IMG/VR virus record: IMGVR_UViG_3300032167_005167
Strand: one strand, 5' to 3'
Length of the DNA: 64,000 bases
DNA from: an uncultured virus (IMG/VR IMGVR_UViG_3300032167_005167)
Lineage: Duplodnaviria > Heunggongvirae > Uroviricota > Caudoviricetes
In this document: positions 1 through 64,000 of the stretch, in pieces
Layout: each line of letters opens with the position of its first letter
Numbering within the stretch: position 1 is the first letter of the stretch
The notes under the pieces: model-generated
What the model was told of the DNA's origin: nothing
Database searches by the model: none
What the model saw: the letters and a program-made list of their open reading frames with translations, nothing else
Position numbers and translations under genes: made by a program

Positions 1-35
1 GCTTATTGCCGGGTGCCTTTTTTCTTTTCCAGAAG

Positions 36-133
36 CTTTCGCGGGATCGTACCCCTTTCGCGGGACAGTAGGGCTTTCGCGGAGCAGTACCCCTTTCGCG
101 GAACAGTAGGGGCCTTTCGCGGGATCGTTGGCC
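36..133. repeat. five tandem ~19-nt direct repeats with core CTTTCGCGG
   Basis: CTTTCGCGG starts at 36, 55, 74, 93 and 114 (spacing 19,19,19,21), followed by GATCGT or (G/A)(A/G)CAGTA. Confidence 0.85.
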
Positions 134-200
134 TTTTTCTTTATTTTTTACTGTGGACGTGATAGAATATATCTAATAACATCGTTAGGAAGTGACTTCA

Positions 201-1130
201 ATGGAAGAAGAGAGAAACATGAATGAGAACCCTGAGGAAGAAACCTGGGAATGCTTTTCTTCTGTTGGCGTTGAAGTTGATATCGATGATGTATTCGGTT
301 GCTTTGGCTTCAAAGATAAGAAAGGGAACATCAGAATAGAGCCTCAGTATTTGTCCTGCGGAGAATTTCACCATGGTCTTTGCCCGGTTGCGCTTGGTAG
401 AACGTGGTACCGCACGGTTGAAGGAAGACGGTATTATGAGATGCATTGGGGTTACATAGATAAAACCGGTAAGGTAGTAATTCCTTTCAAATACCGGGAG
501 GCATGGAACTTCAATAAATATGGCGTTGCCGTTGTTTGCGATGAGTATACCGGGAATGATTATCTGATCGATGTGAATGGCAAAAAGATCGAGAATATGT
601 CATATCCGCATGTATCTCATTATCATGTGTACGAGGAGCGTTTTATCGAATTTGCAACCACCAGAGAAGCTGATGATGGAACAGTAGGTCTTTATGATAC
701 GAAGGAGAGAAAAGTGGTCTATCCACCGGTTGCAGATAGTTTCGCGGAACTCGATGAAAACTGTATTCAAGTTGATGAGTATGATGCAAAAGGATTTGGA
801 TATATCAAGCAGCATTATATTAACGCCAATGGTGATGAATTGTATCCTTGGCTGGTCAATAAAGGGTATAGTTTTGTTCAACAGCCTAATCAAGATGGAT
901 TGGCGATCATATCAATAGCAGAATTCCATGAGGTACAGAATATAAATGAAGCCACTCATTTCTATCGTGATTTGGAAGGCGTTATTAAACATCTGTATGG
1001 AGTAGCAGATAAGACTGGAAGCTTGGTTATTCCTGCTGAATATGATTCGATTAAAGAGATAGGCAATGGTGTTTATGAGTGTAAAAAAGGAGAAGGTGTA
1101 TTCCTGCTCGGAGGCTGTCAGGATGAATGA
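201..1130 (+). CDS. WG-repeat (KWG-like) protein
   Basis: Repeated WGYIDKTGKVVIPFKY / FGFKDKKGNIRIEPQY / YGVADKTGSLVIPAEY units; start uncertain (192/201/219). Confidence 0.8.
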   Translation: MEEERNMNENPEEETWECFSSVGVEVDIDDVFGCFGFKDKKGNIRIEPQYLSCGEFHHGLCPVALGRTWYRTVEGRRYYEMHWGYIDKTGKVVIPFKYREAWNFNKYGVAVVCDEYTGNDYLIDVNGKKIENMSYPHVSHYHVYEERFIEFATTREADDGTVGLYDTKERKVVYPPVADSFAELDENCIQVDEYDAKGFGYIKQHYINANGDELYPWLVNKGYSFVQQPNQDGLAIISIAEFHEVQNINEATHFYRDLEGVIKHLYGVADKTGSLVIPAEYDSIKEIGNGVYECKKGEGVFLLGGCQDE

Positions 1131-1653
1131 TGAGCAGCTTCGCAGTGAAGCCAAATATGCACTTTGTGAAATGCCGCCGGATTTAGCGAAAGCGAAGCGA
1201 CTGCTGGATGAGCATCGCAAAGCCGGGCATGAAGATGCGTTTAATCATCTGCTTCTTCAGCTGGTCATGGAATATCCGCTGAATTCTCGGGAATGTGAAT
1301 CGTGCAAGGATAACATCGAATGCGTGAAAGCATGCCCGAAGTATACGCTGAAATATCTGCCGGATATTGTCCGTTTTTTTCTGCAAGAAGGATGGAATTG
1401 CCGAAAGTATGGAATCGCTCTTCTGAACGCACTCCTGTATATCACGGACGGCAAGGTCATTTTTGAAACGGCGAAGCTGATCTGTGAAGCGGGCTTTGAC
1501 GCTGCGCAGGAGGATTTTGATCGTTTGCTTGGATGTATTGCTGAAGCTGAGAGTCACTCACGGTGCAGTTGGGTTGATTGCGAAGCGGATGCTGATGATC
1601 TGGCTGAGTATTATGATGCTGTTTTGAGAATTAGCGAAGGGAAAGCATTCTAG
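1123..1653 (+). CDS. hypothetical protein (Cys-rich, helical)
   Basis: ATG after GGAGG, overlapping the upstream stop; CxxC..CxxxC cluster. Confidence 0.6.
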   Translation: MNDEQLRSEAKYALCEMPPDLAKAKRLLDEHRKAGHEDAFNHLLLQLVMEYPLNSRECESCKDNIECVKACPKYTLKYLPDIVRFFLQEGWNCRKYGIALLNALLYITDGKVIFETAKLICEAGFDAAQEDFDRLLGCIAEAESHSRCSWVDCEADADDLAEYYDAVLRISEGKAF

Positions 1654-1720
1654 GTTAAATGCTTTGTACATTGTTATATGTGACAATATGATAAGTGACC
1701 ACGGCTGGAGGGAAGCGTCC

Positions 1721-3334
1721 ATGAACGGGATTGATGATATTCGTGAATTGCTCATTGAGTTGACCAACAAGACAAATACGCTTGCTGAGGAACGCTGTGA
1801 CGAGGAGATTAAGGGTTTCTTGATGTCAGCGGCTTTGCGGATCTGGTCAAGCAATAAAATGTATGCGGAAGCATATGTGCAGGCCCTTAGTGCATTTGAT
1901 GGCACGAAATACTCGGTTGCGCAAATTGTAACGGCTTTGGATTGCGCAGGGGAACAGAAGCGGAGTCTTGCAATCCCGGTATTCTTCCAGAAGATCGTGC
2001 AGGAGAATGTGAAGAAAGGGAAGAACGATAGCCGCGATCTCATTGAATTGATCGGACGTACTCTTGCTTCGTTTGCATTGGTGAATGGAGATTTCACGAT
2101 TGAAGAAGCTTCTGCACTCCGTGCGATCACCGGTCAGCTAAGCGATTACTGCGATCATCAGAAGGTGGGCAAGGGTAAGTCTCTTGGCTATCACCCAGAA
2201 ATGATTACAGAATTGAGCCGTACGGGATACTATCAGAGTCCGAAAGAAAGACTCGAATCAGATACAAATGAAGAGCAGACTGTTCATTCGCCTGTAAAGC
2301 CTCCAGAGAGAAAGCAGGAACAGAACAAGAGAGAGAACAAGCCCTCGGACGAGAAAGTTCCTGTTACAATCAAAGATGAAGACAGTGGACTGACGTTTAC
2401 CTTGGATCTGAATAAGGATGATTTGCTGGGGAAGGACAACAAAGACAATAAGGAATCGGATAATACGCTCGGTGTTTCAGTCAACCGCCACGATGATCCA
2501 GAAGACTCAGAAGAAACATTAGAGAGTGTTCTGGCTGAACTAAATAGTCTTGTTGGGTTGGAACGAGTAAAGTATGATGTTCAGAGCTTGCTGAACTTCA
2601 TTCAGATTTGTAAGCTGAGAACAGAGCGCGGCATGAAGGTGCCGACGATGTCTTATCATCTGGTCTTTACGGGTAATCCGGGTACGGGCAAGACTACAGT
2701 TGCGCGTCTTGTTGCGAAGCTGTATTACCTGATGGGTATCCTGCCAAGCGGACAGTTGGTGGAAACGGATCGAAGTGGTCTGGTTGCCGGATATCTGGGA
2801 CAGACGGCGATTAAGACGCAGAAGGTTATTCAGGAAGCTTTGGGCGGTGTGCTTTTTATTGACGAGGCGTATGCACTTGCCAATGACAAAGAAGACAGCT
2901 ACGGCAAGGAAGCTATTGAAACGATCCTCAAAGCGATGGAAGATCACCGTGATGAACTTGTTGTGATCGTTGCTGGCTATGATGAATTGATGCACAAGTT
3001 CATCGATTCCAATCCGGGCTTGCGTTCCCGTTTCAATAAGTATTTCCATTTCCCAGACTATGATGGAGATGAACTTCTGAAGATTCTCAAGCGTTTCTGT
3101 GATACAAATGGATATGTGCTGGATCAGGAGACGATCCCATTCCTTAAAACGAAGCTTGATGATATGTATGCGCATCGCGAAGAACACTTTGGCAATGCTC
3201 GAGCAATTCGTAATCTCTTTGAACATGCGATTAATCTTCAGGCAACTAGACTGGTGAAGGATCCAGAGCTAACCAATGAAGAGTTGGCGACGCTGACGAC
3301 AGAAGATATTCTTCCGGCGATGGAGGTAATGTGA
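1721..3334 (+). CDS. AAA+ ATPase (SpoVK/CbbX-like) with N-terminal TerB-like helical region
   Basis: Walker A GNPGTGKT, Walker B VLFIDEAY, SNPGLRSRF, FGNARAIRN; N-terminal ALVNGDFTIEE resembles TerB; RBS GGAGG before 1721. Confidence 0.85.
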   Translation: MNGIDDIRELLIELTNKTNTLAEERCDEEIKGFLMSAALRIWSSNKMYAEAYVQALSAFDGTKYSVAQIVTALDCAGEQKRSLAIPVFFQKIVQENVKKGKNDSRDLIELIGRTLASFALVNGDFTIEEASALRAITGQLSDYCDHQKVGKGKSLGYHPEMITELSRTGYYQSPKERLESDTNEEQTVHSPVKPPERKQEQNKRENKPSDEKVPVTIKDEDSGLTFTLDLNKDDLLGKDNKDNKESDNTLGVSVNRHDDPEDSEETLESVLAELNSLVGLERVKYDVQSLLNFIQICKLRTERGMKVPTMSYHLVFTGNPGTGKTTVARLVAKLYYLMGILPSGQLVETDRSGLVAGYLGQTAIKTQKVIQEALGGVLFIDEAYALANDKEDSYGKEAIETILKAMEDHRDELVVIVAGYDELMHKFIDSNPGLRSRFNKYFHFPDYDGDELLKILKRFCDTNGYVLDQETIPFLKTKLDDMYAHREEHFGNARAIRNLFEHAINLQATRLVKDPELTNEELATLTTEDILPAMEVM

Positions 3335-3335
3335 G

Positions 3336-4232
3336 ATGGCTGAGCATACGTTTACGAATTGGTTGCAGTTCGAAGTACATTCTGCCAGATGCGCTCTCCT
3401 GAGGTTGTATGAAGAAGAAGCAAGGTTAAAATTTATTGAAGGACCGCGTCTTGAAAGAGAGTATATGGAAGCGGTTGGCAATTATGAGGAAACCGTTGTG
3501 CAAGAAGAGATGGAATGCGAATTGCTGACCACGAAACAAAGGCTTGTTCAGGCGGCAATCAATCGCAGAGAAGAGATCGATGAAGCCGCTATTGATGAGA
3601 AGATTAATGAGCTTCGCAAAGATATGACGGATGCTGCTGCCGGGACCCCTCCTCCGCAGCCCTATGCAGAGCTTTCGCCCGAGCAGTCTGGTGAACTGCA
3701 AGAGTTATATAGCAAGATTGTGAAGCAATTCCATCCGAGTATGCATCCAGAAATGACAGAAGCAGAGCGTCAACTGTATCAGAAGGCACAGGAAGCATAT
3801 CGCCTGAGGGACCTTCAGGCACTAAACCTAATCTGGGAAATGCTGACGGCATCGGATGGCGAAGGATTCGAGTTAGCGTTTGAAATGTCTATGAGCGTGG
3901 GGAAGGGTGAAGAAGAAGTTCCAGACAGGGACTATTCGACAGACTATTCTTTGGCTTCTACACTCTATGGAAGCTTTATTCCGCTTCAGGAAGAAGCTGC
4001 TATTGTAGAGGAATGGGAAAACTATATGGACAAGACCAACTCTATGATGGAACAGATTCAGAAGATGAAGCAGGAGTTTCCATATAGCGCGCAGGAAATG
4101 CTTTCCGATCCGCAGCAAGTTCAGGCCTATAAGCAGGAACTGGAACAGCGGATGCGCAATGCTCAGAAGGAGCGTGAGCAATTGACGCAGGATATTCAGA
4201 AGATGATCGGAGGTGCAAAGGTTCGTGGATAA
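3336..4232 (+). CDS. coiled-coil protein with degenerate J-domain
   Basis: LYSKIVKQFHPSMHP...QLYQKAQEAY resembles J-domain helices II-III with HPD changed to HPS. Confidence 0.6.
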   Translation: MAEHTFTNWLQFEVHSARCALLRLYEEEARLKFIEGPRLEREYMEAVGNYEETVVQEEMECELLTTKQRLVQAAINRREEIDEAAIDEKINELRKDMTDAAAGTPPPQPYAELSPEQSGELQELYSKIVKQFHPSMHPEMTEAERQLYQKAQEAYRLRDLQALNLIWEMLTASDGEGFELAFEMSMSVGKGEEEVPDRDYSTDYSLASTLYGSFIPLQEEAAIVEEWENYMDKTNSMMEQIQKMKQEFPYSAQEMLSDPQQVQAYKQELEQRMRNAQKEREQLTQDIQKMIGGAKVRG

Positions 4233-4674
4233 GCAAATGCAAGAGGCACCGCAATCTTTGCGCGGAAGGCTCTTCAAGAGAGATGACACCAGACGAAAAG
4301 AGCATCAGATTCTGGTACTTCAAACAGGGATTGCAGGACTGCAGCATCATATAGAAAATGAAGAAGAGCAGCAGAGAATCAATGATCTGACGCCGGGAAC
4401 GGAACTCAAGCTCTTTAGAGAACCAGAGAATGAGCATGATGAGTGGGCGATTGCTGTGTATATCACGGATGACGATAAGCTGGGATATATATCTCGATTT
4501 AAGAATGAAACAATCGCGCGACTAATGGACGCTGGCAAGAAGTTTACGGCAATTGTGGATGATCCTGAAGAACGTGCTAAACAGGAAGAAGAAGAAAAAG
4601 GGATAAAGAGACGTTCTGCTTATACGGAGAATATAGCTCTGCCGTTTTCTGTGTATCTTGTCGAAATGGATTAA
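4225..4674 (+). CDS. HIRAN domain protein
   Basis: IAGLQHH, LFREPENEHDEWAIAVY, KLGYI motifs. Confidence 0.85.
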   Translation: MDKQMQEAPQSLRGRLFKRDDTRRKEHQILVLQTGIAGLQHHIENEEEQQRINDLTPGTELKLFREPENEHDEWAIAVYITDDDKLGYISRFKNETIARLMDAGKKFTAIVDDPEERAKQEEEEKGIKRRSAYTENIALPFSVYLVEMD

Positions 4675-4790
4675 GTGTTGTATGCAAAGTGTTTATCACC
4701 TTTTTAAGTGCATGATGTATTAATTAAATTGGAGAAATCGATCTTGGCATAATATTATTGAAAAGAATAAAGAGCTATATGATCGCTAGA

Positions 4791-5237
4791 TCAATATAGC
4801 TCTTTTGTGATTGTTGAATCAGCATTAAGAAGGTTGGCTTCTCGTAGCTTTCTTTGCAAAAGATGTAGGTTTTTGCTTTTAAGTTCACATTCCCAAATGC
4901 GTAGAACTATCCAGCCACGAGATGAAAATCGAGCAGTGATTTCTACATCATGCTGCATATTTCGTTCGCGTTTTTTATCCCAATAAGGTTTATTTGTTGC
5001 GGGCTTTGTATTTCGACAATCGTGGCCGTGCCAAAAGCATCCGTCAACAAATACAGCGATATGCTTCTTGGGGAAGATGAAATCAGGATGACCGATAACA
5101 TCATAGTTTCTCCGCCAACCGGTGATATGGTATTGATCAAATAGAGCTATTAATCGCTGTTCAGTTGATTTGTTACCGTTCGATCGGACTTTTTGCATGA
5201 TAGCAGATCTTTTTTCGACAGAAAACGTATCGCCCAT
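4791..5237 (-). CDS. vsr: very short patch repair endonuclease
   Basis: RSAIMQKVRS, GHPDF, VFVDGCFWHGH, W+VLRIWECE. Confidence 0.92.
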   Translation of the reverse strand: MGDTFSVEKRSAIMQKVRSNGNKSTEQRLIALFDQYHITGWRRNYDVIGHPDFIFPKKHIAVFVDGCFWHGHDCRNTKPATNKPYWDKKRERNMQHDVEITARFSSRGWIVLRIWECELKSKNLHLLQRKLREANLLNADSTITKELY

Positions 5238-5280
5238 TAATATCACCTAAATAGCCGCAGAATCTGTCTGCGGCTATGAG

Positions 5281-5583
5281 TCACTTTGCTATATCAGAAA
5301 GATACATGAAGTATTTCTTGGTAGCACAGGAAATAGTATCCATCTGGTTTGTTCCCAAGGGTAAATCAACTGGTTCCTTTATTTCGATGCCACGGCGGGA
5401 TATAAGCTTAATTATTTCTGCTCCACGGTCCTTGGAAAACTCATTCTCGAAGGAAAAGTTGTCTCGCGTAGCTTGAAAAGCACGTTCCACACGATGTGCT
5501 CGAGACACGCAATCACGAATGAGCTTCTCATTCGTGTATATTCCTTTGTTGTATAGCCATTCTTTAAAGGCCTTCGGGTTCAT
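5281..5583 (-). CDS. hypothetical protein within the RM module
   Basis: 100-aa ORF overlapping the stop of the upstream putative REase. Confidence 0.6.
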   Translation of the reverse strand: MNPKAFKEWLYNKGIYTNEKLIRDCVSRAHRVERAFQATRDNFSFENEFSKDRGAEIIKLISRRGIEIKEPVDLPLGTNQMDTISCATKKYFMYLSDIAK

Positions 5584-6326
5584 AAATGATCCTCAACTTT
5601 CATGATCCAGTGCTTATCAAAACTGAGTGCTTTTAGCACGCTAGCTTTGTCAAGCTTTTCGGGTTTACGCAGACGCAGGTGTAACCGATTCTTAGGGATT
5701 TCTTCAATTATTGTAAATTGACTACCATGTGGTTGCCAAGTAAACTTATGAATATGCCCGATCTTCGAATATCCTTCTAGATTGCCACGGTTATTCCATA
5801 CGAAATAATACTTTTCGGACTCATATCTGATAGTTTCAGTTTCGAAGACAAGGTATTCATCATACTCCGGCCCTTTTACTAGAACGACAGTTCGTGCGAA
5901 TTTGAAATATTGTCTAATTCCAGAAACACGCTCATTCCAAATATCTAGAACCATTGAGCCAATTTCATTTGGATCAGCTTCAGTGATTCGATCTACTCCG
6001 AAGCTATAGGTTGGTGAGTTTCGGCCACTAATTAGTCTCACATGTTCTTGGGTTGAGATATTAGAACTTGACTTTACGGTTTTTGCACTCCAACAACAAT
6101 TGTCTAGAACAACATCATCAAGACCGACATTTGATGGAAGCCATTTTGCCCCTATACAGTTTGCAAATACTTGTTCCCATTCGTTTCCTTCTAAAGACAT
6201 CGCAGATTTTGTGGCAAGCATATATACAATCTCTTCAGCAAAACGCTCGATGAACGCAGATGGGAATTGATTCAGCGGATAGGGTGGAACCGCTTTGTTC
6301 ACTGTACGCAGTCTTGGTTCTGGCAT
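5580..6326 (-). CDS. putative type II restriction endonuclease
   Basis: Divergent from a C5 MTase and co-oriented with vsr; PD-(D/E)xK-like segment EWE..GLDDV..WSAKTVK; AT-rich; RBS GGGAG before ATG 6326. Confidence 0.6.
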   Translation of the reverse strand: MPEPRLRTVNKAVPPYPLNQFPSAFIERFAEEIVYMLATKSAMSLEGNEWEQVFANCIGAKWLPSNVGLDDVVLDNCCWSAKTVKSSSNISTQEHVRLISGRNSPTYSFGVDRITEADPNEIGSMVLDIWNERVSGIRQYFKFARTVVLVKGPEYDEYLVFETETIRYESEKYYFVWNNRGNLEGYSKIGHIHKFTWQPHGSQFTIIEEIPKNRLHLRLRKPEKLDKASVLKALSFDKHWIMKVEDHL

Positions 6327-6521
6327 AAAAACACTCCCCCCAAGAAGAATATATATATATTCTATCACATAGACGAAAAATTGTATAGACTTCAACCGAA
6401 TTTGACATTGTTCTACAAGAATAGAGTAACGGAGTCTCAAGTTTAACTGGACAATTAATTGATACTGAGTTATACTAAATGAGAAGTCTGCTTCGCATTT
6501 TTGTGAATTGGTGGTATAATT

Positions 6522-7718
6522 ATGATTTCGAATGTAACAACGGTAAGAAAGCGCATAGGTATAACTCAGGAGGAATTGGCGAATCGGATTGGAATTAGTC
6601 GCAGAGCGTTATCATCAATAGAGAAAGCAGCTTCTATTCCGGCTGTTGATGTTGCAATTAGAATTGCAAATCAGTTGGGGGTAACGGTTGAGGAACTATT
6701 CTGGATATCAGAGAGCAGAGAGGACAAAAGTAAGGAAATGATTACACCTGTGGCGCACCCGGCCGTAACGCGATGGGAAACATTTAGATTCATAGATTTG
6801 TTCGCTGGTATTGGCGGAATTCGTTTGGGATTTGAATCTGTCGGTGGTAAATGTGTGTTTTCTTCGGAGTTTGATGAGGATGCTTGTAAAACGTATGAAG
6901 CTAACTTTGGAGAACATCCGTCTGGAGATATAACAAAGATTGAATCGCAGGAGATACCTGAATTTGATATTTTGCTGGGAGGTTTTCCTTGTCAAGCTTT
7001 TTCAATTATTGGAAAGAAGGAAGGTTTTTCCAATGAAACTTGTGGAACACTATTCTTTGAAATTGAAAGAATCTTAAAAGAAAAACGTCCGCCAGCTTTC
7101 ATGCTGGAAAACGTCCGAAATTTAACGGCACATGATAATGGCAATACTTTCAGAGTGATTCGTGAACATTTGACAGCTTTAGGGTATCATGTACACGCAA
7201 AAGTCCTTAATGCACTTGATTATGGTGTTCCTCAGAAACGTGAGAGAATAATAATCGTTGGTTTTCTTGAAGATGTTGAATTTGAGTTTCCCCCGCCAGT
7301 TCCAAAGGAAGATAGAAAAACCCTTAGTGATATTTTGGAAAGCTCTGTAGATCGGAAGTACTATGTTCGTGATGAAATCCGGATATCTAGGTTAGCTCGT
7401 ATCAATGACAAGAATTATCCAAAGCCTTATATTTCTCACGAAAACATGGCTGGTTCAGTTACACCCCATCCGTATTCGTCAGCATTACGTGCTGGTGCTT
7501 CGGCAAACTATATACTGATTAATGATGAGCGAAGACCTACTGAACGCGAAATGCTTAGAATTCAAGGGTTTCCAGACTCCTTCAAGATTGTTGTTCCTTA
7601 TGGGAAAGTAAAAAAACAATGTGGAAATTCTGTCGCGGTACCTGTGATTAAAGCTGTAGCTAAACAAATGCTGAACGCATTAAGAAATCATGAACAGGGT
7701 AGAAGCAAAGAAGAATGA
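6522..7718 (+). CDS. dcm: DNA (cytosine-5)-methyltransferase with N-terminal XRE HTH
   Basis: DLFAGIGG, GFPCQAFS, ENV, QKRER, GNSV motifs; N-terminal TQEELANRIGISR HTH. Confidence 0.93.
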   Translation: MISNVTTVRKRIGITQEELANRIGISRRALSSIEKAASIPAVDVAIRIANQLGVTVEELFWISESREDKSKEMITPVAHPAVTRWETFRFIDLFAGIGGIRLGFESVGGKCVFSSEFDEDACKTYEANFGEHPSGDITKIESQEIPEFDILLGGFPCQAFSIIGKKEGFSNETCGTLFFEIERILKEKRPPAFMLENVRNLTAHDNGNTFRVIREHLTALGYHVHAKVLNALDYGVPQKRERIIIVGFLEDVEFEFPPPVPKEDRKTLSDILESSVDRKYYVRDEIRISRLARINDKNYPKPYISHENMAGSVTPHPYSSALRAGASANYILINDERRPTEREMLRIQGFPDSFKIVVPYGKVKKQCGNSVAVPVIKAVAKQMLNALRNHEQGRSKEE

Positions 7719-7813
7719 TTCATAGAGCACATAACTGAGTGTGCCATGCATTCGATCAACCAAAGCTTGGCGGAGCAATCCTTTGAGAATTCTGGTATTG
7801 AGGGGTGTAGAAG

Positions 7814-8143
7814 ATGGCAAAGCAGATCAAGAGCCAAAAAGGCCTTTTCGGTACGACAGTTCATTATGATGAGCGTGGAAGAAAAGTTGGTGAAAGCAGA
7901 CCAGGCTTGTTTGGTGACACGATTCATTACGACGCGAAAGGCAAAAAGGTAGGGGAAAGCCGAAGAGGGCTTTTCGGAGGTACCAACAATTATGACTCTA
8001 AAGGTCATAAGGTAGGAAGATCTGCGCCGGGGCTCTTTGGCGGAACGAATCATTATGATAGTCATGGCCACAAGGTCGGAGATAGCCATCGAGGTTTCTT
8101 CGGAAGTACTAATACTCGCTGGGATGATGAACATAAGTGTTAA
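7814..8143 (+). CDS. small protein of ~4.5 tandem 21-aa Gly-rich repeats
   Basis: Repeat SxxGLFGxTxHYDxxGxKVG(E); RBS GAGGGG. Confidence 0.7.
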   Translation: MAKQIKSQKGLFGTTVHYDERGRKVGESRPGLFGDTIHYDAKGKKVGESRRGLFGGTNNYDSKGHKVGRSAPGLFGGTNHYDSHGHKVGDSHRGFFGSTNTRWDDEHKC

Positions 8144-8180
8144 GCTGAAAGAATCGGATATTTTGTGGGAATAATGAAAA

Positions 8181-8224
8181 GTCGCTTTTTAAGCGACCAT
8201 TTAGCCTAATAAACCTCCTATAAT
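8181..8224 (+). promoter_or_regulatory. palindromic operator GTCGCTT-N4-AGCGAC abutting a promoter (-10 TATAAT)
   Basis: A near-identical motif occupies the same position upstream of 10737. Confidence 0.55.
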
Positions 8225-8265
8225 GTGGTCATAAACAAGAGATCACATCATAGGAGGTTTTAATT

Positions 8266-8910
8266 ATGAAGAAGAATCTGACTGAACTGGTTTTTATCCT
8301 TGATCGGAGCGGTTCAATGAGCGGCTTGGAGAGCGACACCATTGGCGGTTTCAATGCTATGCTTGCTAAGCAGCGGAGAATGGAAGGCGAGGCATACGTC
8401 TCTACGGTGCTCTTCGACAATGAGAGTATCGTGATCCACGATCGTGTGGACATCCAAAAGGTTGAGCCAATGACGGAGGAACAGTATTCAGTTCGCGGCT
8501 GTACTGCTCTGCTGGATGCAGTGGGCAAGGCAATTCATCACATCGGCAATGTTCATAAGTACGCACGTGAGGAGGATCGTCCGGAGCATACGCTCTTTGT
8601 GATTACGACGGACGGCATGGAAAATGCCAGTCGACGTTATACGGCTGAGCAAGTGCGTCAGAAGATCGAACGCCAAAAGGCAAAGTATGGCTGGGAATTC
8701 CTCTTCCTCGGAGCGAACACCGATGCGGTTGAAACCGCCCGTCGTATCGGTATTGACAAAAAGAGAGCTGTGAGCTATCATAGCGACCACGAAGGAACCC
8801 AGCTGAATTATGAGGTGATCAGCGAGGCCGTCAGCTGTATGCGCAGTTCTGCAGAGATTCCTGAAAAGTGGTCTGAACGCATCGAAGAGGACTACTGCAG
8901 AAGGAGGTAA
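8266..8910 (+). CDS. vWA domain protein
   Basis: MIDAS DRSGSM, GCTALLDA, VITTDG. Confidence 0.9.
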   Translation: MKKNLTELVFILDRSGSMSGLESDTIGGFNAMLAKQRRMEGEAYVSTVLFDNESIVIHDRVDIQKVEPMTEEQYSVRGCTALLDAVGKAIHHIGNVHKYAREEDRPEHTLFVITTDGMENASRRYTAEQVRQKIERQKAKYGWEFLFLGANTDAVETARRIGIDKKRAVSYHSDHEGTQLNYEVISEAVSCMRSSAEIPEKWSERIEEDYCRRR

Positions 8911-8915
8911 GCAGC

Positions 8916-9656
8916 ATGACTGATGAAAACACAATCTTTACCGTGAGCGACACGCATGCCCATGTTGTGTTTGACGTGGACGACGGCGCGATGAATCTTG
9001 AGATGTCTTTGGAGCTTCTGCGGATGGCATATCGTGAAGGTATCCGAGACATGATCTGTGCCTCTCATAGCTGGGGCGATCTGGATCGCTATCATGAAAA
9101 TCTGGAGGTTCTCAAAAAGGCAGCAAGGGAGCAGAAAATTGATGTGAATCTGTATCCAGGTTGCGAGGTGCATTGCCGGAAACAGGACCTTAGCGATCTG
9201 ATCCATGAACTGAGTATTGGTTTCTTCCCGACAGCAAATGGAACAGACTATGTACTGATCGAGTTTTCGCCTAATGCCTATCCGGAAGATATTCTGCTGT
9301 ATGCACGGATGCTGAAGGAGAAAACAGGCAAGAAGATTGTGGTTGCTCACATCGAGCGTTGTCGCCATCTTGAGAAACGCATGGATGTGGTTGAGCAACT
9401 GCAGGCTATGGGATGCCTACTTCAGCTGAATGCGTATAGCCTTGTCAGGGAATCACGTCCGGAGACAAAGGCGTTTGCGAGGCAACTGATCGCTGAAAAA
9501 CGAATCACATTCCTTGGCTCGGATTGCCATCGGACGAACCATAGACCGCCTAAAGTTCAGGCTGGTCTGCGTTATATCCACGAAACCTGTGATCCGGCAT
9601 ACGCCCGTGCTATCTGCACGGAAAACGCACAGAAGCTCTTGTTTTACCGAATTTGA
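8916..9656 (+). CDS. PHP-family (CpsB/CapC-like) protein tyrosine phosphatase
   Basis: DTHAH..DDGA, AHIER, GSDCH. Confidence 0.85.
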   Translation: MTDENTIFTVSDTHAHVVFDVDDGAMNLEMSLELLRMAYREGIRDMICASHSWGDLDRYHENLEVLKKAAREQKIDVNLYPGCEVHCRKQDLSDLIHELSIGFFPTANGTDYVLIEFSPNAYPEDILLYARMLKEKTGKKIVVAHIERCRHLEKRMDVVEQLQAMGCLLQLNAYSLVRESRPETKAFARQLIAEKRITFLGSDCHRTNHRPPKVQAGLRYIHETCDPAYARAICTENAQKLLFYRI

Positions 9657-9669
9657 AAGGGGGCTCTTC

Positions 9670-10458
9670 ATGATCGGAGCAATTGTTGGAGATATCGTTG
9701 GTTCCCGTTTTGAGTGGGACAACTACAGGCGCAAGGATTTTGAACTCTTTACTTCGAAGTGCTTTGCAACGGACGACAGCATTATGACGCTGGCGATCGG
9801 TAAGGCACTCATGGAGAGCAAGCCGGACTGGAGCGATCTTGCTGAGCAGGCTGTTCGCTGGATGCATGAAGTGGGCCGTCCCTATCCGCAGTGTGGTTAC
9901 GGCGGACGGTTCTGGGACTGGATGTACAGCAATAATCCTAAGCCCTACAATAGCTTCGGTAATGGAGCAGCCATGCGAGTGAGCGCCTGTGGTTTTGTGG
10001 CGGAAAGTCTTGAAGAGGCAAAGCAGCTATCTAAGGCGGTAACAGAGGTAACTCACAATCATCCAGAAGGGCTCAAGGGGGCAGAGGCAACTACGGTTGC
10101 AATCTATATGGCTAGAACCGGCAGCACGCTGGAGGAGATCCGCGAAGTCATCGAGCGCGAATACTATCCGATGAACTTTACGCTTAATGAGATCCGGGAT
10201 ACCTATGAGTTCAACGAAACCTGTCAGAACACCGTACCGCAGGCGATGATGGCATTCTTTGAATCGACAAGCTTTGAAGATGCGATCCGAAACGCCATTT
10301 CTGTTGGTGGAGATAGCGATACGCTGGCTGCAATCACAGGCGGCATTGCCGAGGCTTACTACGGAGTGCCGGACGATATCCGGGCCAAAGCGGTCGGCTA
10401 TCTGGATAACAGGCTCAAGGAAATTCTTGAGCTGTTTGAAAACAGGAAGTTGACTTAA
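9670..10458 (+). CDS. ADP-ribosylglycohydrolase
   Basis: GAIVGDIVGS, TDDS, SFGNGAAMR, THNHPE, GGDSDT. Confidence 0.93.
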   Translation: MIGAIVGDIVGSRFEWDNYRRKDFELFTSKCFATDDSIMTLAIGKALMESKPDWSDLAEQAVRWMHEVGRPYPQCGYGGRFWDWMYSNNPKPYNSFGNGAAMRVSACGFVAESLEEAKQLSKAVTEVTHNHPEGLKGAEATTVAIYMARTGSTLEEIREVIEREYYPMNFTLNEIRDTYEFNETCQNTVPQAMMAFFESTSFEDAIRNAISVGGDSDTLAAITGGIAEAYYGVPDDIRAKAVGYLDNRLKEILELFENRKLT

Positions 10459-10497
10459 AGCAATTGATATTGGGAGTATGTTAGAAAACAAGATAAA

Positions 10498-10526
10498 GGC
10501 GTCACTCGATTGAGTGGCGTCTTTTT
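10498..10526 (+). terminator. intrinsic terminator
   Basis: GGCGTCACTC-GATT-GAGTGGCGTC then T-run. Confidence 0.75.
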
Positions 10527-10669
10527 GCTTACCCGGGTTAGTAACACCATTGAAAAACAACTAGATAGGAGATAATACAAATACGCGATATATTGGTATC
10601 CGTAGTTACAGGAAACGAAGGCAGTTTATCGAACTGTAAGAGCAAGGTGAGGCAAAATTCATGACAATT

Positions 10670-10713
10670 GTCGCTTCAGAAACGACCACTAGACTAATGG
10701 ATTATGGTATTCT
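10670..10713 (+). promoter_or_regulatory. second copy of operator GTCGCTT-N4-AACGACCA with promoter
   Basis: Matches the 8181 motif; followed by TAGACT and TATTCT. Confidence 0.5.
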
Positions 10714-10736
10714 AATAACAACGGAGGAACCGAAGA

Positions 10737-11303
10737 ATGTGTATTCTAAGGAAACTGTCTGCCATGAAACAAGCGCGAATTCATGCTGCTGCAGTAAAGG
10801 CGTTTATAAGAGATAACATCCGGCAAAAGATTTCTTATTCGTTACCTAAGAATATAAAGCTGGATGTGAATACTGAAGAAAAAGCGATACCCTCCGATAT
10901 ACAGTATTCTCTCGCAGTTGATGATGGTTTCTTTAGCGAATACCATAAATGGGAAAACTCGCAGAAGCAGATGGAGTCATTTAGCGCGATTGTGCTTAGA
11001 AAGATTGATGAACGAGGAATGAGCGCAAAAGATTTCTATAGCAAAGCGGGTTTGGGAAGAAAGCTATTCTCAAAGCTTAAAACAGATTATTGCTATCAAC
11101 CTAATCGGAAAACAGCAATCTGCTGCTGTCTGGCACTCGGTTTAGATCAGAAAGAAACGGATGCGCTGCTTAAAAGTGCTGGATATGCGCTGGCGAACAC
11201 AAGCTCTTTTGATCTTGAAATCCAGTATTGCATCGCACATGAGATTTTCGACTTAATGGATGTGAACGCGATTCTGTATGAACTTGAGGAGAGATCTCTT
11301 TAA
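10737..11303 (+). CDS. XRE-like HTH protein resembling the C-terminal module of macrodomain-fused regulators
   Basis: FYSKAGLGRKLFSKLK..YQPNRKTAI..ALGLD..LLKSAGYAL. Confidence 0.6.
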   Translation: MCILRKLSAMKQARIHAAAVKAFIRDNIRQKISYSLPKNIKLDVNTEEKAIPSDIQYSLAVDDGFFSEYHKWENSQKQMESFSAIVLRKIDERGMSAKDFYSKAGLGRKLFSKLKTDYCYQPNRKTAICCCLALGLDQKETDALLKSAGYALANTSSFDLEIQYCIAHEIFDLMDVNAILYELEERSL

Positions 11304-11320
11304 TCAAGAACGGAGGATGA

Positions 11321-13033
11321 ATGATGGCCTGGAACATGCATTGCTATGGAATTAAGGGTATGGCTGAATCGCGAGATGATCACATGAGTCTTCTAGCTTA
11401 CATGGCGGGGGAAGCAAAACCTATTCCTGCGTATAGCGGACATTACTTGAACTACTACATGAAGAGTGTTCAGTTTTGTCTTCAGGCCAAAAGAACCGAG
11501 GAGAAGCATTATGATATTTGCGGCTCTGATACTCATAATACTGACACCAGAGTATGGGCATGCAAGGTAAAGAGCGTATTAAAGAGCGATCGCGATCCGC
11601 TGATGTCAAAGCGTTTATTGGTGACAAGTCTTGATGATGATAGCATGGCAGTAATAGAACTTATCAACGCCGATATTCTGCCCAATTATGACGAGGATGA
11701 TATTATCAGATTCCAAGTAATTGCCCAAGGTATTAGAGCGAAATACTATCTTGATGAAGAGCAATATCATCAGGCAGAGGGATTCGATATTAAACCTGGA
11801 CATCCTACACTAAAGCCGGGGAGAATGAGTGCAGCAATGGGAAGCTTACTCCCCTTTGGCTTTTTGAACCAGCATCTTGTCAGAGAAGAGGGAAAACCTC
11901 GACCAGAAGTTGACTATGATGAAGATCTGCTTGTTCAAGTAACCGGTATTGCAAAGGCATTCGCTGTGAAGGATGTTGTATTTGAAGGCGAACTTATGAC
12001 CCAATATGTATCTTGTTTGATTGATACGCCATTTGGGGAACTGCCGCTGGTACATACTTTTGATGAAGTGCCTGAGGAATTGAGGGACAATCTTAAAGCT
12101 GGCGCAGTAGTTACGGCTGTATGTACGCTTTCTGGCGATGTAATGATTCATGACTATGAGAATGGAATTATCCTGAATACTGAGAATAATCTGAAGCTGT
12201 TTAAGTCTGCTTTTGGCGGTAAGGAGCAATGGCCCAGACTATATCCTGTGCTTGATGAGAAATGCCATTATAACTCGGAAGGTTCAAATAAGGAAATCAT
12301 TGGTCGCGACGAAATAATTGCGTTTTTAGCTGAACGGGAGAAAGTGCAGAATACTCCGGAGCTAACTTATCATGCATGTTATGGAAAACTGTTGGAACCT
12401 AAGTGTGATGAGTTTCTGCTGGCACATAAAGAAGGAGAACATGTCGTTGTATTGTGGCAAGGCGAAGAAAGAAGCTATGAAGCCATTGTCTTTCTCCACA
12501 ATAATGAAAATGGAATGGTAGACGATATCTATTTGTGTAAAGATAGTAGATATGTATTCAGAACTTACGATATCTGCCCTCCATTCGAGTATAAGCCTGA
12601 AAAGAATCATAATTATCAGGATCTAAAGGGACAAGAATTCCTACAGGCATATTTCCGAGATCACGGGCTTAGAAGGCGAGAGATTGATCTTCTGGATTTC
12701 TGGGGCTATTTTAGAGAGTGCCATAATATGATTGCCGATCAGCGTGGTATGAAATATGCGTATGAGGTAACTGAGAAAATGAAGCACTACAGAGGATTGC
12801 CGGCTGAGTATATTTCGAAACACTTAGATGAGGCACCATGGTATTGGCCAACCGCAATGAAGTTTTATAAGCTCGGATATGAACCGCCAGTTTCAAATGA
12901 GAAAGTATGGGGAATCATGGAATGCGAGTATAAAGGCAAATGCTATTTGTTTGGAATTGGCAAGGATGAGGTAACTATTACCGAAGACATGAGAAAGAAT
13001 GGCAATTGGAGCATATACACGTATTCGGACTGA
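11321..13033 (+). CDS. hypothetical protein with possible SnoaL/NTF2-like middle domain
   Basis: 570-aa ORF, RBS GGAGG; VLDEKCHY..IIGRDEIIAFL. Confidence 0.6.
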   Translation: MMAWNMHCYGIKGMAESRDDHMSLLAYMAGEAKPIPAYSGHYLNYYMKSVQFCLQAKRTEEKHYDICGSDTHNTDTRVWACKVKSVLKSDRDPLMSKRLLVTSLDDDSMAVIELINADILPNYDEDDIIRFQVIAQGIRAKYYLDEEQYHQAEGFDIKPGHPTLKPGRMSAAMGSLLPFGFLNQHLVREEGKPRPEVDYDEDLLVQVTGIAKAFAVKDVVFEGELMTQYVSCLIDTPFGELPLVHTFDEVPEELRDNLKAGAVVTAVCTLSGDVMIHDYENGIILNTENNLKLFKSAFGGKEQWPRLYPVLDEKCHYNSEGSNKEIIGRDEIIAFLAEREKVQNTPELTYHACYGKLLEPKCDEFLLAHKEGEHVVVLWQGEERSYEAIVFLHNNENGMVDDIYLCKDSRYVFRTYDICPPFEYKPEKNHNYQDLKGQEFLQAYFRDHGLRRREIDLLDFWGYFRECHNMIADQRGMKYAYEVTEKMKHYRGLPAEYISKHLDEAPWYWPTAMKFYKLGYEPPVSNEKVWGIMECEYKGKCYLFGIGKDEVTITEDMRKNGNWSIYTYSD

Positions 13034-13147
13034 GTGCTATATTAGTGTGTATTTACAGGGCATTATGCCAACTGGATTACTCGAAGCAAACAAAATACAC
13101 CTCCTGAATGCTTATTACGCGTATATGGACATGTTGAGGAGTATAAA

Positions 13148-13339
13148 ATGATCAAGAGTAAGGAAGAGATTGAGTTTGACAATCTCAGAAAGCAGATTCG
13201 AGAAAAACTCCAGCGAGGATATGGCATAACGCCGGGAGATAGTAGGCCGCTTTCTGAGCACATCCGCATTATGAAAGAGGCATTGGAAACCGGCGTTTTG
13301 CCACCGCCTGTAAAAGAAGGCGTCGTTGGTCTTATGTAA
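13148..13339 (+). CDS. small hypothetical protein
   Basis: RBS GAGGAG, followed by a terminator. Confidence 0.5.
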   Translation: MIKSKEEIEFDNLRKQIREKLQRGYGITPGDSRPLSEHIRIMKEALETGVLPPPVKEGVVGLM

Positions 13340-13366
13340 ATAAACGACAATTCATAACCGAATTGG

Positions 13367-13397
13367 GGCGCTACTCGTTTGAGTGGCGTCTTTTTTT
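13367..13397 (+). terminator. intrinsic terminator
   Basis: GGCGCTACTC-GTTT-GAGTGGCGTC then T-run. Confidence 0.75.
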
Positions 13398-13404
13398 GTT
13401 GTCG

Positions 13405-13448
13405 GGGGTTCGAAATGACCATCTTTTTCTGATATCTTCAGAAGGCAG
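13405..13448 (+). promoter_or_regulatory. GGGGTTCG-N14-TTC..TAT-N3-CAGA motif, copy 1 (putative alternative-sigma promoter)
   Basis: Same spacing as copies at 24374 and 31171. Confidence 0.55.
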
Positions 13449-13480
13449 GCCCAATGAGCCTTCTGGAATGGAGAAGAGCT

Positions 13481-13915
13481 ATGAACCAGCAGCAAAAAGA
13501 GCATATTACCAAGCTGCGTACCCAGGGGATCAGCTATGGCCGTATAGCAAAGACACTAGGGGTATCTGTTAATACTGTCAAATCATTTTGCCGGAGGCAG
13601 AAAGATCCAAGGCAGATTCCAGCATCGACACCAGAAAAGAAGCTAGCTCAGAATCAAAATAGAATATGTCCCAATTGTGCGGCGATGCTGTTACAGAAGC
13701 CGGGGCATAGACAGAAACGATTCTGTTCAGAGCATTGCAGACGATCATGGTGGGCGGCACACCCGGAGGAAGCAAAGAAGGAAACCTGGCGGAGTGCAAC
13801 GTGCTGCCAATGTGGTAAGTGCTTTTCGTATTATCGGAACAGGAAACGAAAGTACTGTTCACAGCGATGCTACCAGCAATATCGTATTGAGATTGGTGGT
13901 GGTGCGCGTGTATGA
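13481..13915 (+). CDS. HTH plus zinc-finger protein of the recombinase operon
   Basis: GISYGRIAKTLGVSVNTVKSFCRR; CPNC, FCSEHC, CCQC, YCSQRC. Confidence 0.75.
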   Translation: MNQQQKEHITKLRTQGISYGRIAKTLGVSVNTVKSFCRRQKDPRQIPASTPEKKLAQNQNRICPNCAAMLLQKPGHRQKRFCSEHCRRSWWAAHPEEAKKETWRSATCCQCGKCFSYYRNRKRKYCSQRCYQQYRIEIGGGARV

Positions 13916-14141
13916 CGAGACTGACCTGATGCACTACATGGCTGCAATGAACATCATTCGCCAATGGCTCAATGGCGGTATGATTACAGCTGCAGACTAC
14001 GCGCAAATTGATACAATCGTGGCCGAAAAGTTTGGTATCCCATCTCGGAGCATATGGCGCGAGAATAACTTGATAATCTTCGACACTAACGGTAATATGC
14101 CACCTACGAAAGGAGGTATATCTGTTGGAACGCATTGTTGA
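13908..14141 (+). CDS. SHOCT-like small protein
   Basis: WLNGGMITAADY; typical position just before the recombinases. Confidence 0.55.
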   Translation: MYDETDLMHYMAAMNIIRQWLNGGMITAADYAQIDTIVAEKFGIPSRSIWRENNLIIFDTNGNMPPTKGGISVGTHC

Positions 14142-15432
14142 ACTTATCAAGCCCCTGAAACTGGTTGAAATCGTGCGGCTGCGGGTTGCCGCATATGCCC
14201 GTGTTTCGACTGGCAAGGATGCGATGCTCCAGTCGCTCTCGGCGCAGGTTAGCTATTACAGCAGCATGATTCAGCAAATTGATGAGTGGGAGTATGTTGC
14301 TGTGTATGCTGATGAAGATTGCACCGGCACCAAAGAGAATCGCCCAGAGTTCAAGAGAATGCTCGAGGATTGTCGGGCAGGCAAGATCGATATGATCATT
14401 ACCAAGTCGATCAGCCGCTTTGCGAGAAACACGGTCACCCTGCTCAATACGGTGCGCGAGCTGAAACGTATCGGTGTGGCGGTCTACTTTGAGGAACAGA
14501 AGATTAATACCCTGACAGCAGATGGCGAGCTGATGCTGACGATCCTCGCGTCTTACGCTCAAGAGGAAAGTCTTTCAGTAAGCGAAAACTGCAAGTGGCG
14601 TATCCGTGACAAGTTTGCTGAGGGGCAATCCACTTCGTTCAACATGTATGGCTATAGGCTGGTGGACGGAGAAATCCGGATTGTTCCTGAAGAGGTTGGG
14701 CTTGTAAGATGGATTTTTGATGCATACCTGAGAGGATATGGTAAGCAGGCGATCTGCAATATGCTCCAAGCTACTGGCATTCCTGGACGAATCGGAGGAG
14801 AATGGGTGCCATTCACGATTTACAGCATGCTTCGCAATGAAAAATACGCTGGGGATCTGCTCTTGCAGAAGAGCTTTGTTGAGGACCACCTGACCAAGAA
14901 GCATCGCAAAAATAGGGGCGAGATGCCAAAGTACTTCATTGCAGACAACCACGAGGCAATCATAGACAGGGAAAAATTCTTAAGGGTACAGGAAGAGATA
15001 AAGGCACGGGCTGAGTACTATCAGCATCCGCAGGGTGAGACAAGTGAGCTCACCTCGAAAATCAAATGCGGGATTTGCGGAAAAAGCTACCGCCGGTGTA
15101 CGACAAAGGTAAGGAAGAAGTGGTCTTGTGCGACGTACATCACGCGCGGGAAAAAGAGCTGTTCATCAAATTCGATACCAGAAACAACATTGAAAGAAGT
15201 GTGCGCTTTGGCATTGGGCCTGCCGAGCTATGATGCGGAATCTGTGAGATTCCGTATTGAGTTCATTGAGGCCATGCCAGAGCGTACACTTCGTTTTCAT
15301 ATGAGGGATGGAACTTCTTGCGAGCTTCAATGGGAGTGGCCAGCAAGAGGTGATAGTTGGACAGAGGAAATGAGAGAAAAGGCAGCGGAGAGAGCGAGGG
15401 TACAGAATGCAAGGAAATCTGGCAACGCGTAA
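14125..15432 (+). CDS. large serine recombinase 1
   Basis: YARVST, KSISRFARN, LRNEKYAG, zinc ribbon CGICG. Confidence 0.93.
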   Translation: MERIVELIKPLKLVEIVRLRVAAYARVSTGKDAMLQSLSAQVSYYSSMIQQIDEWEYVAVYADEDCTGTKENRPEFKRMLEDCRAGKIDMIITKSISRFARNTVTLLNTVRELKRIGVAVYFEEQKINTLTADGELMLTILASYAQEESLSVSENCKWRIRDKFAEGQSTSFNMYGYRLVDGEIRIVPEEVGLVRWIFDAYLRGYGKQAICNMLQATGIPGRIGGEWVPFTIYSMLRNEKYAGDLLLQKSFVEDHLTKKHRKNRGEMPKYFIADNHEAIIDREKFLRVQEEIKARAEYYQHPQGETSELTSKIKCGICGKSYRRCTTKVRKKWSCATYITRGKKSCSSNSIPETTLKEVCALALGLPSYDAESVRFRIEFIEAMPERTLRFHMRDGTSCELQWEWPARGDSWTEEMREKAAERARVQNARKSGNA

Positions 15433-17011
15433 GGTTCAGGTAATCCCGGCAGCGCCGAGAGTGCAGCTGATGCAATCGAGCATCACACAAACGCGGATAC
15501 TTAGGGTTTCTGCATATGCGCGTGTTTCAACCGATCAGGAAGAGCAGCTTACGAGCTACGAAGCGCAGGTCGATTATTACACGCGACTGATTAAGAGTAA
15601 GTCAGAATGGGAGTTCGTTGGGGTATATACCGACAAAGGCATTACTGGTACCAACAGAAAAAAGCGCGATGGCTTCAATCGGATGATCAAGGATGCGCTG
15701 GATGGAAAAATCGATATGATCATCACGAAATCAGTCAGCCGCTTTGCTAGAAACACCGTGGATACGCTCACGACGATCCGAGAGCTCAAGAGCCATGGAA
15801 TCGCAGTTTATTTTGAAGAACAGAATATCAATACGCTGGACGGCAAGGGCGAGTTGCTGATTACGATCATGAGTAGTTTGGCTCAGGAAGAAAGCCGATC
15901 GATTTCGGAAAACGTCACCTGGGGTATGCGTAAGAGATTTTCGGATGGAAAAGTCAGTATGGCCTATAAGTACTTCCTGGGTTATGAAAAGGGGAAAGAC
16001 GGACTGCCGAGCATTGTTGAAGAAGAGGCGCAGATTGTCCGCTATATTTATAGAATGTTCCTTGAGGGAAAAACTGGGGTCGGGATTGCCAAAGCACTTG
16101 AGGATATGGGCATCCCTTCGCCCATGGGATCAAAGAAGTGGTCCAATACGACGGTTATGAGTATTCTGCAAAACGAGAAGTATCGGGGCTCGGCAATCCT
16201 CCAAAAGACATACACGGTCGATTTTCTGGAAAAGAAGGTGAAGAAGAACAAAGGTGAGGTACCGCAATACTATGTTGAACACAGTCATGAGCCGATCATT
16301 GACCCGGTGGAGTTTGATCATGTGCAGCTCGAGCTGAAACGCAGAAGAGCAAATCGAGGTAGACACAGCTCAAAGAGCGTTTTTTCCTCGAGGATTGAGT
16401 GCAGTGATTGCGGGGCCTATTATGGACGGAAGGTATGGCATTCGAATAGCGAGTATAGAACGGAGGCTTGGCAATGTAATGGGAAATACAAAGGGGAGCA
16501 TCGCTGCACGACACCACACCTTAAGGAAGAGGAGCTTAAAGCACGGTTTGTGAAAGCCTTTAACCAGATCATGACAGTCCGTGAAGGGGCAATTGAAGCT
16601 TGTAACATCACGATCGAGGCAGTTTGCGGTTTGACGCAGCTTGACCAGAAGATACAGGCTGCAACAGATGAGATTAGTGTATTGGTTGAACTTTCCAAGC
16701 AAATGATCAAAGAGAATGCGCAGACAGCTCAAAATCAAGCGGAATATCAAAGTCGCCATAGCGAAATGATCACTAGATACAATGCAGCAGAGGCACGGCT
16801 TAATGAGCTCAACCGAGAGCGGAATCGTAGGATCCAGATGAGGCAGGAGATCGAGTGGTTTATGGAAGGGATTAAGGGGCGAGAGGAATTGCTCACCGAG
16901 TTTGATTGCAGCCTGTTCGTGGCGGTTGTCGAAAAGATGCAGGTGTATTCGGATCGCCGGGTAGTCGTACGGTTCAAGAACGGAATGGCGATCGAGACTT
17001 GGGATGAATGA
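15407..17011 (+). CDS. large serine recombinase 2
   Basis: YARVST, KSVSRFARN, LQNEKYRG, CSDCG, coiled coil. Confidence 0.93.
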   Translation: MQGNLATRKVQVIPAAPRVQLMQSSITQTRILRVSAYARVSTDQEEQLTSYEAQVDYYTRLIKSKSEWEFVGVYTDKGITGTNRKKRDGFNRMIKDALDGKIDMIITKSVSRFARNTVDTLTTIRELKSHGIAVYFEEQNINTLDGKGELLITIMSSLAQEESRSISENVTWGMRKRFSDGKVSMAYKYFLGYEKGKDGLPSIVEEEAQIVRYIYRMFLEGKTGVGIAKALEDMGIPSPMGSKKWSNTTVMSILQNEKYRGSAILQKTYTVDFLEKKVKKNKGEVPQYYVEHSHEPIIDPVEFDHVQLELKRRRANRGRHSSKSVFSSRIECSDCGAYYGRKVWHSNSEYRTEAWQCNGKYKGEHRCTTPHLKEEELKARFVKAFNQIMTVREGAIEACNITIEAVCGLTQLDQKIQAATDEISVLVELSKQMIKENAQTAQNQAEYQSRHSEMITRYNAAEARLNELNRERNRRIQMRQEIEWFMEGIKGREELLTEFDCSLFVAVVEKMQVYSDRRVVVRFKNGMAIETWDE

Positions 17012-17055
17012 CGGGCAGAAAAATAAGACCGGTCAGCTTTAGGCTGATCGGCCTT

Positions 17056-17505
17056 TTATGCTATGGGTTCTAGTCGGATCCCGGCAATTAAGCTATCAAT
17101 AGCGTGAGTTTCTTTGGTTGGGAAATCATTACATGTTTCAGGACAAGAAATCAGGATTGTCAGTTGCGCGTATTCTTGATGATTGAAAGGATTACGAAAG
17201 CGTAGCTCATAGTATCGCTCATTGCCTGCCGTATATTTTACATGATGCCCATGGATTCCGTTGATGGTTATAGATTCTGGAACCAAGGCATGTTCACCAG
17301 CATTGATCAGTATCGCGCGCAGCTCTTCAAAGGTTGAACCTTTCGAAGAAGCAGCTTGAATGAATACGCTGTATTCCTTATTTGGTGAAATGAGACATAG
17401 GCAATTGTCAGAAACCGTATCCGGGGTTGTATTGAGATAGAAGCCATCAGGGACGATGAATGACATGCCGGGAATGTGAAAACGTCCATTGCGATATTGA
17501 ATCAT
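17056..17505 (-). CDS. hypothetical protein (PsbP/DcrB-like fold possible)
   Basis: SFIVPDGF..ITINGIHG..LIAGIRL pattern. Confidence 0.5.
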   Translation of the reverse strand: MIQYRNGRFHIPGMSFIVPDGFYLNTTPDTVSDNCLCLISPNKEYSVFIQAASSKGSTFEELRAILINAGEHALVPESITINGIHGHHVKYTAGNERYYELRFRNPFNHQEYAQLTILISCPETCNDFPTKETHAIDSLIAGIRLEPIA

Positions 17506-17521
17506 AGCATCACTCTCTCGA

Positions 17522-18016
17522 TCAGGATTCGATGAATATGGTTTCGACATGTGTTTGCTGGGCATATTGAATGGTGTTTCTTGTCCCGCCAGGTTCACCA
17601 TTGAATGCTGCGATCAAGAGCGAAGAATGATCGACCATCCACATATTACGCTTTTGATAGCAGCTCATTGAGAAATGAGGGGAGATTATGCGCGATAGAT
17701 CGGCAGAATTAAGCACATTATGGTAACGATTCTGCCAATCAGGGCTCCAGGAATGCTCGAAACCTGGATGAGGAATGGCACAAATGAGATGTAAATCAGG
17801 ATTGGCTTGTTTTCGTTCGATGACAAGCTCGGCAGCCCAGAGATCAACACCTTGAGCCATACCTGTAATGAATGTGCGAAAGCCACGTTGTATTGCCTGA
17901 TCAATGGCCTTGGAAAGCACTGCTTTGATTTCTTTTTCGCTTTGCTTGAGTTTCCCGGGGCGATGGCCGGTAAAGCAGCAACGCTTTCGCCTTTTTTCTG
18001 CTTCAGATATTGTCAT
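17522..18016 (-). CDS. SLOG family (DUF1273/YspA-like) protein
   Basis: CCFTGHRP, FITGMAQGVD, RNMWMVDHS, GGTRNT. Confidence 0.88.
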   Translation of the reverse strand: MTISEAEKRRKRCCFTGHRPGKLKQSEKEIKAVLSKAIDQAIQRGFRTFITGMAQGVDLWAAELVIERKQANPDLHLICAIPHPGFEHSWSPDWQNRYHNVLNSADLSRIISPHFSMSCYQKRNMWMVDHSSLLIAAFNGEPGGTRNTIQYAQQTHVETIFIES

Positions 18017-18022
18017 TACCTG

Positions 18023-18400
18023 TTACCTGTCGGATTCATTCCAGACACCTATCGAGAATGTTGTGTTTTCTGGAACACTGGGGATCAAGAAGGAGTAGTC
18101 TCCAGGCGTTTCAATTCTGTATTCAGCTTGCCCGTTTGTATAGGCAAATGGTGAGAGGCTGAATGTCTCAGCGGCCAGACGCGAAGCCCAGATCCGGCGA
18201 TCGCTTATCGAAGGAAAAGCTTTTATAATGATGGCTTGTCCTTCATCTAAACCTTCTATAAAGATTCTGTGGTCACCAGCAGCGGAGGCTGTGCTTTTTG
18301 TTTGGTGTACTGGAACCGATGCAAACACAGTAAAAGCAAGCACACCGAAGAAGCACAGCAGAATTATAAGAAAACACACGCGATGCCAAGAGTGTCTCAT
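18023..18400 (-). CDS. putative secreted/membrane protein
   Basis: N-terminal hydrophobic stretch VCFLIILLCFFGVLAFTVFA. Confidence 0.5.
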   Translation of the reverse strand: MRHSWHRVCFLIILLCFFGVLAFTVFASVPVHQTKSTASAAGDHRIFIEGLDEGQAIIIKAFPSISDRRIWASRLAAETFSLSPFAYTNGQAEYRIETPGDYSFLIPSVPENTTFSIGVWNESDR

Positions 18401-18599
18401 GATCGTACTCCAGCGAGATTCACCGTGCGTGTAGGCACACAGTTCTCGTAAAATCACTCAGTTGGTAGATCGTACCTCTCAATTATAGCATGTCGTGGTG
18501 TGGAATAGAAGATGATCGACTCTAAAAATCACTCAAACATTTGAATGCAATCTCTCAACTGAGAGATTTATCGCCACTCAAAAATCATATAGAATTAAC

Positions 18600-18944
18600 A
18601 TGGGTGGTGATGGTGTGATTGATGTGGCTGAACGTATAAAAGTATTGATGGAAGAGCGTGGCTTGAACATAAATACTTTGGCGAAGAGATCGAACCTGTC
18701 CTGGACGACGATCAACAACTTTTATTCTCGTGAGACGATTCCGACGGTTCCAACTCTTTCTATGATTTGTGATGGTCTAGGCGTCACCCTTGCTCAGTTC
18801 TTCGATGAGGATGGAAAGACGGTTGAACTTACTGCTGATCTGCAGCATGTTGTTGATCGGTGGGGACAGCTTACCGATCGTGAGAGACAAGCGATCAGTG
18901 AAACAATGGATATCATGATTGAGAATCGTAGCCAAGAAGGCTAA
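18600..18944 (+). CDS. XRE-family HTH regulator
   Basis: GLNINTLAKRSNLSWTTI..PTVPTL..LGVTLAQFF. Confidence 0.85.
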   Translation: MGGDGVIDVAERIKVLMEERGLNINTLAKRSNLSWTTINNFYSRETIPTVPTLSMICDGLGVTLAQFFDEDGKTVELTADLQHVVDRWGQLTDRERQAISETMDIMIENRSQEG

Positions 18945-19005
18945 TCTCAGATTATTGTAGTTAAAGGCGGATACTCGCAGGTGATGTGAGTGTCCGCCTT
19001 TTTTA

Positions 19006-19590
19006 TTATGCAATTCGGTGATCGACATCCAAGCAGGCATATTGGAGGATGTCTTCTGCTTTGTATTTTGTATTGAGCCAGTCTCTGAGCATCGACTTGG
19101 GGAGAATGACGGGCATGCGATTGTGGATGAATTCGATGCTTGGAGCCGGGGATCGTGTGAGGATGGAGAATACAGGTGTGCCTTGTTCTAACCTGTAGAT
19201 ACCTGCCATATAGATTATGTTTTCTGCAGTGCTGCCAATGGCATGTTTGATCTTAGCACGCCCGTTTTTCTCCCACTCAAAATAGTAGCTAGCAGGAATG
19301 ATGCAACGTCGCTGTGCCATTCCATCTTTGAATGTCGGCTTTTCGCTGGCGGTTTCACTTCGTGCGTTAATCAGCCGGTTTCCATCAGATGTTGTATAGC
19401 CCCATTCCATGGCAAAAGGGGTAGGCTTGAGGGTTTTGCTGTTCGCGATGACGGGGACAGTATCGCTGGGAAAGACCTCGCCAGACGTTTTTAGGGCAGA
19501 AGTGTTGCTGGAGGGCTTTCTGTTAAGAATATCAATGATCTGCTGAAGTTCCTCAGCTTTATCGTCATCGATAAAGTAACGTCCACACAT
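19006..19590 (-). CDS. SOS response-associated peptidase (SRAP/YedK family)
   Basis: N-terminal MCGRY, INARSET, YFEW, IHNRMP. Confidence 0.93.
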   Translation of the reverse strand: MCGRYFIDDDKAEELQQIIDILNRKPSSNTSALKTSGEVFPSDTVPVIANSKTLKPTPFAMEWGYTTSDGNRLINARSETASEKPTFKDGMAQRRCIIPASYYFEWEKNGRAKIKHAIGSTAENIIYMAGIYRLEQGTPVFSILTRSPAPSIEFIHNRMPVILPKSMLRDWLNTKYKAEDILQYACLDVDHRIA

Positions 19591-19604
19591 ATTACAGCCC
19601 TCCT

Positions 19605-20090
19605 TTACGAAATGGTCAAACTGTGATCAATGTCGTATACAGGTACACCAAGGCCTAGAGCGTAATTGCTGTCTTCAGATGCAGTAGAAGAGCCGTCGTG
19701 GAGGAGCAAGAGCATATCAGCATTGGTGATCATATAGAGATCGGTTGTGCGTGTACAGAGAAGAGGCTTGTGCTTCAAGTCGGTGACAATATCTGCCTGT
19801 TCACATAGGCCTTGAGTTGTTGCGAGGGTATCGGTGCTGGCGGCTGATCCAACTCGAACGATCTCAAGTAAGACATCACTATATGCATCGCGTAAAGCGA
19901 TGACGGCTTCGGCCATATCCGTTTCAAGACCTGGGCGACCGCTGCTGATAAAATGCTTGTAGCCGGATCGGATGAGGTGTTCGATCTGCGATTGCGATGA
20001 AGAAGTGGAGTAGTGCTTGCTGGAGTCTCCGCTAATGAACGCGCAGCGCCTGAAGCTGGGATGAGGAAGGCGACGAGTATTGTTCTTCAT
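19605..20090 (-). CDS. divergent SLOG/DUF1273-like protein
   Basis: GYKHFISSGRPGLETDMAEAV, YMITNAD; catalytic-type motifs eroded. Confidence 0.5.
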   Translation of the reverse strand: MKNNTRRLPHPSFRRCAFISGDSSKHYSTSSSQSQIEHLIRSGYKHFISSGRPGLETDMAEAVIALRDAYSDVLLEIVRVGSAASTDTLATTQGLCEQADIVTDLKHKPLLCTRTTDLYMITNADMLLLLHDGSSTASEDSNYALGLGVPVYDIDHSLTIS

Positions 20091-20092
20091 AG

Positions 20093-20512
20093 TCAGTCAC
20101 CTCCGTCATCAATTGAGCACCTGACAATACGGCTGACATTGCTCTTCAGCTGGCTAGCATCCAAAATGCCAGAAAACGAAACACCGACGACATCGGAGGG
20201 GGTCTTTTCGAGATTGCAATCAATGCACAGAACGCCGCCGTCTGCCACCTCAATACGAACACGCTGCGTACCATCGCTGGAGGGGGTATTCATCTCGATA
20301 TTGCGTCTAAGGATGATGTTGCGCCCCTTTGAACTGGAAATCGATGCGATTTTTCCTTCATTTTTCAGGATTCTAATGTGCCTTGCAACGGTAGACGGGG
20401 ATTGAAGCCCAACGGCTGCGGCAATTTCTCTGTAACTCGGGGCGTAGCCATTGGTGTCGTGGCAGTCCGATATGTATCTAAGAATGCTGCTTCGTGTATC
20501 ATTCTGTCTCAT
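20093..20512 (-). CDS. LexA DNA-binding-domain protein without peptidase domain
   Basis: GYAPSYREIAAAVGLQSPSTVARHIRILKNEG. Confidence 0.8.
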   Translation of the reverse strand: MRQNDTRSSILRYISDCHDTNGYAPSYREIAAAVGLQSPSTVARHIRILKNEGKIASISSSKGRNIILRRNIEMNTPSSDGTQRVRIEVADGGVLCIDCNLEKTPSDVVGVSFSGILDASQLKSNVSRIVRCSIDDGGD

Positions 20513-20801
20513 TATAATCATCCTTCCATTCCATAAACCAGCGTCCAAGATTCGAACTGCCATAATCGCAGTTGTGTTCAAAAAACAGATAGCGGATTTG
20601 CCCACAGATTTCAAGTGTATAGCGGTCGCCTTGACCTCCTGCTTTGAGCGCTGGGGCAGGACGAATGTCCAGGACTCGATCAATTCTGTATCTAGCACCG
20701 TCTGTCCAGATGAAGGATCGAGGGAGCATCGTACCGTCCTCACGAAAAACGACAGACACAGGAAGGTATAGGCGCTTCCAGTGTTCTACGGCTTTGGGCA
20801 T
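20499..20801 (-). CDS. small protein of the kind found beside clostridial dinB
   Basis: PRSFIWTDG..YRIDRVLD..ALKAGGQGDRY. Confidence 0.65.
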   Translation of the reverse strand: MPKAVEHWKRLYLPVSVVFREDGTMLPRSFIWTDGARYRIDRVLDIRPAPALKAGGQGDRYTLEICGQIRYLFFEHNCDYGSSNLGRWFMEWKDDYNETE

Positions 20802-20872
20802 AGCGCCACCTCCTCAAAAGGGTGCAAGAAATAAACCGACATAGGATACGTCGGACTGTTGACGTATTCGGG

Positions 20873-21742
20873 TTACTTTTTCGCCTTTTGTTCGTGGCGG
20901 AGCTCTTCAAGGATTTCCAATTCAGCATTAGTAGCATACTGGTCGGCTTCAACGATACCAAGCACCCTTCCAACACAGCGGACATCATCGCCCTCAGTAA
21001 AGCGAAGGACGGGATACTCGGGATTGTGCGAATGGAGACCATCGGCCTGATACTCTTTGACAAATCCATCGCCGTTGACAATGAAAATGCCAATTTCACC
21101 GGGCTCAATAGAAGTAGTGTGCTCGATGAAGAGATCGTCACCATTGTGGAAGGTGGGTTCCATACTGTTGCCGGTTACAGTAATGATTTCATCTGCGCGA
21201 CAGGCATTCCGATCGGAGCGGACATAGACATAATGGCCATTGCTCCTGGCCTCGAGGGGGTTGCCGGTACCGGCGGCGGTGAGCTGCTCGTTTTTGAAGG
21301 TGCGCTCAAAGCCGCGTTCGCAGCGCCTGCGAAGCTCTTGCTCGGCCTGTTCGAGCATGCTAGAAATCAGGGAATCAACCAGATCCTGATTGTTGCTGGT
21401 CAGGAGCCTGTAGTTGTTCATATGGCGCTGTTCCCTCGGGATAAGCTCACTGGGGCGGCTGGGCATTCCAAAAAATGCAGAGATAGACATATCCAATGCA
21501 TCGCAAAGTACAGGGATGATGTTAAGGTCCGGCCTGGATCGGCCAGCCTCCCAGTTTGAAACAAGGTTTTTTGAAACACCAATCATATCAGCAAGCTGGG
21601 GCTGGTTAATACCGCGATACTGTCGCCAGGCACGAATAACCTCTCCGTAAGTCTCCTTGTTGAAAGCAAGGAGCTTTTCATTCTTGGCGCTAGAAAGGCT
21701 GATGACAGTAGAGCCAGCCTTCGCATCTTTCGTCGTTTTCAT
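20873..21742 (-). CDS. XRE HTH + S24 peptidase repressor (LexA/CI-like)
   Basis: HTH QPQLADMIGVSKNLVSNWE; cleavage site AAG; GNSMEP Ser; FVK Lys. Confidence 0.9.
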   Translation of the reverse strand: MKTTKDAKAGSTVISLSSAKNEKLLAFNKETYGEVIRAWRQYRGINQPQLADMIGVSKNLVSNWEAGRSRPDLNIIPVLCDALDMSISAFFGMPSRPSELIPREQRHMNNYRLLTSNNQDLVDSLISSMLEQAEQELRRRCERGFERTFKNEQLTAAGTGNPLEARSNGHYVYVRSDRNACRADEIITVTGNSMEPTFHNGDDLFIEHTTSIEPGEIGIFIVNGDGFVKEYQADGLHSHNPEYPVLRFTEGDDVRCVGRVLGIVEADQYATNAELEILEELRHEQKAKK

Positions 21743-21980
21743 GGCACAACCTCCAGATCGTGATCTGCTTGTAGTGTAGCACACAAATTATGTACTGTAA
21801 AGACCTGAATTTCAGAAAAAGAATGGAAGAATCGCGCAATGGAGCGAAAATGAGGAGAAAAAAGTTTCGATTAGCGGCACATTTGTTCTCTACGTATCGT
21901 TTGCGGGTTAAAAATTTGTGTGCTAGACTCTTGCTTGTCGATAGGAGCCTATTGGGAAATGGATAGAGAGGTGGAACAAC

Positions 21981-23222
21981 GTGCCCAGAGACATTATCCT
22001 TCACAGCGACCTGAACTGCTTTTATGCGTCGGTCGAGATCAACGAGAATCCACAGCTGCGAGATAAGGCAATTGCTGTTTGTGGAAGCACAGAGAACAGG
22101 CATGGTATTGTCTTGACGGCATCGTACCCTGCCAAGCGCAGAGGAGTGAAGACTGGTATGGCAAATTGGGAAGCAAAGCAAGCTTGTCCCGGACTGATCT
22201 GCGTGGACCCGCATTATGAGCTGTACCTGAAGTATTCACGGCTTGTCAGACGGATCTACTCGCGGTACTCCGATGCCATTGAACCCTTTGGAATGGATGA
22301 AAACTGGATTTCTATTCCGTATTGCAAGGGTGTAACCAAGACGGGGTTTGAGGTGGCAGAGGAAATACGTCGTGCGGTCAAAGATGAGATCGGTCTTACA
22401 GTATCGATCGGCGTTTCGTTTTCAAAGATCTATGCCAAATTGGGTAGCGACATGAAGAAGCCAGATGCGGTGACGGTTATCGATGAGGAAAACTATAGAG
22501 AAAAGGTCTGGCCACTGCCGGTATCAGATTTGCTGTACGTTGGACGGCAGACAACCAAGAAGCTTAACAGAATGAATGTGACGACGATTGGCGATCTAGC
22601 TAACTTCGATCCGTACCTCTTGCAGTCGAAGTTTGGGATTAACGGGATTAAGCTGTGGCGCTTTGCCAATGGTGCTGATCAGGCATCTGTGAAACCGTGT
22701 GATTATGTCGATCCGATCAAATCGGTCGGACACGGCGCGACGAGCGTAGTTGATTTGGAGTCGAACTATGAAGTGTGGTGTGCTCTGTATGAACTGGCCC
22801 AGGATGTTGGGCATCGGCTCAGGAAGAGTGGACTGCTTGCAAAAGGCGTACAGATTACGGTAAAGGACAATGAGCTCATGTATAGGCAATATCAGCTGAC
22901 ATTGGATTTTCCGACACGCAGTCCACTTGAACTCGCACAGGCGGGTTTTGCGCTCTTCAAGCTGCGCTACCAGTGGCTCAAGCCTGTACGGGCCGTCACA
23001 ATCAGGGGCATCAACCTGGTTTCGGAAAATAAACCTATGCAACTGGATGTATTTTGCGATTATCATCGTCGAGAAAAGCAGCAAGCGCTAGACAACACCA
23101 TTGATGATATCAGGCACAGATTCGGGCAGCGAGCCATTGTTGCGGCTTCGCTGATGAGTGATCTGAAGCTAGCGAAGGATAAGTGTGATCTTGTTGTTAT
23201 GCCAGGAATGATGTATACGTGA
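21981..23222 (+). CDS. dinB: Y-family DNA polymerase IV
   Basis: HSDLNCFYASVE, SYPAK, MDE, AKLGSDMKKPD. Confidence 0.93.
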   Translation: MPRDIILHSDLNCFYASVEINENPQLRDKAIAVCGSTENRHGIVLTASYPAKRRGVKTGMANWEAKQACPGLICVDPHYELYLKYSRLVRRIYSRYSDAIEPFGMDENWISIPYCKGVTKTGFEVAEEIRRAVKDEIGLTVSIGVSFSKIYAKLGSDMKKPDAVTVIDEENYREKVWPLPVSDLLYVGRQTTKKLNRMNVTTIGDLANFDPYLLQSKFGINGIKLWRFANGADQASVKPCDYVDPIKSVGHGATSVVDLESNYEVWCALYELAQDVGHRLRKSGLLAKGVQITVKDNELMYRQYQLTLDFPTRSPLELAQAGFALFKLRYQWLKPVRAVTIRGINLVSENKPMQLDVFCDYHRREKQQALDNTIDDIRHRFGQRAIVAASLMSDLKLAKDKCDLVVMPGMMYT

Positions 23223-23238
23223 AGAATGGAGGAAGGCT

Positions 23239-23472
23239 ATGGAGAAGCAGCGTGTTATTAAGAGGGTCTCGGTACGCAACAAGCACAGCATATACAAAAG
23301 CAATCCGCGTGTATTTGACGTGGTGCTGATCGGAAAGAGGATATATTTTGAAGTGAAAACAGGAAAATCTCAGACGGAACGGATTCCTTTTGAGGATGTC
23401 CTTGAGCAAGTTGAGACTGTTGCGCAGACAGGTAACATCAGAATACCAGCTCAAAGTACTACCGCGAACTGA
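23239..23472 (+). CDS. hypothetical protein
   Basis: RBS GGAGG; directly follows dinB. Confidence 0.55.
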   Translation: MEKQRVIKRVSVRNKHSIYKSNPRVFDVVLIGKRIYFEVKTGKSQTERIPFEDVLEQVETVAQTGNIRIPAQSTTAN

Positions 23473-23496
23473 GCCGCAGCAAGGCTGCAGAGCATC

Positions 23497-23554
23497 AAAC
23501 GGCGGAGCCATAACCACTGAACAACGATACAGTGGTATAGCTCCGCCGTTTTTT
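23497..23554 (+). terminator. long hairpin terminator
   Basis: AAACGGCGGAGC...GCTCCGCCGTTT then T-run. Confidence 0.7.
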
Positions 23555-23581
23555 GTGTCTTGGAAAGGAGTCAAGTAACGT

Positions 23582-23731
23582 ATGCAGACAATTAAAAACG
23601 CAAATGGCAAAACCGTATGCCGCATAGATGCCAATAATCGCAAGGTTGAAATTGTACATAAAGGGTTCAAGACAACTGTCACATTCCTTGAAGGCGGGGA
23701 GATTAAGATAGAGAACTCTACCGCTGCTTAA
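23582..23731 (+). CDS. 49-aa hypothetical phage protein (not in ORF track)
   Basis: RBS AAAGGAG; MQTIKNANGKTVCRID...STAA. Confidence 0.6.
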   Translation: MQTIKNANGKTVCRIDANNRKVEIVHKGFKTTVTFLEGGEIKIENSTAA

Positions 23732-23750
23732 TCAAATATCTGTAACGACG

Positions 23751-23880
23751 AATCCGCAGAACCGCTAGACGGGCATGGAAACGTATCTTTTGAGGTATGT
23801 TCCCGCCCGTCTTTTGCGTTCTGTGGATTATGCAGATGCAGACTCGGACGGTCCTGCGGATTCAGGCAAAACGACCTGAA
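23751..23880 (+). ncRNA. structured cis-regulatory RNA candidate upstream of the sigma-like gene
   Basis: 79-nt hairpin at 23751-23829 with several G-U pairs, an alternative pairing partner at 23854-23862, and a hairpin at 23861-23880. Confidence 0.5.
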
Positions 23881-23890
23881 ACGGAGGATC

Positions 23891-24361
23891 ATGATGAGAC
23901 TGCAGAAGACCAGCAAGAAGAATCGTACTACTTACATTTACTATGGCGCGGACGGAAAGAAGCTCATGGAGCTCAAGCCGGGAGAAAACGGCGTCACTGA
24001 GGCGGACATCGCCATGCTTCATGAGCAGGATGATGTGGAACTCAATGCGCAGAGACGTGAAGTTTATCATGCGCCGGTTTATTATGACAAATATTGTCGG
24101 GATGCATCGGATCGAAATCCGTACCTTTGCGACACAGCGGAAGGGCCGGAAGAATTGGTTGTGAAGGCAATTGAGGCTGAGGAACGTGCGAAGGCAATTG
24201 AAATCCTGTGGGCAGCATTGCTTCCTCAGCAGCGAGAGTTGGTGCTCAAGAAACTGAAGGGAATGACCAATACAGAGATCGCTGCCAATGATGGCGTATC
24301 TGAAGCGGCTGTTCGGAACCGGCTGCACAAGATCCAGGAGCGATTCAATAGGGTGAAATAA
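23891..24361 (+). CDS. sigma-70 region 4-like HTH protein
   Basis: LLPQQREL..GMTNTEIAANDGVSEAAVRNRL. Confidence 0.8.
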   Translation: MMRLQKTSKKNRTTYIYYGADGKKLMELKPGENGVTEADIAMLHEQDDVELNAQRREVYHAPVYYDKYCRDASDRNPYLCDTAEGPEELVVKAIEAEERAKAIEILWAALLPQQRELVLKKLKGMTNTEIAANDGVSEAAVRNRLHKIQERFNRVK

Positions 24362-24373
24362 AATTCTGAAAAA

Positions 24374-24417
24374 GGGGTTCGGATTAAGCGTGCTTTTCGC
24401 TTATGACCAGAGGGTAG
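24374..24417 (+). promoter_or_regulatory. GGGGTTCG-N14-TTCGCTTAT-N3-CAGAGGG motif, copy 2
   Basis: Precedes the replication operon. Confidence 0.6.
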
Positions 24418-24450
24418 GAGTAAACGCCCTCGGGAAGGAGGCAAAGAGCC

Positions 24451-24648
24451 ATGAGTCTCAGACACAAAGTGTGCATCAGTGTCAGTCGCCCAGACGGTGG
24501 GAAGCAGAACATCATCAAGGGCAGCACATGCACCATGCGGAGCCGACTGCTGAATTTCTTGTTCGGCGAGAAAGTTGGAGTGATCGTACTAACGCCCGGT
24601 GAAACAGTGGAAAACGTGGAAATCAAGGAAATTGGAGGCGAAGCATAA
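24451..24648 (+). CDS. hypothetical phage protein
   Basis: RBS GGAGG; overlaps the next start. Confidence 0.65.
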   Translation: MSLRHKVCISVSRPDGGKQNIIKGSTCTMRSRLLNFLFGEKVGVIVLTPGETVENVEIKEIGGEA

Positions 24649-24956
24649 TGGCCAAAGTCAAGGAACTCTCTATGGCAGTTGAGGAGCTTCGCCGATGTGG
24701 TGAAGCGCTGATCAATGTGGCTGACAGCTTGAAAGACATGTTCAGCGGTGATAGCGCTGGAGAGTGCAATCAAGCAGAAACACCAGCCGCTAAGCCGATC
24801 CCGCTTGAAAAGGTCCGAGCTGTGCTGGCAGAAAAGTCTGTCCAGGGTAAGCGGAAGGGTGTTCAGGCGCTGATCATCAAGTATGGTGCTGAGCGCTTGA
24901 GTGACATTGCACCTGAGCACTATGCCAGTTTGCTGGCCGAGGCGGAGGTGCTGTAA
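24648..24956 (+). CDS. conserved phage protein
   Basis: LEKVRAVLAEKS..KYGAERLSDI pattern, typical upstream of DUF2800. Confidence 0.7.
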   Translation: MAKVKELSMAVEELRRCGEALINVADSLKDMFSGDSAGECNQAETPAAKPIPLEKVRAVLAEKSVQGKRKGVQALIIKYGAERLSDIAPEHYASLLAEAEVL

Positions 24957-26092
24957 TGGCAGCAAAGAAACATGCGATCCTTTCTGCTTCCTCTGCGCAT
25001 AGATGGATGAACTGTAATCCATCTGCGCGTCTTGAGCAAGAGTTTGAGGATCGTGAAACAGAGGCGGCTGCAGAGGGTACTGCTGCACATGCATTGTGCG
25101 AACATAAGCTGCGCCAGGCAATGAAAATGCAGTCGCGTAAACCCACTTCCCAGTATGACTGCGATGAAATGGATGGCTATACGGACGAATATGTTCAATT
25201 TGTGCTCGACACGCTGAACGAGGCCCGAGAGAACTGTGCGGATCCTATGCTGATGATCGAACAGCGACTGGATTTCTCGTGCTATGTGCCGGATGGGTTC
25301 GGTACTGGCGACTGCGTTATCATAGCAGACCGCACACTCCATATCATCGACTTCAAATATGGGCAAGGGGTATTGGTAGAAGCGGAAAACAATCCGCAGA
25401 TGATGCTTTACGCGCTTGGCGCATTAACCGTGTATGAGTGCCTATACGACATCGAAGAAGTGTCCATGACCATCTACCAGCCACGCAGAGAGAATATCTC
25501 CACATGGACGATCTCCGTGGAAGCACTCAAAGAGTGGGCTGAAAAGGAACTTATCCCCAAGGCTAAGCTGGCTTTTGAAGGCAAAGGGGAATACAGTCCT
25601 GGCCCGTGGTGTGTCTTCTGTAAGGCTGCGGTCAAATGCCGAGCTCGGGCAGAAGAAAAACTGGCTCTGGCACGATATGAGTTCGCAAAGCCACCAATGC
25701 TCGCAGATGCGGAGATCGAGGAGATTCTGGGTAAGCTGGATGATCTGACCCGCTGGGCAGAGGAGATCAAAGCGTATGCGCAGGATGCCGCGCTGAACTC
25801 CGGAAAACAGTGGGCTGGCTACAAGGTGGTCGAAGGCCGCTCCGTTCGCAAGTATTTAGACGAGGAAGCGGTTGCTGAGGCTGCCAAGGCAGCGGGCTAT
25901 CATGACATCTTCAGAAGAACACTTCTGCCGATCACCGAAATGGAGAAGCTGATGGGTAAGCAAGGGTTTGCAGAAATCCTGGGCGGGCTGGTTGTAAAGC
26001 CCGCAGGAAAGCCGACCCTCGTTCCTGTGTCGGATAAGCGTCCGGCTATCACCAATGCAAAACATGACTTTAATGACATTCAGGAGGATTAA
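24956..26092 (+). CDS. DUF2800 PD-(D/E)xK (Cas4-like) phage nuclease
   Basis: HAILSASSAHRW, FGTGD, IIDFKYG, NPQMMLYALG. Confidence 0.88.
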   Translation: MAAKKHAILSASSAHRWMNCNPSARLEQEFEDRETEAAAEGTAAHALCEHKLRQAMKMQSRKPTSQYDCDEMDGYTDEYVQFVLDTLNEARENCADPMLMIEQRLDFSCYVPDGFGTGDCVIIADRTLHIIDFKYGQGVLVEAENNPQMMLYALGALTVYECLYDIEEVSMTIYQPRRENISTWTISVEALKEWAEKELIPKAKLAFEGKGEYSPGPWCVFCKAAVKCRARAEEKLALARYEFAKPPMLADAEIEEILGKLDDLTRWAEEIKAYAQDAALNSGKQWAGYKVVEGRSVRKYLDEEAVAEAAKAAGYHDIFRRTLLPITEMEKLMGKQGFAEILGGLVVKPAGKPTLVPVSDKRPAITNAKHDFNDIQED

Positions 26093-26097
26093 GTACT

Positions 26098-26643
26098 ATG
26101 GCAAAGCAGATTAACACTAAAGTTGTAACCGGTCTCGTCCGTCTTTCTTACGCTAATGTTTGGGAACCCAAGTCCATCAACGGCAGCGATCCCAAGTATA
26201 GCTGTTCCATCATTATTCCTAAGTCCGATAAGGAAACCGTCGACGCAATCAATGCCGCTATCGATTGCGCTATCAAGGAAGGCATCGGCAAGTTCGGTGG
26301 TAAGATTCCCCCGAAGGGCGCTCTGAAGCTTCCGCTGCGCGATGGCGATACCGAGCGTGATGATGACAACTACGCAAATTGCTATTTCATCAATGCAAAC
26401 AGCAAAACCGCTCCTCAGATCGTGGACAAGCGCGTTCGCCCGATCCTTGACCGCAGTGAAGTGTACTCCGGCGTGTATGCCCACGTTTCCCTGACGTTCT
26501 ACGCCTTCAATACGAACGGCAATAGGGGCGTTGCCTGTGGTTTGGGCAATATACAGAAGGTACGAGATGGTGAGCCTCTGGGCGGTCGCACCAATGCTTC
26601 CTCCGAGTTTGAAACCCTTGAGGATGAGGATTTCCTGTCCTAA
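26098..26643 (+). CDS. DUF2815 single-stranded DNA-binding protein
   Basis: RLSYANVWEP, PLRDGD, GLGNIQK, acidic tail. Confidence 0.88.
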   Translation: MAKQINTKVVTGLVRLSYANVWEPKSINGSDPKYSCSIIIPKSDKETVDAINAAIDCAIKEGIGKFGGKIPPKGALKLPLRDGDTERDDDNYANCYFINANSKTAPQIVDKRVRPILDRSEVYSGVYAHVSLTFYAFNTNGNRGVACGLGNIQKVRDGEPLGGRTNASSEFETLEDEDFLS

Positions 26644-26697
26644 TGGACACAAGAAACGGGCGGCGGAGCAATCTGCCGCCTTGTTTCATAGGGAGGT

Positions 26698-28644
26698 ATG
26701 ATGATGAAAACACTGTCTATTGACTTGGAAACATATAGCAGCGCGGATATCAGTAAGACCGGTGCGTATCGGTATTGTGAGTCTCCAGATTTTGAAATCC
26801 TTCTTTTCGCATACAGCGTAGATGGTTCGCCTGTCCAGCTAGTCGATCTGACCTGCGGTGAAAGCATTCCTGCTGATGTGTATGATGCGCTTATCGATCC
26901 TTCCGTTACAAAGTGGGCATTCAATGCCAGTTTTGAGCGCATCTGTCTTTCGCGATGGCTTGGTTTGCCATCAGGTGTCTATCTGGATCCGCAGCAGTGG
27001 CGCTGTTCAATGATCTGGTCTGCATATCTGGGGCTGCCATTGTCTCTAGCTGGCGTAGGTGCAGTGCTTGAACTGGACAAGCAAAAACTGGATGCTGGAA
27101 AAGACCTGAACCGGTACTTCTGTAAGCCTTGCAAGCCTACGAAGAAAAATGGAGGACGCACTCGTAACCTGCCCAGACATAATCCGGGTAAGTGGGAACA
27201 GTTCAAAAGATATAATATCCGCGATGTGGAAACAGAAATGGAAATCCAGAAAAAGCTTGCTCGTTTTCCGGTTCCGGAGTTCGTTTGGGATGAATACCAT
27301 TTGGATCAGGAAATCAATGATCGCGGTATCCGACTGGATATGCGCATGGTTGATAGAGCCATTGCTGTGGATGGCCAGTCTCGAAGCGATCTCACTTCAC
27401 AAATGCGATCGATTACAGCACTTAAAAACCCCAATTCTGTCGCACAGATGAAAGCTTGGCTCAATGAACACGGTATGGAAATTAAATCCCTCAGTAAAAA
27501 GGAAGTGGCAGCAATGCTCAAAGACGCGCCACCCTATATGAGGGAAACGCTGATCCTTAGGCAGCAGCTAGCAAAGAGTTCTGTCAGAAAGTATCAGGCC
27601 ATGCAGAACTGTGTCTGTGATGATGGACGAGCCCATGGCATGTTTATGTTTTATGGAGCGAATCGTACTGGCAGATTCAGCGGTAAACTCATCCAGCTCC
27701 AAAATCTCCCCCAAAACCACATCAAGGATCTTGACGAAGCACGCGCGCTCGTTCGTCGTGGGGACTATGCGTCTCTTCAGATGCTTTACGATAGTGTACC
27801 AGATGTCCTGTCTGAATTGATACGCACAGCCTTTATCCCGTATGAGGGCGGTAAATTTATTGTGGCAGACTTTTCTGCCATCGAGGCTAGGGTCATTGCG
27901 TGGATGGCAGACGAAAAATGGCGTCTGGAGGTATTCAAGAACGGAGGCGACATTTATTGTGCGAGTGCTAGCCAGATGTTCGGTGTCCCTGTGGAAAAAC
28001 ACGGCATCAATGGCCATTTGCGCCAAAAAGGTAAGATTGCTGAATTGGCGTTAGGGTATGGCGGTTCCGTTGGAGCGCTCAAAGCAATGGGTGCTCTGGA
28101 AATGGGTATTCCGGAAGAAGAACTGAAACCGCTGGTCGAGGCGTGGAGGGATGCCAATCCCAACATCACTGAACTCTGGTGGGATGTGGACCGCGCGGTC
28201 AAGGAGGCTGTAAAAGAGAGAACGACGTCAGAGACGCATGGGATTCAGTTTATGTACCAAAGTGGATTCCTGTTCATTTGCCTACCCTCTGGAAGACGGC
28301 TTGCATACGTGAAGCCGCGTATAGGTGAGAATAGGTTCGGTGGGGAGTCTATCACCTATGAAGGCATCGGCGGTACAAAGAAGTGGGAACGGCTCGAAAG
28401 CTATGGTCCGAAATTTGTTGAAAATATAGTTCAATCGCTCAGCAGAGATATTTTATGTTACGCAATGAAAACGCTGCGGTCCTATAGCATTGTAGCGCAT
28501 GTTCACGACGAGATCATAATCGAAGCAGATCCTAGTGTTTCGCTCGAAGAAGTGTGTAGGCAAATGGGCAGAACGCCTCCATGGGCTGAAGGACTGATTC
28601 TCCGGGCAGATGGCTACGAGACGCCGTTTTACAAAAAAGACTGA
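26698..28644 (+). CDS. phage family A DNA polymerase
   Basis: Exonuclease DLET; RTGRF; DFSAIEAR; RQKGKIAELALGYG; HVHDE. Confidence 0.93.
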   Translation: MMMKTLSIDLETYSSADISKTGAYRYCESPDFEILLFAYSVDGSPVQLVDLTCGESIPADVYDALIDPSVTKWAFNASFERICLSRWLGLPSGVYLDPQQWRCSMIWSAYLGLPLSLAGVGAVLELDKQKLDAGKDLNRYFCKPCKPTKKNGGRTRNLPRHNPGKWEQFKRYNIRDVETEMEIQKKLARFPVPEFVWDEYHLDQEINDRGIRLDMRMVDRAIAVDGQSRSDLTSQMRSITALKNPNSVAQMKAWLNEHGMEIKSLSKKEVAAMLKDAPPYMRETLILRQQLAKSSVRKYQAMQNCVCDDGRAHGMFMFYGANRTGRFSGKLIQLQNLPQNHIKDLDEARALVRRGDYASLQMLYDSVPDVLSELIRTAFIPYEGGKFIVADFSAIEARVIAWMADEKWRLEVFKNGGDIYCASASQMFGVPVEKHGINGHLRQKGKIAELALGYGGSVGALKAMGALEMGIPEEELKPLVEAWRDANPNITELWWDVDRAVKEAVKERTTSETHGIQFMYQSGFLFICLPSGRRLAYVKPRIGENRFGGESITYEGIGGTKKWERLESYGPKFVENIVQSLSRDILCYAMKTLRSYSIVAHVHDEIIIEADPSVSLEEVCRQMGRTPPWAEGLILRADGYETPFYKKD

Positions 28645-28662
28645 TAAACCTTGCAAAATCAA

Positions 28663-28700
28663 CTTGCTATTTCATGCGAATAGAGCGTATATGTCACTAC
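28663..28700 (+). promoter_or_regulatory. TTG(AC/CT)-N14-GAGNG promoter motif
   Basis: One of five copies with identical spacing. Confidence 0.55.
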
Positions 28701-28722
28701 CTCAAAAGAAAGGAGAGTTATC

Positions 28723-28920
28723 ATGGCTTACGAGGATATTCTTAAACTTAGCGAAGGAACTCATGTGGTAAAGGATAATGGCAAACGTTGCATGGTTGTA
28801 CGCCTGCAAGATGGTTTCACCCTGATTACCATCGAGGCTGACAAGAAGATGCTTATCCAGCGTTTCAGTGAAGATGCGCAGCTTCTGTGCGAAGACAGGC
28901 TCGACAATGTATTTGCATGA
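28723..28920 (+). CDS. hypothetical protein
   Basis: RBS AAGGAG. Confidence 0.6.
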   Translation: MAYEDILKLSEGTHVVKDNGKRCMVVRLQDGFTLITIEADKKMLIQRFSEDAQLLCEDRLDNVFA

Positions 28921-28941
28921 CAGGTAAAGAGGAGGCATAAG

Positions 28942-29319
28942 ATGAGAATCCTGATTGTTGAGCCGGGAAAGCATCCCCGCAAAGCAGACATTTCGCACAA
29001 CCTTTATGATCTTCAGAAGACGGTTGGCGGTTACATTCAGGCCATATACCCGTGGGAAGACCGGGTTGCCCTCGTTTGTGATGAGGAGGGACTTCTAAAG
29101 AATGCGCCATTTAACCGCCTGGTTGCACCGCAGACAGCCATTTTCGGAACGTTCTTCATCTGTGGGCTGGCCGAGGAAGAATTTGACGATCTGCCAGATG
29201 ACCAGATGGAGAAATACAGTAAGCTGCTGTATGAGCCGGAGGTGCTTTTCAAAACGCCCATCGGCTTAGTAACCATGTCCCTGACCGCGTTTCGCGAAAT
29301 CTCCAGCGCTGAAGAGTAA
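28942..29319 (+). CDS. DUF3846-like protein
   Basis: LIVEPGK, LQKTVGGYIQ, CDEEG, IFGTFFICG. Confidence 0.8.
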   Translation: MRILIVEPGKHPRKADISHNLYDLQKTVGGYIQAIYPWEDRVALVCDEEGLLKNAPFNRLVAPQTAIFGTFFICGLAEEEFDDLPDDQMEKYSKLLYEPEVLFKTPIGLVTMSLTAFREISSAEE

Positions 29320-29416
29320 CTTCTTAAATCAAAAACTTTATACCAGCAGTAGAATGACAAATCCTATTCTTTGTGTTATACTGAGTCCATAATCCAAGAA
29401 GAAAGGAGTTTTCGAG

Positions 29417-29548
29417 ATGTTTGCTGTTTCCATGAAGTCGGATCTGTGCAAAGAACTTAGTCTGGTACTGCCGGAATCGCAGTATCATATTTTGTCATGC
29501 CTGCATTCGACGAAGATGGAAGCGCTGAACCCTCGAAGGCTCTGCTAA
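29417..29548 (+). CDS. 43-aa putative leader peptide upstream of rtcB (not in ORF track)
   Basis: Promoter ATGACA-17-TATACT (29354-29382), RBS AAAGGAG, MFAVSMKSDLCKELS...PRRLC. Confidence 0.5.
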   Translation: MFAVSMKSDLCKELSLVLPESQYHILSCLHSTKMEALNPRRLC

Positions 29549-29574
29549 CATAGGATAGGCGCAATTGTACCCTC

Positions 29575-29613
29575 AGTCCACCCGTCAATGCATGGCGGGT
29601 GGATTTTATTTTT
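29575..29613 (+). terminator. terminator/attenuator between leader ORF and rtcB
   Basis: TCCACCCGTCA-ATGCA-TGGCGGGTGGA then TTTTATTTTT. Confidence 0.65.
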
Positions 29614-29634
29614 ACCGATTCCAGGAGGTGGAAT

Positions 29635-30834
29635 ATGATTATTCAAGGAAAGGTCGCTACGGCTATTGCATATGCAAGCGTGATCGAGCAAGAGGCCATT
29701 GATCAGATTCGTCGCATGTGCGACTACGATTTTACAGAGGGCTGCAAGATTCGAATCATGCCTGACGTTCATGCTGGCAAGGGATGTACGATCGGCACGA
29801 CCATGACCATCCAGGACAAGGCCGTTCCCAATGTGGTCGGTGTAGATATCGGATGCGGTATGTATACCGTCAAGCTGAATGAGCGTGAGGTTGACTTTGC
29901 GCGCTTCGATGAGGCAGCACATTACGTTCCTTCTGGCATGAATGTCTGGGAAGGGAGAAAGGAGCCTTTTGATCTGGAGGCGCTGCGCTGCTACCGTGCG
30001 CTCAAGGATACTCGCAGGCTCCAGCGGTCTCTGGGTACACTGGGCGGCGGCAACCACTTCATCGAGATCGATCGAGCAGCAGATGGTACGCTGTACCTCG
30101 TTATCCATACCGGCAGCCGGAACCTTGGCAAGCAGGTGGCCGAGCATTATCAGAACCTTGCGATCGAACTGAACCAAGGTCGTGAGGAGTATTTCAAGAA
30201 GCGCGATGCGATCATTGCTGAGTACAAGGCAGCAGGACGGCGCAAGGAGATTCAAGCTGCCCTCAAGGAGCTGCATTGGGCTAACAAGCCTTTGACGGTT
30301 CCGGAGGATCTGTGCTATGTGTACGGCGAGTATCTGGATGACTACCTGCACGACGTAGAGCTTTGCCAGCAGTTTGCTCGTCGCAACCGTGAGCTGATTG
30401 CAGAGATTCTGCTTTCCCGCTCTGGATTGACCGGCGGCGATGCGTTTCACACCATTCACAACTACATTGATACACAGGAGATGATTCTGCGTAAGGGTGC
30501 CATTGCAGCGCACAAGGGAGAGAAGGTACTCATCCCGATCAACATGCGTGACGGATCTGTTCTCGCCATCGGTCGCGGCAATCCTGAGTGGAACTACTCT
30601 GCGCCGCATGGCGCTGGCCGCCTGATGTCTCGAACTGCAGCGCGTCAGACACTCGACATGGAAGCATACGCGGATGCCATGAAGGGCATCTACACGACTT
30701 CTGTTAACCCTTCTACCATTGACGAGGCTCCGATGGCCTATAAGTCCCTTGAGGACATCATCGGAGTCATTCGGGATTCAGTCGATGTGATCGACATTAT
30801 GAAGCCCATCTACAATTTCAAGGCTTCCGACTAA
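29635..30834 (+). CDS. rtcB: RNA 2',3'-cyclic phosphate/5'-OH ligase RtcB
   Basis: MPDVHAG, VGVDIGCG, LGTLGGGNHFIE, IHTGSR, HNY, RKGA, HGAGR, DEAPMAYK. Confidence 0.95.
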   Translation: MIIQGKVATAIAYASVIEQEAIDQIRRMCDYDFTEGCKIRIMPDVHAGKGCTIGTTMTIQDKAVPNVVGVDIGCGMYTVKLNEREVDFARFDEAAHYVPSGMNVWEGRKEPFDLEALRCYRALKDTRRLQRSLGTLGGGNHFIEIDRAADGTLYLVIHTGSRNLGKQVAEHYQNLAIELNQGREEYFKKRDAIIAEYKAAGRRKEIQAALKELHWANKPLTVPEDLCYVYGEYLDDYLHDVELCQQFARRNRELIAEILLSRSGLTGGDAFHTIHNYIDTQEMILRKGAIAAHKGEKVLIPINMRDGSVLAIGRGNPEWNYSAPHGAGRLMSRTAARQTLDMEAYADAMKGIYTTSVNPSTIDEAPMAYKSLEDIIGVIRDSVDVIDIMKPIYNFKASD

Positions 30835-30869
30835 GCTGCGGCTGGCCGGTTGCCAGAAAGGAGAAACCT

Positions 30870-31103
30870 ATGAATCTTCCTGTTGTAAACATGAAGCAGA
30901 CCGGCCAGAATATCACCATGCTTCGTGAGCAGCGAGGCATTTCTGTCAAGCAGCTCCAGCGCATGATGGGTTTTGCGACACCGCAAGCTATCTACAAGTG
31001 GCAGCACGGAGAGTCTTTGCCGACGGTGGACAACCTTGTGGCACTTTCAGTGATCTTTGCTGTTCCTATTGATACGATTCTCATTACCGGGGCTGCTGCA
31101 TAG
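30870..31103 (+). CDS. XRE HTH regulator
   Basis: ISVKQLQ..TPQAIYKWQHG..PTVDNL. Confidence 0.85.
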   Translation: MNLPVVNMKQTGQNITMLREQRGISVKQLQRMMGFATPQAIYKWQHGESLPTVDNLVALSVIFAVPIDTILITGAAA

Positions 31104-31122
31104 ACCGAATACACACGACACA

Positions 31123-31169
31123 GCGGATGATACAGAACAATTCTGTATTATCCGCTTTTTTTATTTTTT
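31123..31169 (+). terminator. intrinsic terminator closing the rtcB cassette
   Basis: AGCGGATGATACAGAA-CAA-TTCTGTATTATCCGCT then T-run. Confidence 0.75.
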
Positions 31170-31170
31170 A

Positions 31171-31214
31171 GGGGTTCGAAACCCTTCGAGAGTTCGCTTA
31201 TCGCCAGAGGGCAG
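31171..31214 (+). promoter_or_regulatory. GGGGTTCG-N14-TTCGCTTAT-N3-CAGAGGG motif, copy 3
   Basis: Precedes the primase operon. Confidence 0.6.
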
Positions 31215-31320
31215 CGAAAAAGCAGACCCAGAAAGGCGGTAACCAAATGATTCGCAATCTATCAACCGGTGTCCACGCTTTCATAGCTGGGCGGACTACA
31301 CATGAAAGGTGGGATAACTC

Positions 31321-31743
31321 GTGAAGCTCAGCAAGTTCAACCATGAAGGGTACAACGATCCGACCGTGTACAAAGCGCTTACCAGTATTGAAAAGGAGCG
31401 AAAGCTAGAAGCACGTTTCAGACCAATGGTTTATATCTGCTCGCCATATGCAGAAAACATCGATAGGAATGTAGCCAATGCGCAACGGTATTCGCGGTTT
31501 GCAGTCGACAGTGGGTGTCTTCCAATCACGCCGCATCTGTACTTCCCGCAGTTCCTGGATGACAACAACAAGCATGACAGACGCATTGCGATGCTCATGA
31601 ACAGGATTCTGATGGGGAATTGTTCAGAAGTTTGGGTATTCGGGGATCGATTCACTCAGGGGATGGAAGCAGAGATCCGAATGGCTAATGAGAAGAAAAT
31701 GCCTATTCGCTACTTTACAAGGAGATGCAAGGAGATTCACTGA
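31321..31743 (+). CDS. DUF4406-like (nucleoside deoxyribosyltransferase-fold) phage protein
   Basis: VYICSPY, PHLYFPQF, CSEVWVFG..GMEAEI. Confidence 0.75.
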   Translation: MKLSKFNHEGYNDPTVYKALTSIEKERKLEARFRPMVYICSPYAENIDRNVANAQRYSRFAVDSGCLPITPHLYFPQFLDDNNKHDRRIAMLMNRILMGNCSEVWVFGDRFTQGMEAEIRMANEKKMPIRYFTRRCKEIH

Positions 31744-34055
31744 TGGCAGAAATCAAGCTATATTTTGCCGACTGTGCGGGTACTCCGAGCAATTGCAGCT
31801 ATCCGCATGAAGCGGTCATCACGGATGAAACGATTCTGCGTCAGGTTGTTCGCCGTGATTATGTGTGCGTTGCCTATCAGAAAGGCTATCGTGCGAACTC
31901 AAATTTTCTAACCACAACTTGTCTGGGCATGGACTGCGACAACGACCATTCTGAGAACCCGGATGAGTGGGTTACCCCTGAAGACGTGCGCAGGACGTTC
32001 CCGGATACGACCTTTGCTGTGCATTTTAGTCGCAACAGCATGAAGGAGAAGCGTGGAAAAGCTCCACGTCCGAAGTTCCATGTGCTTTTCCTCATTGACG
32101 AGATGACGGATCACGCTGAATACAGCAATTTGAAGAAGCGCGTGAACAGCATCTTCCCGTACTTTGATACCCGGGCGCTTGATGCAGCACGTTTTTTCTT
32201 CGGTACTGATGACCCAGAGGTCGAGTTCCATTCCGGCAAGATGACGCTGAACGAGTGTATAGAGATGTACTACCCGGAATGCGACGAGAATGCTTTCTGG
32301 GATTTGGACATCAATTGCTCCGGCACGATTCCTGAAGGCAGCCGAAACAGTACGATGTCTCATTTCGCCGGGCGCGTGCTCAAACGCTTTGGAGACACCG
32401 AAGAAGCTTACGCGGCCTATATGGAACGTGCGGCGAAGTGTGAGCCTCCGCTGGAAGATGCGGAGCTGATGACCATCTGGCGGAGTGCTCAAGGTTTCTA
32501 TCAGCGTGTTTCTGCGCAGGACAACTATGTGCCGCCTGAACAGTGGAACGTTGAGCACAGCAGCAAATTTACTTATGAACCTGAGGACCGAACGGATGTT
32601 GGTGAAGCGCGTTTGCTTGGCAAGTTCTTTTCTCAGCAACTGCGTTATTCACCCGCAACGGACTATATCCGCTATGACGGGGCATGTTGGCAAGAAACAA
32701 AGCCAGGTGCGCGTGATATCGTCCATCAGCTAACGGATCTTCAGCTTCAAGAAGCTGAAACGGCTATTTCCGAAGCACTCAAGAAGATGATTGCCAACGG
32801 TGCACAGGGAGTTGTGAATGAGAACTCGCGTAAAAAGGCAGAAGGCATGATGTCTCCAGATCAGGCAGAAGCTTACCACGATTATCTGGCAGCAGAAGCT
32901 TATCGCGCGTTTGCCTATAAGCGTCGGGATTCTAAGAGCATTAGTGCAACGCTGAAAGAAGCCCAACCCGTACTAGAGATTCAGCCGCGTGTACTGGATA
33001 AGGACTGGTTCCTGCTCTGTACACCTAATGGCACCTATGATCTTCGCAAGGGACTGGATGGCCTGCGTGAGCATAGCCCAGACGATTTCATTACGAAGAT
33101 GACCGCATACGCGCCTTCTGACAAGGGCACAGAGATTTGGCAGGAGGCATTGACCACCTTCTTCTGCGGTGATCAGTCTTTGATTGAGTATGTGCAGCGC
33201 GTTGCTGGCAGTGTGTGTGTAGGCCAGGTATTTCAGGAAGCGATGATCATTGCCTACGGCGATGGCCGAAACGGCAAGTCTACGTTCTGGAATACACTTG
33301 CACGCGTTATGGGCAGCTATAGCGGTAACATTTCTGCTGACGCACTGACCATGAACTGCAAGCGCAATGTCAAGCCCGAGATGGCAGAGACCAAAGGAAA
33401 GCGGATCATGATCGCTGCAGAGCTTGAAGAAGGCACACGGCTTAACACAAGCATGGTCAAGCAGCTGACTTCAACAGACCCTGTTTTTGCAGAAAAGAAG
33501 TACAAAGATCCGTTCAGCTTTGTTCCTAGCCATACGCTGGTCCTTTATACCAATCATCTTCCGAAGGTTGGCGCGAAGGATACAGGTATCTGGCGACGCC
33601 TGATCGTTATTCCTTTCAAGGCAAAGATTGAGGGGAAGAGCGATATCAAGAACTATACCGAGTATCTCTGCGAAAACGCCGGTGAAGCAATTATGAAATG
33701 GATGATCGAGGGCGCGCAGCAGGCTGTTGACCTCGGTTTCAAGTTTCCGTTTCCGCAATGTGTCTCGGATGCCATTGCTGCCTATAGAGCTGAAAACGAT
33801 TGGCTCGGACATTTTATTGAAGAGTGCTGTGAGACTGGCACCGACATGACTGCCAAATCTGGTGAACTGTACTCTGCATACCGCGCCTACAGTGCAGCCA
33901 ACGGAGAATACGTTCGCAGCACTACGGACTTTTATGCGGCGTTGGAAGCTGACGGATTCATCCGAGTTCGTGCTCGAGCGGGTAATCTTATCAAGGGCCT
34001 TCAGCTCGTCAGTTCGAATGATCCGCAGGACGAGTTCCCAGACTTCTTAACCTAA
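31743..34055 (+). CDS. P4-family primase/helicase
   Basis: DCDNDH, PriCT-like EGSRN, Walker A GDGRNGKST, LYTNHLP, IWRRL. Confidence 0.92.
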   Translation: MAEIKLYFADCAGTPSNCSYPHEAVITDETILRQVVRRDYVCVAYQKGYRANSNFLTTTCLGMDCDNDHSENPDEWVTPEDVRRTFPDTTFAVHFSRNSMKEKRGKAPRPKFHVLFLIDEMTDHAEYSNLKKRVNSIFPYFDTRALDAARFFFGTDDPEVEFHSGKMTLNECIEMYYPECDENAFWDLDINCSGTIPEGSRNSTMSHFAGRVLKRFGDTEEAYAAYMERAAKCEPPLEDAELMTIWRSAQGFYQRVSAQDNYVPPEQWNVEHSSKFTYEPEDRTDVGEARLLGKFFSQQLRYSPATDYIRYDGACWQETKPGARDIVHQLTDLQLQEAETAISEALKKMIANGAQGVVNENSRKKAEGMMSPDQAEAYHDYLAAEAYRAFAYKRRDSKSISATLKEAQPVLEIQPRVLDKDWFLLCTPNGTYDLRKGLDGLREHSPDDFITKMTAYAPSDKGTEIWQEALTTFFCGDQSLIEYVQRVAGSVCVGQVFQEAMIIAYGDGRNGKSTFWNTLARVMGSYSGNISADALTMNCKRNVKPEMAETKGKRIMIAAELEEGTRLNTSMVKQLTSTDPVFAEKKYKDPFSFVPSHTLVLYTNHLPKVGAKDTGIWRRLIVIPFKAKIEGKSDIKNYTEYLCENAGEAIMKWMIEGAQQAVDLGFKFPFPQCVSDAIAAYRAENDWLGHFIEECCETGTDMTAKSGELYSAYRAYSAANGEYVRSTTDFYAALEADGFIRVRARAGNLIKGLQLVSSNDPQDEFPDFLT

Positions 34056-34072
34056 ACACATATTAATAGGAG

Positions 34073-34188
34073 GTGTGGAAGTCGTGGAAGTCATACCAGA
34101 AAACTGTCTATAGAGAAAAAATAGATTAAATATAACCTAAATAAAGCTCTATAGGGGTTTTACGCGGGGACCTCCACGACCTCCACAC
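34073..34188. repeat. 20-bp inverted repeat flanking an AT-rich core; putative replication origin
   Basis: GTGTGGAAGTCGTGGAAGTC (34073-92) versus GACCTCCACGACCTCCACAC (34169-88), 18/20 match. Confidence 0.6.
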
Positions 34189-34215
34189 AGTACACAGACA
34201 GGAGGAAAACACATT

Positions 34216-34422
34216 ATGAGTTTTTATAATTGGATGATCCGGAACTACATCAACGACAGATCTACGACAGGTGCCGTCGCAAGACTTATGAACGCCAATA
34301 AGAAAATGTTCCGTCGTGCTAGGGGCTATACGAAGAATCGTAACAATTTTGAACAGCTGTCCTCTCGCCAAGATTACCATGACGCTTTTGACAGGGCTTG
34401 GGGCGTTTACCGCAATCTCTGA
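34216..34422 (+). CDS. YozE-like small protein
   Basis: MSFYNWM..AFDRAWGVY; RBS GGAGG. Confidence 0.6.
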   Translation: MSFYNWMIRNYINDRSTTGAVARLMNANKKMFRRARGYTKNRNNFEQLSSRQDYHDAFDRAWGVYRNL

Positions 34423-34434
34423 CTTCAGCCCCCG

Positions 34435-34716
34435 ATGCGTGAGAAAAGCATAGAAAGCAAGCTTGTTGTAGAGGTACGCAGGAAAGGCGGTCTGGCTCCA
34501 AAGTTTGTCAGTCCTGGATTCGACGGTGTGCCAGACCGCCTGATCCTCTTGCCTGGTGGCAAGGCAGCGTTTGCTGAGTTGAAAGCCCCCGGCAAAACAC
34601 TCCGCCCGCTGCAAGCTGTACGAAAGCGTCAATTGGAAGAACTGGGATTCCGAGTGTATGTCATTGATAGCTCAGAACAGATAGGAGGTGTACTGAATGA
34701 ATTATCAAGCTCATGA
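34435..34716 (+). CDS. VRR-NUC domain nuclease
   Basis: GVPDRL, FAELKAPG, LQ. Confidence 0.9.
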   Translation: MREKSIESKLVVEVRRKGGLAPKFVSPGFDGVPDRLILLPGGKAAFAELKAPGKTLRPLQAVRKRQLEELGFRVYVIDSSEQIGGVLNELSSS

Positions 34717-36052
34717 GTATCAACAGTACGCCACGGATTTCATTATCAAACACCCAACTGCAGCCGTCTTTCTGGAAATGGGTCTGGGCAAGAGTGTGAT
34801 TGCCCTGACCGCTATCCTGGAACTCTGCTTGGATAGATTCGAGATCAGCAGGGTGCTGGTCATTGCTCCGCTGCGCGTGGCTAGGGACACGTGGCCTACG
34901 GAGATCCGGAAATGGGATCACCTAAGCAGCCTGACCTATTCGGTTGCAGTAGGTAGCGCAAAGGAGCGCCAGGAAGCACTTCGGCAGAAAACCTTCGTTC
35001 ATATCATCAACAGGGAGAACGTACAGTGGCTGATTGAGGAAAGCAAAATCCCATGGCAATACGACATGGTTGTTATTGACGAACTCTCTTCATTTAAGAG
35101 CCATCAATCCAAACGATTCAAAAGCCTTATGAAAGCCAGGCCTGGGGTAAGACGTATCGTCGGTCTTACAGGCACACCCTCCAGCAACGGTCTGATGGAC
35201 CTATGGGCAGAATTCCGTGTGCTGGACATGGGCAAGCGACTCGGGCGGTTCATCACACATTATCGTGAGCAGTTCTTTGAGCCGGATCGCCGCAATGGAA
35301 TGCAGGTTTTCTCTTACAAACCCCGGCAAGGGGCAGAGCAAGAGATTTATCGCAGAATCAGAGACATCACCATTTCCATGCGCAGCGCAGAGTACCTCAA
35401 AATGCCGGAATGCGTAATGAATACAGTGCCTGTCACGCTCAATGGCACAGAGTACGGGCTGTATGCTGAAATGGAAAAGAATATGGTGACCAAGCTTGAT
35501 GGCATCGAGATCGATGCGATGAATGCTGCGGTTCTAACCGGCAAGCTTTGTCAGCTGGCCAGCGGGGCGATCTACACCCCAGAAGGGGAAACAGCATACT
35601 TCCATGAACGAAAGCTGGATGCCTTGGAGGACTTGATCGAGGGAGCCAATGGGAAACCCGTATTGATTGCGTACTGGTTCAAGCATGACCTTGAGCGCAT
35701 AAAGGAACGGTTCAAGGTTCGAGAGCTAAAAAGCAGCAAGGATATCAAGGATTGGAATGCGGGGAAGATCCCGATAGCGGTTATCCATCCGGCTTCTGCT
35801 GGCCATGGACTTAACCTGCAAGCCGGTGGCTCTACGTTGATTTGGTTTTCGCTGACTTGGTCACTAGAACTGTACCAGCAGACCAACGCGCGTTTGTGGC
35901 GACAGGGGCAGCAAGCAGAAACAGTTATCATTCATCACATTGTAGCGCGAGGAACCGTTGACGAAAACGTCATGCAAGCGCTGATCAATAAGGACAAGTC
36001 TCAAGCGGCCCTTATGAGGGCAGTACGAGCGAGAGTGGAGGCACGAAAATGA
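34697..36052 (+). CDS. SNF2-family helicase
   Basis: MGLGKS, DELS, LTGTP, GHGLNLQ, QTNARLWRQG. Confidence 0.92.
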   Translation: MNYQAHEYQQYATDFIIKHPTAAVFLEMGLGKSVIALTAILELCLDRFEISRVLVIAPLRVARDTWPTEIRKWDHLSSLTYSVAVGSAKERQEALRQKTFVHIINRENVQWLIEESKIPWQYDMVVIDELSSFKSHQSKRFKSLMKARPGVRRIVGLTGTPSSNGLMDLWAEFRVLDMGKRLGRFITHYREQFFEPDRRNGMQVFSYKPRQGAEQEIYRRIRDITISMRSAEYLKMPECVMNTVPVTLNGTEYGLYAEMEKNMVTKLDGIEIDAMNAAVLTGKLCQLASGAIYTPEGETAYFHERKLDALEDLIEGANGKPVLIAYWFKHDLERIKERFKVRELKSSKDIKDWNAGKIPIAVIHPASAGHGLNLQAGGSTLIWFSLTWSLELYQQTNARLWRQGQQAETVIIHHIVARGTVDENVMQALINKDKSQAALMRAVRARVEARK

Positions 36053-36285
36053 GCAACGAAATGAACAATAGCGGCTGGCAGCGACTCGGTGAAGCAGTCG
36101 TTTTGCAGGCTGCAAAGGATTACAGAACTGTACTTCGCCGTTTGAAGTGGCGTTCAGACAGCTATGAACTGATCAAGGAAAAGCGTTCGCTGGAACACTT
36201 CTTTCGCTCGAAGTGGTTTAGGACGCTGTGCGATATGGATGGGAGTGTTCTTGTGAACAGGATTAGGGGAGAAGTAAGCCGATGA
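36049..36285 (+). CDS. hypothetical phage protein
   Basis: AVVLQAAKDY..FFRSKWF. Confidence 0.7.
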   Translation: MSNEMNNSGWQRLGEAVVLQAAKDYRTVLRRLKWRSDSYELIKEKRSLEHFFRSKWFRTLCDMDGSVLVNRIRGEVSR

Positions 36286-36734
36286 ACGCAAAAGAGTATT
36301 TGAATCAAGCGTATCGACTCGACCAGCGTATCTCCAGCAAGCTCGAACAAGTTGCGGCTCTCCGGGCGCTGACACAGCGGGTGACTGCTTCTTATGAAGG
36401 TGAGGTGGTGTCGCGAACGCGGAATGTCAGCGCATTGGAAGATACCATTTTCAGGCTAATGGAGGCAGAAGCGGAGCTCAACAGTACAATTGACGCGCTG
36501 GTCGATTTAAAACGCGACGTATACGCGACAATCCAGAAGGTAGAGAAGCCAGAGTATCAGTTCCTGCTGGAGATGCGGTATCTGTGCTTTAAGAGCTGGA
36601 TCGAGATCGCGGATCAGATGCACTTGGAAGAACACTATGTCTTCAGGGTTCACGGGCAGGCGCTTCGAGAAGTGGAAAAGATTCTAAAAGCAGATGAAGC
36701 AGAAAAGAAGATAGTAAAAGATAGTGGAAGATAG
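36282..36734 (+). CDS. ArpU/RinA-like late transcriptional activator
   Basis: MNAKEYL, LEMRY..WIEIA..HGQAL. Confidence 0.8.
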   Translation: MNAKEYLNQAYRLDQRISSKLEQVAALRALTQRVTASYEGEVVSRTRNVSALEDTIFRLMEAEAELNSTIDALVDLKRDVYATIQKVEKPEYQFLLEMRYLCFKSWIEIADQMHLEEHYVFRVHGQALREVEKILKADEAEKKIVKDSGR

Positions 36735-36834
36735 TCGCTTAACTGTGCTATGATAAGCTCAGGAAAATCGACAGGGAGCGGAGAAATCCAGCTCCCTTTT
36801 TTCGTACCCAAATAATATGAAAAGGAGAAAAACA

Positions 36835-37914
36835 ATGCTATTTACATGTGAACAGGTTTCAGGAGGGCACCCGGACAAGATCTGTGATCAGATCTCGGAC
36901 GCTATCGTAACGGACTGCCTCAAGCACGATCGAAACAGCCGAGTGGCGGTTGAATGTATGATTAAGGGCTACAACATTACCGTGGCCGGAGAAATCACTT
37001 CAAAGCATACGCCGGATTGTGATGAGCTGGCACGAGAGGTGCTTTCAAAGTACGTTCAGGAAGAGGAGCTTCCGAAGTACAGTATTTCTGTTAATCTGAC
37101 GTGCCAAAGTGCGGATATCGCGAAGGGCATTGAAAGAGATGGATGGGATGGTGAGCTTGGGGCAGGAGATCAGAGTATGGTCTTTGGTTATGCTACCTCT
37201 GAGACGCCGGAAATGCTGCCGCTGCCGTATGTGCTCGCGTGTGCGGCGCTTGAGCATCTGCGCGATGCGAAGATCCCTTTCCTGCTTGCGGATGCAAAGT
37301 GCCAGGTGACTTTTGACTATGAAAAGCACCGTATTGATACGTTCCTGATTTCTACGCAGCACACAGCTGATGTTGCTTTTGAACAGGTGTACAAAGCTGT
37401 CTCGACGGTTATGAAAGAAACTGCGAGGAGTTATGACCTGAACACGGATTTCAAAGCACTGGTGAACCCTACTGGTCGATTTGTGATCGGTGGTTCGTTT
37501 GCCGATACAGGTGTGACGGGCAGAAAGATTGTTGCCGATACATATGGCGGTGCATGTCGCCATGGTGGTGGCGCGTTCAGCGGCAAAGATCCGACGAAGA
37601 TGGATCGCTCGGCAGCTTATATGGCGAGAAAGGCTGCCAAGGAAATTATTCGCCTTGGTGTGGCTGATAAGGTTGAAGTGCAGCTGGCTTACGCAATTGG
37701 GTTGGCAGATCCGGTATCGATTTCTGTTGAATGCTATGGAACAAGCCGTGTGCCTGAATCTTTCATCATCCATTGGATCCAGAAGAAGTTTAATCTGACT
37801 CCGGAAGGCATCATTAAAGATCTGGGTTTGCTGGATATCGATTACACTCAGGTATCTACCGGTGGCCATTTCCGATGCGCTGAGATGCCGTGGGAGAAGT
37901 TAAATATAAATTGA
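36835..37914 (+). CDS. metK: S-adenosylmethionine synthetase
   Basis: GHPDKICDQISD, GAGDQ, GRKIVADTYG, GGGAFSGKD. Confidence 0.93.
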   Translation: MLFTCEQVSGGHPDKICDQISDAIVTDCLKHDRNSRVAVECMIKGYNITVAGEITSKHTPDCDELAREVLSKYVQEEELPKYSISVNLTCQSADIAKGIERDGWDGELGAGDQSMVFGYATSETPEMLPLPYVLACAALEHLRDAKIPFLLADAKCQVTFDYEKHRIDTFLISTQHTADVAFEQVYKAVSTVMKETARSYDLNTDFKALVNPTGRFVIGGSFADTGVTGRKIVADTYGGACRHGGGAFSGKDPTKMDRSAAYMARKAAKEIIRLGVADKVEVQLAYAIGLADPVSISVECYGTSRVPESFIIHWIQKKFNLTPEGIIKDLGLLDIDYTQVSTGGHFRCAEMPWEKLNIN

Positions 37915-37986
37915 AAAACATCACTTGACTAATATGGGATTCAGAGTGAGTAATGTCATACCTGAATGAAAAGAGGAGGTTTGGCA

Positions 37987-38859
37987 ATGAATCTGAATAC
38001 CCAGCCAGCGAACCGGAAGGAAATGGTCAAGGCGATTGCTGATTTCACAACTCTGCAGGCAACCTACATGTTTACGCCGTCCTATGCATATCAAATTGGG
38101 CCGATCACGGTCAACCGTGATGGAACGATCACCTGCCACGACGAAGAGATGATTGAGAAGCTCAAACCGATGCTGATCGAACATGGATGGTTGAACGACA
38201 ATGGAGAGGAACAAATAATGGAGGAGGCCGAAGTGGCAGTGGAGATCCAGGAAGAAGAGAAACCTGTGGAGCGCCAGCTTCATGTGGAAGAGATGGATAT
38301 CATCATGCCGGTTGAAGGGTGGAGCATTGGTCAACTGACCAACCTTCTGAAGATCATGTTCAGCAAGCAAAAGCTGATTAACCGGATGTTTCAGAGTAAT
38401 AAGCCGCATGTTGAAGAGTCCTTTGTGAACGCGATTGTGGAAAACCCGCCTGAAACGGTGGATGATTTCGAAGCGAGGGTCCAGGCTGCCATTGAAGCAG
38501 GGTGCCTGCGTGGGCTGCGGATTGCGAACAGAGAGGTGGCCCTCACTGCTCCGTTCTGTGAGGAAGAGCCCACGCGCTGGGTGGCATACGGAACGCTGCT
38601 CAACGGGATTATGCAAAGCGCTCAGAAAGCGACGCGCATTACCTGCAAGCAGATTGTAGACCCAGAGAACGAAAAGTACCATGCCAATAGCTGGCTAATG
38701 CGGATGGGGCTTGGCGGCGCGGTGTACAAGCAGGCGAGAAAGACACTTCTTGGCCACCTGAATGGGTATGCTGCATTCAAGAGCGAAGCGGACATGCAGG
38801 CGCACAAAGCGAAGTACGCACAGCTTCGAAAGGAACTCAGGGAGGGAAGCCATGACTGA
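37987..38859 (+). CDS. conserved phage hypothetical protein (often labelled virulence-related)
   Basis: RKEMVKAI..PSYAYQIG; C-terminal NEKY..WLMRMG..RKTLL motif shared with the amidoligase C-terminus. Confidence 0.7.
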   Translation: MNLNTQPANRKEMVKAIADFTTLQATYMFTPSYAYQIGPITVNRDGTITCHDEEMIEKLKPMLIEHGWLNDNGEEQIMEEAEVAVEIQEEEKPVERQLHVEEMDIIMPVEGWSIGQLTNLLKIMFSKQKLINRMFQSNKPHVEESFVNAIVENPPETVDDFEARVQAAIEAGCLRGLRIANREVALTAPFCEEEPTRWVAYGTLLNGIMQSAQKATRITCKQIVDPENEKYHANSWLMRMGLGGAVYKQARKTLLGHLNGYAAFKSEADMQAHKAKYAQLRKELREGSHD

Positions 38860-39379
38860 GAAGATGAAAAGAAGGCTGCTCGATTTGAAAGCAGCTCAGG
38901 AAAAGGGCAGCGAAACAAGATGCCCCCGCTGCGGCGCAGAAACCATGAAGCATCCGGTACATACGAATGCATTGAGCCGACTAGCTGACATTTATATCTG
39001 TGACGCATGTGGCACAGCGGAAGCGATGCTGGCATTCATGAATCAGTCGCAACCTTTGACCTGCTGGTCGGCTTTTCAGCCGGAAAGACCGGCATCGGAT
39101 TTCAAAGCTCTGGATGTAAATGATGTGTTCATGAGAGTCTTGCAGGATCAGCTTGATACACTCACCGAGATCTGCGAGAAGTGTCGCCGTGAACCTGAGC
39201 ACGCAGACGAATATCGGCTGTTTGCATTTGAGAGCTGTCCCGGATTGACAGAACTGTGGACTGATCCATTTCAGGCTAATTATGACGCGAGGAATGGTAC
39301 GGTCATGGTTAGGTTCAGGGTTGGTGAAGATGGATCGCTGGAAACGCTCGTTCACTCAAAGGATAAAGAGAAGACTTGA
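38852..39379 (+). CDS. zinc-finger hypothetical protein
   Basis: CPRCG..NALSR..ICDACG. Confidence 0.7.
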   Translation: MTEKMKRRLLDLKAAQEKGSETRCPRCGAETMKHPVHTNALSRLADIYICDACGTAEAMLAFMNQSQPLTCWSAFQPERPASDFKALDVNDVFMRVLQDQLDTLTEICEKCRREPEHADEYRLFAFESCPGLTELWTDPFQANYDARNGTVMVRFRVGEDGSLETLVHSKDKEKT

Positions 39380-39508
39380 TTTGAAAGTGCGAGGCAGGGA
39401 TGCTTAGCGCTTTTCTTCTTGGCTTACGTTGCGCCACGTTGGCGCACGTTTGCCAAGAGGCATAGGGGTTGGGGGGAAGGGCCTTGCCGATTTGAAAGCG
39501 GACAAACG

Positions 39509-39537
39509 AAAAAAGGCCGCCTCCAGTTGGAAGCGGC
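39509..39537 (-). terminator. terminator of the minus-strand amidoligase/GGCT unit
   Basis: Minus strand GCCGCTTCCAACTGGAGGCGGC then T-run. Confidence 0.7.
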
Positions 39538-39553
39538 TGTGACCTAGGTCGAA

Positions 39554-40003
39554 TCATTTCTGGGCGAGCCGGAGACGCTTTCGGCTGCGTTCAAGAGCTG
39601 GCTTGAGTACCTGGTTGATTTCAGAGCCAAAGCCCAGTTGCTTGTAAGCATCCCTGATTCCGTGATAGTAGTTGGCCATGGGCGGCATGGGCCGGATCAG
39701 TTTCATGATGTAAACCATGCCCCAGAGCTCAGAACCATCATCCATCATGACCTTGCGCCTATGCTTGGTGTAGTAGGTAGGGCATCCTTCGTAGCGGTCG
39801 AGGCTGTGTTCGTCGGCTTCGTTGATTTCCCAAACCGCTACGGGGACCTTTGCGCCCATGGCTTGGCTTCGCTCAACCGTTGCGTGAAGGTAGAACTCCA
39901 GGCGGTGGTTGGGAAGGTAGCCTGTGCCGATCAGTTTAGCGTTTGGGCAGCGGTAAGCCATCTGTTCTTCGACCATGTTGGAACCGTATGCGATGTACTT
40001 CAT
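39554..40003 (-). CDS. gamma-glutamylcyclotransferase family protein
   Basis: YIAYGSNM..QMAYRCP, LDRYEGCP. Confidence 0.88.
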   Translation of the reverse strand: MKYIAYGSNMVEEQMAYRCPNAKLIGTGYLPNHRLEFYLHATVERSQAMGAKVPVAVWEINEADEHSLDRYEGCPTYYTKHRRKVMMDDGSELWGMVYIMKLIRPMPPMANYYHGIRDAYKQLGFGSEINQVLKPALERSRKRLRLAQK

Positions 40004-40032
40004 GTTGTTTCCTCCTTGATTTGAAAGCTGTG

Positions 40033-40263
40033 TTACCAAGCCTTGTTGTTGATGCAGAAGCCGTCATCACCGTACGCCTGCATGATTGATTTGAAAGCAT
40101 TGCAGGAGTCGGCAAAAAGCTCATCGTCCTGAGCGATGTCCATCAGTTCATTATCATCGGCTTCATCAGGGACAATGTTGATCCATTCATAGTAAGCGTC
40201 CTCGTTGTTCATGGTGCGTACGATGGTGTGCATGGCCTTCATGAGTTTGTAGCGTTCGAGCAT
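40033..40263 (-). CDS. small acidic hypothetical protein
   Basis: RBS AAAGGAGG; own promoter at 40283-40321. Confidence 0.7.
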   Translation of the reverse strand: MLERYKLMKAMHTIVRTMNNEDAYYEWINIVPDEADDNELMDIAQDDELFADSCNAFKSIMQAYGDDGFCINNKAW

Positions 40264-40358
40264 GGGTGACCTCCTTTAAGATGGTATGCTATACATCACT
40301 CTGCAGGGCAATAAAGTCAAGCCCGTGATGAAAGCAATTTGATTTGGAAGCTGTGGCT

Positions 40359-40424
40359 CCCGCGACCAACACCGCGCTTGGCGGTGAGGGTTTCGGCCTG
40401 TGCCGGAGGCCATCGTCAGGCGGG
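40359..40424 (-). ncRNA. type I hammerhead ribozyme (HHR-2)
   Basis: Minus strand CCCGC CUGACGA U GGCCU-CCGGCAC-AGGCC GAAA CC..CACCGC-CAAGC-GCGGUG..GG UC^GCGGG: full core and three stems. Confidence 0.88.
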
Positions 40425-40634
40425 TTGATCGAGGAACTCAACCGGGTATGCGCTCTCTGTATCCCGGTGAAGAGTTACTAGCCAACGAGCTTTCTTCTGG
40501 AGCTCAGGCAAGGCGCGGCGCACACGTTTTTCGCCGTCGACCTTGCTGAGGATGATGTGGTTAAGGTATTCGAAAGCGGCATCGTCGAACCAGTCGAAGA
40601 TGTCCATGCAGGTTTCGAAGTCGAAGTTCTCCAT
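40416..40634 (-). CDS. 72-aa hypothetical protein; stop codon lies inside the HHR-2 core
   Basis: RBS CAAGGAGGAAC; MENFDFET. Confidence 0.65.
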   Translation of the reverse strand: MENFDFETCMDIFDWFDDAAFEYLNHIILSKVDGEKRVRRALPELQKKARWLVTLHRDTESAYPVEFLDQPA

Positions 40635-40650
40635 GTGCGTTCCTCCTTGC

Positions 40651-40851
40651 TTAGTTTGGTGTGTCCTTGAAAAACTCCAGCGCCTGTTCAAGCAGCTCGT
40701 CAAGCCTGCGCAGGTCACCAACCTGTGCCCAGTTTGCGCTGTCTTCGCTCTGAGCCCTGCGCTCCAATCGGCCTGCGAGCTCGAGGAGTGAGTCCTCGAT
40801 GCTCTCGCGAAGACGAGCGTGTGCGTATGCGGCGGTCTCGAAGTATTCCAT
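40651..40851 (-). CDS. 66-aa helical hypothetical protein
   Basis: RBS CAAGGAGGAAC; NWAQVGDL. Confidence 0.7.
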   Translation of the reverse strand: MEYFETAAYAHARLRESIEDSLLELAGRLERRAQSEDSANWAQVGDLRRLDELLEQALEFFKDTPN

Positions 40852-40880
40852 TGTTGTTCCTCCTTGCTTGATTTGGAAGC

Positions 40881-41177
40881 TTACCAGATACCGCCCCGGC
40901 GCTGAAGGTTTGCGCGGCGGTCGAGGTCGAGCAGTACCCGGGCGATGTCCTCAGGGGTAAGGTTTGCTCCGTCGTAGTAGTCGCTGGCATAGTCGATGAA
41001 CTCGCCGTTGCGGAAGATCATCCAGTAGTCCCGTTCGCGGCCCTTATGTCTGGCCCAGTGGTATTCGGTTTCGTCGTAGGGGTGAATGCTCTCAACGTAG
41101 GTGTGGCCATTCAGGTAGGTTTTCGCGCAGAAGGTCTGGCCGTCGACTTTGAATGTGCGGTAGGTGTAGTTTTCCAT
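40881..41177 (-). CDS. 98-aa hypothetical protein
   Basis: RBS CAAGGAGGAAC; MENYTY. Confidence 0.7.
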   Translation of the reverse strand: MENYTYRTFKVDGQTFCAKTYLNGHTYVESIHPYDETEYHWARHKGRERDYWMIFRNGEFIDYASDYYDGANLTPEDIARVLLDLDRRANLQRRGGIW

Positions 41178-41213
41178 GGGTGTTCCTCCTTGCTTGATTT
41201 GGAAGCTTGGCTT

Positions 41214-41266
41214 CCCGCGACGCTTCGGCGTTTCGGCCCGGAGCCACCGGGCCATCATCAGGCGGG
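41214..41266 (-). ncRNA. type I hammerhead ribozyme (HHR-1)
   Basis: Minus strand CCCGC CUGAUGA U GGCCCGG-UGGCU-CCGGGCC GAAA CGC-CGAA-GCG UC^GCGGG; loop II UGGCU is complementary to the 3' tail AGCCA. Confidence 0.92.
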
Positions 41267-41286
41267 GTCTTGATTTGAAAGCTGTG

Positions 41287-42168
41287 TCAGGAGGCCTGCC
41301 GCCAGGCTGCGTTGCCGGGCAGTTTCTTGAGCAGGTGTCCTCGTGCGGTCTTGAACTCGTCGCCGATCAGGCCGAGGCGAAGGAGCCAGCAGCGGAAGGT
41401 GTACTTCGGGTTGTCCGTCTGAGGCCTAGCCGGGCTGGCCGCGTTTGTCGTGAGCGCCTTCGCGCTGATGGCAAGGCAAAGCTGAATGTAGGCCTTAATC
41501 TCGCCTGCGTGCAGTGTGCCGTTGAAGGCTCGGAACTCAATGGTGTGCGCCGGGCGTTCCTCGGAGAAGGTTGCATGCAGGTTGAGCAGGTGGTAGCGGC
41601 TGTTGTCGTAATGGTCGTGCGCGTTCTCGTGCCAGTTGGTGTACCCGCCCTGGCTGAGGTACCAAACCCTGGCGAAGTCTTCCATGGTTCTCGGCTTGAG
41701 GCGGTTGACCTCACGCAGGAAGTTGGGGTCGACCGGTCTGCACCAGCGCTGGCGGCGGTTCGGGGAAATGCCCAGCGACATGGTGAGGAGGTCTTCCTTT
41801 GCGTTGACAATGTTCACCAGGCGGCGCAGGCTTTGCGGCGTGTGCTGGCCGAGACCAACGTGAATGTGAATGCCGCAGGTGCTGTCGACCTTCGCGCCTG
41901 CAGCGCGAATGTGCCGGATGACTTCCTGCACCATCGCAATGTCTTCCCAGCGGCACACCGGGCTGACCACCTCGGCGGCAGGGTCCGTCACCGAGCCGTC
42001 GCGCTCGACAACCCACTTGCGTCCGTCGGGCATGGGAATGTGCCAGTCGCCTAAGTGGTGGCCTACGTAGCGGGCCTGCGTGCCGAAATAGGCTGCGATC
42101 GCGCGAGCTGTGCCTTCGCGGCCCAAGCCCGTGGTTTCGACTTCGATACCGAAGGTTTGGTTTTTCAT
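41287..42168 (-). CDS. amidoligase (COOH-NH2 ligase type 2) family protein
   Basis: FGIEVE, DGSV, EVVSP, CGIHIHV, RYHLLN, TIEFR. Confidence 0.9.
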   Translation of the reverse strand: MKNQTFGIEVETTGLGREGTARAIAAYFGTQARYVGHHLGDWHIPMPDGRKWVVERDGSVTDPAAEVVSPVCRWEDIAMVQEVIRHIRAAGAKVDSTCGIHIHVGLGQHTPQSLRRLVNIVNAKEDLLTMSLGISPNRRQRWCRPVDPNFLREVNRLKPRTMEDFARVWYLSQGGYTNWHENAHDHYDNSRYHLLNLHATFSEERPAHTIEFRAFNGTLHAGEIKAYIQLCLAISAKALTTNAASPARPQTDNPKYTFRCWLLRLGLIGDEFKTARGHLLKKLPGNAAWRQAS

Positions 42169-42896
42169 GGGCGTTCCTTTCGGCCCGGCGGCTTTTCCCA
42201 CCCGCGGCCCGGCTCGTGGGGTGTGCCCCGCGCCGTGACACATTCATCACTCCGTGGGCCGGAAAAAGCAACCCGACCGAACCACCAAGTGTTTCGGGGG
42301 AAAACAGCTCTTATTCGACAAAGAAAAGCAAACGGAAAAAGCCTACCTATTGGGCGCGTACGCGTACGCGAGGGGTTCGGGATCAAGCTCTGGGGAAGTG
42401 AACAGGGTTTGTGTAGCTTTCGGTAACCGAGCGAGCTGTTTTTCCCCCGATCAGTCCGCCGCCTCGTGCCGAGCAAACGCCCGGTTTGTGCTTCTGCGCG
42501 CCCAACTGCCGCCGTCCGGACGAGGTTTTGCCGGAGGGTTTGGTTCGAAACCGCCCCCGAAAGGTTTGAAACCGACCGGAAACCGCGACAGCGGCGCGAT
42601 TTGGGCCCACGTTGCCCCCGGAAGCCGGCTTGGCCCGGTTCCCCGGCGGCCCGTGAAAAGCCTGGTGTGGCCCCAACGTGGGCCCGACGAGGCCCCGCGT
42701 CCCGCGAACGCGCCACGAGCTACGACATTTTCGCTGCGCTGTCCCGCGTGACGTCCGTTGCGTCGCCGCCTGCCCGGCAGAAGGCGTCGGCTGCCGCCGT
42801 TGGGGCGTGTGCCTTGCGCAGCGGTTGCTCCGCCCGAAACTAGCCGGGCCTCGCGTGCGGTCAGCCTTGCGGTGTGCCCCGGTGACGGGTTGTGCT

Positions 42897-42974
42897 GGGG
42901 GGAGGGGGGATCAAATCTCTGGGAGCTATTTCTAGGAGACCGCGCGCCCCTCTCGTGTGAATTTTCGCGAAATT
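42897..42974. other. putative cos/packaging-site region
   Basis: G-run, TCAAATCTCT, GACCGCGCGCCCC and the imperfect palindrome AATTTTCGCGAAATT upstream of the methylase/terminase genes; resembles HK97-like clostridial phage ends (recalled, not searched). Confidence 0.45.
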
Positions 42975-43065
42975 GGGGCCCGGGGGTTTTGGGGCCAAAA
43001 AAGAAAAATCAGCCGTCCGATGGGGCAGCTTTTTCGATATCAGCAAACATGTAAGGAGGTATAAC

Positions 43066-44322
43066 GTGAACACTCAAATGAATCTGCAGCGCATTCCGGT
43101 TGAGAAGCTGAAGCCTGCAAAGTACAACCCGCGCAAAGACCTCAAACCCGGTGATGCGGCGTATGAGAAGATCAAAAAGAGCCTTCATACCTACGGGTAT
43201 GTTGATCCGGTGATCTGGAACGAGGTCACTGGCAATATTGTCGGCGGCCATCAGCGATTCAAGGTGCTGACCGCTGAAGGAGCAAAAGAGATCGACTGTG
43301 TAGTGGTCCATATTGAGGATCCCCAGGATGAGAAGGCGCTCAACATCGCACTTAACAAGGCAGTGGGTGAGTGGGAGCCGGTGGCGCTTGCTGAGCTGCT
43401 GCAGGACCTGCAGTCTTCTGGCTATGAGATGGATTGCACAGGCTTCGATGCAGCGGAGATCGATGATCTGTTTTCCAAGGTTCACGACAAGGATGTCAAG
43501 GACGATGATTGCGAGATCAATCCTGATGAAGTAAAGCCTTTTGTTGAACCCGGCGATGTTTGGATGCTAGGCAAGCATCGAATGGTCTGCGGTGATTCTA
43601 CCAAAGCGGAAGATGTCAACCTCCTCATGGATGGTGTGAAGGCGAATCTCGTTGTTACCGATCCGCCTTACAATGTTGCGTACCAAAGTGCAGACGGAAA
43701 GTCGATCCAGAACGACAGTATGGGCGATGAGGCTTTTTACGAGTTTCTTCTAGCAGCGTTCAAGAATATGGCTAGCCATATGGCAGAAGGTGGTAGTGCC
43801 TATATTTTCCATGCGGATACTGAAGGCTTGAATTTCAGACGAGCTTTCAAAGAAGCAGGGTTTCACATCAGCGGCGTGTGCATCTGGGTGAAGAACTCTC
43901 TGGTACTGGGCAGGTCGCCTTATCAGTGGCAGCATGAACCTGTACTATATGGCTGGCTGCCTAACGGCAAGCACAAGTGGTTTTCTGATCGTAAGCAGTC
44001 CACCATCTGGAACTTCGATAAACCCAAAAAGAATGGCGATCATCCTACGATGAAACCTATTCCTCTTGTGGCCTACCCCATTAAGAATAGCTCTGCACCC
44101 AATGCTGTGGTGCTCGACCTGTTTGGTGGCTCCGGCAGCACGCTCATTGCCTGCGAAGAGACAGATCGTATCTGTCGCACGATGGAACTGGATCCCAAGT
44201 ATGCCAGCGTGATCGTTCAGCGATATGCAGCTTATAAGGAAGGGACCCAAGATATCAAGGTTCTTCGACATGGAAAAGAAATGGCGTTTGAAGATGTAGC
44301 AGAAGCGATTATGGATGATTGA
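43066..44322 (+). CDS. ParB-like domain + N4/N6 DNA methyltransferase
   Basis: YNPR, VGGHQR; TDPPY; HPTMKP; DLFGGSG. Confidence 0.9.
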   Translation: MNTQMNLQRIPVEKLKPAKYNPRKDLKPGDAAYEKIKKSLHTYGYVDPVIWNEVTGNIVGGHQRFKVLTAEGAKEIDCVVVHIEDPQDEKALNIALNKAVGEWEPVALAELLQDLQSSGYEMDCTGFDAAEIDDLFSKVHDKDVKDDDCEINPDEVKPFVEPGDVWMLGKHRMVCGDSTKAEDVNLLMDGVKANLVVTDPPYNVAYQSADGKSIQNDSMGDEAFYEFLLAAFKNMASHMAEGGSAYIFHADTEGLNFRRAFKEAGFHISGVCIWVKNSLVLGRSPYQWQHEPVLYGWLPNGKHKWFSDRKQSTIWNFDKPKKNGDHPTMKPIPLVAYPIKNSSAPNAVVLDLFGGSGSTLIACEETDRICRTMELDPKYASVIVQRYAAYKEGTQDIKVLRHGKEMAFEDVAEAIMDD

Positions 44323-44356
44323 AGCATGAGATTTTCAAGAGAGGAGGTGATTCTAT

Positions 44357-44839
44357 ATGGCGACGAGAGGAAGAAAACCTAAGCCAACTGCGCTCAAACT
44401 GCTCGAAGGCAATCCGGGTAAGCGCCCCATCAATGTTAACGAGCCGATTCCACCTAAGGGGGATATCAAATGCCCGAGTTGGCTTCTTCCTGAGGCCAAG
44501 AAAGAATGGAAGCGCCTCGCTCCTGCGCTCGAGGCTATGGGCGTACTGACAATGGCTGATGAAAAAGCCTTTTGCGGTTACTGCCAGGCATATGCACGCT
44601 GGAAGGAAGCAGAGGAATTTATCACGCAGCATGGTTCCATTTTCAAAACACCTTCTGGATATGTGCAGCAGGTTCCGCAGGTATCCATTGCACAGCAGAA
44701 TCTAAAGATTATGCAATCGTTCTGTTCTGAGTTTGGACTAACCCCTGCGACTCGTGCTCGAATCATGGCAGGTAACGGTGCTGAGCATGGTGCGCCTGAA
44801 GACCCGATGGAAGCGCTGCTTGGCGGAAAATGGTCATAA
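44357..44839 (+). CDS. terminase small subunit (P27 family)
   Basis: GRKPKPTALK..GNPGKR, EFGLTP. Confidence 0.92.
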   Translation: MATRGRKPKPTALKLLEGNPGKRPINVNEPIPPKGDIKCPSWLLPEAKKEWKRLAPALEAMGVLTMADEKAFCGYCQAYARWKEAEEFITQHGSIFKTPSGYVQQVPQVSIAQQNLKIMQSFCSEFGLTPATRARIMAGNGAEHGAPEDPMEALLGGKWS

Positions 44840-44866
44840 AAAAAGAGACCCGAAGGTCTCTTGAGA

Positions 44867-45886
44867 TTAAGCGTTGAGTGCGTTGAGGCCGGCTTGATAA
44901 GCCTCTTCAAGATACTTGTTATCAGCGCATGCAGCGAGGAGCTCCTGCAGATTGGCACGATCTTCAGCATCAGCGCCCTTCCAATACAGTCGGAACATGG
45001 CAGCAGAGTACTTACCGTCCGGGTTGCCATGGAAGGCTTGATTGTTATCGAAGTTCGGTGCCAGGCGAAGCACTTCACCGGTCTTAGAGGAGCGGATGAC
45101 ACCGAAATTGCGCATGTGGCGATCGCCATTGAGGAACAGAGCATCGGCAAGCAGGATGCGCTTCCATGCTTTGCGGAAATCGTCGCCAAGGGAGGCAATG
45201 TTTTCCATGATGATATCCTCATCATCGCTAATATCAGCAAACGCGTATCGGAAGGAATCGTATGGCTCGAAGAATTCATCCGCGCCGAGGAAATTCTTGC
45301 TGCGAACGCGCTTCCTATAGGAACCGACGTATTGGTACTCGGCAGCGTCCCAGCCACAAGCCATCAGAACCTTGCTGATTTCGACTTCGCTTCGGGTAGC
45401 TTCGGCGGACTGTAGCTTGTAAAGCCACCAGCTGCCCTTTTCAAACTTCCAGGTCTTGGTATAGCTGCCGTCCGTAGAAACGTTGGGGGTAACCATCTGT
45501 GCTTTGCGAACAGAGGTGTCGCTTGTCAGGAGAATGTAATCGCTGACGGCTTCGTGCTCTTGCGGATCGCAGAGCTGGTCACGTGGCGTGAAAGTTCCCT
45601 CTTCGAAACAAGTGAAGGTATCGGAGATGCTGAACATGTTGGTCGTCAGAGCCAACGTCAGCTTGTCACGCGAGCCGAGCATCTGCATGACCATATTGCG
45701 ATGCTGCACGGCATTCAGATCGATAGCACGCTCAGAGATCCAGCGAACAAATCCATCGGCAGAGGTGTCGCGGATTTGCATAGGCAAGAGTTCTCGGAGA
45801 ATGGGCTCATACGCCATGATCTTACCTTGAGCAAACTCAAAGCGTGCAACAGGCTGATCGTTGTTATACAGAATATAGTTTGGCAT
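44867..45886 (-). CDS. HipA/CtkA-like kinase-fold protein inserted between the terminase genes
   Basis: DGSYTK, LYK, DALFLNGDRHMRNFG, LAPNFDN. Confidence 0.75.
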   Translation of the reverse strand: MPNYILYNNDQPVARFEFAQGKIMAYEPILRELLPMQIRDTSADGFVRWISERAIDLNAVQHRNMVMQMLGSRDKLTLALTTNMFSISDTFTCFEEGTFTPRDQLCDPQEHEAVSDYILLTSDTSVRKAQMVTPNVSTDGSYTKTWKFEKGSWWLYKLQSAEATRSEVEISKVLMACGWDAAEYQYVGSYRKRVRSKNFLGADEFFEPYDSFRYAFADISDDEDIIMENIASLGDDFRKAWKRILLADALFLNGDRHMRNFGVIRSSKTGEVLRLAPNFDNNQAFHGNPDGKYSAAMFRLYWKGADAEDRANLQELLAACADNKYLEEAYQAGLNALNA

Positions 45887-45985
45887 AATGGCCCTCCCTT
45901 CGGGTTAATAACGGCTTTAGTATAGCATAGTTTTTCCAGATTATCCAGCGATATCGGAACAACTTAGTATGGAATAAGGTGACTT

Positions 45986-47542
45986 ATGGCATTTGACGAA
46001 AACAAGGCATTTCGTGTGATACGATTCATTGAATGCCTTAAGCATACAAAGGGCGAGTTTCATGGAAAGGAGTTCAAGCTGTTGCCTTGGCAGGAGAAGA
46101 TCATCAAGGATGTGTTTGGCACCGTTCGAGATGATGATCCTACGATGCGACAGTATACGACTGCATATGTAGAGATCCCCAAGAAGCAGGGTAAGAGTGA
46201 ACTGGGCGCTGCGATCGCGCTGAACATGCTCGTCAACGACGATGAGTGGAAAGCCGAGGTCTATAGCTGTGCTGCAGACCGGCAGCAGGCTGCCATTGTC
46301 TTTGATGTTGCTGTAGACATGGTGAAGCAGAGCCCAGCGCTGATGAAGCGGATCAAGATCGTTCCGTCCATGAAGCGCATGGTATATCAGCCAACCGGCT
46401 CTATATACCAGGTGCTGTCAAGCGAAGTTGCAACGAAGCACGGTCTCAACGTATCTGCTTGCATTTTTGATGAGCTGCATACGCAGCCGACACGAGCGCT
46501 CTATGATGTCATGACCCAAGGCTCTGGCGATGCGCGAAAGCAGCCGCTTTGGTTTTTCCTCACGACTGCAGGAACAGATCGTAACTCCATTTGCTGGGAA
46601 GTTCATCAGAAGGCACTCGACATTCTTGAGGGAAGAAAGCATGATCCGAGGTTTTATCCGGTCATTTTCGGTCTACCCGATAACGCAGACTGGCAGGATG
46701 AGAAGAATTGGTACATTGCCAATCCATCGCTTGGGCATACGATCGCCATTGACAAGGTCAGAGATGCCTATCGAAAAGCGCTCGAGACGCCTGCTGATGA
46801 GAATCAATTCCGACAGCTGCGTTTGAATCAGTGGGTAAAGCAGTCTGTGCGCTGGATGCCCATGGATCGCTGGGATGAAAACGGCGGTATTGTCAATCCA
46901 ATTGCATTGGAAGGACGGGCGTGTTATGCAGGGCTCGACCTTTCTTCTACGTCTGACCTGACGACGCTGGTGCTGGTGTTCCCGCCGGGTGATGAGGAAG
47001 AGCCGTATACGGTACTCCCGTTCTTCTGGCTGCCAGAGGAAACGTTGCCTTTGCGTGTTCGACGTGACCATGTGATGTACGATACATGGGAGAGGCAGGG
47101 GTTCATCAAAACAACGGAAGGCAATGTAGTTCATTATGGGTTTATTGAGCGATTCATTTGCGAGCTTGGCGAACGGTATAACATCCGGGAGATTGCTTAC
47201 GACCGATGGAACGCGACCATGATGGTTCAGGCTCTGCAGGATGATGGGTTTACCATGATCCCCTTTGGACAGGGATTCCGCGATATGTCGCCTCCAACGA
47301 AAGAGCTGATGCGCATTGTCCTTGAGCATAAGCTCAATCATGGAGGGCATCCGGTGCTTCGATGGAACATGGATAACGCATTTGTTCGAACTGACCCTGC
47401 TGGTAACCTGAAAATTGATAAAGAGAAGTCCACGGAAAAAGTGGACGGAGCAGTTGCACTGGTTATGGCGCTGGATCGTGCCATGAAGAACCTGGGCGGC
47501 GGTGGCTCTGTCTACGATGACCGTGGGCTTCTTATTATCTGA
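45986..47542 (+). CDS. terminase large subunit
   Basis: LLPWQ, PKKQGKS, FDELH, GLDLS, KVDG. Confidence 0.95.
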   Translation: MAFDENKAFRVIRFIECLKHTKGEFHGKEFKLLPWQEKIIKDVFGTVRDDDPTMRQYTTAYVEIPKKQGKSELGAAIALNMLVNDDEWKAEVYSCAADRQQAAIVFDVAVDMVKQSPALMKRIKIVPSMKRMVYQPTGSIYQVLSSEVATKHGLNVSACIFDELHTQPTRALYDVMTQGSGDARKQPLWFFLTTAGTDRNSICWEVHQKALDILEGRKHDPRFYPVIFGLPDNADWQDEKNWYIANPSLGHTIAIDKVRDAYRKALETPADENQFRQLRLNQWVKQSVRWMPMDRWDENGGIVNPIALEGRACYAGLDLSSTSDLTTLVLVFPPGDEEEPYTVLPFFWLPEETLPLRVRRDHVMYDTWERQGFIKTTEGNVVHYGFIERFICELGERYNIREIAYDRWNATMMVQALQDDGFTMIPFGQGFRDMSPPTKELMRIVLEHKLNHGGHPVLRWNMDNAFVRTDPAGNLKIDKEKSTEKVDGAVALVMALDRAMKNLGGGGSVYDDRGLLII

Positions 47543-47563
47543 GCTTTTGAAAGGAGGAATGGC

Positions 47564-48184
47564 ATGCCATGGTGGATGCGAAACTGCGAGAATCTGGATA
47601 AGGCCGTGTATGAAGGCGTAGGTCGATACAATATCCCGGAGATTGCTCCAGTTTTGCTTGATAAATGCAACTTTATCGGCTTTAATCAAGCCAAACGATG
47701 CCCAAATCCGGGCGATCTAGGCGTACATTTCTTCTTGGATGACTACCAGTTTTTCCGGGTTTGGACAGGCGTTGAATTGTACATGCCCATGCTGGAGCGT
47801 TTCCATTGCGTATGTACACCGGATTTCTCACTGTATACCGACTTTCCATTGGCAGTACAGGTTTACAACCATTACAGGAAGCATTGGCTGGGCAGGTATT
47901 GGCAGGAACACGGGTTGACCGTCATCCCGAGCATCTCTTGGAGCGATGAAAAGAGCTTTGACTGGTGTTTTGACGGGGAGCCAGTGGGTGGAGCGGTGGC
48001 AATCTCTTCGGTTGGGACGCAAAAGGATAATGAAAGCCGGTATCTATTTAATCTTGGCTATACGGAAATGATGGCGAGGCTCAAGCCCTCGACCATCTTT
48101 TTTCATGGCGCAATCCCCAAATGGTGCTACGGAAACATCGTACCCATCCAAGCGCATCAGACAAAGCTCAGGGAACTGAGGTGA
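47564..48184 (+). CDS. DUF4417-like protein
   Basis: VHFFLDDYQF, TPDFSLY, VIPSISW. Confidence 0.8.
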   Translation: MPWWMRNCENLDKAVYEGVGRYNIPEIAPVLLDKCNFIGFNQAKRCPNPGDLGVHFFLDDYQFFRVWTGVELYMPMLERFHCVCTPDFSLYTDFPLAVQVYNHYRKHWLGRYWQEHGLTVIPSISWSDEKSFDWCFDGEPVGGAVAISSVGTQKDNESRYLFNLGYTEMMARLKPSTIFFHGAIPKWCYGNIVPIQAHQTKLRELR

Positions 48185-48190
48185 TGGACG

Positions 48191-48805
48191 ATGGGAGGTC
48201 GTGGAGGCCATGCATTCAAAACGAAGGATGTACGAAAGTCCGAAGCTTTCTTTGGCCTTAATTCGAGTAGTGGCATGTATAACTCGTGGCGCGACAAGCT
48301 CAGCAGATTAGAGTTTGCAGCTGTTCAGAGATATACCGGTGATGATTACCGGGACATTAATGACGCGCTGCGAATAAGCGGTTTGTCCAGAGCTAGTCCG
48401 GACATCAGGCAATGCGTTGAGGATATGACGAGGGCTCTGAGTAACTTCAACCTTAAGAAAAGCATTACAGTATTCCGTGGTGCTGGCGGAGCAATCTTCG
48501 GTGGCAATAAGACAGTCGAAGAGATCAACGCAATGGCAAAAGCGGGTGTGAGGCTCAGAGACAATGGTTTCATGTCCACCTCAGCCTCGCAAGGTGCGAA
48601 CTTCAGCGGCAAATATCAATTCATTATCACGGTTCCGGCAGGAATGGGACGCGGCGCTTATGTCGCGCCTCTTTCTCATTACAGGAGCGAGAATGAATTC
48701 CTGCTCCAGCGAGGGACAACGTTCAAGATCACAAAGGCTGTCCAGAATGGACGGATCACTGAAGTCCATCTGCGTGTTGAGCCTGAAAAGAAAAAGAAGA
48801 AGTAA
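48191..48805 (+). CDS. ADP-ribosyltransferase (VIP2/R-S-E clade)
   Basis: YTG..YRDINDALR, VFRG, FMSTS, ENEFLL. Confidence 0.88.
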   Translation: MGGRGGHAFKTKDVRKSEAFFGLNSSSGMYNSWRDKLSRLEFAAVQRYTGDDYRDINDALRISGLSRASPDIRQCVEDMTRALSNFNLKKSITVFRGAGGAIFGGNKTVEEINAMAKAGVRLRDNGFMSTSASQGANFSGKYQFIITVPAGMGRGAYVAPLSHYRSENEFLLQRGTTFKITKAVQNGRITEVHLRVEPEKKKKK

Positions 48806-48820
48806 TAGGAGGTAAGCAAT

Positions 48821-48967
48821 ATGGAGAATAAGCGAAAGGATCGCTTTGTTTCCAAGGAAGGCGAACTGGAGATCATTTATCCCGAAAAGAAGAAGTCGAA
48901 GACCACGGGTAAGCCTGCCAAGCCGAATAGGGCGAAGGCAAGTGGTACGCATCAGGGGAAGCGTTGA
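48821..48967 (+). CDS. 48-aa basic protein (not in ORF track)
   Basis: RBS AGGAGG; MENKRKDRFVSKEGELEII; stop overlaps the HNH start. Confidence 0.55.
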   Translation: MENKRKDRFVSKEGELEIIYPEKKKSKTTGKPAKPNRAKASGTHQGKR

Positions 48968-49293
48968 TGCCGAGAAAACCACAACGACCGTGCAGACATC
49001 CTGGCTGCGCGAATCTATCGGATGGCGTATATTGCGCAGAGCATCGAGGGTTGTACAGCCGGGAGAATGCTGCGCAGCGAGGATACGATTCCAGATGGCG
49101 GGTGGCACGGGCGCGATATCTGAGAAAGCACCCGCTTTGCGTACTGTGCTTGAATTCGGGAAAAGCCACAGCAGCAACCGTGGTTGACCACATCATTCCG
49201 CATAGAGGAAATAAACAACTCTTCTGGGATATGTCCAACTGGCAGTCACTCTGTAAGGCGTGCCATGATCAGAAGACGGGAAGCGGCCTGTAA
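48967..49293 (+). CDS. HNH endonuclease (packaging-associated)
   Basis: PLCVLC, VDHIIPHRG, NWQSLCKACH. Confidence 0.92.
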   Translation: MPRKPQRPCRHPGCANLSDGVYCAEHRGLYSRENAAQRGYDSRWRVARARYLRKHPLCVLCLNSGKATAATVVDHIIPHRGNKQLFWDMSNWQSLCKACHDQKTGSGL

Positions 49294-49312
49294 TGAATAG
49301 GAGGGATATCCC

Positions 49313-50548
49313 TTGAAGCTCTTTGGACGTTTCAAGGCGCGTGATAAGCCGACAGATTCGGTGAGTTCTGCGCCTGTATTCTACTTTGGAAGTAGTACAT
49401 CCGGCAAATCGGTTACCGCGCGATCTGCCATTCAGGTGTCTACTGTTTATGCTTGCGTCAGGGTTATTTCGGAGACCATTGCGAGTTTGCCGATGCATGT
49501 ATTTGAGCAAACAGATGATGGAAACAGAAAAGCTTTGGAGCATCCGCTCTATAAGCTTCTGCATGATGAACCCAATGCAGAAATGACCTCATTTGTTTGG
49601 CGTGAGGTCATGCTGACGCACTTGCTGCTCTGGGGTAATGCTTACTGCCAGATTATTCGAAACGGGCGCAATAAGATCCTGAGCCTGTATCCGCTTATGC
49701 CGGATCGCATGGAAGTGGATCGAGAGAGCAATGGCCAATTGACATACACATACACGACCAATGATGGTCAGACAGTAAAGCTGAGGCCAGAGGATGTGCT
49801 GCACATCCCGGGTCTAGGCTTTGATGGCGTAATGGGCTGTTCGCCGATCGCGCTTGAAAAGAACGCTATTGGCTTGGGTATCGCGGCAGAGGAGTATGGA
49901 AGCAAATTCTTCTCCAATGGTGCAACCCCCTCTGGCGTTCTGACGCACCCGAACACAGTCAAGGATCCGCAGCGACTGCGCGAGAGCTGGACAAGAGCCT
50001 ATGGCGGTTCATCGAACTCTGGCAAAGTGGCGATTCTTGAAGAGGGCATGAAGTTTGACCGAATCTCCATGCCGAACAATGAGGCACAGTTCCTAGAGAC
50101 GCGTAAGTTTCAGGTGTCTGAGATTTGCCGGATCTATCGTGTGCCGCCGCACTTGGTTGGCGACCTTGAACACGCCACCTTTTCCAATATCGAGCATCAG
50201 TCGATCTCGTTTGCAACTCATACCATCCGTCCATGGCTGGTTCGGATTGAACAATCGATCAATCGAGCGCTCTTCTCTGAGAAGGAGAAAGGGCGCTTTT
50301 ATGTTCAGTTCAATATCGACGGACTTCTGCGGGGTGACTACAAGTCCCGTATGGAGGGCTATGCGATCGCACGCCAAAACGGCTGGATGAATGCCAATGA
50401 CATCCGAGAGCTCGAGAACTTGAATCCCATTGCTGAAGAGGATGGCGGTAACCTCTATCTGGTCAATGGCAATATGATTCCGATCAACGCGGCAACAGCT
50501 GTTGTTGCTGCAGTAGGAGGTGAGAGTAATGAGAACCATCAGCCTTAA
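49313..50548 (+). CDS. HK97-family portal protein
   Basis: VYACV, WGNAY, VLHI, IYRVPPH. Confidence 0.94.
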   Translation: MKLFGRFKARDKPTDSVSSAPVFYFGSSTSGKSVTARSAIQVSTVYACVRVISETIASLPMHVFEQTDDGNRKALEHPLYKLLHDEPNAEMTSFVWREVMLTHLLLWGNAYCQIIRNGRNKILSLYPLMPDRMEVDRESNGQLTYTYTTNDGQTVKLRPEDVLHIPGLGFDGVMGCSPIALEKNAIGLGIAAEEYGSKFFSNGATPSGVLTHPNTVKDPQRLRESWTRAYGGSSNSGKVAILEEGMKFDRISMPNNEAQFLETRKFQVSEICRIYRVPPHLVGDLEHATFSNIEHQSISFATHTIRPWLVRIEQSINRALFSEKEKGRFYVQFNIDGLLRGDYKSRMEGYAIARQNGWMNANDIRELENLNPIAEEDGGNLYLVNGNMIPINAATAVVAAVGGESNENHQP

Positions 50549-51275
50549 TGGCTACATCGATGAAGATGTCTGGTATGGCGATGAGATTACGCCTCGGGCA
50601 CTTCATGAGGAGCTGTATGGCGCAGAGAACGTAAACGCCGATGATGTACGCATTGTCCTCAATTCGTATGGTGGCAACTGCAATGCTGCAACGCGGATGT
50701 TCGACGATGTACGCGCATATCCGGGCAAGGTTCATCTTGTGATCTCGGGCACTGCGGCATCGGCAGCGTCAGTTCTTTCGCAGGCTGCCCATCGTGTCGA
50801 GATGACACCGGGCAGTCTTTTTATGATCCACGACCCGTCTTGCATGGCTGTGGGTAATGAGAGCGATCTGAGTGAAGCCATTCGACTGCTCAGGGCTTGC
50901 AAAGAAAGCATTCTCAACGTTTATGCACGTAGGTCTCGGAGAAGCCGTGAAGAGCTTTCGAACATGATGCGTGAAACGACGTGGATGGATGCCCAGCAGG
51001 CACTTGCTGAAGGGTTCATTGACGGCATCGTCGAGGATGTTCCGAGCAATGAGCTGTTCAACTCAGCGGCACCGAGAGTTGTGGATCGTGCTGAAGCAGA
51101 GGCAAAGGTACAGAATTGGCTGACCCGATCAAGGGCTAGGCGTCCTGTTCAGAATACTGCGCAGCCACCGAGTCCAGTAGTACCCGCGCCCGAACCCGAA
51201 AAGCGAGAAAAGGCAAAGGGAACACCTGTAGACCAGCTGCACAAGCGGCTGAGTTTGATCAAACCGACGAAATAA
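50529..51275 (+). CDS. ClpP-like head maturation protease
   Basis: LNSYGG, AASAAS, MIHDP, ETTWM..EGFID. Confidence 0.9.
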   Translation: MRTISLNGYIDEDVWYGDEITPRALHEELYGAENVNADDVRIVLNSYGGNCNAATRMFDDVRAYPGKVHLVISGTAASAASVLSQAAHRVEMTPGSLFMIHDPSCMAVGNESDLSEAIRLLRACKESILNVYARRSRRSREELSNMMRETTWMDAQQALAEGFIDGIVEDVPSNELFNSAAPRVVDRAEAEAKVQNWLTRSRARRPVQNTAQPPSPVVPAPEPEKREKAKGTPVDQLHKRLSLIKPTK

Positions 51276-51288
51276 GGAGGATACGAAA

Positions 51289-52488
51289 ATGAGCAAGGTT
51301 ATTGAAATGAGACAGAAGCGCAGCGATATCTGGGATCAGGCGAAGGACTTCCTGGATACGCATACCGATGAAAATGGCCTCATGAGCGCAGAGGATACCG
51401 CACAGTATGAGCGCATGGAAAAGGACGTTGTCGATCTCGGCCATGCTATCGAGCGCATGGAGCGTGCTGAGCAGATGGAGCGCATGCTCAACGAGCCGGT
51501 GGATCAGCCGCTGGTGGGCAAGCCGGATCGCGGCAAGTTTGACGCGAAGAAGGGTGTCAAGAGTGAGACGTACAAGACTGCGTTCTGGAATCACATGCGT
51601 GGTCGTTCCAATTATGAGGTGCGCAATGCGCTGCAGGTTGGTACGCTCTCTGAAGGCGGTTACCTGTGCCCGGACGAGTTTGAGCGCACGCTGGTCCAGG
51701 CTCTGGCCGAAGAAAACGTCATGCGCAGTCTTGTCCATGTGATTACCACCTCCTCTGGTGATCGAAAGATTCCGCTGCACCTGGCGAGGGGCAATGCGAG
51801 CTGGATCGAGGAAGAGGCGCAGATTCCTGAGTCTGACGATGCCTTTGGCCAGATCACACTGTCTGCGCATAAGGTTGGCTGCATGGTCAAGATCAGCGAA
51901 GAGCTGATGCATGACTCTGCCTTTGATATGGGTTCCTTCATCGCCCGTGAGTTCGCGCGTCGAGTTGGCGCAACGGAGGAAGAGGCGATCATCAACGGCG
52001 ATGGCAATCACAAGCCGACGGGTCTTCTGCATGATACGCTGGGTGCCCAAGTTGGTGTAACGACCGCTGGCGCTGCTGCGATTACTGCGGATGAGCTCAT
52101 TGAACTGCAGCATAGCCTGAAGGCTGGTTATCGTCGTAAGGGCATCTTCATTATGAATGATGCCACGATTGCCATGCTGCGTAAGCTCAAGGACGGCAAT
52201 GGTCACTATCTCTGGCAGCCGAATATCCTGTATGGTCAGCCGGATCAGCTGCTCAATACCCGCGTGGTTAGCTGCAGCACGATGCCGCTGCCGACTGCTG
52301 GCAATAAGGCCATTCTCTATGGTGACTACAGCTACTATTGGCTTGCCGATCGTGAGGGCCGTAGTCTCGCGCGTCTCAATGAGCTGTATGCCGCGACCGA
52401 TCAGATTGGCTTCAAGATCACGCAGCGTGTGGATGGTCGCCTGATTCTTCCGGAGGCAGTCAAGTGCCTGCAGATGAAGGGTGCCTGA
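51289..52488 (+). CDS. major capsid protein (HK97)
   Basis: EGGYLCP, IINGDG..KPTG, RVDG. Confidence 0.94.
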   Translation: MSKVIEMRQKRSDIWDQAKDFLDTHTDENGLMSAEDTAQYERMEKDVVDLGHAIERMERAEQMERMLNEPVDQPLVGKPDRGKFDAKKGVKSETYKTAFWNHMRGRSNYEVRNALQVGTLSEGGYLCPDEFERTLVQALAEENVMRSLVHVITTSSGDRKIPLHLARGNASWIEEEAQIPESDDAFGQITLSAHKVGCMVKISEELMHDSAFDMGSFIAREFARRVGATEEEAIINGDGNHKPTGLLHDTLGAQVGVTTAGAAAITADELIELQHSLKAGYRRKGIFIMNDATIAMLRKLKDGNGHYLWQPNILYGQPDQLLNTRVVSCSTMPLPTAGNKAILYGDYSYYWLADREGRSLARLNELYAATDQIGFKITQRVDGRLILPEAVKCLQMKGA

Positions 52489-52544
52489 TGAATAAGAGGG
52501 AGTTGTCCGCTTGGGCAGCTCCCTTTTGAATTGGAGGTTTTTTC

Positions 52545-52808
52545 ATGAGTAACAGTACCCGTAACTATCATGCCCACGGTGGCAATGAGTGGGTGATCGG
52601 TGGCAAGCTGACGTTTCTTCCGGGAGCAACCGTTGAAGGCGCTGAAGGCCTCTTTGATCTTCCGACTGCCAGTGAGCCGGTTCTGCTGAATGTCACGGAG
52701 AGTGATGCCACCACGGTTGCAGCGCTTCGTGAAGATTACAATGGCCTGATCGCTGAACTGCGTAAGGCCGGACTGGTGTCTGAGCAGACGAGCGGTGATG
52801 CAACGTGA
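52545..52808 (+). CDS. head decoration/fibre-like protein
   Basis: VAALREDYNGLIAELRKAG; position after the capsid gene. Confidence 0.65.
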   Translation: MSNSTRNYHAHGGNEWVIGGKLTFLPGATVEGAEGLFDLPTASEPVLLNVTESDATTVAALREDYNGLIAELRKAGLVSEQTSGDAT

Positions 52809-53089
52809 TCCTGACGATTGATGAGGTCAAAACGCATCTTCGTGTTCAGCACAATGAAGAAGATGAATACCTCGAGTCGCTGATCGCGCAGGCACAGGAG
52901 GCAGCAGAGGACTATACGAGGGTGTCTTTTTCAGATACGGCACCTGAGCCGGTTCGTCTAGCGGTGCTGCTGATGGTCGGTCACTTCTACGAGAATCGTG
53001 AGGCAGCCGACAATATTGCCTATGCGACCATGCGTACTGCATTCCAGAATCTACTGTATCCGCATCGAGATCCCGAGAAGATGTTCTAG
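52805..53089 (+). CDS. head-tail connector (gp6-like)
   Basis: VKTHLRV..ED, AVLLMVGHFYENRE. Confidence 0.9.
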   Translation: MILTIDEVKTHLRVQHNEEDEYLESLIAQAQEAAEDYTRVSFSDTAPEPVRLAVLLMVGHFYENREAADNIAYATMRTAFQNLLYPHRDPEKMF

Positions 53090-53100
53090 GAGGTGGTTGT

Positions 53101-53460
53101 TTGCGGGGTTACAAAAACTTTGAGAGCAATCCGCGCCCAGGAGATCTTCGGCACATGATCGAGATCGGCTATACGGAAAACATCATCAATGAAAACGGCT
53201 ACCCGGAACCTACTGATGTAACAGTCTGTAAGGTCTGGGCAGCCGTTATTGATGCTGGTAACCAACACTATCGCGCAGCTGACGTGGTGAACACGGAGGC
53301 AGTCCTGAACTTTACAATCCGATATCGAACGGATGTGAAGCCCGGAATGTGGGTGAAGTTCCAGAATGAGAAATGGAACATCTCCACATTGGGCGAGTAC
53401 TCATTCAAACGCACCTATCTCGGCCTCAAGGCTTCCCTGTCGAAGGGAGTGAGTGGCTAA
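53101..53460 (+). CDS. head closure protein
   Basis: GDLRH, VWAA, FTIRYR. Confidence 0.85.
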   Translation: MRGYKNFESNPRPGDLRHMIEIGYTENIINENGYPEPTDVTVCKVWAAVIDAGNQHYRAADVVNTEAVLNFTIRYRTDVKPGMWVKFQNEKWNISTLGEYSFKRTYLGLKASLSKGVSG

Positions 53461-53825
53461 TGCGTCAGGTTCAGCAGGCTCTCAAAGAAATAGGCATTCC
53501 GGTCATGGCAGGTATCTGGAGAGCGACGTCACCTAACCAGAACCCGCCCCTTCAATATGTAGTGTATTCCACGACAACGACAGAAGAGGCGCATGTAGAC
53601 GACCGGGTGGTTTCCATTCGAACCTTTATCTACTTAAACCTTTGGAGCGACATCGATCCAAGCAGCATGCGCGAAACCATACGCTTAGCAATGTACGCTG
53701 CTGGCTTCTCCATGGCGGAGGAAACAGATAAGGGCTATAACCAGCCTGCTTACGATACAGCCACAAGGCAGTTTACTGTCCAATGGACGTGGGTATGGCG
53801 AGAGGATGTGGACTATGGCCATTGA
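53460..53825 (+). CDS. tail completion/terminator-like protein
   Basis: Position in the neck module; overlapping start/stop. Confidence 0.6.
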   Translation: MRQVQQALKEIGIPVMAGIWRATSPNQNPPLQYVVYSTTTTEEAHVDDRVVSIRTFIYLNLWSDIDPSSMRETIRLAMYAAGFSMAEETDKGYNQPAYDTATRQFTVQWTWVWREDVDYGH

Positions 53826-54225
53826 GTTGCGTGGGTTTACGGATCTGCAAAACGATCTGCTCAACATGGCGGCTGCACTTGACCAGGGACCAGGTGTGAA
53901 CCGTGCGCTCAAAGCGGGCGCGGTGCCTATTGAGCAGCAGATGCTCCATAACGCATCTACAGATCCCAAGCAAATCACGGGCGATCTGCACGACTCGATC
54001 AAGACGGGCAACGTCCGCAAGAAAAGTGATGGTGGTAAGAAGATCACCATCGGCGTTCATTACAAGGAGCGCGGCGCGTACTATGCCAATCCAGTCGAGT
54101 TTGGTCACGGTGGCCCTGCACCAGCGCCCGCGCATCCCTTTGTTCGGCCAGCGTTTGATACCAAGTCAGATGAGGCCTATGAAGAAATCAAGCGCGTTTT
54201 GCGCGATGAACTGAGAAACATATAA
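53815..54225 (+). CDS. HK97 gp10-like neck protein
   Basis: TGDLHDSI, VEFG, HPFVRPA. Confidence 0.88.
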   Translation: MAIELRGFTDLQNDLLNMAAALDQGPGVNRALKAGAVPIEQQMLHNASTDPKQITGDLHDSIKTGNVRKKSDGGKKITIGVHYKERGAYYANPVEFGHGGPAPAPAHPFVRPAFDTKSDEAYEEIKRVLRDELRNI

Positions 54226-54239
54226 GGAGGAAATAGACG

Positions 54240-54851
54240 ATGGCAACTCCCGCTGCATCTCCGGCTGTCTCTTCGACGGTTGGTCTTAAAAATGTCGTGA
54301 TTGCTCCGCTGGTTACGGATACTGAAGCGGAGCATACGTATGGAGAGCTTCAGCTGATGGCCGGTGCCATTGAAGCGTCCATCACCCCTGAGAATGCGGA
54401 TCCCGATGTCCAGTATGCGGATGATGTCGAATTCGATGTTCTCTATCCGGATCCTGAGCTGGCGTTCAAGACCAAGATGGCTGACGTGCCGCTTACGATC
54501 CAGGAGATGATCTTTGGCAACAAGATCGATGACAATGGCGTGCTGATCAGGACTTCCACGGACAAGCCTCCGTATTTCGCGGTCGGCTTTATGAGCGAGA
54601 AGTCCAATCACAAGTATCGCTATGTCTGGCTCTACAAGGTGAGGGCTAAGCCGGTCACGGAGAACTATGCAACCAAGGAAGGCACGACGCTGACGCGCCA
54701 GACGGGCGAGGTTGAGTGGACGGCGATCAAGCGTACCCATGACGGCCAGTACCAGGCGGTAGCTGATGAAGGCGAAAATGGTTTCACCAGTGAAAAGGCG
54801 GCCACATTCCTTACGACTGTTTACGAGCCGACGTTCACTACGGCTGAATAA
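54240..54851 (+). CDS. major tail protein (phi13 family)
   Basis: VGLKNV, YADD, PPYFAVGF, YVWLYK. Confidence 0.9.
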   Translation: MATPAASPAVSSTVGLKNVVIAPLVTDTEAEHTYGELQLMAGAIEASITPENADPDVQYADDVEFDVLYPDPELAFKTKMADVPLTIQEMIFGNKIDDNGVLIRTSTDKPPYFAVGFMSEKSNHKYRYVWLYKVRAKPVTENYATKEGTTLTRQTGEVEWTAIKRTHDGQYQAVADEGENGFTSEKAATFLTTVYEPTFTTAE

Positions 54852-54913
54852 TCCCAAGCTGCCGCATGGCACTGATGCTGTGCGGCAGTTTACTTTCTAA
54901 AGGAGGACATCAC

Positions 54914-55303
54914 ATGATCACTTGTACTCTGGGCGAGAAAAAGTATTCTGTTGACTTCATCAGTGGTCGCGCACTCCGCGAGATGGAGCCTGCTGCCAAA
55001 GTGTATGGCAAACTGGTGCGCATTTCTAAGGATGCCACGGAGGGCAAGGATGTTTCTGGTGAACAGATCGCCGTTGCGGATGCCCTCGATACGATGGTCA
55101 AATGGTTCTGCATTCTCTTCGGCAATCAGTTTACGCCGGATGAGATGTACGACCACTATCCTGCAGATCGAATGATGCACGATATCGCGCTCGCTTTGAT
55201 GGCTGTGCAGACACAGACGACTGAGGTGCTGGATTCTTTCCCTACGATTCCGGTGACGAAAGAAGCGGAGCAGCTGATGATGGATCAGGTCATCGAGGAG
55301 TAA
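54914..55303 (+). CDS. tail assembly chaperone (G-like)
   Basis: Between the major tail and tape measure genes; LFGNQFT. Confidence 0.8.
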   Translation: MITCTLGEKKYSVDFISGRALREMEPAAKVYGKLVRISKDATEGKDVSGEQIAVADALDTMVKWFCILFGNQFTPDEMYDHYPADRMMHDIALALMAVQTQTTEVLDSFPTIPVTKEAEQLMMDQVIEE

Positions 55304-55509
55304 ACGACTCTGCGAATCTTACGCTACCGGAATACATCTATGCCACCTTTAATGAGCTTCTAAAAGCGGGGTGGCGAATGCAAGAAATAGACGAAATGGA
55401 CATGCTGGGTTTTCTGCGCCTACGGGCGTGGGATGTGCAGCGTGAGTATATAAAGAAACAGCCCAAACCAGCATTCATTGATGAGGTTTGGCGCAATTTG
55501 AAACCGTAG
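55237..55509 (+). CDS. -1 frameshift extension of the tail chaperone (T-like)
   Basis: Slippery T TTC CCT at 55237-55243; -1 frame open 55225-55509 (LLKAGWRMQEIDEMD). Confidence 0.65.
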   Translation, partial: FPYDSGDERSGAADDGSGHRGVNDSANLTLPEYIYATFNELLKAGWRMQEIDEMDMLGFLRLRAWDVQREYIKKQPKPAFIDEVWRNLKP

Positions 55510-55554
55510 GCTGAGAGTTGACTTTCGGCCTTTTTTGATTGGGAGGTGAGCAAC

Positions 55555-58500
55555 ATGTCTGAGGTCTTGCGCGAGTTGGTGGTAGCGCTGTCGCTCGATA
55601 GCGATAACTTTGCGCGAAATATGCGTACCATCAACCAGCAGATCAAGGAAGCGGAGTCCACTTTCCGTTTGGCAGGTGCCGGTGTAGAGAATTTCGAGAA
55701 GACGGTCGCTGGGACTGAATCGAAGCTGTCTATGCTCGGTCAAAAGCTGACTCAGCAAAACCGTGCCGTAGACCAGTATTCAAGGGCGTTGGTTGCTGCC
55801 AATCAGAAGCTTGTTGACTCTTACAATCGTCAAGAGCGTATGAAGCAGGCCTTGGCAGACACCCGTGTTGAAATGGATCGCGCGAAGACAGCAGTTGATG
55901 CTGCCAAGGCTACTTATGAGCGCTATTCATCTACGCTTGGTGAATCTGATTCTGCGACCATTGCAGCCAAAGGTAATCTTGAACTGGCGAAGCAAGAGTA
56001 TCAGGAATTGGCGGACAAGGTCAAATTGCTCGAGGGCCAGATCAAGTCCAACAGCAAGACCATGCAGAATAACGCTGATGCGATCTCAAAAGCCAAAACC
56101 AACCTAAACAACGCAAAAGCAGCTGTCAAAGATACTGAGGCAGAAATCAAGAAGCTGACCGAAGAGCTTTACAGGCTAAAGTCGGGCTGGACTACCGCTG
56201 GCGATGCGCTTACGGCTTTCTCAAAGAAGTGTGAATCGCTTTCAAAGGGCATGACCACTGTCGGACGCGGAATGACAACCGCGCTCACTGCTCCCATTAC
56301 GGCTTTGGGAGCTACAGCTATCAAGTCCTCAATTAGCTATGAATCGGCTTTTACGAGTGTGCGAAAGACTGTGAATGCTACTGAAGAAGAATTTGCTGCT
56401 CTTTCAAACGAGATCAAGCAGATGTCTACAGAGATTGCGACTTCGGCTGAAGACATTGCTGAGGTTGTTGCCATTGCAGGCCAGCTTGGCATCGAAAACG
56501 AACACCTAATGGAGTTCGTGCGTACGATGATCGACCTGGGCAACAGCACGGATATTGTCGCTGAAGAAGCAGCGACCACGCTTGCGAAGTTTGCAAACAT
56601 CATGAACATGGATCAGGGCCTGTTTGGCAATCTTGGTGCTGCACTGGTAGATCTTGGTAACAATTACGCAACGACAGAAAGCGCGATCATGGAGATGTCC
56701 ATGCGTCTGGCAGGTGCAGGTAATCAGGTGGGGCTCTCTGAAGCGCAGATTCTGGGTTTTGCAACAGCCCTTTCCTCTTTGGGTATCGAGGCGGAGATGG
56801 GCGGCAGCGCTTTTTCAAAAGCTTTGGTCAAAATGGAAGTTGCAGCTGCCACTGGCGGTGAATCGCTCAATGACTTTGCAAAGATCTCGGGTCTGTCTGC
56901 TCAGCAGTTCAAAGCGCTCTGGGACTCTGATCCAGCCGCTGCGTTTCAGGCGTTTATTGAAGGCTTGGCAAAGATGGACGAAGAAGGCATGTCTGCGATT
57001 GCGACCTTGAATGAGATCGGCATTGCGGAAGTCCGACTCCGCGATACATTGCTTCGAGCAACCAATGCACATGAGCTTTTCACGCAGACGCAGGCTACAG
57101 CGAACGCGGCATGGAACGAGAATCTTGCGCTGACCAATGAGGCAGAGAAGCGCTATGCGACCACGCAGAGCAAGCTGCTCAATCTCAAGAATACAGCCAT
57201 GCTCTTTGCACAGCAGATTGGCGACGATCTGAATCCGACGATCCAGCAACTTATCGAGAAGGGAAACGAGTTACTGAACTCCTTTCTTCAAATGGATGAA
57301 AGCCAGAGACAGGCGATCATCAAATTTGCTGCATTTGCGGCTGCAGCCGGTCCTGCAATTCTGGTTCTTGGCAAGACCGTAGGAGCAGTTGGACAGGTGA
57401 CATCAGTACTTGGCAAAGCAGGCATTGCACTCGGCAAGTTTTCTGCCAAGGTGTCTGTCGCAGGTGGTGGTATTGGGGGCCTGGTTAAGGTTTTGAGTTC
57501 CTCGAAACTGGCAATGGTCGCACTCTCGGCAGCGTTGGTCTATGGCGCTGTGAAGCTGGCCGATTATGCCTCTGGCGCGAAGGAAGCCCGAGAAGCGCTT
57601 GAAGGCATGGCGAAGGTTGCGGATGATTGGAAGAGCAACGCTGCTGAAACCTTCTATGGAGCGAGTGAGGGGTTATCCTTCTTTGGTATGTCTGAAAGTG
57701 ACTTTGTTCGCGATCAACAGACTGCTGAGGATTGGATGAACAGATTGATTGCGGTCTGGACGGATGGAGAGAAGGAATCTGACGAGATTGTATCGGAATG
57801 GACGAATTCTTTTAAGGAACTGACAGCGTCCACCCGCAGTGAGCTTGAAAAGATGAAAGCAGATGCGCAGGCAGCGGGATACACCTCAGTTGTCGAGCAG
57901 ATCGGCGCAGACATCGAAACGCTTGATGCGATGGATAAGGAAATCGAACGCTTGCTCAAAAAAAGGCAGAATGGATTCCTGACTGATAAGGAAAAAGTCC
58001 GGCTAGCAGAGCTGATCGATACGCGTGAGGCGATCGAGGTCAAGTACAATTTGTCGCCTGCCGATCCAGATGGATTTGACACAATTCGACAAAAGGTGGA
58101 AGCGGAGGTTGCTCGTGCCCATGCGCGAGGAGAAGCAGATGCTTCTGTCACTGTGTATGAGAACGCAATCGTAGCTGCGGCTCAAGGTATGGCAGCTGTG
58201 AACGCTGAGATCGATGAGCAATACGATAAAGAATATGCGCTCATTCAACTGATCGAGGATAGTGCCGAAAGACGTGCAGCGCAGGAAGCTTTGGATGCCC
58301 GGTATCTTGAACAGCGTCGAGCGGCAGCCGGCGAGTATGCGCAGATGCTTTCGTCCATCGTTATGCCCGTTTGGAACAGCGATGATATCCAGCAAGCTGG
58401 CGCTGATGTAGACGCGCTGATGCTCAAACTCAGAGAATACTCGATCGCATCTGAAAGTGAGAAGCCTGCGATTCTTACACAGCTTGAGCAGATTGCTGCT

Positions 58501-60918
58501 GGTATGGACGAAGGTGCGTTGACTGAGTACGTTTCGATCCTCACTCAGATTCAATCCTTGCTCGATAGCGGAATGAGCGAGGCAGAGGTTCAGGCGCTAT
58601 TCCCGGATATTGATTTTTCCGAAGCTTTAGAGCAGATTGCTGCCATCCAGACGTTCTTGAATGGAAGAGAGGCGCAGCTGCCAGGGCTTCAGGCCATGTT
58701 TGGCGACGCGTTGCCTGAAGAAGTCCTTACGATTGCAACAGACCTTGATATGACAGGCGCGCAGGAGCGATGGACAGAATTCGCGGAGAACCCGGGAGCG
58801 ATCACCACCGATGCAATTATCGAAGGGTATGAGGATGAAGAGGCAGTAAAGGAGCTTCAGCCGCAGGTTGATGCGTTCATTGCCAAGTATACCGAAGTCC
58901 CCGAGGGGGCATCGACGGCAGAGCTTACACCGGAAGGACTGATCGGATATGTTGATGCCTATGCAGAAGCGACGACTGGGGCCGATGTGACCAGCTTGAC
59001 ACCGACCAATATCGTAGCCATGGTCTCGGCTTATGAGGAACTTGCATCCGGCGTTGATATGTCTACGCTTAAGCCTGAGGCGATCACAGCATATATTTAT
59101 CGGTATCTTGAAAAAGAAGGTGTTGACACTTCAGGTTTGAAGCCGGAAGATGTCACCGCTTTTGTTATGGCTTATGAAGAGGTTACAGGAGGCGCACTGA
59201 CAACAAAGCTTGCACCCAGCGATGTGACTGCAATGGTGGCCAAGTACCTCGAAGCTGAAAATATTGACGCATCGGCACTCGCGCCGGATCAGATTGAGGC
59301 AATCGTTACCTCTTTTGCGGAGGCGACGGGTTGCGACAAGTCTCAGCTTTTGACAGACTTTACAGCCTATATCACAAAATATGATGACACGAATGCAGTC
59401 AAACCGAACTTGTCGATGTCGGTAGGTATTTATGGGTATGATCTGCTTGCGTATAGGCGATTCATTGCTGCTAACCCTGTTGAAGTACAGGGCATTGTGA
59501 AACTGGGAGAAGCCTATGAGAACCCTACGGATGCACTCAGCGATCCCCAGACGATGTTCTGGCAGAACGGGGTACAGATCCCCGTTGAGGCTGTGCCTGC
59601 AGAGATGCTGACAGCGGATAAAGTGGCTGTACTTGGAGAAGACGGCACACTGCATGTTCTAATCGCACCGGAGGTGACAGGCACACAGGAAGCGATCGAT
59701 GCTATTTCGCCGCTGGTGGATGAGGTCGATCAGTTTGGAACAACCATTGCCGGTATGTGGGCGGGCTTTATGCCGACAACAACGATGGATTTGATTGGCT
59801 CTGCTGTTCAGAGAATCAATTCATATACGAATTCTCTGGAATACAGCCCATGGGAGCGCTTCTGGGCGTCTCTTCGAGGCGAGAGCACAGATCAGAGCGT
59901 ACTGGACCAGAGTATGAGCAATGACTTTAGCGCCGAGAGGGTGGCTGAATTGTCGGCTTATGTTGGTGAGGTAGTCTCAGCCATTAAGCAAGGAAAGCAG
60001 GTTTCTGAAGAGGATGTTCAAAACCTGCAGGAGATTCTGACATTCCTTCAGGGTCTGGATACCACGGAGACTGGCCAGCACATCCTTGAAGGTGTTGCTG
60101 CGGGCATGACGGAAGGCGGCTGGGATGCTGATGCTGAGACAGTCGCTTCTAATCTTGAAACGGCCCTGAATACTGCACTCCAGATCCATTCGCCTAGCGA
60201 ACGTGTCAAGCCTGTCGGTGAGAATGTGTCGGCTGGCATTGGTGCGGGTATGACGGGATACGACTTTGCTACGGATGCATCGACCATTGCAACCAATTTG
60301 GAAACGGCGCTGGCTGCAGTGCTTACAGCGACCACGCTCAGTACGATTGGTACAACCGTTATCGCGGGACTGGCGCTGGCGATGACATCTTACAGCATGA
60401 CGAGTACGGGGCTTTCGATTGCTTCCAGCATTAAGACCGCTGTTAATACGAGCCTGACCAATACAACGCTGAGATCTGCAGGCGTAAATGCCATGGCAGG
60501 TCTCAAGGCAGGCATCAATGCTGGACGCTCTGGCGTAATTTCAGCAATGCGCTCAGCTGCTCGGGCGGCTGTGAACGCAGCGAAATCCGAACTCAAGATC
60601 AAATCGCCTTCTCGCGTTTTCAGGGATGAAGTTGGCGTTCAGACGATGAAGGGTTTCGGACTTGGTGTTCTGCAAGAGACGAAGGAACAGGCTCGGGTTA
60701 TTCGCAATGCTTCTCGCTTTTTAACGGGCGAGGCGAAAGAAGGTGCGATTGCCTACAACAGCAACGACAATCGGCGTACCTATAACCAGCAGAGCAGCGT
60801 CAACCTCTCAGGCAATACGTTCTATGTGCGTGATGAGCAGGATATCAGATCGTTGGCGGTCGAGATCGCAACGCTTACAAGAAGGCAGCAAAGGGGTAAG
60901 GGGCTTAGGTTGGCATAA
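55555..60918 (+). CDS. tail tape measure protein
   Basis: About 1790 aa, Ala-rich; TP901-type core (AGQLGI, GGSAFS), IHSPS/IKSPSRVF. Confidence 0.93.
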   Translation: MSEVLRELVVALSLDSDNFARNMRTINQQIKEAESTFRLAGAGVENFEKTVAGTESKLSMLGQKLTQQNRAVDQYSRALVAANQKLVDSYNRQERMKQALADTRVEMDRAKTAVDAAKATYERYSSTLGESDSATIAAKGNLELAKQEYQELADKVKLLEGQIKSNSKTMQNNADAISKAKTNLNNAKAAVKDTEAEIKKLTEELYRLKSGWTTAGDALTAFSKKCESLSKGMTTVGRGMTTALTAPITALGATAIKSSISYESAFTSVRKTVNATEEEFAALSNEIKQMSTEIATSAEDIAEVVAIAGQLGIENEHLMEFVRTMIDLGNSTDIVAEEAATTLAKFANIMNMDQGLFGNLGAALVDLGNNYATTESAIMEMSMRLAGAGNQVGLSEAQILGFATALSSLGIEAEMGGSAFSKALVKMEVAAATGGESLNDFAKISGLSAQQFKALWDSDPAAAFQAFIEGLAKMDEEGMSAIATLNEIGIAEVRLRDTLLRATNAHELFTQTQATANAAWNENLALTNEAEKRYATTQSKLLNLKNTAMLFAQQIGDDLNPTIQQLIEKGNELLNSFLQMDESQRQAIIKFAAFAAAAGPAILVLGKTVGAVGQVTSVLGKAGIALGKFSAKVSVAGGGIGGLVKVLSSSKLAMVALSAALVYGAVKLADYASGAKEAREALEGMAKVADDWKSNAAETFYGASEGLSFFGMSESDFVRDQQTAEDWMNRLIAVWTDGEKESDEIVSEWTNSFKELTASTRSELEKMKADAQAAGYTSVVEQIGADIETLDAMDKEIERLLKKRQNGFLTDKEKVRLAELIDTREAIEVKYNLSPADPDGFDTIRQKVEAEVARAHARGEADASVTVYENAIVAAAQGMAAVNAEIDEQYDKEYALIQLIEDSAERRAAQEALDARYLEQRRAAAGEYAQMLSSIVMPVWNSDDIQQAGADVDALMLKLREYSIASESEKPAILTQLEQIAAGMDEGALTEYVSILTQIQSLLDSGMSEAEVQALFPDIDFSEALEQIAAIQTFLNGREAQLPGLQAMFGDALPEEVLTIATDLDMTGAQERWTEFAENPGAITTDAIIEGYEDEEAVKELQPQVDAFIAKYTEVPEGASTAELTPEGLIGYVDAYAEATTGADVTSLTPTNIVAMVSAYEELASGVDMSTLKPEAITAYIYRYLEKEGVDTSGLKPEDVTAFVMAYEEVTGGALTTKLAPSDVTAMVAKYLEAENIDASALAPDQIEAIVTSFAEATGCDKSQLLTDFTAYITKYDDTNAVKPNLSMSVGIYGYDLLAYRRFIAANPVEVQGIVKLGEAYENPTDALSDPQTMFWQNGVQIPVEAVPAEMLTADKVAVLGEDGTLHVLIAPEVTGTQEAIDAISPLVDEVDQFGTTIAGMWAGFMPTTTMDLIGSAVQRINSYTNSLEYSPWERFWASLRGESTDQSVLDQSMSNDFSAERVAELSAYVGEVVSAIKQGKQVSEEDVQNLQEILTFLQGLDTTETGQHILEGVAAGMTEGGWDADAETVASNLETALNTALQIHSPSERVKPVGENVSAGIGAGMTGYDFATDASTIATNLETALAAVLTATTLSTIGTTVIAGLALAMTSYSMTSTGLSIASSIKTAVNTSLTNTTLRSAGVNAMAGLKAGINAGRSGVISAMRSAARAAVNAAKSELKIKSPSRVFRDEVGVQTMKGFGLGVLQETKEQARVIRNASRFLTGEAKEGAIAYNSNDNRRTYNQQSSVNLSGNTFYVRDEQDIRSLAVEIATLTRRQQRGKGLRLA

Positions 60919-60982
60919 ACAACTTGACTTTTTGAAGGAGTAGAGGGATAGATACCATACTTCAAAGAAAGGAGGGAGAAGC

Positions 60983-61213
60983 ATGTTTTCAATGCGGATG
61001 CGCCCTGAAGTGCTTGAGAAACTCCGGAAGGATTTCCCGCCGGGCACCAAGGTGGTTCTGGAAGAAATGAGCGATCCTTATCGCAATATGCAGGAAGGCC
61101 TCAAAGGTACGGTTATGCATGTTGATGATGCGGGTGGAATCCATATCCAGTGGGAGAATGGGTCAAGCTTGGCAGCACTTCATGGTATCGACCGGATAAA
61201 GAAGTGCGAATAA
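60983..61213 (+). CDS. DUF4314-like protein
   Basis: PPGTKVVL..MSDPY..GTVMHVDDAG.IH..WENGSSL. Confidence 0.85.
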   Translation: MFSMRMRPEVLEKLRKDFPPGTKVVLEEMSDPYRNMQEGLKGTVMHVDDAGGIHIQWENGSSLAALHGIDRIKKCE

Positions 61214-61222
61214 CGAATAACT

Positions 61223-61257
61223 GAGAATGCGTCACTCTTCGGAGTGGCGCTTTTCTC
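61223..61257 (+). terminator. terminator related to those at 10498 and 13367
   Basis: GCGTCACTC-TTCG-GAGTGGCGC then TTTT. Confidence 0.65.
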
Positions 61258-61271
61258 GTGGAGGTGAATGG

Positions 61272-61979
61272 ATGCAAAACTGGTTTTCCTGGAACGGAGT
61301 GCGCTGTACGGAGTATGGGATTTATGTCACGGAATTGCCTCCGCCCACGATTCCCGCTGAGCGCGTGACGTTCACCGATGTCCCCGGCAGATCAGGAAGC
61401 CTGACAACGCTGGAAGGCGACTATGTATATGACGATTTGGTTTTGACCGCTACATGTATAATCTCGGATCCGAATAGGATCTCTGAAATCGCCGGATGGC
61501 TGCGCGGCTCGGGGACTGTTACGTTTGCCAACCGAGATGGCGGTTTCTATCATGCGCGTGTGATCAACCAAATCCCTTTTGAGAAGATCCTGCGGGGTAA
61601 TCCTCATCGGGTCTTTGCGATCAATTTCAGGTGCAAGCCTTTCTGGTATGAGCAGGATCCGCAGAGTATCATTCTAGCGAGTGACTCGGGGAGTAGTGCG
61701 TCGATAACAAACCCAGGCAATGTGCCATCTGAGCCGATCATTACACTGACTGGAACGGGTGAGATTACGCTGATCGTAGGCATGACGATCATTGAGCTCA
61801 CTGATATGAGTGGATTGATCACGATTGATTCGACTCTGCATGAAGCATACAATGGTGCATTCTCAATGAATAGCCATATGAGCGGTGATTTTCCGGTACT
61901 GATGCCAGGAGTAAACATGGTTTCTTGGACGGGAAACGTTTCGAGCATCAGAGTTGATCCGAATTGGCGGCATTTATGA
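61272..61979 (+). CDS. distal tail protein (Dit)
   Basis: VPGRSG, FRCKPF, NPGNV..EPII. Confidence 0.85.
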   Translation: MQNWFSWNGVRCTEYGIYVTELPPPTIPAERVTFTDVPGRSGSLTTLEGDYVYDDLVLTATCIISDPNRISEIAGWLRGSGTVTFANRDGGFYHARVINQIPFEKILRGNPHRVFAINFRCKPFWYEQDPQSIILASDSGSSASITNPGNVPSEPIITLTGTGEITLIVGMTIIELTDMSGLITIDSTLHEAYNGAFSMNSHMSGDFPVLMPGVNMVSWTGNVSSIRVDPNWRHL

Positions 61980-62047
61980 AGCCTTCGTATTGCTTGATAA
62001 AACAAGGGTATTGTGGTAATATAAAGTCGTGAAAGAAGGTGAGTTGA

Positions 62048-62857
62048 ATGGACGAAAAAAGTTTTGCACGCCAGCGTGAAGAAGATCTCCAGAGGTTGAG
62101 GGGACTTCGATTGCTGGATGATGACTTCATGACTAAGGTCTTTGAAGATAAGTCGTGTGCTGAACTTCTTTTACGGATTATTCTGAAGAAGGATGATTTG
62201 GTAGTCAACGAGGCGTATAGTCAGTATACACTTAAGAATCTACAAGGCCGTTCTGCTCGCTTGGATGTGTTTGCTTCAGATAGCACGGGCAAGGTATACG
62301 ACATCGAAGTGCAGCGTAGTGATCGTGGTGCGGTAGCTAAGCGCGCTCGTTACAATGCAGCACTGATTGATGCAAACATTACTGAGCCAGGTGAACAGTA
62401 TGAGGCACTCAATGAATGCTATGTCATTTTCATTACTGAAAATGACGTGATTGGTGCTGGTTATCCAATCTACCATGCAGAACGTATGGTGTTTGAAACT
62501 GGAAAGCCTTTTGATGATGGGCAGCATATCCTGTATGTGAATGCACAGATCACTGATGAAACGGAGCTTGGCAGGCTCATGCATGATATGTGGTGCGTTG
62601 AAGCAGAAGATATGCATTACGAAATCCTGGCTGAACGCGTCAGGTATTTTAAAGAAGATGAGGAAGGAGTGGCAACTATGTGCAGGGCAATGGAAGAAAT
62701 GAGAAATGAGGCCGTAAAGCAGGCTGATTTCAAAAAGAATGTGGAGCATATCCTCATGGCGATCAAAAAGCTTGGCTGGACGAAAGAACAGGCGCTTGAG
62801 TTTTATGAGATTCCAGAAATCGAGTATCCCAAGTATATGCCGCTTCTGACGGTTTAA
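62048..62857 (+). CDS. Rpn/PD-(D/E)xK_2 family nuclease
   Basis: DDDFMTKVF, RLDV, YDIEVQ, RARY. Confidence 0.85.
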   Translation: MDEKSFARQREEDLQRLRGLRLLDDDFMTKVFEDKSCAELLLRIILKKDDLVVNEAYSQYTLKNLQGRSARLDVFASDSTGKVYDIEVQRSDRGAVAKRARYNAALIDANITEPGEQYEALNECYVIFITENDVIGAGYPIYHAERMVFETGKPFDDGQHILYVNAQITDETELGRLMHDMWCVEAEDMHYEILAERVRYFKEDEEGVATMCRAMEEMRNEAVKQADFKKNVEHILMAIKKLGWTKEQALEFYEIPEIEYPKYMPLLTV

Positions 62858-62932
62858 AGACCAAATACACTTAAGCATCCTCTCTCTTGTAGAGAAGGGT
62901 GCTTTTATTTTGCCTGAAAGGAGGAGATTACG

Positions 62933-64000
62933 TTGATATGTGTCTACGCTCCCGATTGCACAGACTTCTCAAATAACGGACTGGGCATCGTTTCACCCCA
63001 GGCATGTACGGTGACTGAGACACTCAATGGCGAGTGGGAACTGACTCTGGTGCATCCGATTGACGAATATGGCAAGTGGCAGCGGCTTACGGAAGGCTGC
63101 ATTTTACGAGCACCGGTGCCTGCAGCCATGACTCCACAGATTAAGCTGGTAACCCAGCAGTACCAGACCAATACTTATAATGTAGAAATCTATAAAATCA
63201 CGACCAGTAGTGATCCGTTGAGACTGCGCTCCGGTACAGGCACGAGCTATCGGATTCTGGGAAAATACAAAAAGGGCTCAGAGGTTATTGTTCTGGAAAA
63301 GACGACTTCTGAGTGGTATGAAGTGACTTGCCCGGACGGCAAGCATGGCTATATGTCTGCTGAGTATCTGACCTATGAGCGAACGGAGCAAGAGAACGTC
63401 CAGACAAATGTCGGTTTTAGCAACAATATGGTAGAAGCTAGGCAGCTGAGAGATCAGCCGTTTAGGATTTATCGCGTTGTACCCGAACTGGACAAGGTAA
63501 CGGTGTACGCCAGGCATATCTTCTACGACCTGCTCGATAACATGCTCAAGTCGGTGACGCCTGCTTCGGATGCTGTCGGCGCTTCTGTTGTACGGAGTAT
63601 TTCTGACAGGTGCCTGTCTGCGCATGGCTTCAACTTTTACTCGGATCTGGAAACCTCCGCATCGGATGTAGCTTTTGAGAACATCAATCCTGTTGAAGCT
63701 CTGCTTGGTGACGATGGTTTGACCGGGAAATATGGAGCCGAATTGGCAAGGGATTGGTTCGACGTGTTTCTTGTCAGCCGGGTGGGCAATGTCAGTGATG
63801 TCCAGATCAGAGAGAAGAAGAACCTCACCGGCATCTCGTTTGATGTAGATGAAACGGATGTTGTCACTCGCATCATGCCTACGGGACAGGACAAAGACGG
63901 CAAGGTGATGTATCTGCCGGAGCTCTATCTGGACAGCGCGAATATTGGAGCCTATGCGCACCCTAAGTGGATCCATCTTGCCGTATCGAGCGCAAAAGAA
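62933..64000 (+). CDS. tail spike/endopeptidase-type baseplate protein with SH3b insert (truncated by the window)
   Basis: TTG start after AGGAGG; DFSNNGLG, ETLNGEWEL, LRLRSGTGTSY..WYEV..GKHGYMSAEYL, QPFRIY. Confidence 0.85.
   Translation, partial: MICVYAPDCTDFSNNGLGIVSPQACTVTETLNGEWELTLVHPIDEYGKWQRLTEGCILRAPVPAAMTPQIKLVTQQYQTNTYNVEIYKITTSSDPLRLRSGTGTSYRILGKYKKGSEVIVLEKTTSEWYEVTCPDGKHGYMSAEYLTYERTEQENVQTNVGFSNNMVEARQLRDQPFRIYRVVPELDKVTVYARHIFYDLLDNMLKSVTPASDAVGASVVRSISDRCLSAHGFNFYSDLETSASDVAFENINPVEALLGDDGLTGKYGAELARDWFDVFLVSRVGNVSDVQIREKKNLTGISFDVDETDVVTRIMPTGQDKDGKVMYLPELYLDSANIGAYAHPKWIHLAVSSAKE

Follow-up and report, generated by a model that had tools for sequence, protein, structure and literature searches.

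Organisation of the locus

The window, by which we mean the whole stretch of 64,000 nucleotides that was analysed, comes from a Heliusvirales-like phage of gut Clostridia and carries on its minus strand an accessory operon with an amidoligase gene at its 5' side and a gamma-glutamyl cyclotransferase gene at its 3' side (Table 1). The order along the operon is amidoligase, the hammerhead element HHR-1, three small ORFs, the hammerhead element HHR-2, an ORF of 76 aa, the cyclotransferase and a terminator, so that both hammerheads occupy intergenic positions. Since the Pfam match of the amidoligase begins only at residue 27, its translation probably starts at the ATG at 42168; its stop codon lies 20 nt upstream of HHR-1, which overlaps no gene.

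The three ORFs that the initial annotation placed between the two predicted cuts are all present with the lengths, the upstream CAAGGAGGAAC and the MEN, MEY and MEN starts that it gave them. In local tblastn ORF1 is 33–41% identical to ORFs in three related loci (L001, L043 and L024), each of which begins, judged by coordinates, just 3' of a hammerhead copy, and its sole Pfam match is to DUF4430, at 18.8 bits under the 23.8 cut-off. ORF2, which is probably helical, has no family in Pfam or PHROGs and no homologue among the related loci that were fetched. ORF3 has a 52% identical homologue in a further locus (L028), where it ends at the point at which the hammerhead copy starts. Apart from the sub-cut-off match of ORF1, the Pfam and PHROGs searches with ORF1–3 and the 76-aa ORF were empty.

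The hairpin and U run behind the cyclotransferase gene probably mark the 3' end of the operon transcript, and a sigma-70-type scan of 39300–43100 gave no promoter-like site. The only RNA found in public runs is one contig of 156 nt at 39628–39783, from one metatranscriptome run, which lies away from both ribozymes. Upstream of the amidoligase, the stretch 42244–42972 is G+C-rich and poor in ORFs; the phage collection contains no DNA like it, and Rfam gives no match at E<=1. G+C content falls from about 57–69% to about 49% near HHR-2. The nearest genome record (G001), a 65%-complete fragment, holds no copy of the motif.

Table 1. Features of the ribozyme-bearing operon, in window coordinates, from the 5' side of the operon to its 3' side
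Feature	Position	Strand	Details
Amidoligase gene	41287..42243	-	PF12224, 5.3e-55; phrog_2443, 9.5e-91; upstream of HHR-1
Leader motif GCUUYCAAAUCAA, six copies	span 40016..41282	-	0–1 mismatch
Leader motif, individual copies	41282-41270, 41206-41194, 40880-40868, 40351-40339, 40098-40086, 40028-40016	-	
HHR-1, predicted type I hammerhead	41208..41266	-	by core, topology and pseudoknot; predicted cut 41219/41218
HHR-1 stem I	41266-41262 (CCCGC) / 41218-41214 (GCGGG)	-	five pairs
HHR-1 core CUGAUGA	41261-41255	-	inserted U at 41254
HHR-1 stem II and loop II	41253-41235	-	GGCCCGG/CCGGGCC; loop UGGCU at 41246-41242
HHR-1 GAAA	41234-41231	-	
HHR-1 stem III	41231-41220	-	ACGC/GCGU, loop CGAA
HHR-1 GUC	41221-41219	-	C17 = 41219
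Hairpin GGAAGC-CAA-GCUUCC	41201..41215	-	5' end of HHR-1 3' product; minimum-energy fold of first 30 nt
HHR-1 pseudoknot tail AGCCA	41212-41208	-	5 bp with loop II (UGGCU:AGCCA)
ORF1, 98 aa	40881..41177	-	RBS CAAGGAGGAAC; start MEN; conserved small phage protein
ORF2, 66 aa	40651..40851	-	RBS CAAGGAGGAAC; start MEY; acidic
ORF3, 72 aa	40416..40634	-	RBS CAAGGAGGAAC; start MEN; stop is UGA of HHR-2 core
HHR-2, predicted type I hammerhead	40354..40424	-	by core, topology and pseudoknot; predicted cut 40364/40363
HHR-2 stem I	40424-40420 / 40363-40359	-	CCCGC/GCGGG
HHR-2 core CUGACGA	40419-40413	-	inserted U at 40412; UGA 40418-40416 is ORF3 stop
HHR-2 stem II and loop II	40411-40395	-	GGCCU/AGGCC; loop CCGGCAC
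HHR-2 GAAA	40394-40391	-	
HHR-2 stem III	40391-40365	-	long, with 2x2 internal loop
HHR-2 GUC	40366-40364	-	C17 = 40364
Hairpin GGGAGC-CACA-GCUUCC	40346..40361	-	5' end of HHR-2 3' product
HHR-2 tail AGCCA	40358-40354	-	pseudoknot, 3 bp (GGC:GCC)
76-aa acidic ORF	40033..40263	-	first gene past HHR-2; leader about 100 nt
Gamma-glutamyl cyclotransferase (AIG2-like)	39554..40003	-	PF06094, 9.5e-11; phrog_2520, 3.5e-30; final gene of operon
Intrinsic-terminator-like hairpin, then U run	39516..39537	-	9 pairs, 7 of them G-C

Two hammerheads with an inserted U in the core

Along the RNA both elements follow the type I order, that is, the 5' strand of stem I, the core, the stem II hairpin, GAAA, the stem III hairpin, GUC and the 3' strand of stem I. 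All catalytic positions (CUGAYGA, GAAA, the A-U closing pair and GUC) are intact in both copies, and in each of them the inserted U sits between A9 and G10.1. The initial annotation had described this CUGANGA...GAAA...GUC core with an extra U after A9, an identical stem I (CCCGC/GCGGG), stems II and III that stay paired though their sequences differ, and a complementarity between loop II and the 3' tail of 5 bp for HHR-1 and 3 bp for HHR-2; all of this was found on the minus strand, and the predicted cuts, 855 nt apart, also fall where it had put them. The three-way junction is the minimum-energy fold of both copies, with single-sequence z-scores of -1.97 and -1.01 that are unremarkable alone. 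At the level of the motif, the core, the topology and the covariation among relatives (see below) support the assignment of both elements as type I hammerheads.

A descriptor that requires the core and paired stems, run on both strands of the window, has exactly two matches, HHR-1 and HHR-2, against 0.01 expected: first-order Markov simulation of the window, repeated 200 times, produced 0.01 matches on average and never more than one. A covariance model derived from relatives (R1) gives 67.7 bits to HHR-1 and 61.9 bits to HHR-2, matches that arise by construction since both are rows of its seed alignment, and 11.2 bits to the next site; with filters off it returns these two copies only, so that no further copy was detected in the window.

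The search with the Rfam hammerhead models, which the initial annotation had suggested as a check, recognised neither copy at any threshold tried: Rfam 15 gave no hammerhead (RF00163 and clan CL00010) in the window at gathering score, and none at E<=10 in slices of 2 kb, 91 nt or 101 nt. Other ribozyme classes were likewise absent from the window at gathering score. The same holds for the central copies in 20 related loci, none of which reached the gathering score of any Rfam family; RF00163 (Hammerhead_1) scores relatives' copies at 15.8 and 15.7 bits (cut-off 34), and solely copies that have no inserted U. The type II hammerhead model does match one of these 20 loci (L003) in the same scan, and there the type II hammerhead shares its strand with twister-sister and RAGATH-5. 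Given the strong covariation among relatives, which the model likewise scores poorly, we do not count the null result as evidence against the assignment. Rfam misses the inserted-U subfamily owing to the one-base insertion in the core.

A phage and prophage subfamily with a conserved RNA fold

A pairing-blind pattern in which nothing but the core and stem I is fixed has matches in about 490 viral and about 250 bacterial contig stretches; the bacterial ones come mostly from Clostridia and further Bacillota, in addition to some assemblies of cyanobacteria. Among 108 unique matches to this pattern, stem II has at least 4 contiguous pairs in 92 (7.2% after shuffling), stem III has at least 4 pairs in 95 (15.7% after shuffling) and the inserted U is present in 84. 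In an alignment of 102 members, which was pre-filtered by a descriptor requiring pairing near the core (the count on 108 matches alone is free of that bias), 93.7% of cells are paired compared with 76.3% after shuffling and 32–44% in slid controls. Double changes occur at 14 of the 17 pairs of the aligned members, whose covariation score of 0.384 (vs 0.112) was reached in none of 500 shuffles. The pseudoknot reads GGN:N'CC, and its N:N' position forms a pair in 83 of 96 cases (C-G 61, U-A 19, A-U 2, U-G 1), that is, in two main covarying types, C-G and U-A. Since both closed stems (II and III) and the pseudoknot vary in sequence yet keep their pairing around an invariant core, selection acts on the RNA fold and not on DNA identity. 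The invariance of stem I was dropped as an argument for end-joining, as the search pattern itself had fixed most of it.

HHR-1 and HHR-2 belong to a large hammerhead subfamily of phages and prophages that is characterised by a five-pair stem I, usually an inserted U, and a pseudoknot between loop II and the 3' tail. A single copy within about 1.5 kb is found in 58 of 80 related loci, and 2–5 copies within about 3 kb in the other 22; the relatives PV036419 and PV036454 have 2 and 3 copies, respectively, every one in the same operon.

Hairpins and leader motifs downstream of the predicted cut

Each predicted 3' product would begin with a short hairpin, which after HHR-1 overlaps two stem I bases and the pseudoknot tail. 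A hairpin in this place is found in 88 of the 102 family members against 51.6 expected, with a mean fold energy of the 3' product of -8.05 vs -4.83 kcal/mol across these members. The predicted cleavage site lies 30–49 nt ahead of a Shine-Dalgarno sequence and start codon in 63 of 102. The ORFs that follow are small (median 77 aa for the 72 complete ones), and 67 of the 78 that were scanned have no Pfam family.

Wherever a gene follows, the leader motif stands directly 5' of its ribosome binding site; the copy at 40098-40086 lies inside the 76-aa ORF. With up to two mismatches allowed there are 14 matches, where 2.95 +/- 1.78 are expected, and all six with 0–1 mismatch fall within the operon, between 40016 and 41282. 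The motif is found in relatives too. Its presence on both sides of HHR-1 raised the idea that the ribozyme is a mobile insertion with a target-site duplication, which was rejected: 3 of 102 members have flanking repeats that are 9 nt or longer, where permutation gives 0.94 (maximum 5).

Proposed splitting of a polycistronic message and alternative explanations

What is the role of these elements then? In our view HHR-1 and HHR-2 are probably functional type I hammerheads that process a polycistronic phage mRNA into separate messages, the role put forward by Perreault et al. (2011) for clustered hammerheads of prophages. In the nascent polycistronic RNA each ribozyme would fold and cut after its own GUC. 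The upstream piece would retain its stop codon, and its 3' end would consist of the compact stem II/III structure and carry a 2',3'-cyclic phosphate. The downstream piece would start with a 5'-OH, and its first 15–18 nt would refold into the hairpin, which would absorb the strand of stem I together with the tail of the pseudoknot and lie immediately ahead of the leader motif and ribosome binding site. The outcome would be that one transcript gives rise to messages with stability and translation independent of the neighbouring cassette. The motif, its conservation, its covariation and its gene context are directly observed; co-transcription, cleavage in vivo and such a stabilising or insulating effect are what we infer. 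The 5' hairpin might just as well act against the active fold and so slow cleavage. The excision of an 855-nt RNA with three ORFs, as first proposed for this locus, holds as arithmetic if both ribozymes cut one transcript; the scanned region gave no promoter for such a transcript, and the sole RNA contig lies elsewhere in the operon.

Three alternatives bear on whether the two elements act as ribozymes and on what cutting would depend. That they resemble hammerheads by chance, or are decayed and inactive copies, might be read from the absent Rfam match, the core insertion and the weak z-scores of the single-sequence folds, and is extremely improbable: two matches in the window where 0.01 are expected, intact catalytic positions, and the same inserted U in 84 of 108 unique members with covarying stems all speak against it, and the simulations and the covariation already contradict it. 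Alternatively, these conserved elements of about 60 nt could serve at the DNA level as boundaries that provide homology for cassette swaps, with ribozyme activity secondary or vestigial. The gene content between copies does vary among relatives, the fall in G+C near HHR-2 would suit a cassette joint, and in three sequencing runs (library type not on record) contig depth peaks at the HHR-1 bin (38–79) and the HHR-2 bin, with contig joints and loose ends on the borders of the ribozymes or next to them (41266, 41225, 41194, 40425 and 40414). Covariation of stems II/III and the pseudoknot around an invariant core is, however, the mark of selection on an RNA fold, and we consider a primarily DNA-level role distinctly unlikely, although the two roles are not exclusive. 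It is also conceivable, if unlikely, that cleavage is gated by translation, in that a ribosome terminating on the stop codon in the core would block folding and cutting would report upstream translation. The stop codon of ORF3 is indeed U4-G5-A6 of HHR-2, the same arrangement is seen at three copies in relatives, and in 56 of 101 family members the frame in which the core UGA is a codon stays open over 40 codons or more, compared with 32 and 39 for the other two frames. This enrichment is modest given the G+C-rich DNA, HHR-1 is clear of the amidoligase reading frame that ends upstream of it, and co-transcriptional folding of the ribozyme may come before the first ribosome.

A more radical possibility accepts both cuts and adds a ligation: the GCGGG 5' end of the 855-nt RNA would meet the CCCGC of HHR-2, and joining, by the reverse reaction of the ribozyme or by a host RtcB-type ligase, would yield a circular RNA with three genes. 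Hammerhead cleavage leaves 5'-OH and cyclic-phosphate ends that RtcB-type ligases can use. As stem I is identical in HHR-1 and HHR-2, joining would recreate a complete, chimeric hammerhead at the junction, and loop II of HHR-2 keeps 3 bp of complementarity to the tail of HHR-1; the initial annotation was right on this point as sequence logic, which applies to every pair of members with a common stem I. The 22 loci with several copies would fit as well. On the other hand, the remaining 58 of the 80 loci have a single ribozyme, and the 5' end that would have to be joined is sequestered in the conserved hairpin (88 of 102). The analogy with retrozymes or viroid-like circles, which had been drawn for this locus, finds no support either: the insert is coding, its folding is ordinary (-277.7 kcal/mol against -271.3 +/- 5.9 in 20 shuffles, z -1.08, with 3 of the 20 as good), and long flanking repeats are absent, the longest word common to the 45 nt upstream and the 45 nt downstream in the window being 9 nt. 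Circular or spliced products were sought in the study of prophage hammerheads, which states, with data not shown, that none were detected (Perreault et al., 2011, PMC3088659). We regard circularisation as very improbable and prefer the splitting of the polycistronic message into separate mRNAs.

Comparison with known systems

The arrangement is of a known kind, with prophage examples since 2011, and it opens no new category. Clustered hammerheads that flank genes in prophages were described by Perreault et al. (2011, PLoS Comput Biol, PMC3088659), who report cleavage of polycistronic constructs of about 2 kb in vitro and cleavage in E. coli in vivo, pseudoknots in about 40% of representatives, and tandem examples in Clostridium scindens, Azorhizobium caulinodans and Agrobacterium tumefaciens. 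The same paper proposes that long phage transcripts are cut to gene-length mRNAs, and already raises the idea of circles or splicing. Hammerheads flanking small non-conserved ORFs are also mentioned by De la Pena et al. (2017, PMC6155905), and Weinberg et al. (2019, PMC6765202) name polycistronic processing as the role suggested for them. As in the prophage clusters that Perreault et al. describe, several hammerheads here surround single genes or short blocks in phage-derived DNA, and a pseudoknot that links the stem I and stem II regions replaces loop–loop contacts. Set against the clusters as described there, the present ones differ in their Heliusvirales-like lineage, in the U inserted after A9 in most members and in scores below Rfam thresholds; the conserved hairpin at the 5' end of the 3' product and the frequent core-UGA stop are seen here, and the exact subfamily may already be contained in the supplementary alignments of that paper.

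With RF00163 the copies share the core, the GUC triplet and a topology in which stem I is open while stems II and III are closed, although those in the window give no match to the model. An extra nucleotide in the core is not without parallel: a viroid hammerhead of this sort, reportedly with an A between A9 and G10.1, is said to have been described by De la Pena and Flores in 2001 (J Biol Chem). That case is a type III ribozyme of a plant viroid, whereas here most members of a large phage type I subfamily carry a U. Retrozymes and viroid-like circles share with our locus the two hammerheads that bracket an RNA whose joined ends restore a ribozyme (Cervera et al., 2016, PMC4918200; de la Pena et al., 2020, PMC7761336). 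Such RNAs are, however, eukaryotic, non-coding, highly self-paired and set within long direct repeats, unlike the present locus, with its three genes with ribosome binding sites, no excess structure and no long repeats.

The layout also has a likeness in engineered sequences. RiboJ is a synthetic insulator, derived from a plant satellite RNA ribozyme, in which a hammerhead precedes a hairpin placed directly ahead of the ribosome binding site, and the downstream message in such a layout gets a defined 5' end whatever the upstream context. The elements described here have the same succession of hammerhead and hairpin just 5' of a ribosome binding site and may, by analogy, be a natural counterpart, with the differences that they are natural, of type I and equipped with a pseudoknot, and that their insulating action is putative. 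We give only a very slim chance to the more far-reaching proposal of a circular mRNA; a less radical version would be a natural portable expression insulator composed of ribozyme, 5' hairpin and leader motif. If circular, translatable phage mRNA did exist, ribozyme arrays in Clostridia phages and prophages would be factories of circular messages; if the insulator version were true, accessory cassettes would be swappable between phages whatever the context.

Implications for phages of gut Clostridia

The role of clustered prophage hammerheads is still called open in reviews (PMC6765202, PMC6155905). The window adds to them a clean and well-bounded example in a named lineage of gut phages, and it points to a large inserted-U subfamily that current Rfam models miss. 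The 5' hairpin and the stop codon within the core provide handles on the purpose of the cut, which may possibly be the stabilisation of messages, the insulation of their translation or a coupling of cleavage to translation.

Two type I hammerheads in a minus-strand phage operon

The minus strand of the window carries two complete type I hammerheads, HHR-1 and HHR-2, in which the RNA runs from a five-base stem I strand (CCCGC) through the core, one extra U and a closed stem II to GAAA, a closed stem III opening with an A-U pair, GUC and the stem I partner GCGGG. The cuts predicted after C17 fall at 41219/41218 in HHR-1 and at 40364/40363 in HHR-2, 855 nt apart, and the cut sites are separated by three ORFs of 98, 66 and 72 aa, which start with MEN, MEY and MEN and all have CAAGGAGGAAC upstream. 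Loop II can pair with the 3' tail, by 5 bp in HHR-1 (UGGCU with AGCCA) and by 3 bp in HHR-2 (GGC:GCC). Since the minus-strand sequence spells out the cores, stems, loop-tail complementarity and ORFs, the initial annotation, which had described these elements together with the extra U and the cut positions, is correct in every descriptive statement, and its observation of two motifs is confirmed.

Features of the ribozyme operon and its surroundings
Feature	Position	Strand	Evidence or remark
Amidoligase		minus	first gene of the unit; PF12224, 5.3e-55
HHR-1, complete type I hammerhead	41266-41208	minus	core CUGAUGA, read from sequence
ORF1	41177-40881	minus	
ORF2	40851-40651	minus	
ORF3	40634-40416	minus	
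HHR-2, complete type I hammerhead	40424-40354	minus	core CUGACGA, read from sequence
76-aa acidic ORF		minus	next after HHR-2
Gamma-glutamyl cyclotransferase		minus	after the 76-aa ORF; PF06094
Terminator-like hairpin	39537-39516	minus	end of the unit
Leader motif copies	41282-41270, 41206-41194, 40880-40868, 40351-40339, 40098-40086, 40028-40016	minus	
ParB-methyltransferase and terminase genes		opposite	just outside the unit

The three-way junction is the minimum-energy fold of both motifs, and the fold z-scores are by themselves unremarkable (-1.97 and -1.01). A descriptor demanding the core and at least four stem II, three stem III and four stem I pairs matches exactly HHR-1 and HHR-2 on the two strands of the window (n=2), as against a mean of 0.01 and a maximum of one match in 200 first-order Markov simulations, none of which gave two.

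Pairing and covariation among relatives

Pairing was assessed in 108 unique viral matches, among the matches listed, to a pattern that fixed part of stem I, the core, C11.1, C15.2 and GUC and left stems II and III free, with no pairing filter. Stem II has at least four contiguous pairs from the core in 92 of them (7.2% with the interior shuffled) and stem III at least four in 95 (15.7% after shuffling); at the third pair of stem III there is C-G in 56 members, G-C in 39, A-U in nine, U-A in three and a mismatch in one, and the inserted U is present in 84. The 102 descriptor-passing members that were aligned had already been filtered on pairing close to the core, the unbiased figures being those of the unfiltered set; in this alignment 93.7% of cells pair (76.3% shuffled; 32-44% with partners slid by 1-3 columns), both sides change at 14 of 17 pairs, and the covariation score is 0.384 versus 0.112 shuffled, a value reached in 0 of 500 shuffles. 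The pseudoknot is supported independently of the stems: with the loop GG and the tail CC as anchors, the neighbouring position is paired in 83 of 96 members (C-G 61, U-A 19, A-U 2, U-G 1), and the mean length of the longest loop-tail complement is 3.80 bp, whereas 200 permutations of the partners give 3.46 and never more than 3.62. The identity of both motifs as type I hammerheads is thus well supported.

Curated models and distribution

An Rfam hammerhead search, proposed as a check in the initial annotation, recognised neither motif: Rfam 15 gave no hammerhead over the window at gathering score, nor at E ≤ 10 in 2-kb, 91-nt and 101-nt slices. In two related phage genomes RF00163 (type I) reaches 15.8 and 15.7 bits, where the cut-off is 34, and these sub-threshold matches fall only on copies without the inserted U; the central copies in 20 related loci reach no Rfam family's gathering score. 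The subfamily therefore lies below the curated gathering score and is missed by the present models. We do not count this against the motifs, since the relatives covary strongly and are themselves scored poorly by Rfam. R1, a covariance model built from the member alignment, gives 67.7 bits to HHR-1, 61.9 to HHR-2 and at most 11.2 elsewhere in the window, the high scores following by construction since both sites are rows in its seed. The same Rfam scan of the 20 loci does match type II hammerhead and twister-sister models in one viral contig, L003, where four self-cleaving or ribozyme-associated motifs share a strand within 2 kb: RAGATH-5 (409-465 (-), 53.2 bits), the type I copy (1491-1561), twister-sister (2046-2129 (-), 74 bits) and a type II hammerhead (2319-2386 (-), 53.9 bits).

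A BLAST comparison with phage records relates the window to human faecal Ca. Heliusvirales phages of Christensenellales and Oscillospiraceae. The related genomes PV036419 and PV036454 have two and three copies, lying between genes of the same operon, and in some of these G10.1 directly follows A9. The pattern has matches in ~490 stored viral-contig stretches (124 loci listed) and in ~250 from bacterial genome contigs (153 listed); those bacterial matches listed come chiefly from Clostridia and other Bacillota and to a lesser extent from cyanobacterial and other assemblies, and they are often arrayed at 0.5-1.5 kb. Among the strict-pattern matches are also contigs labelled Chamaesiphon, Oscillatoriales, Spirulina, Leptothoe, Phormidium and Allocoleopsis and a few Dehalococcoidia (genome-contig loci L139, L171, L175, L192, L193, L195, L202, L203, L205 and L211), so by pattern alone the subfamily, or something resembling it that shares its stem I, extends beyond gut Clostridia.

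Position of the ribozymes relative to genes

ORF1 homologues in three other phage loci (33-41% identical) each begin, by coordinates, immediately 3' of a hammerhead copy, and an ORF3 homologue (52% identical) ends where a hammerhead begins. Across the family the downstream ORF is small (median 77 aa for 72 complete ones) and without a Pfam match in 67 of 78 scanned, the matched ones being YodL-like (5), DUF932 (2), DUF4314, HTH_17 and DUF6908. The cleavage site lies 30-49 nt 5' of a Shine-Dalgarno sequence and start codon in 63 of 102 members.

ORF3 stops at the UGA within the HHR-2 core, and the core UGA also terminates the upstream gene at three relatives' copies. The core-UGA frame runs open over 40 codons or more in 56 of 101 members (32 and 39 in the other two frames), a modest enrichment in G+C-rich DNA. 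In 88 of 102 members (51.6 expected from shuffling; mean fold energy -8.05 versus -4.83 kcal/mol) the initial 30 nt of the 3' product form a 5'-proximal hairpin that absorbs the stem I strand and, in many cases, the pseudoknot tail. Different sequences achieve this, GCGG...CCGC in some lineages and GGRAGC...GCUUCC in the window. We infer that the hairpin folds once the cut has been made, works against re-ligation and structures the 5' end of the downstream message beside the ribosome binding site.

A leader motif, (CAC)AGCUUYCAAAUCAA, has six copies with 0-1 mismatch within 40016-41282, most immediately 5' of a ribosome binding site and one inside the 76-aa ORF; with up to two mismatches the window has 14 matches (2.95 expected). 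It also occurs in relatives' leaders. Within it, GCUUCC supplies the 3' arm of the post-cleavage hairpin, and AAAUCAA could be a standby, regulator or processing site.

Converging on the operon is a second, divergent amidoligase-like gene (37966-38859 (+); phrog_2443, 4.6e-30; no match in a Pfam search), adjoined by a zinc-ribbon protein gene (38762-39379). Between the ParB-methyltransferase and amidoligase genes lie ~730 nt (42244-42972) of 61-69% G+C with no convincing ORF. Searches of the phage collection for similar DNA and of Rfam at E ≤ 1 gave no match; the relatives' counterpart is only ~200 nt, and the stretch could be an operon leader or a decayed gene. G+C is 55-69% from there through HHR-2 (40360-42970) and ~49% immediately 3' of it. 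In contigs of three runs (library type not on record) depth peaks in the two ribozyme bins, and joints and loose ends fall at the ribozyme borders (41266, 41225, 41194, 40425, 40414). The ribozymes look like seams of a mosaic gene cassette.

Probable processing of the operon RNA

We consider ribozyme processing of the operon RNA the best reading, and a probable one. The operon would be transcribed as a single long RNA and each ribozyme would cut on emerging, leaving the upstream message with the compact stem II/III body at its 3' end and the downstream message with a 5'-OH and a hairpin, so that the pieces could have separate stabilities and separate translation. RNA coverage in the one run found is confined to 39628-39783. 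Such a role for clustered prophage hammerheads was proposed by Perreault et al. (2011, PMC3088659), who describe in vitro cleavage of polycistronic constructs of ~2 kb and cleavage of one arrangement in E. coli, and is restated as still unproven in the parts of later reviews that treat it (PMC6765202, PMC6155905).

The initial annotation had envisaged that the 855-nt piece might instead be joined end to end into a circle. Joining the ends would indeed restore a hammerhead, as it would for any two members with a common stem I; the uniformity of stem I in the matched set carries no weight here, since the scan pattern fixed most of it. The circle is possible but very unlikely: 58 of 80 related loci have a single copy within ~1.5 kb, the 5' hairpin sequesters the end needed for pairing, and the 855-nt RNA is coding, folds no better than its shuffles (z -1.08) and has none of the long flanking repeats looked for. 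Perreault et al. (2011, PMC3088659) sought circular or spliced products and, in the passage concerned, report none (data not shown).

Clustered hammerheads of prophages are already known as a kind. What is new is that these two belong to a large inserted-U subfamily missed by Rfam, and that two family-wide features, the core-UGA stop and the 5' hairpin, make its function testable.
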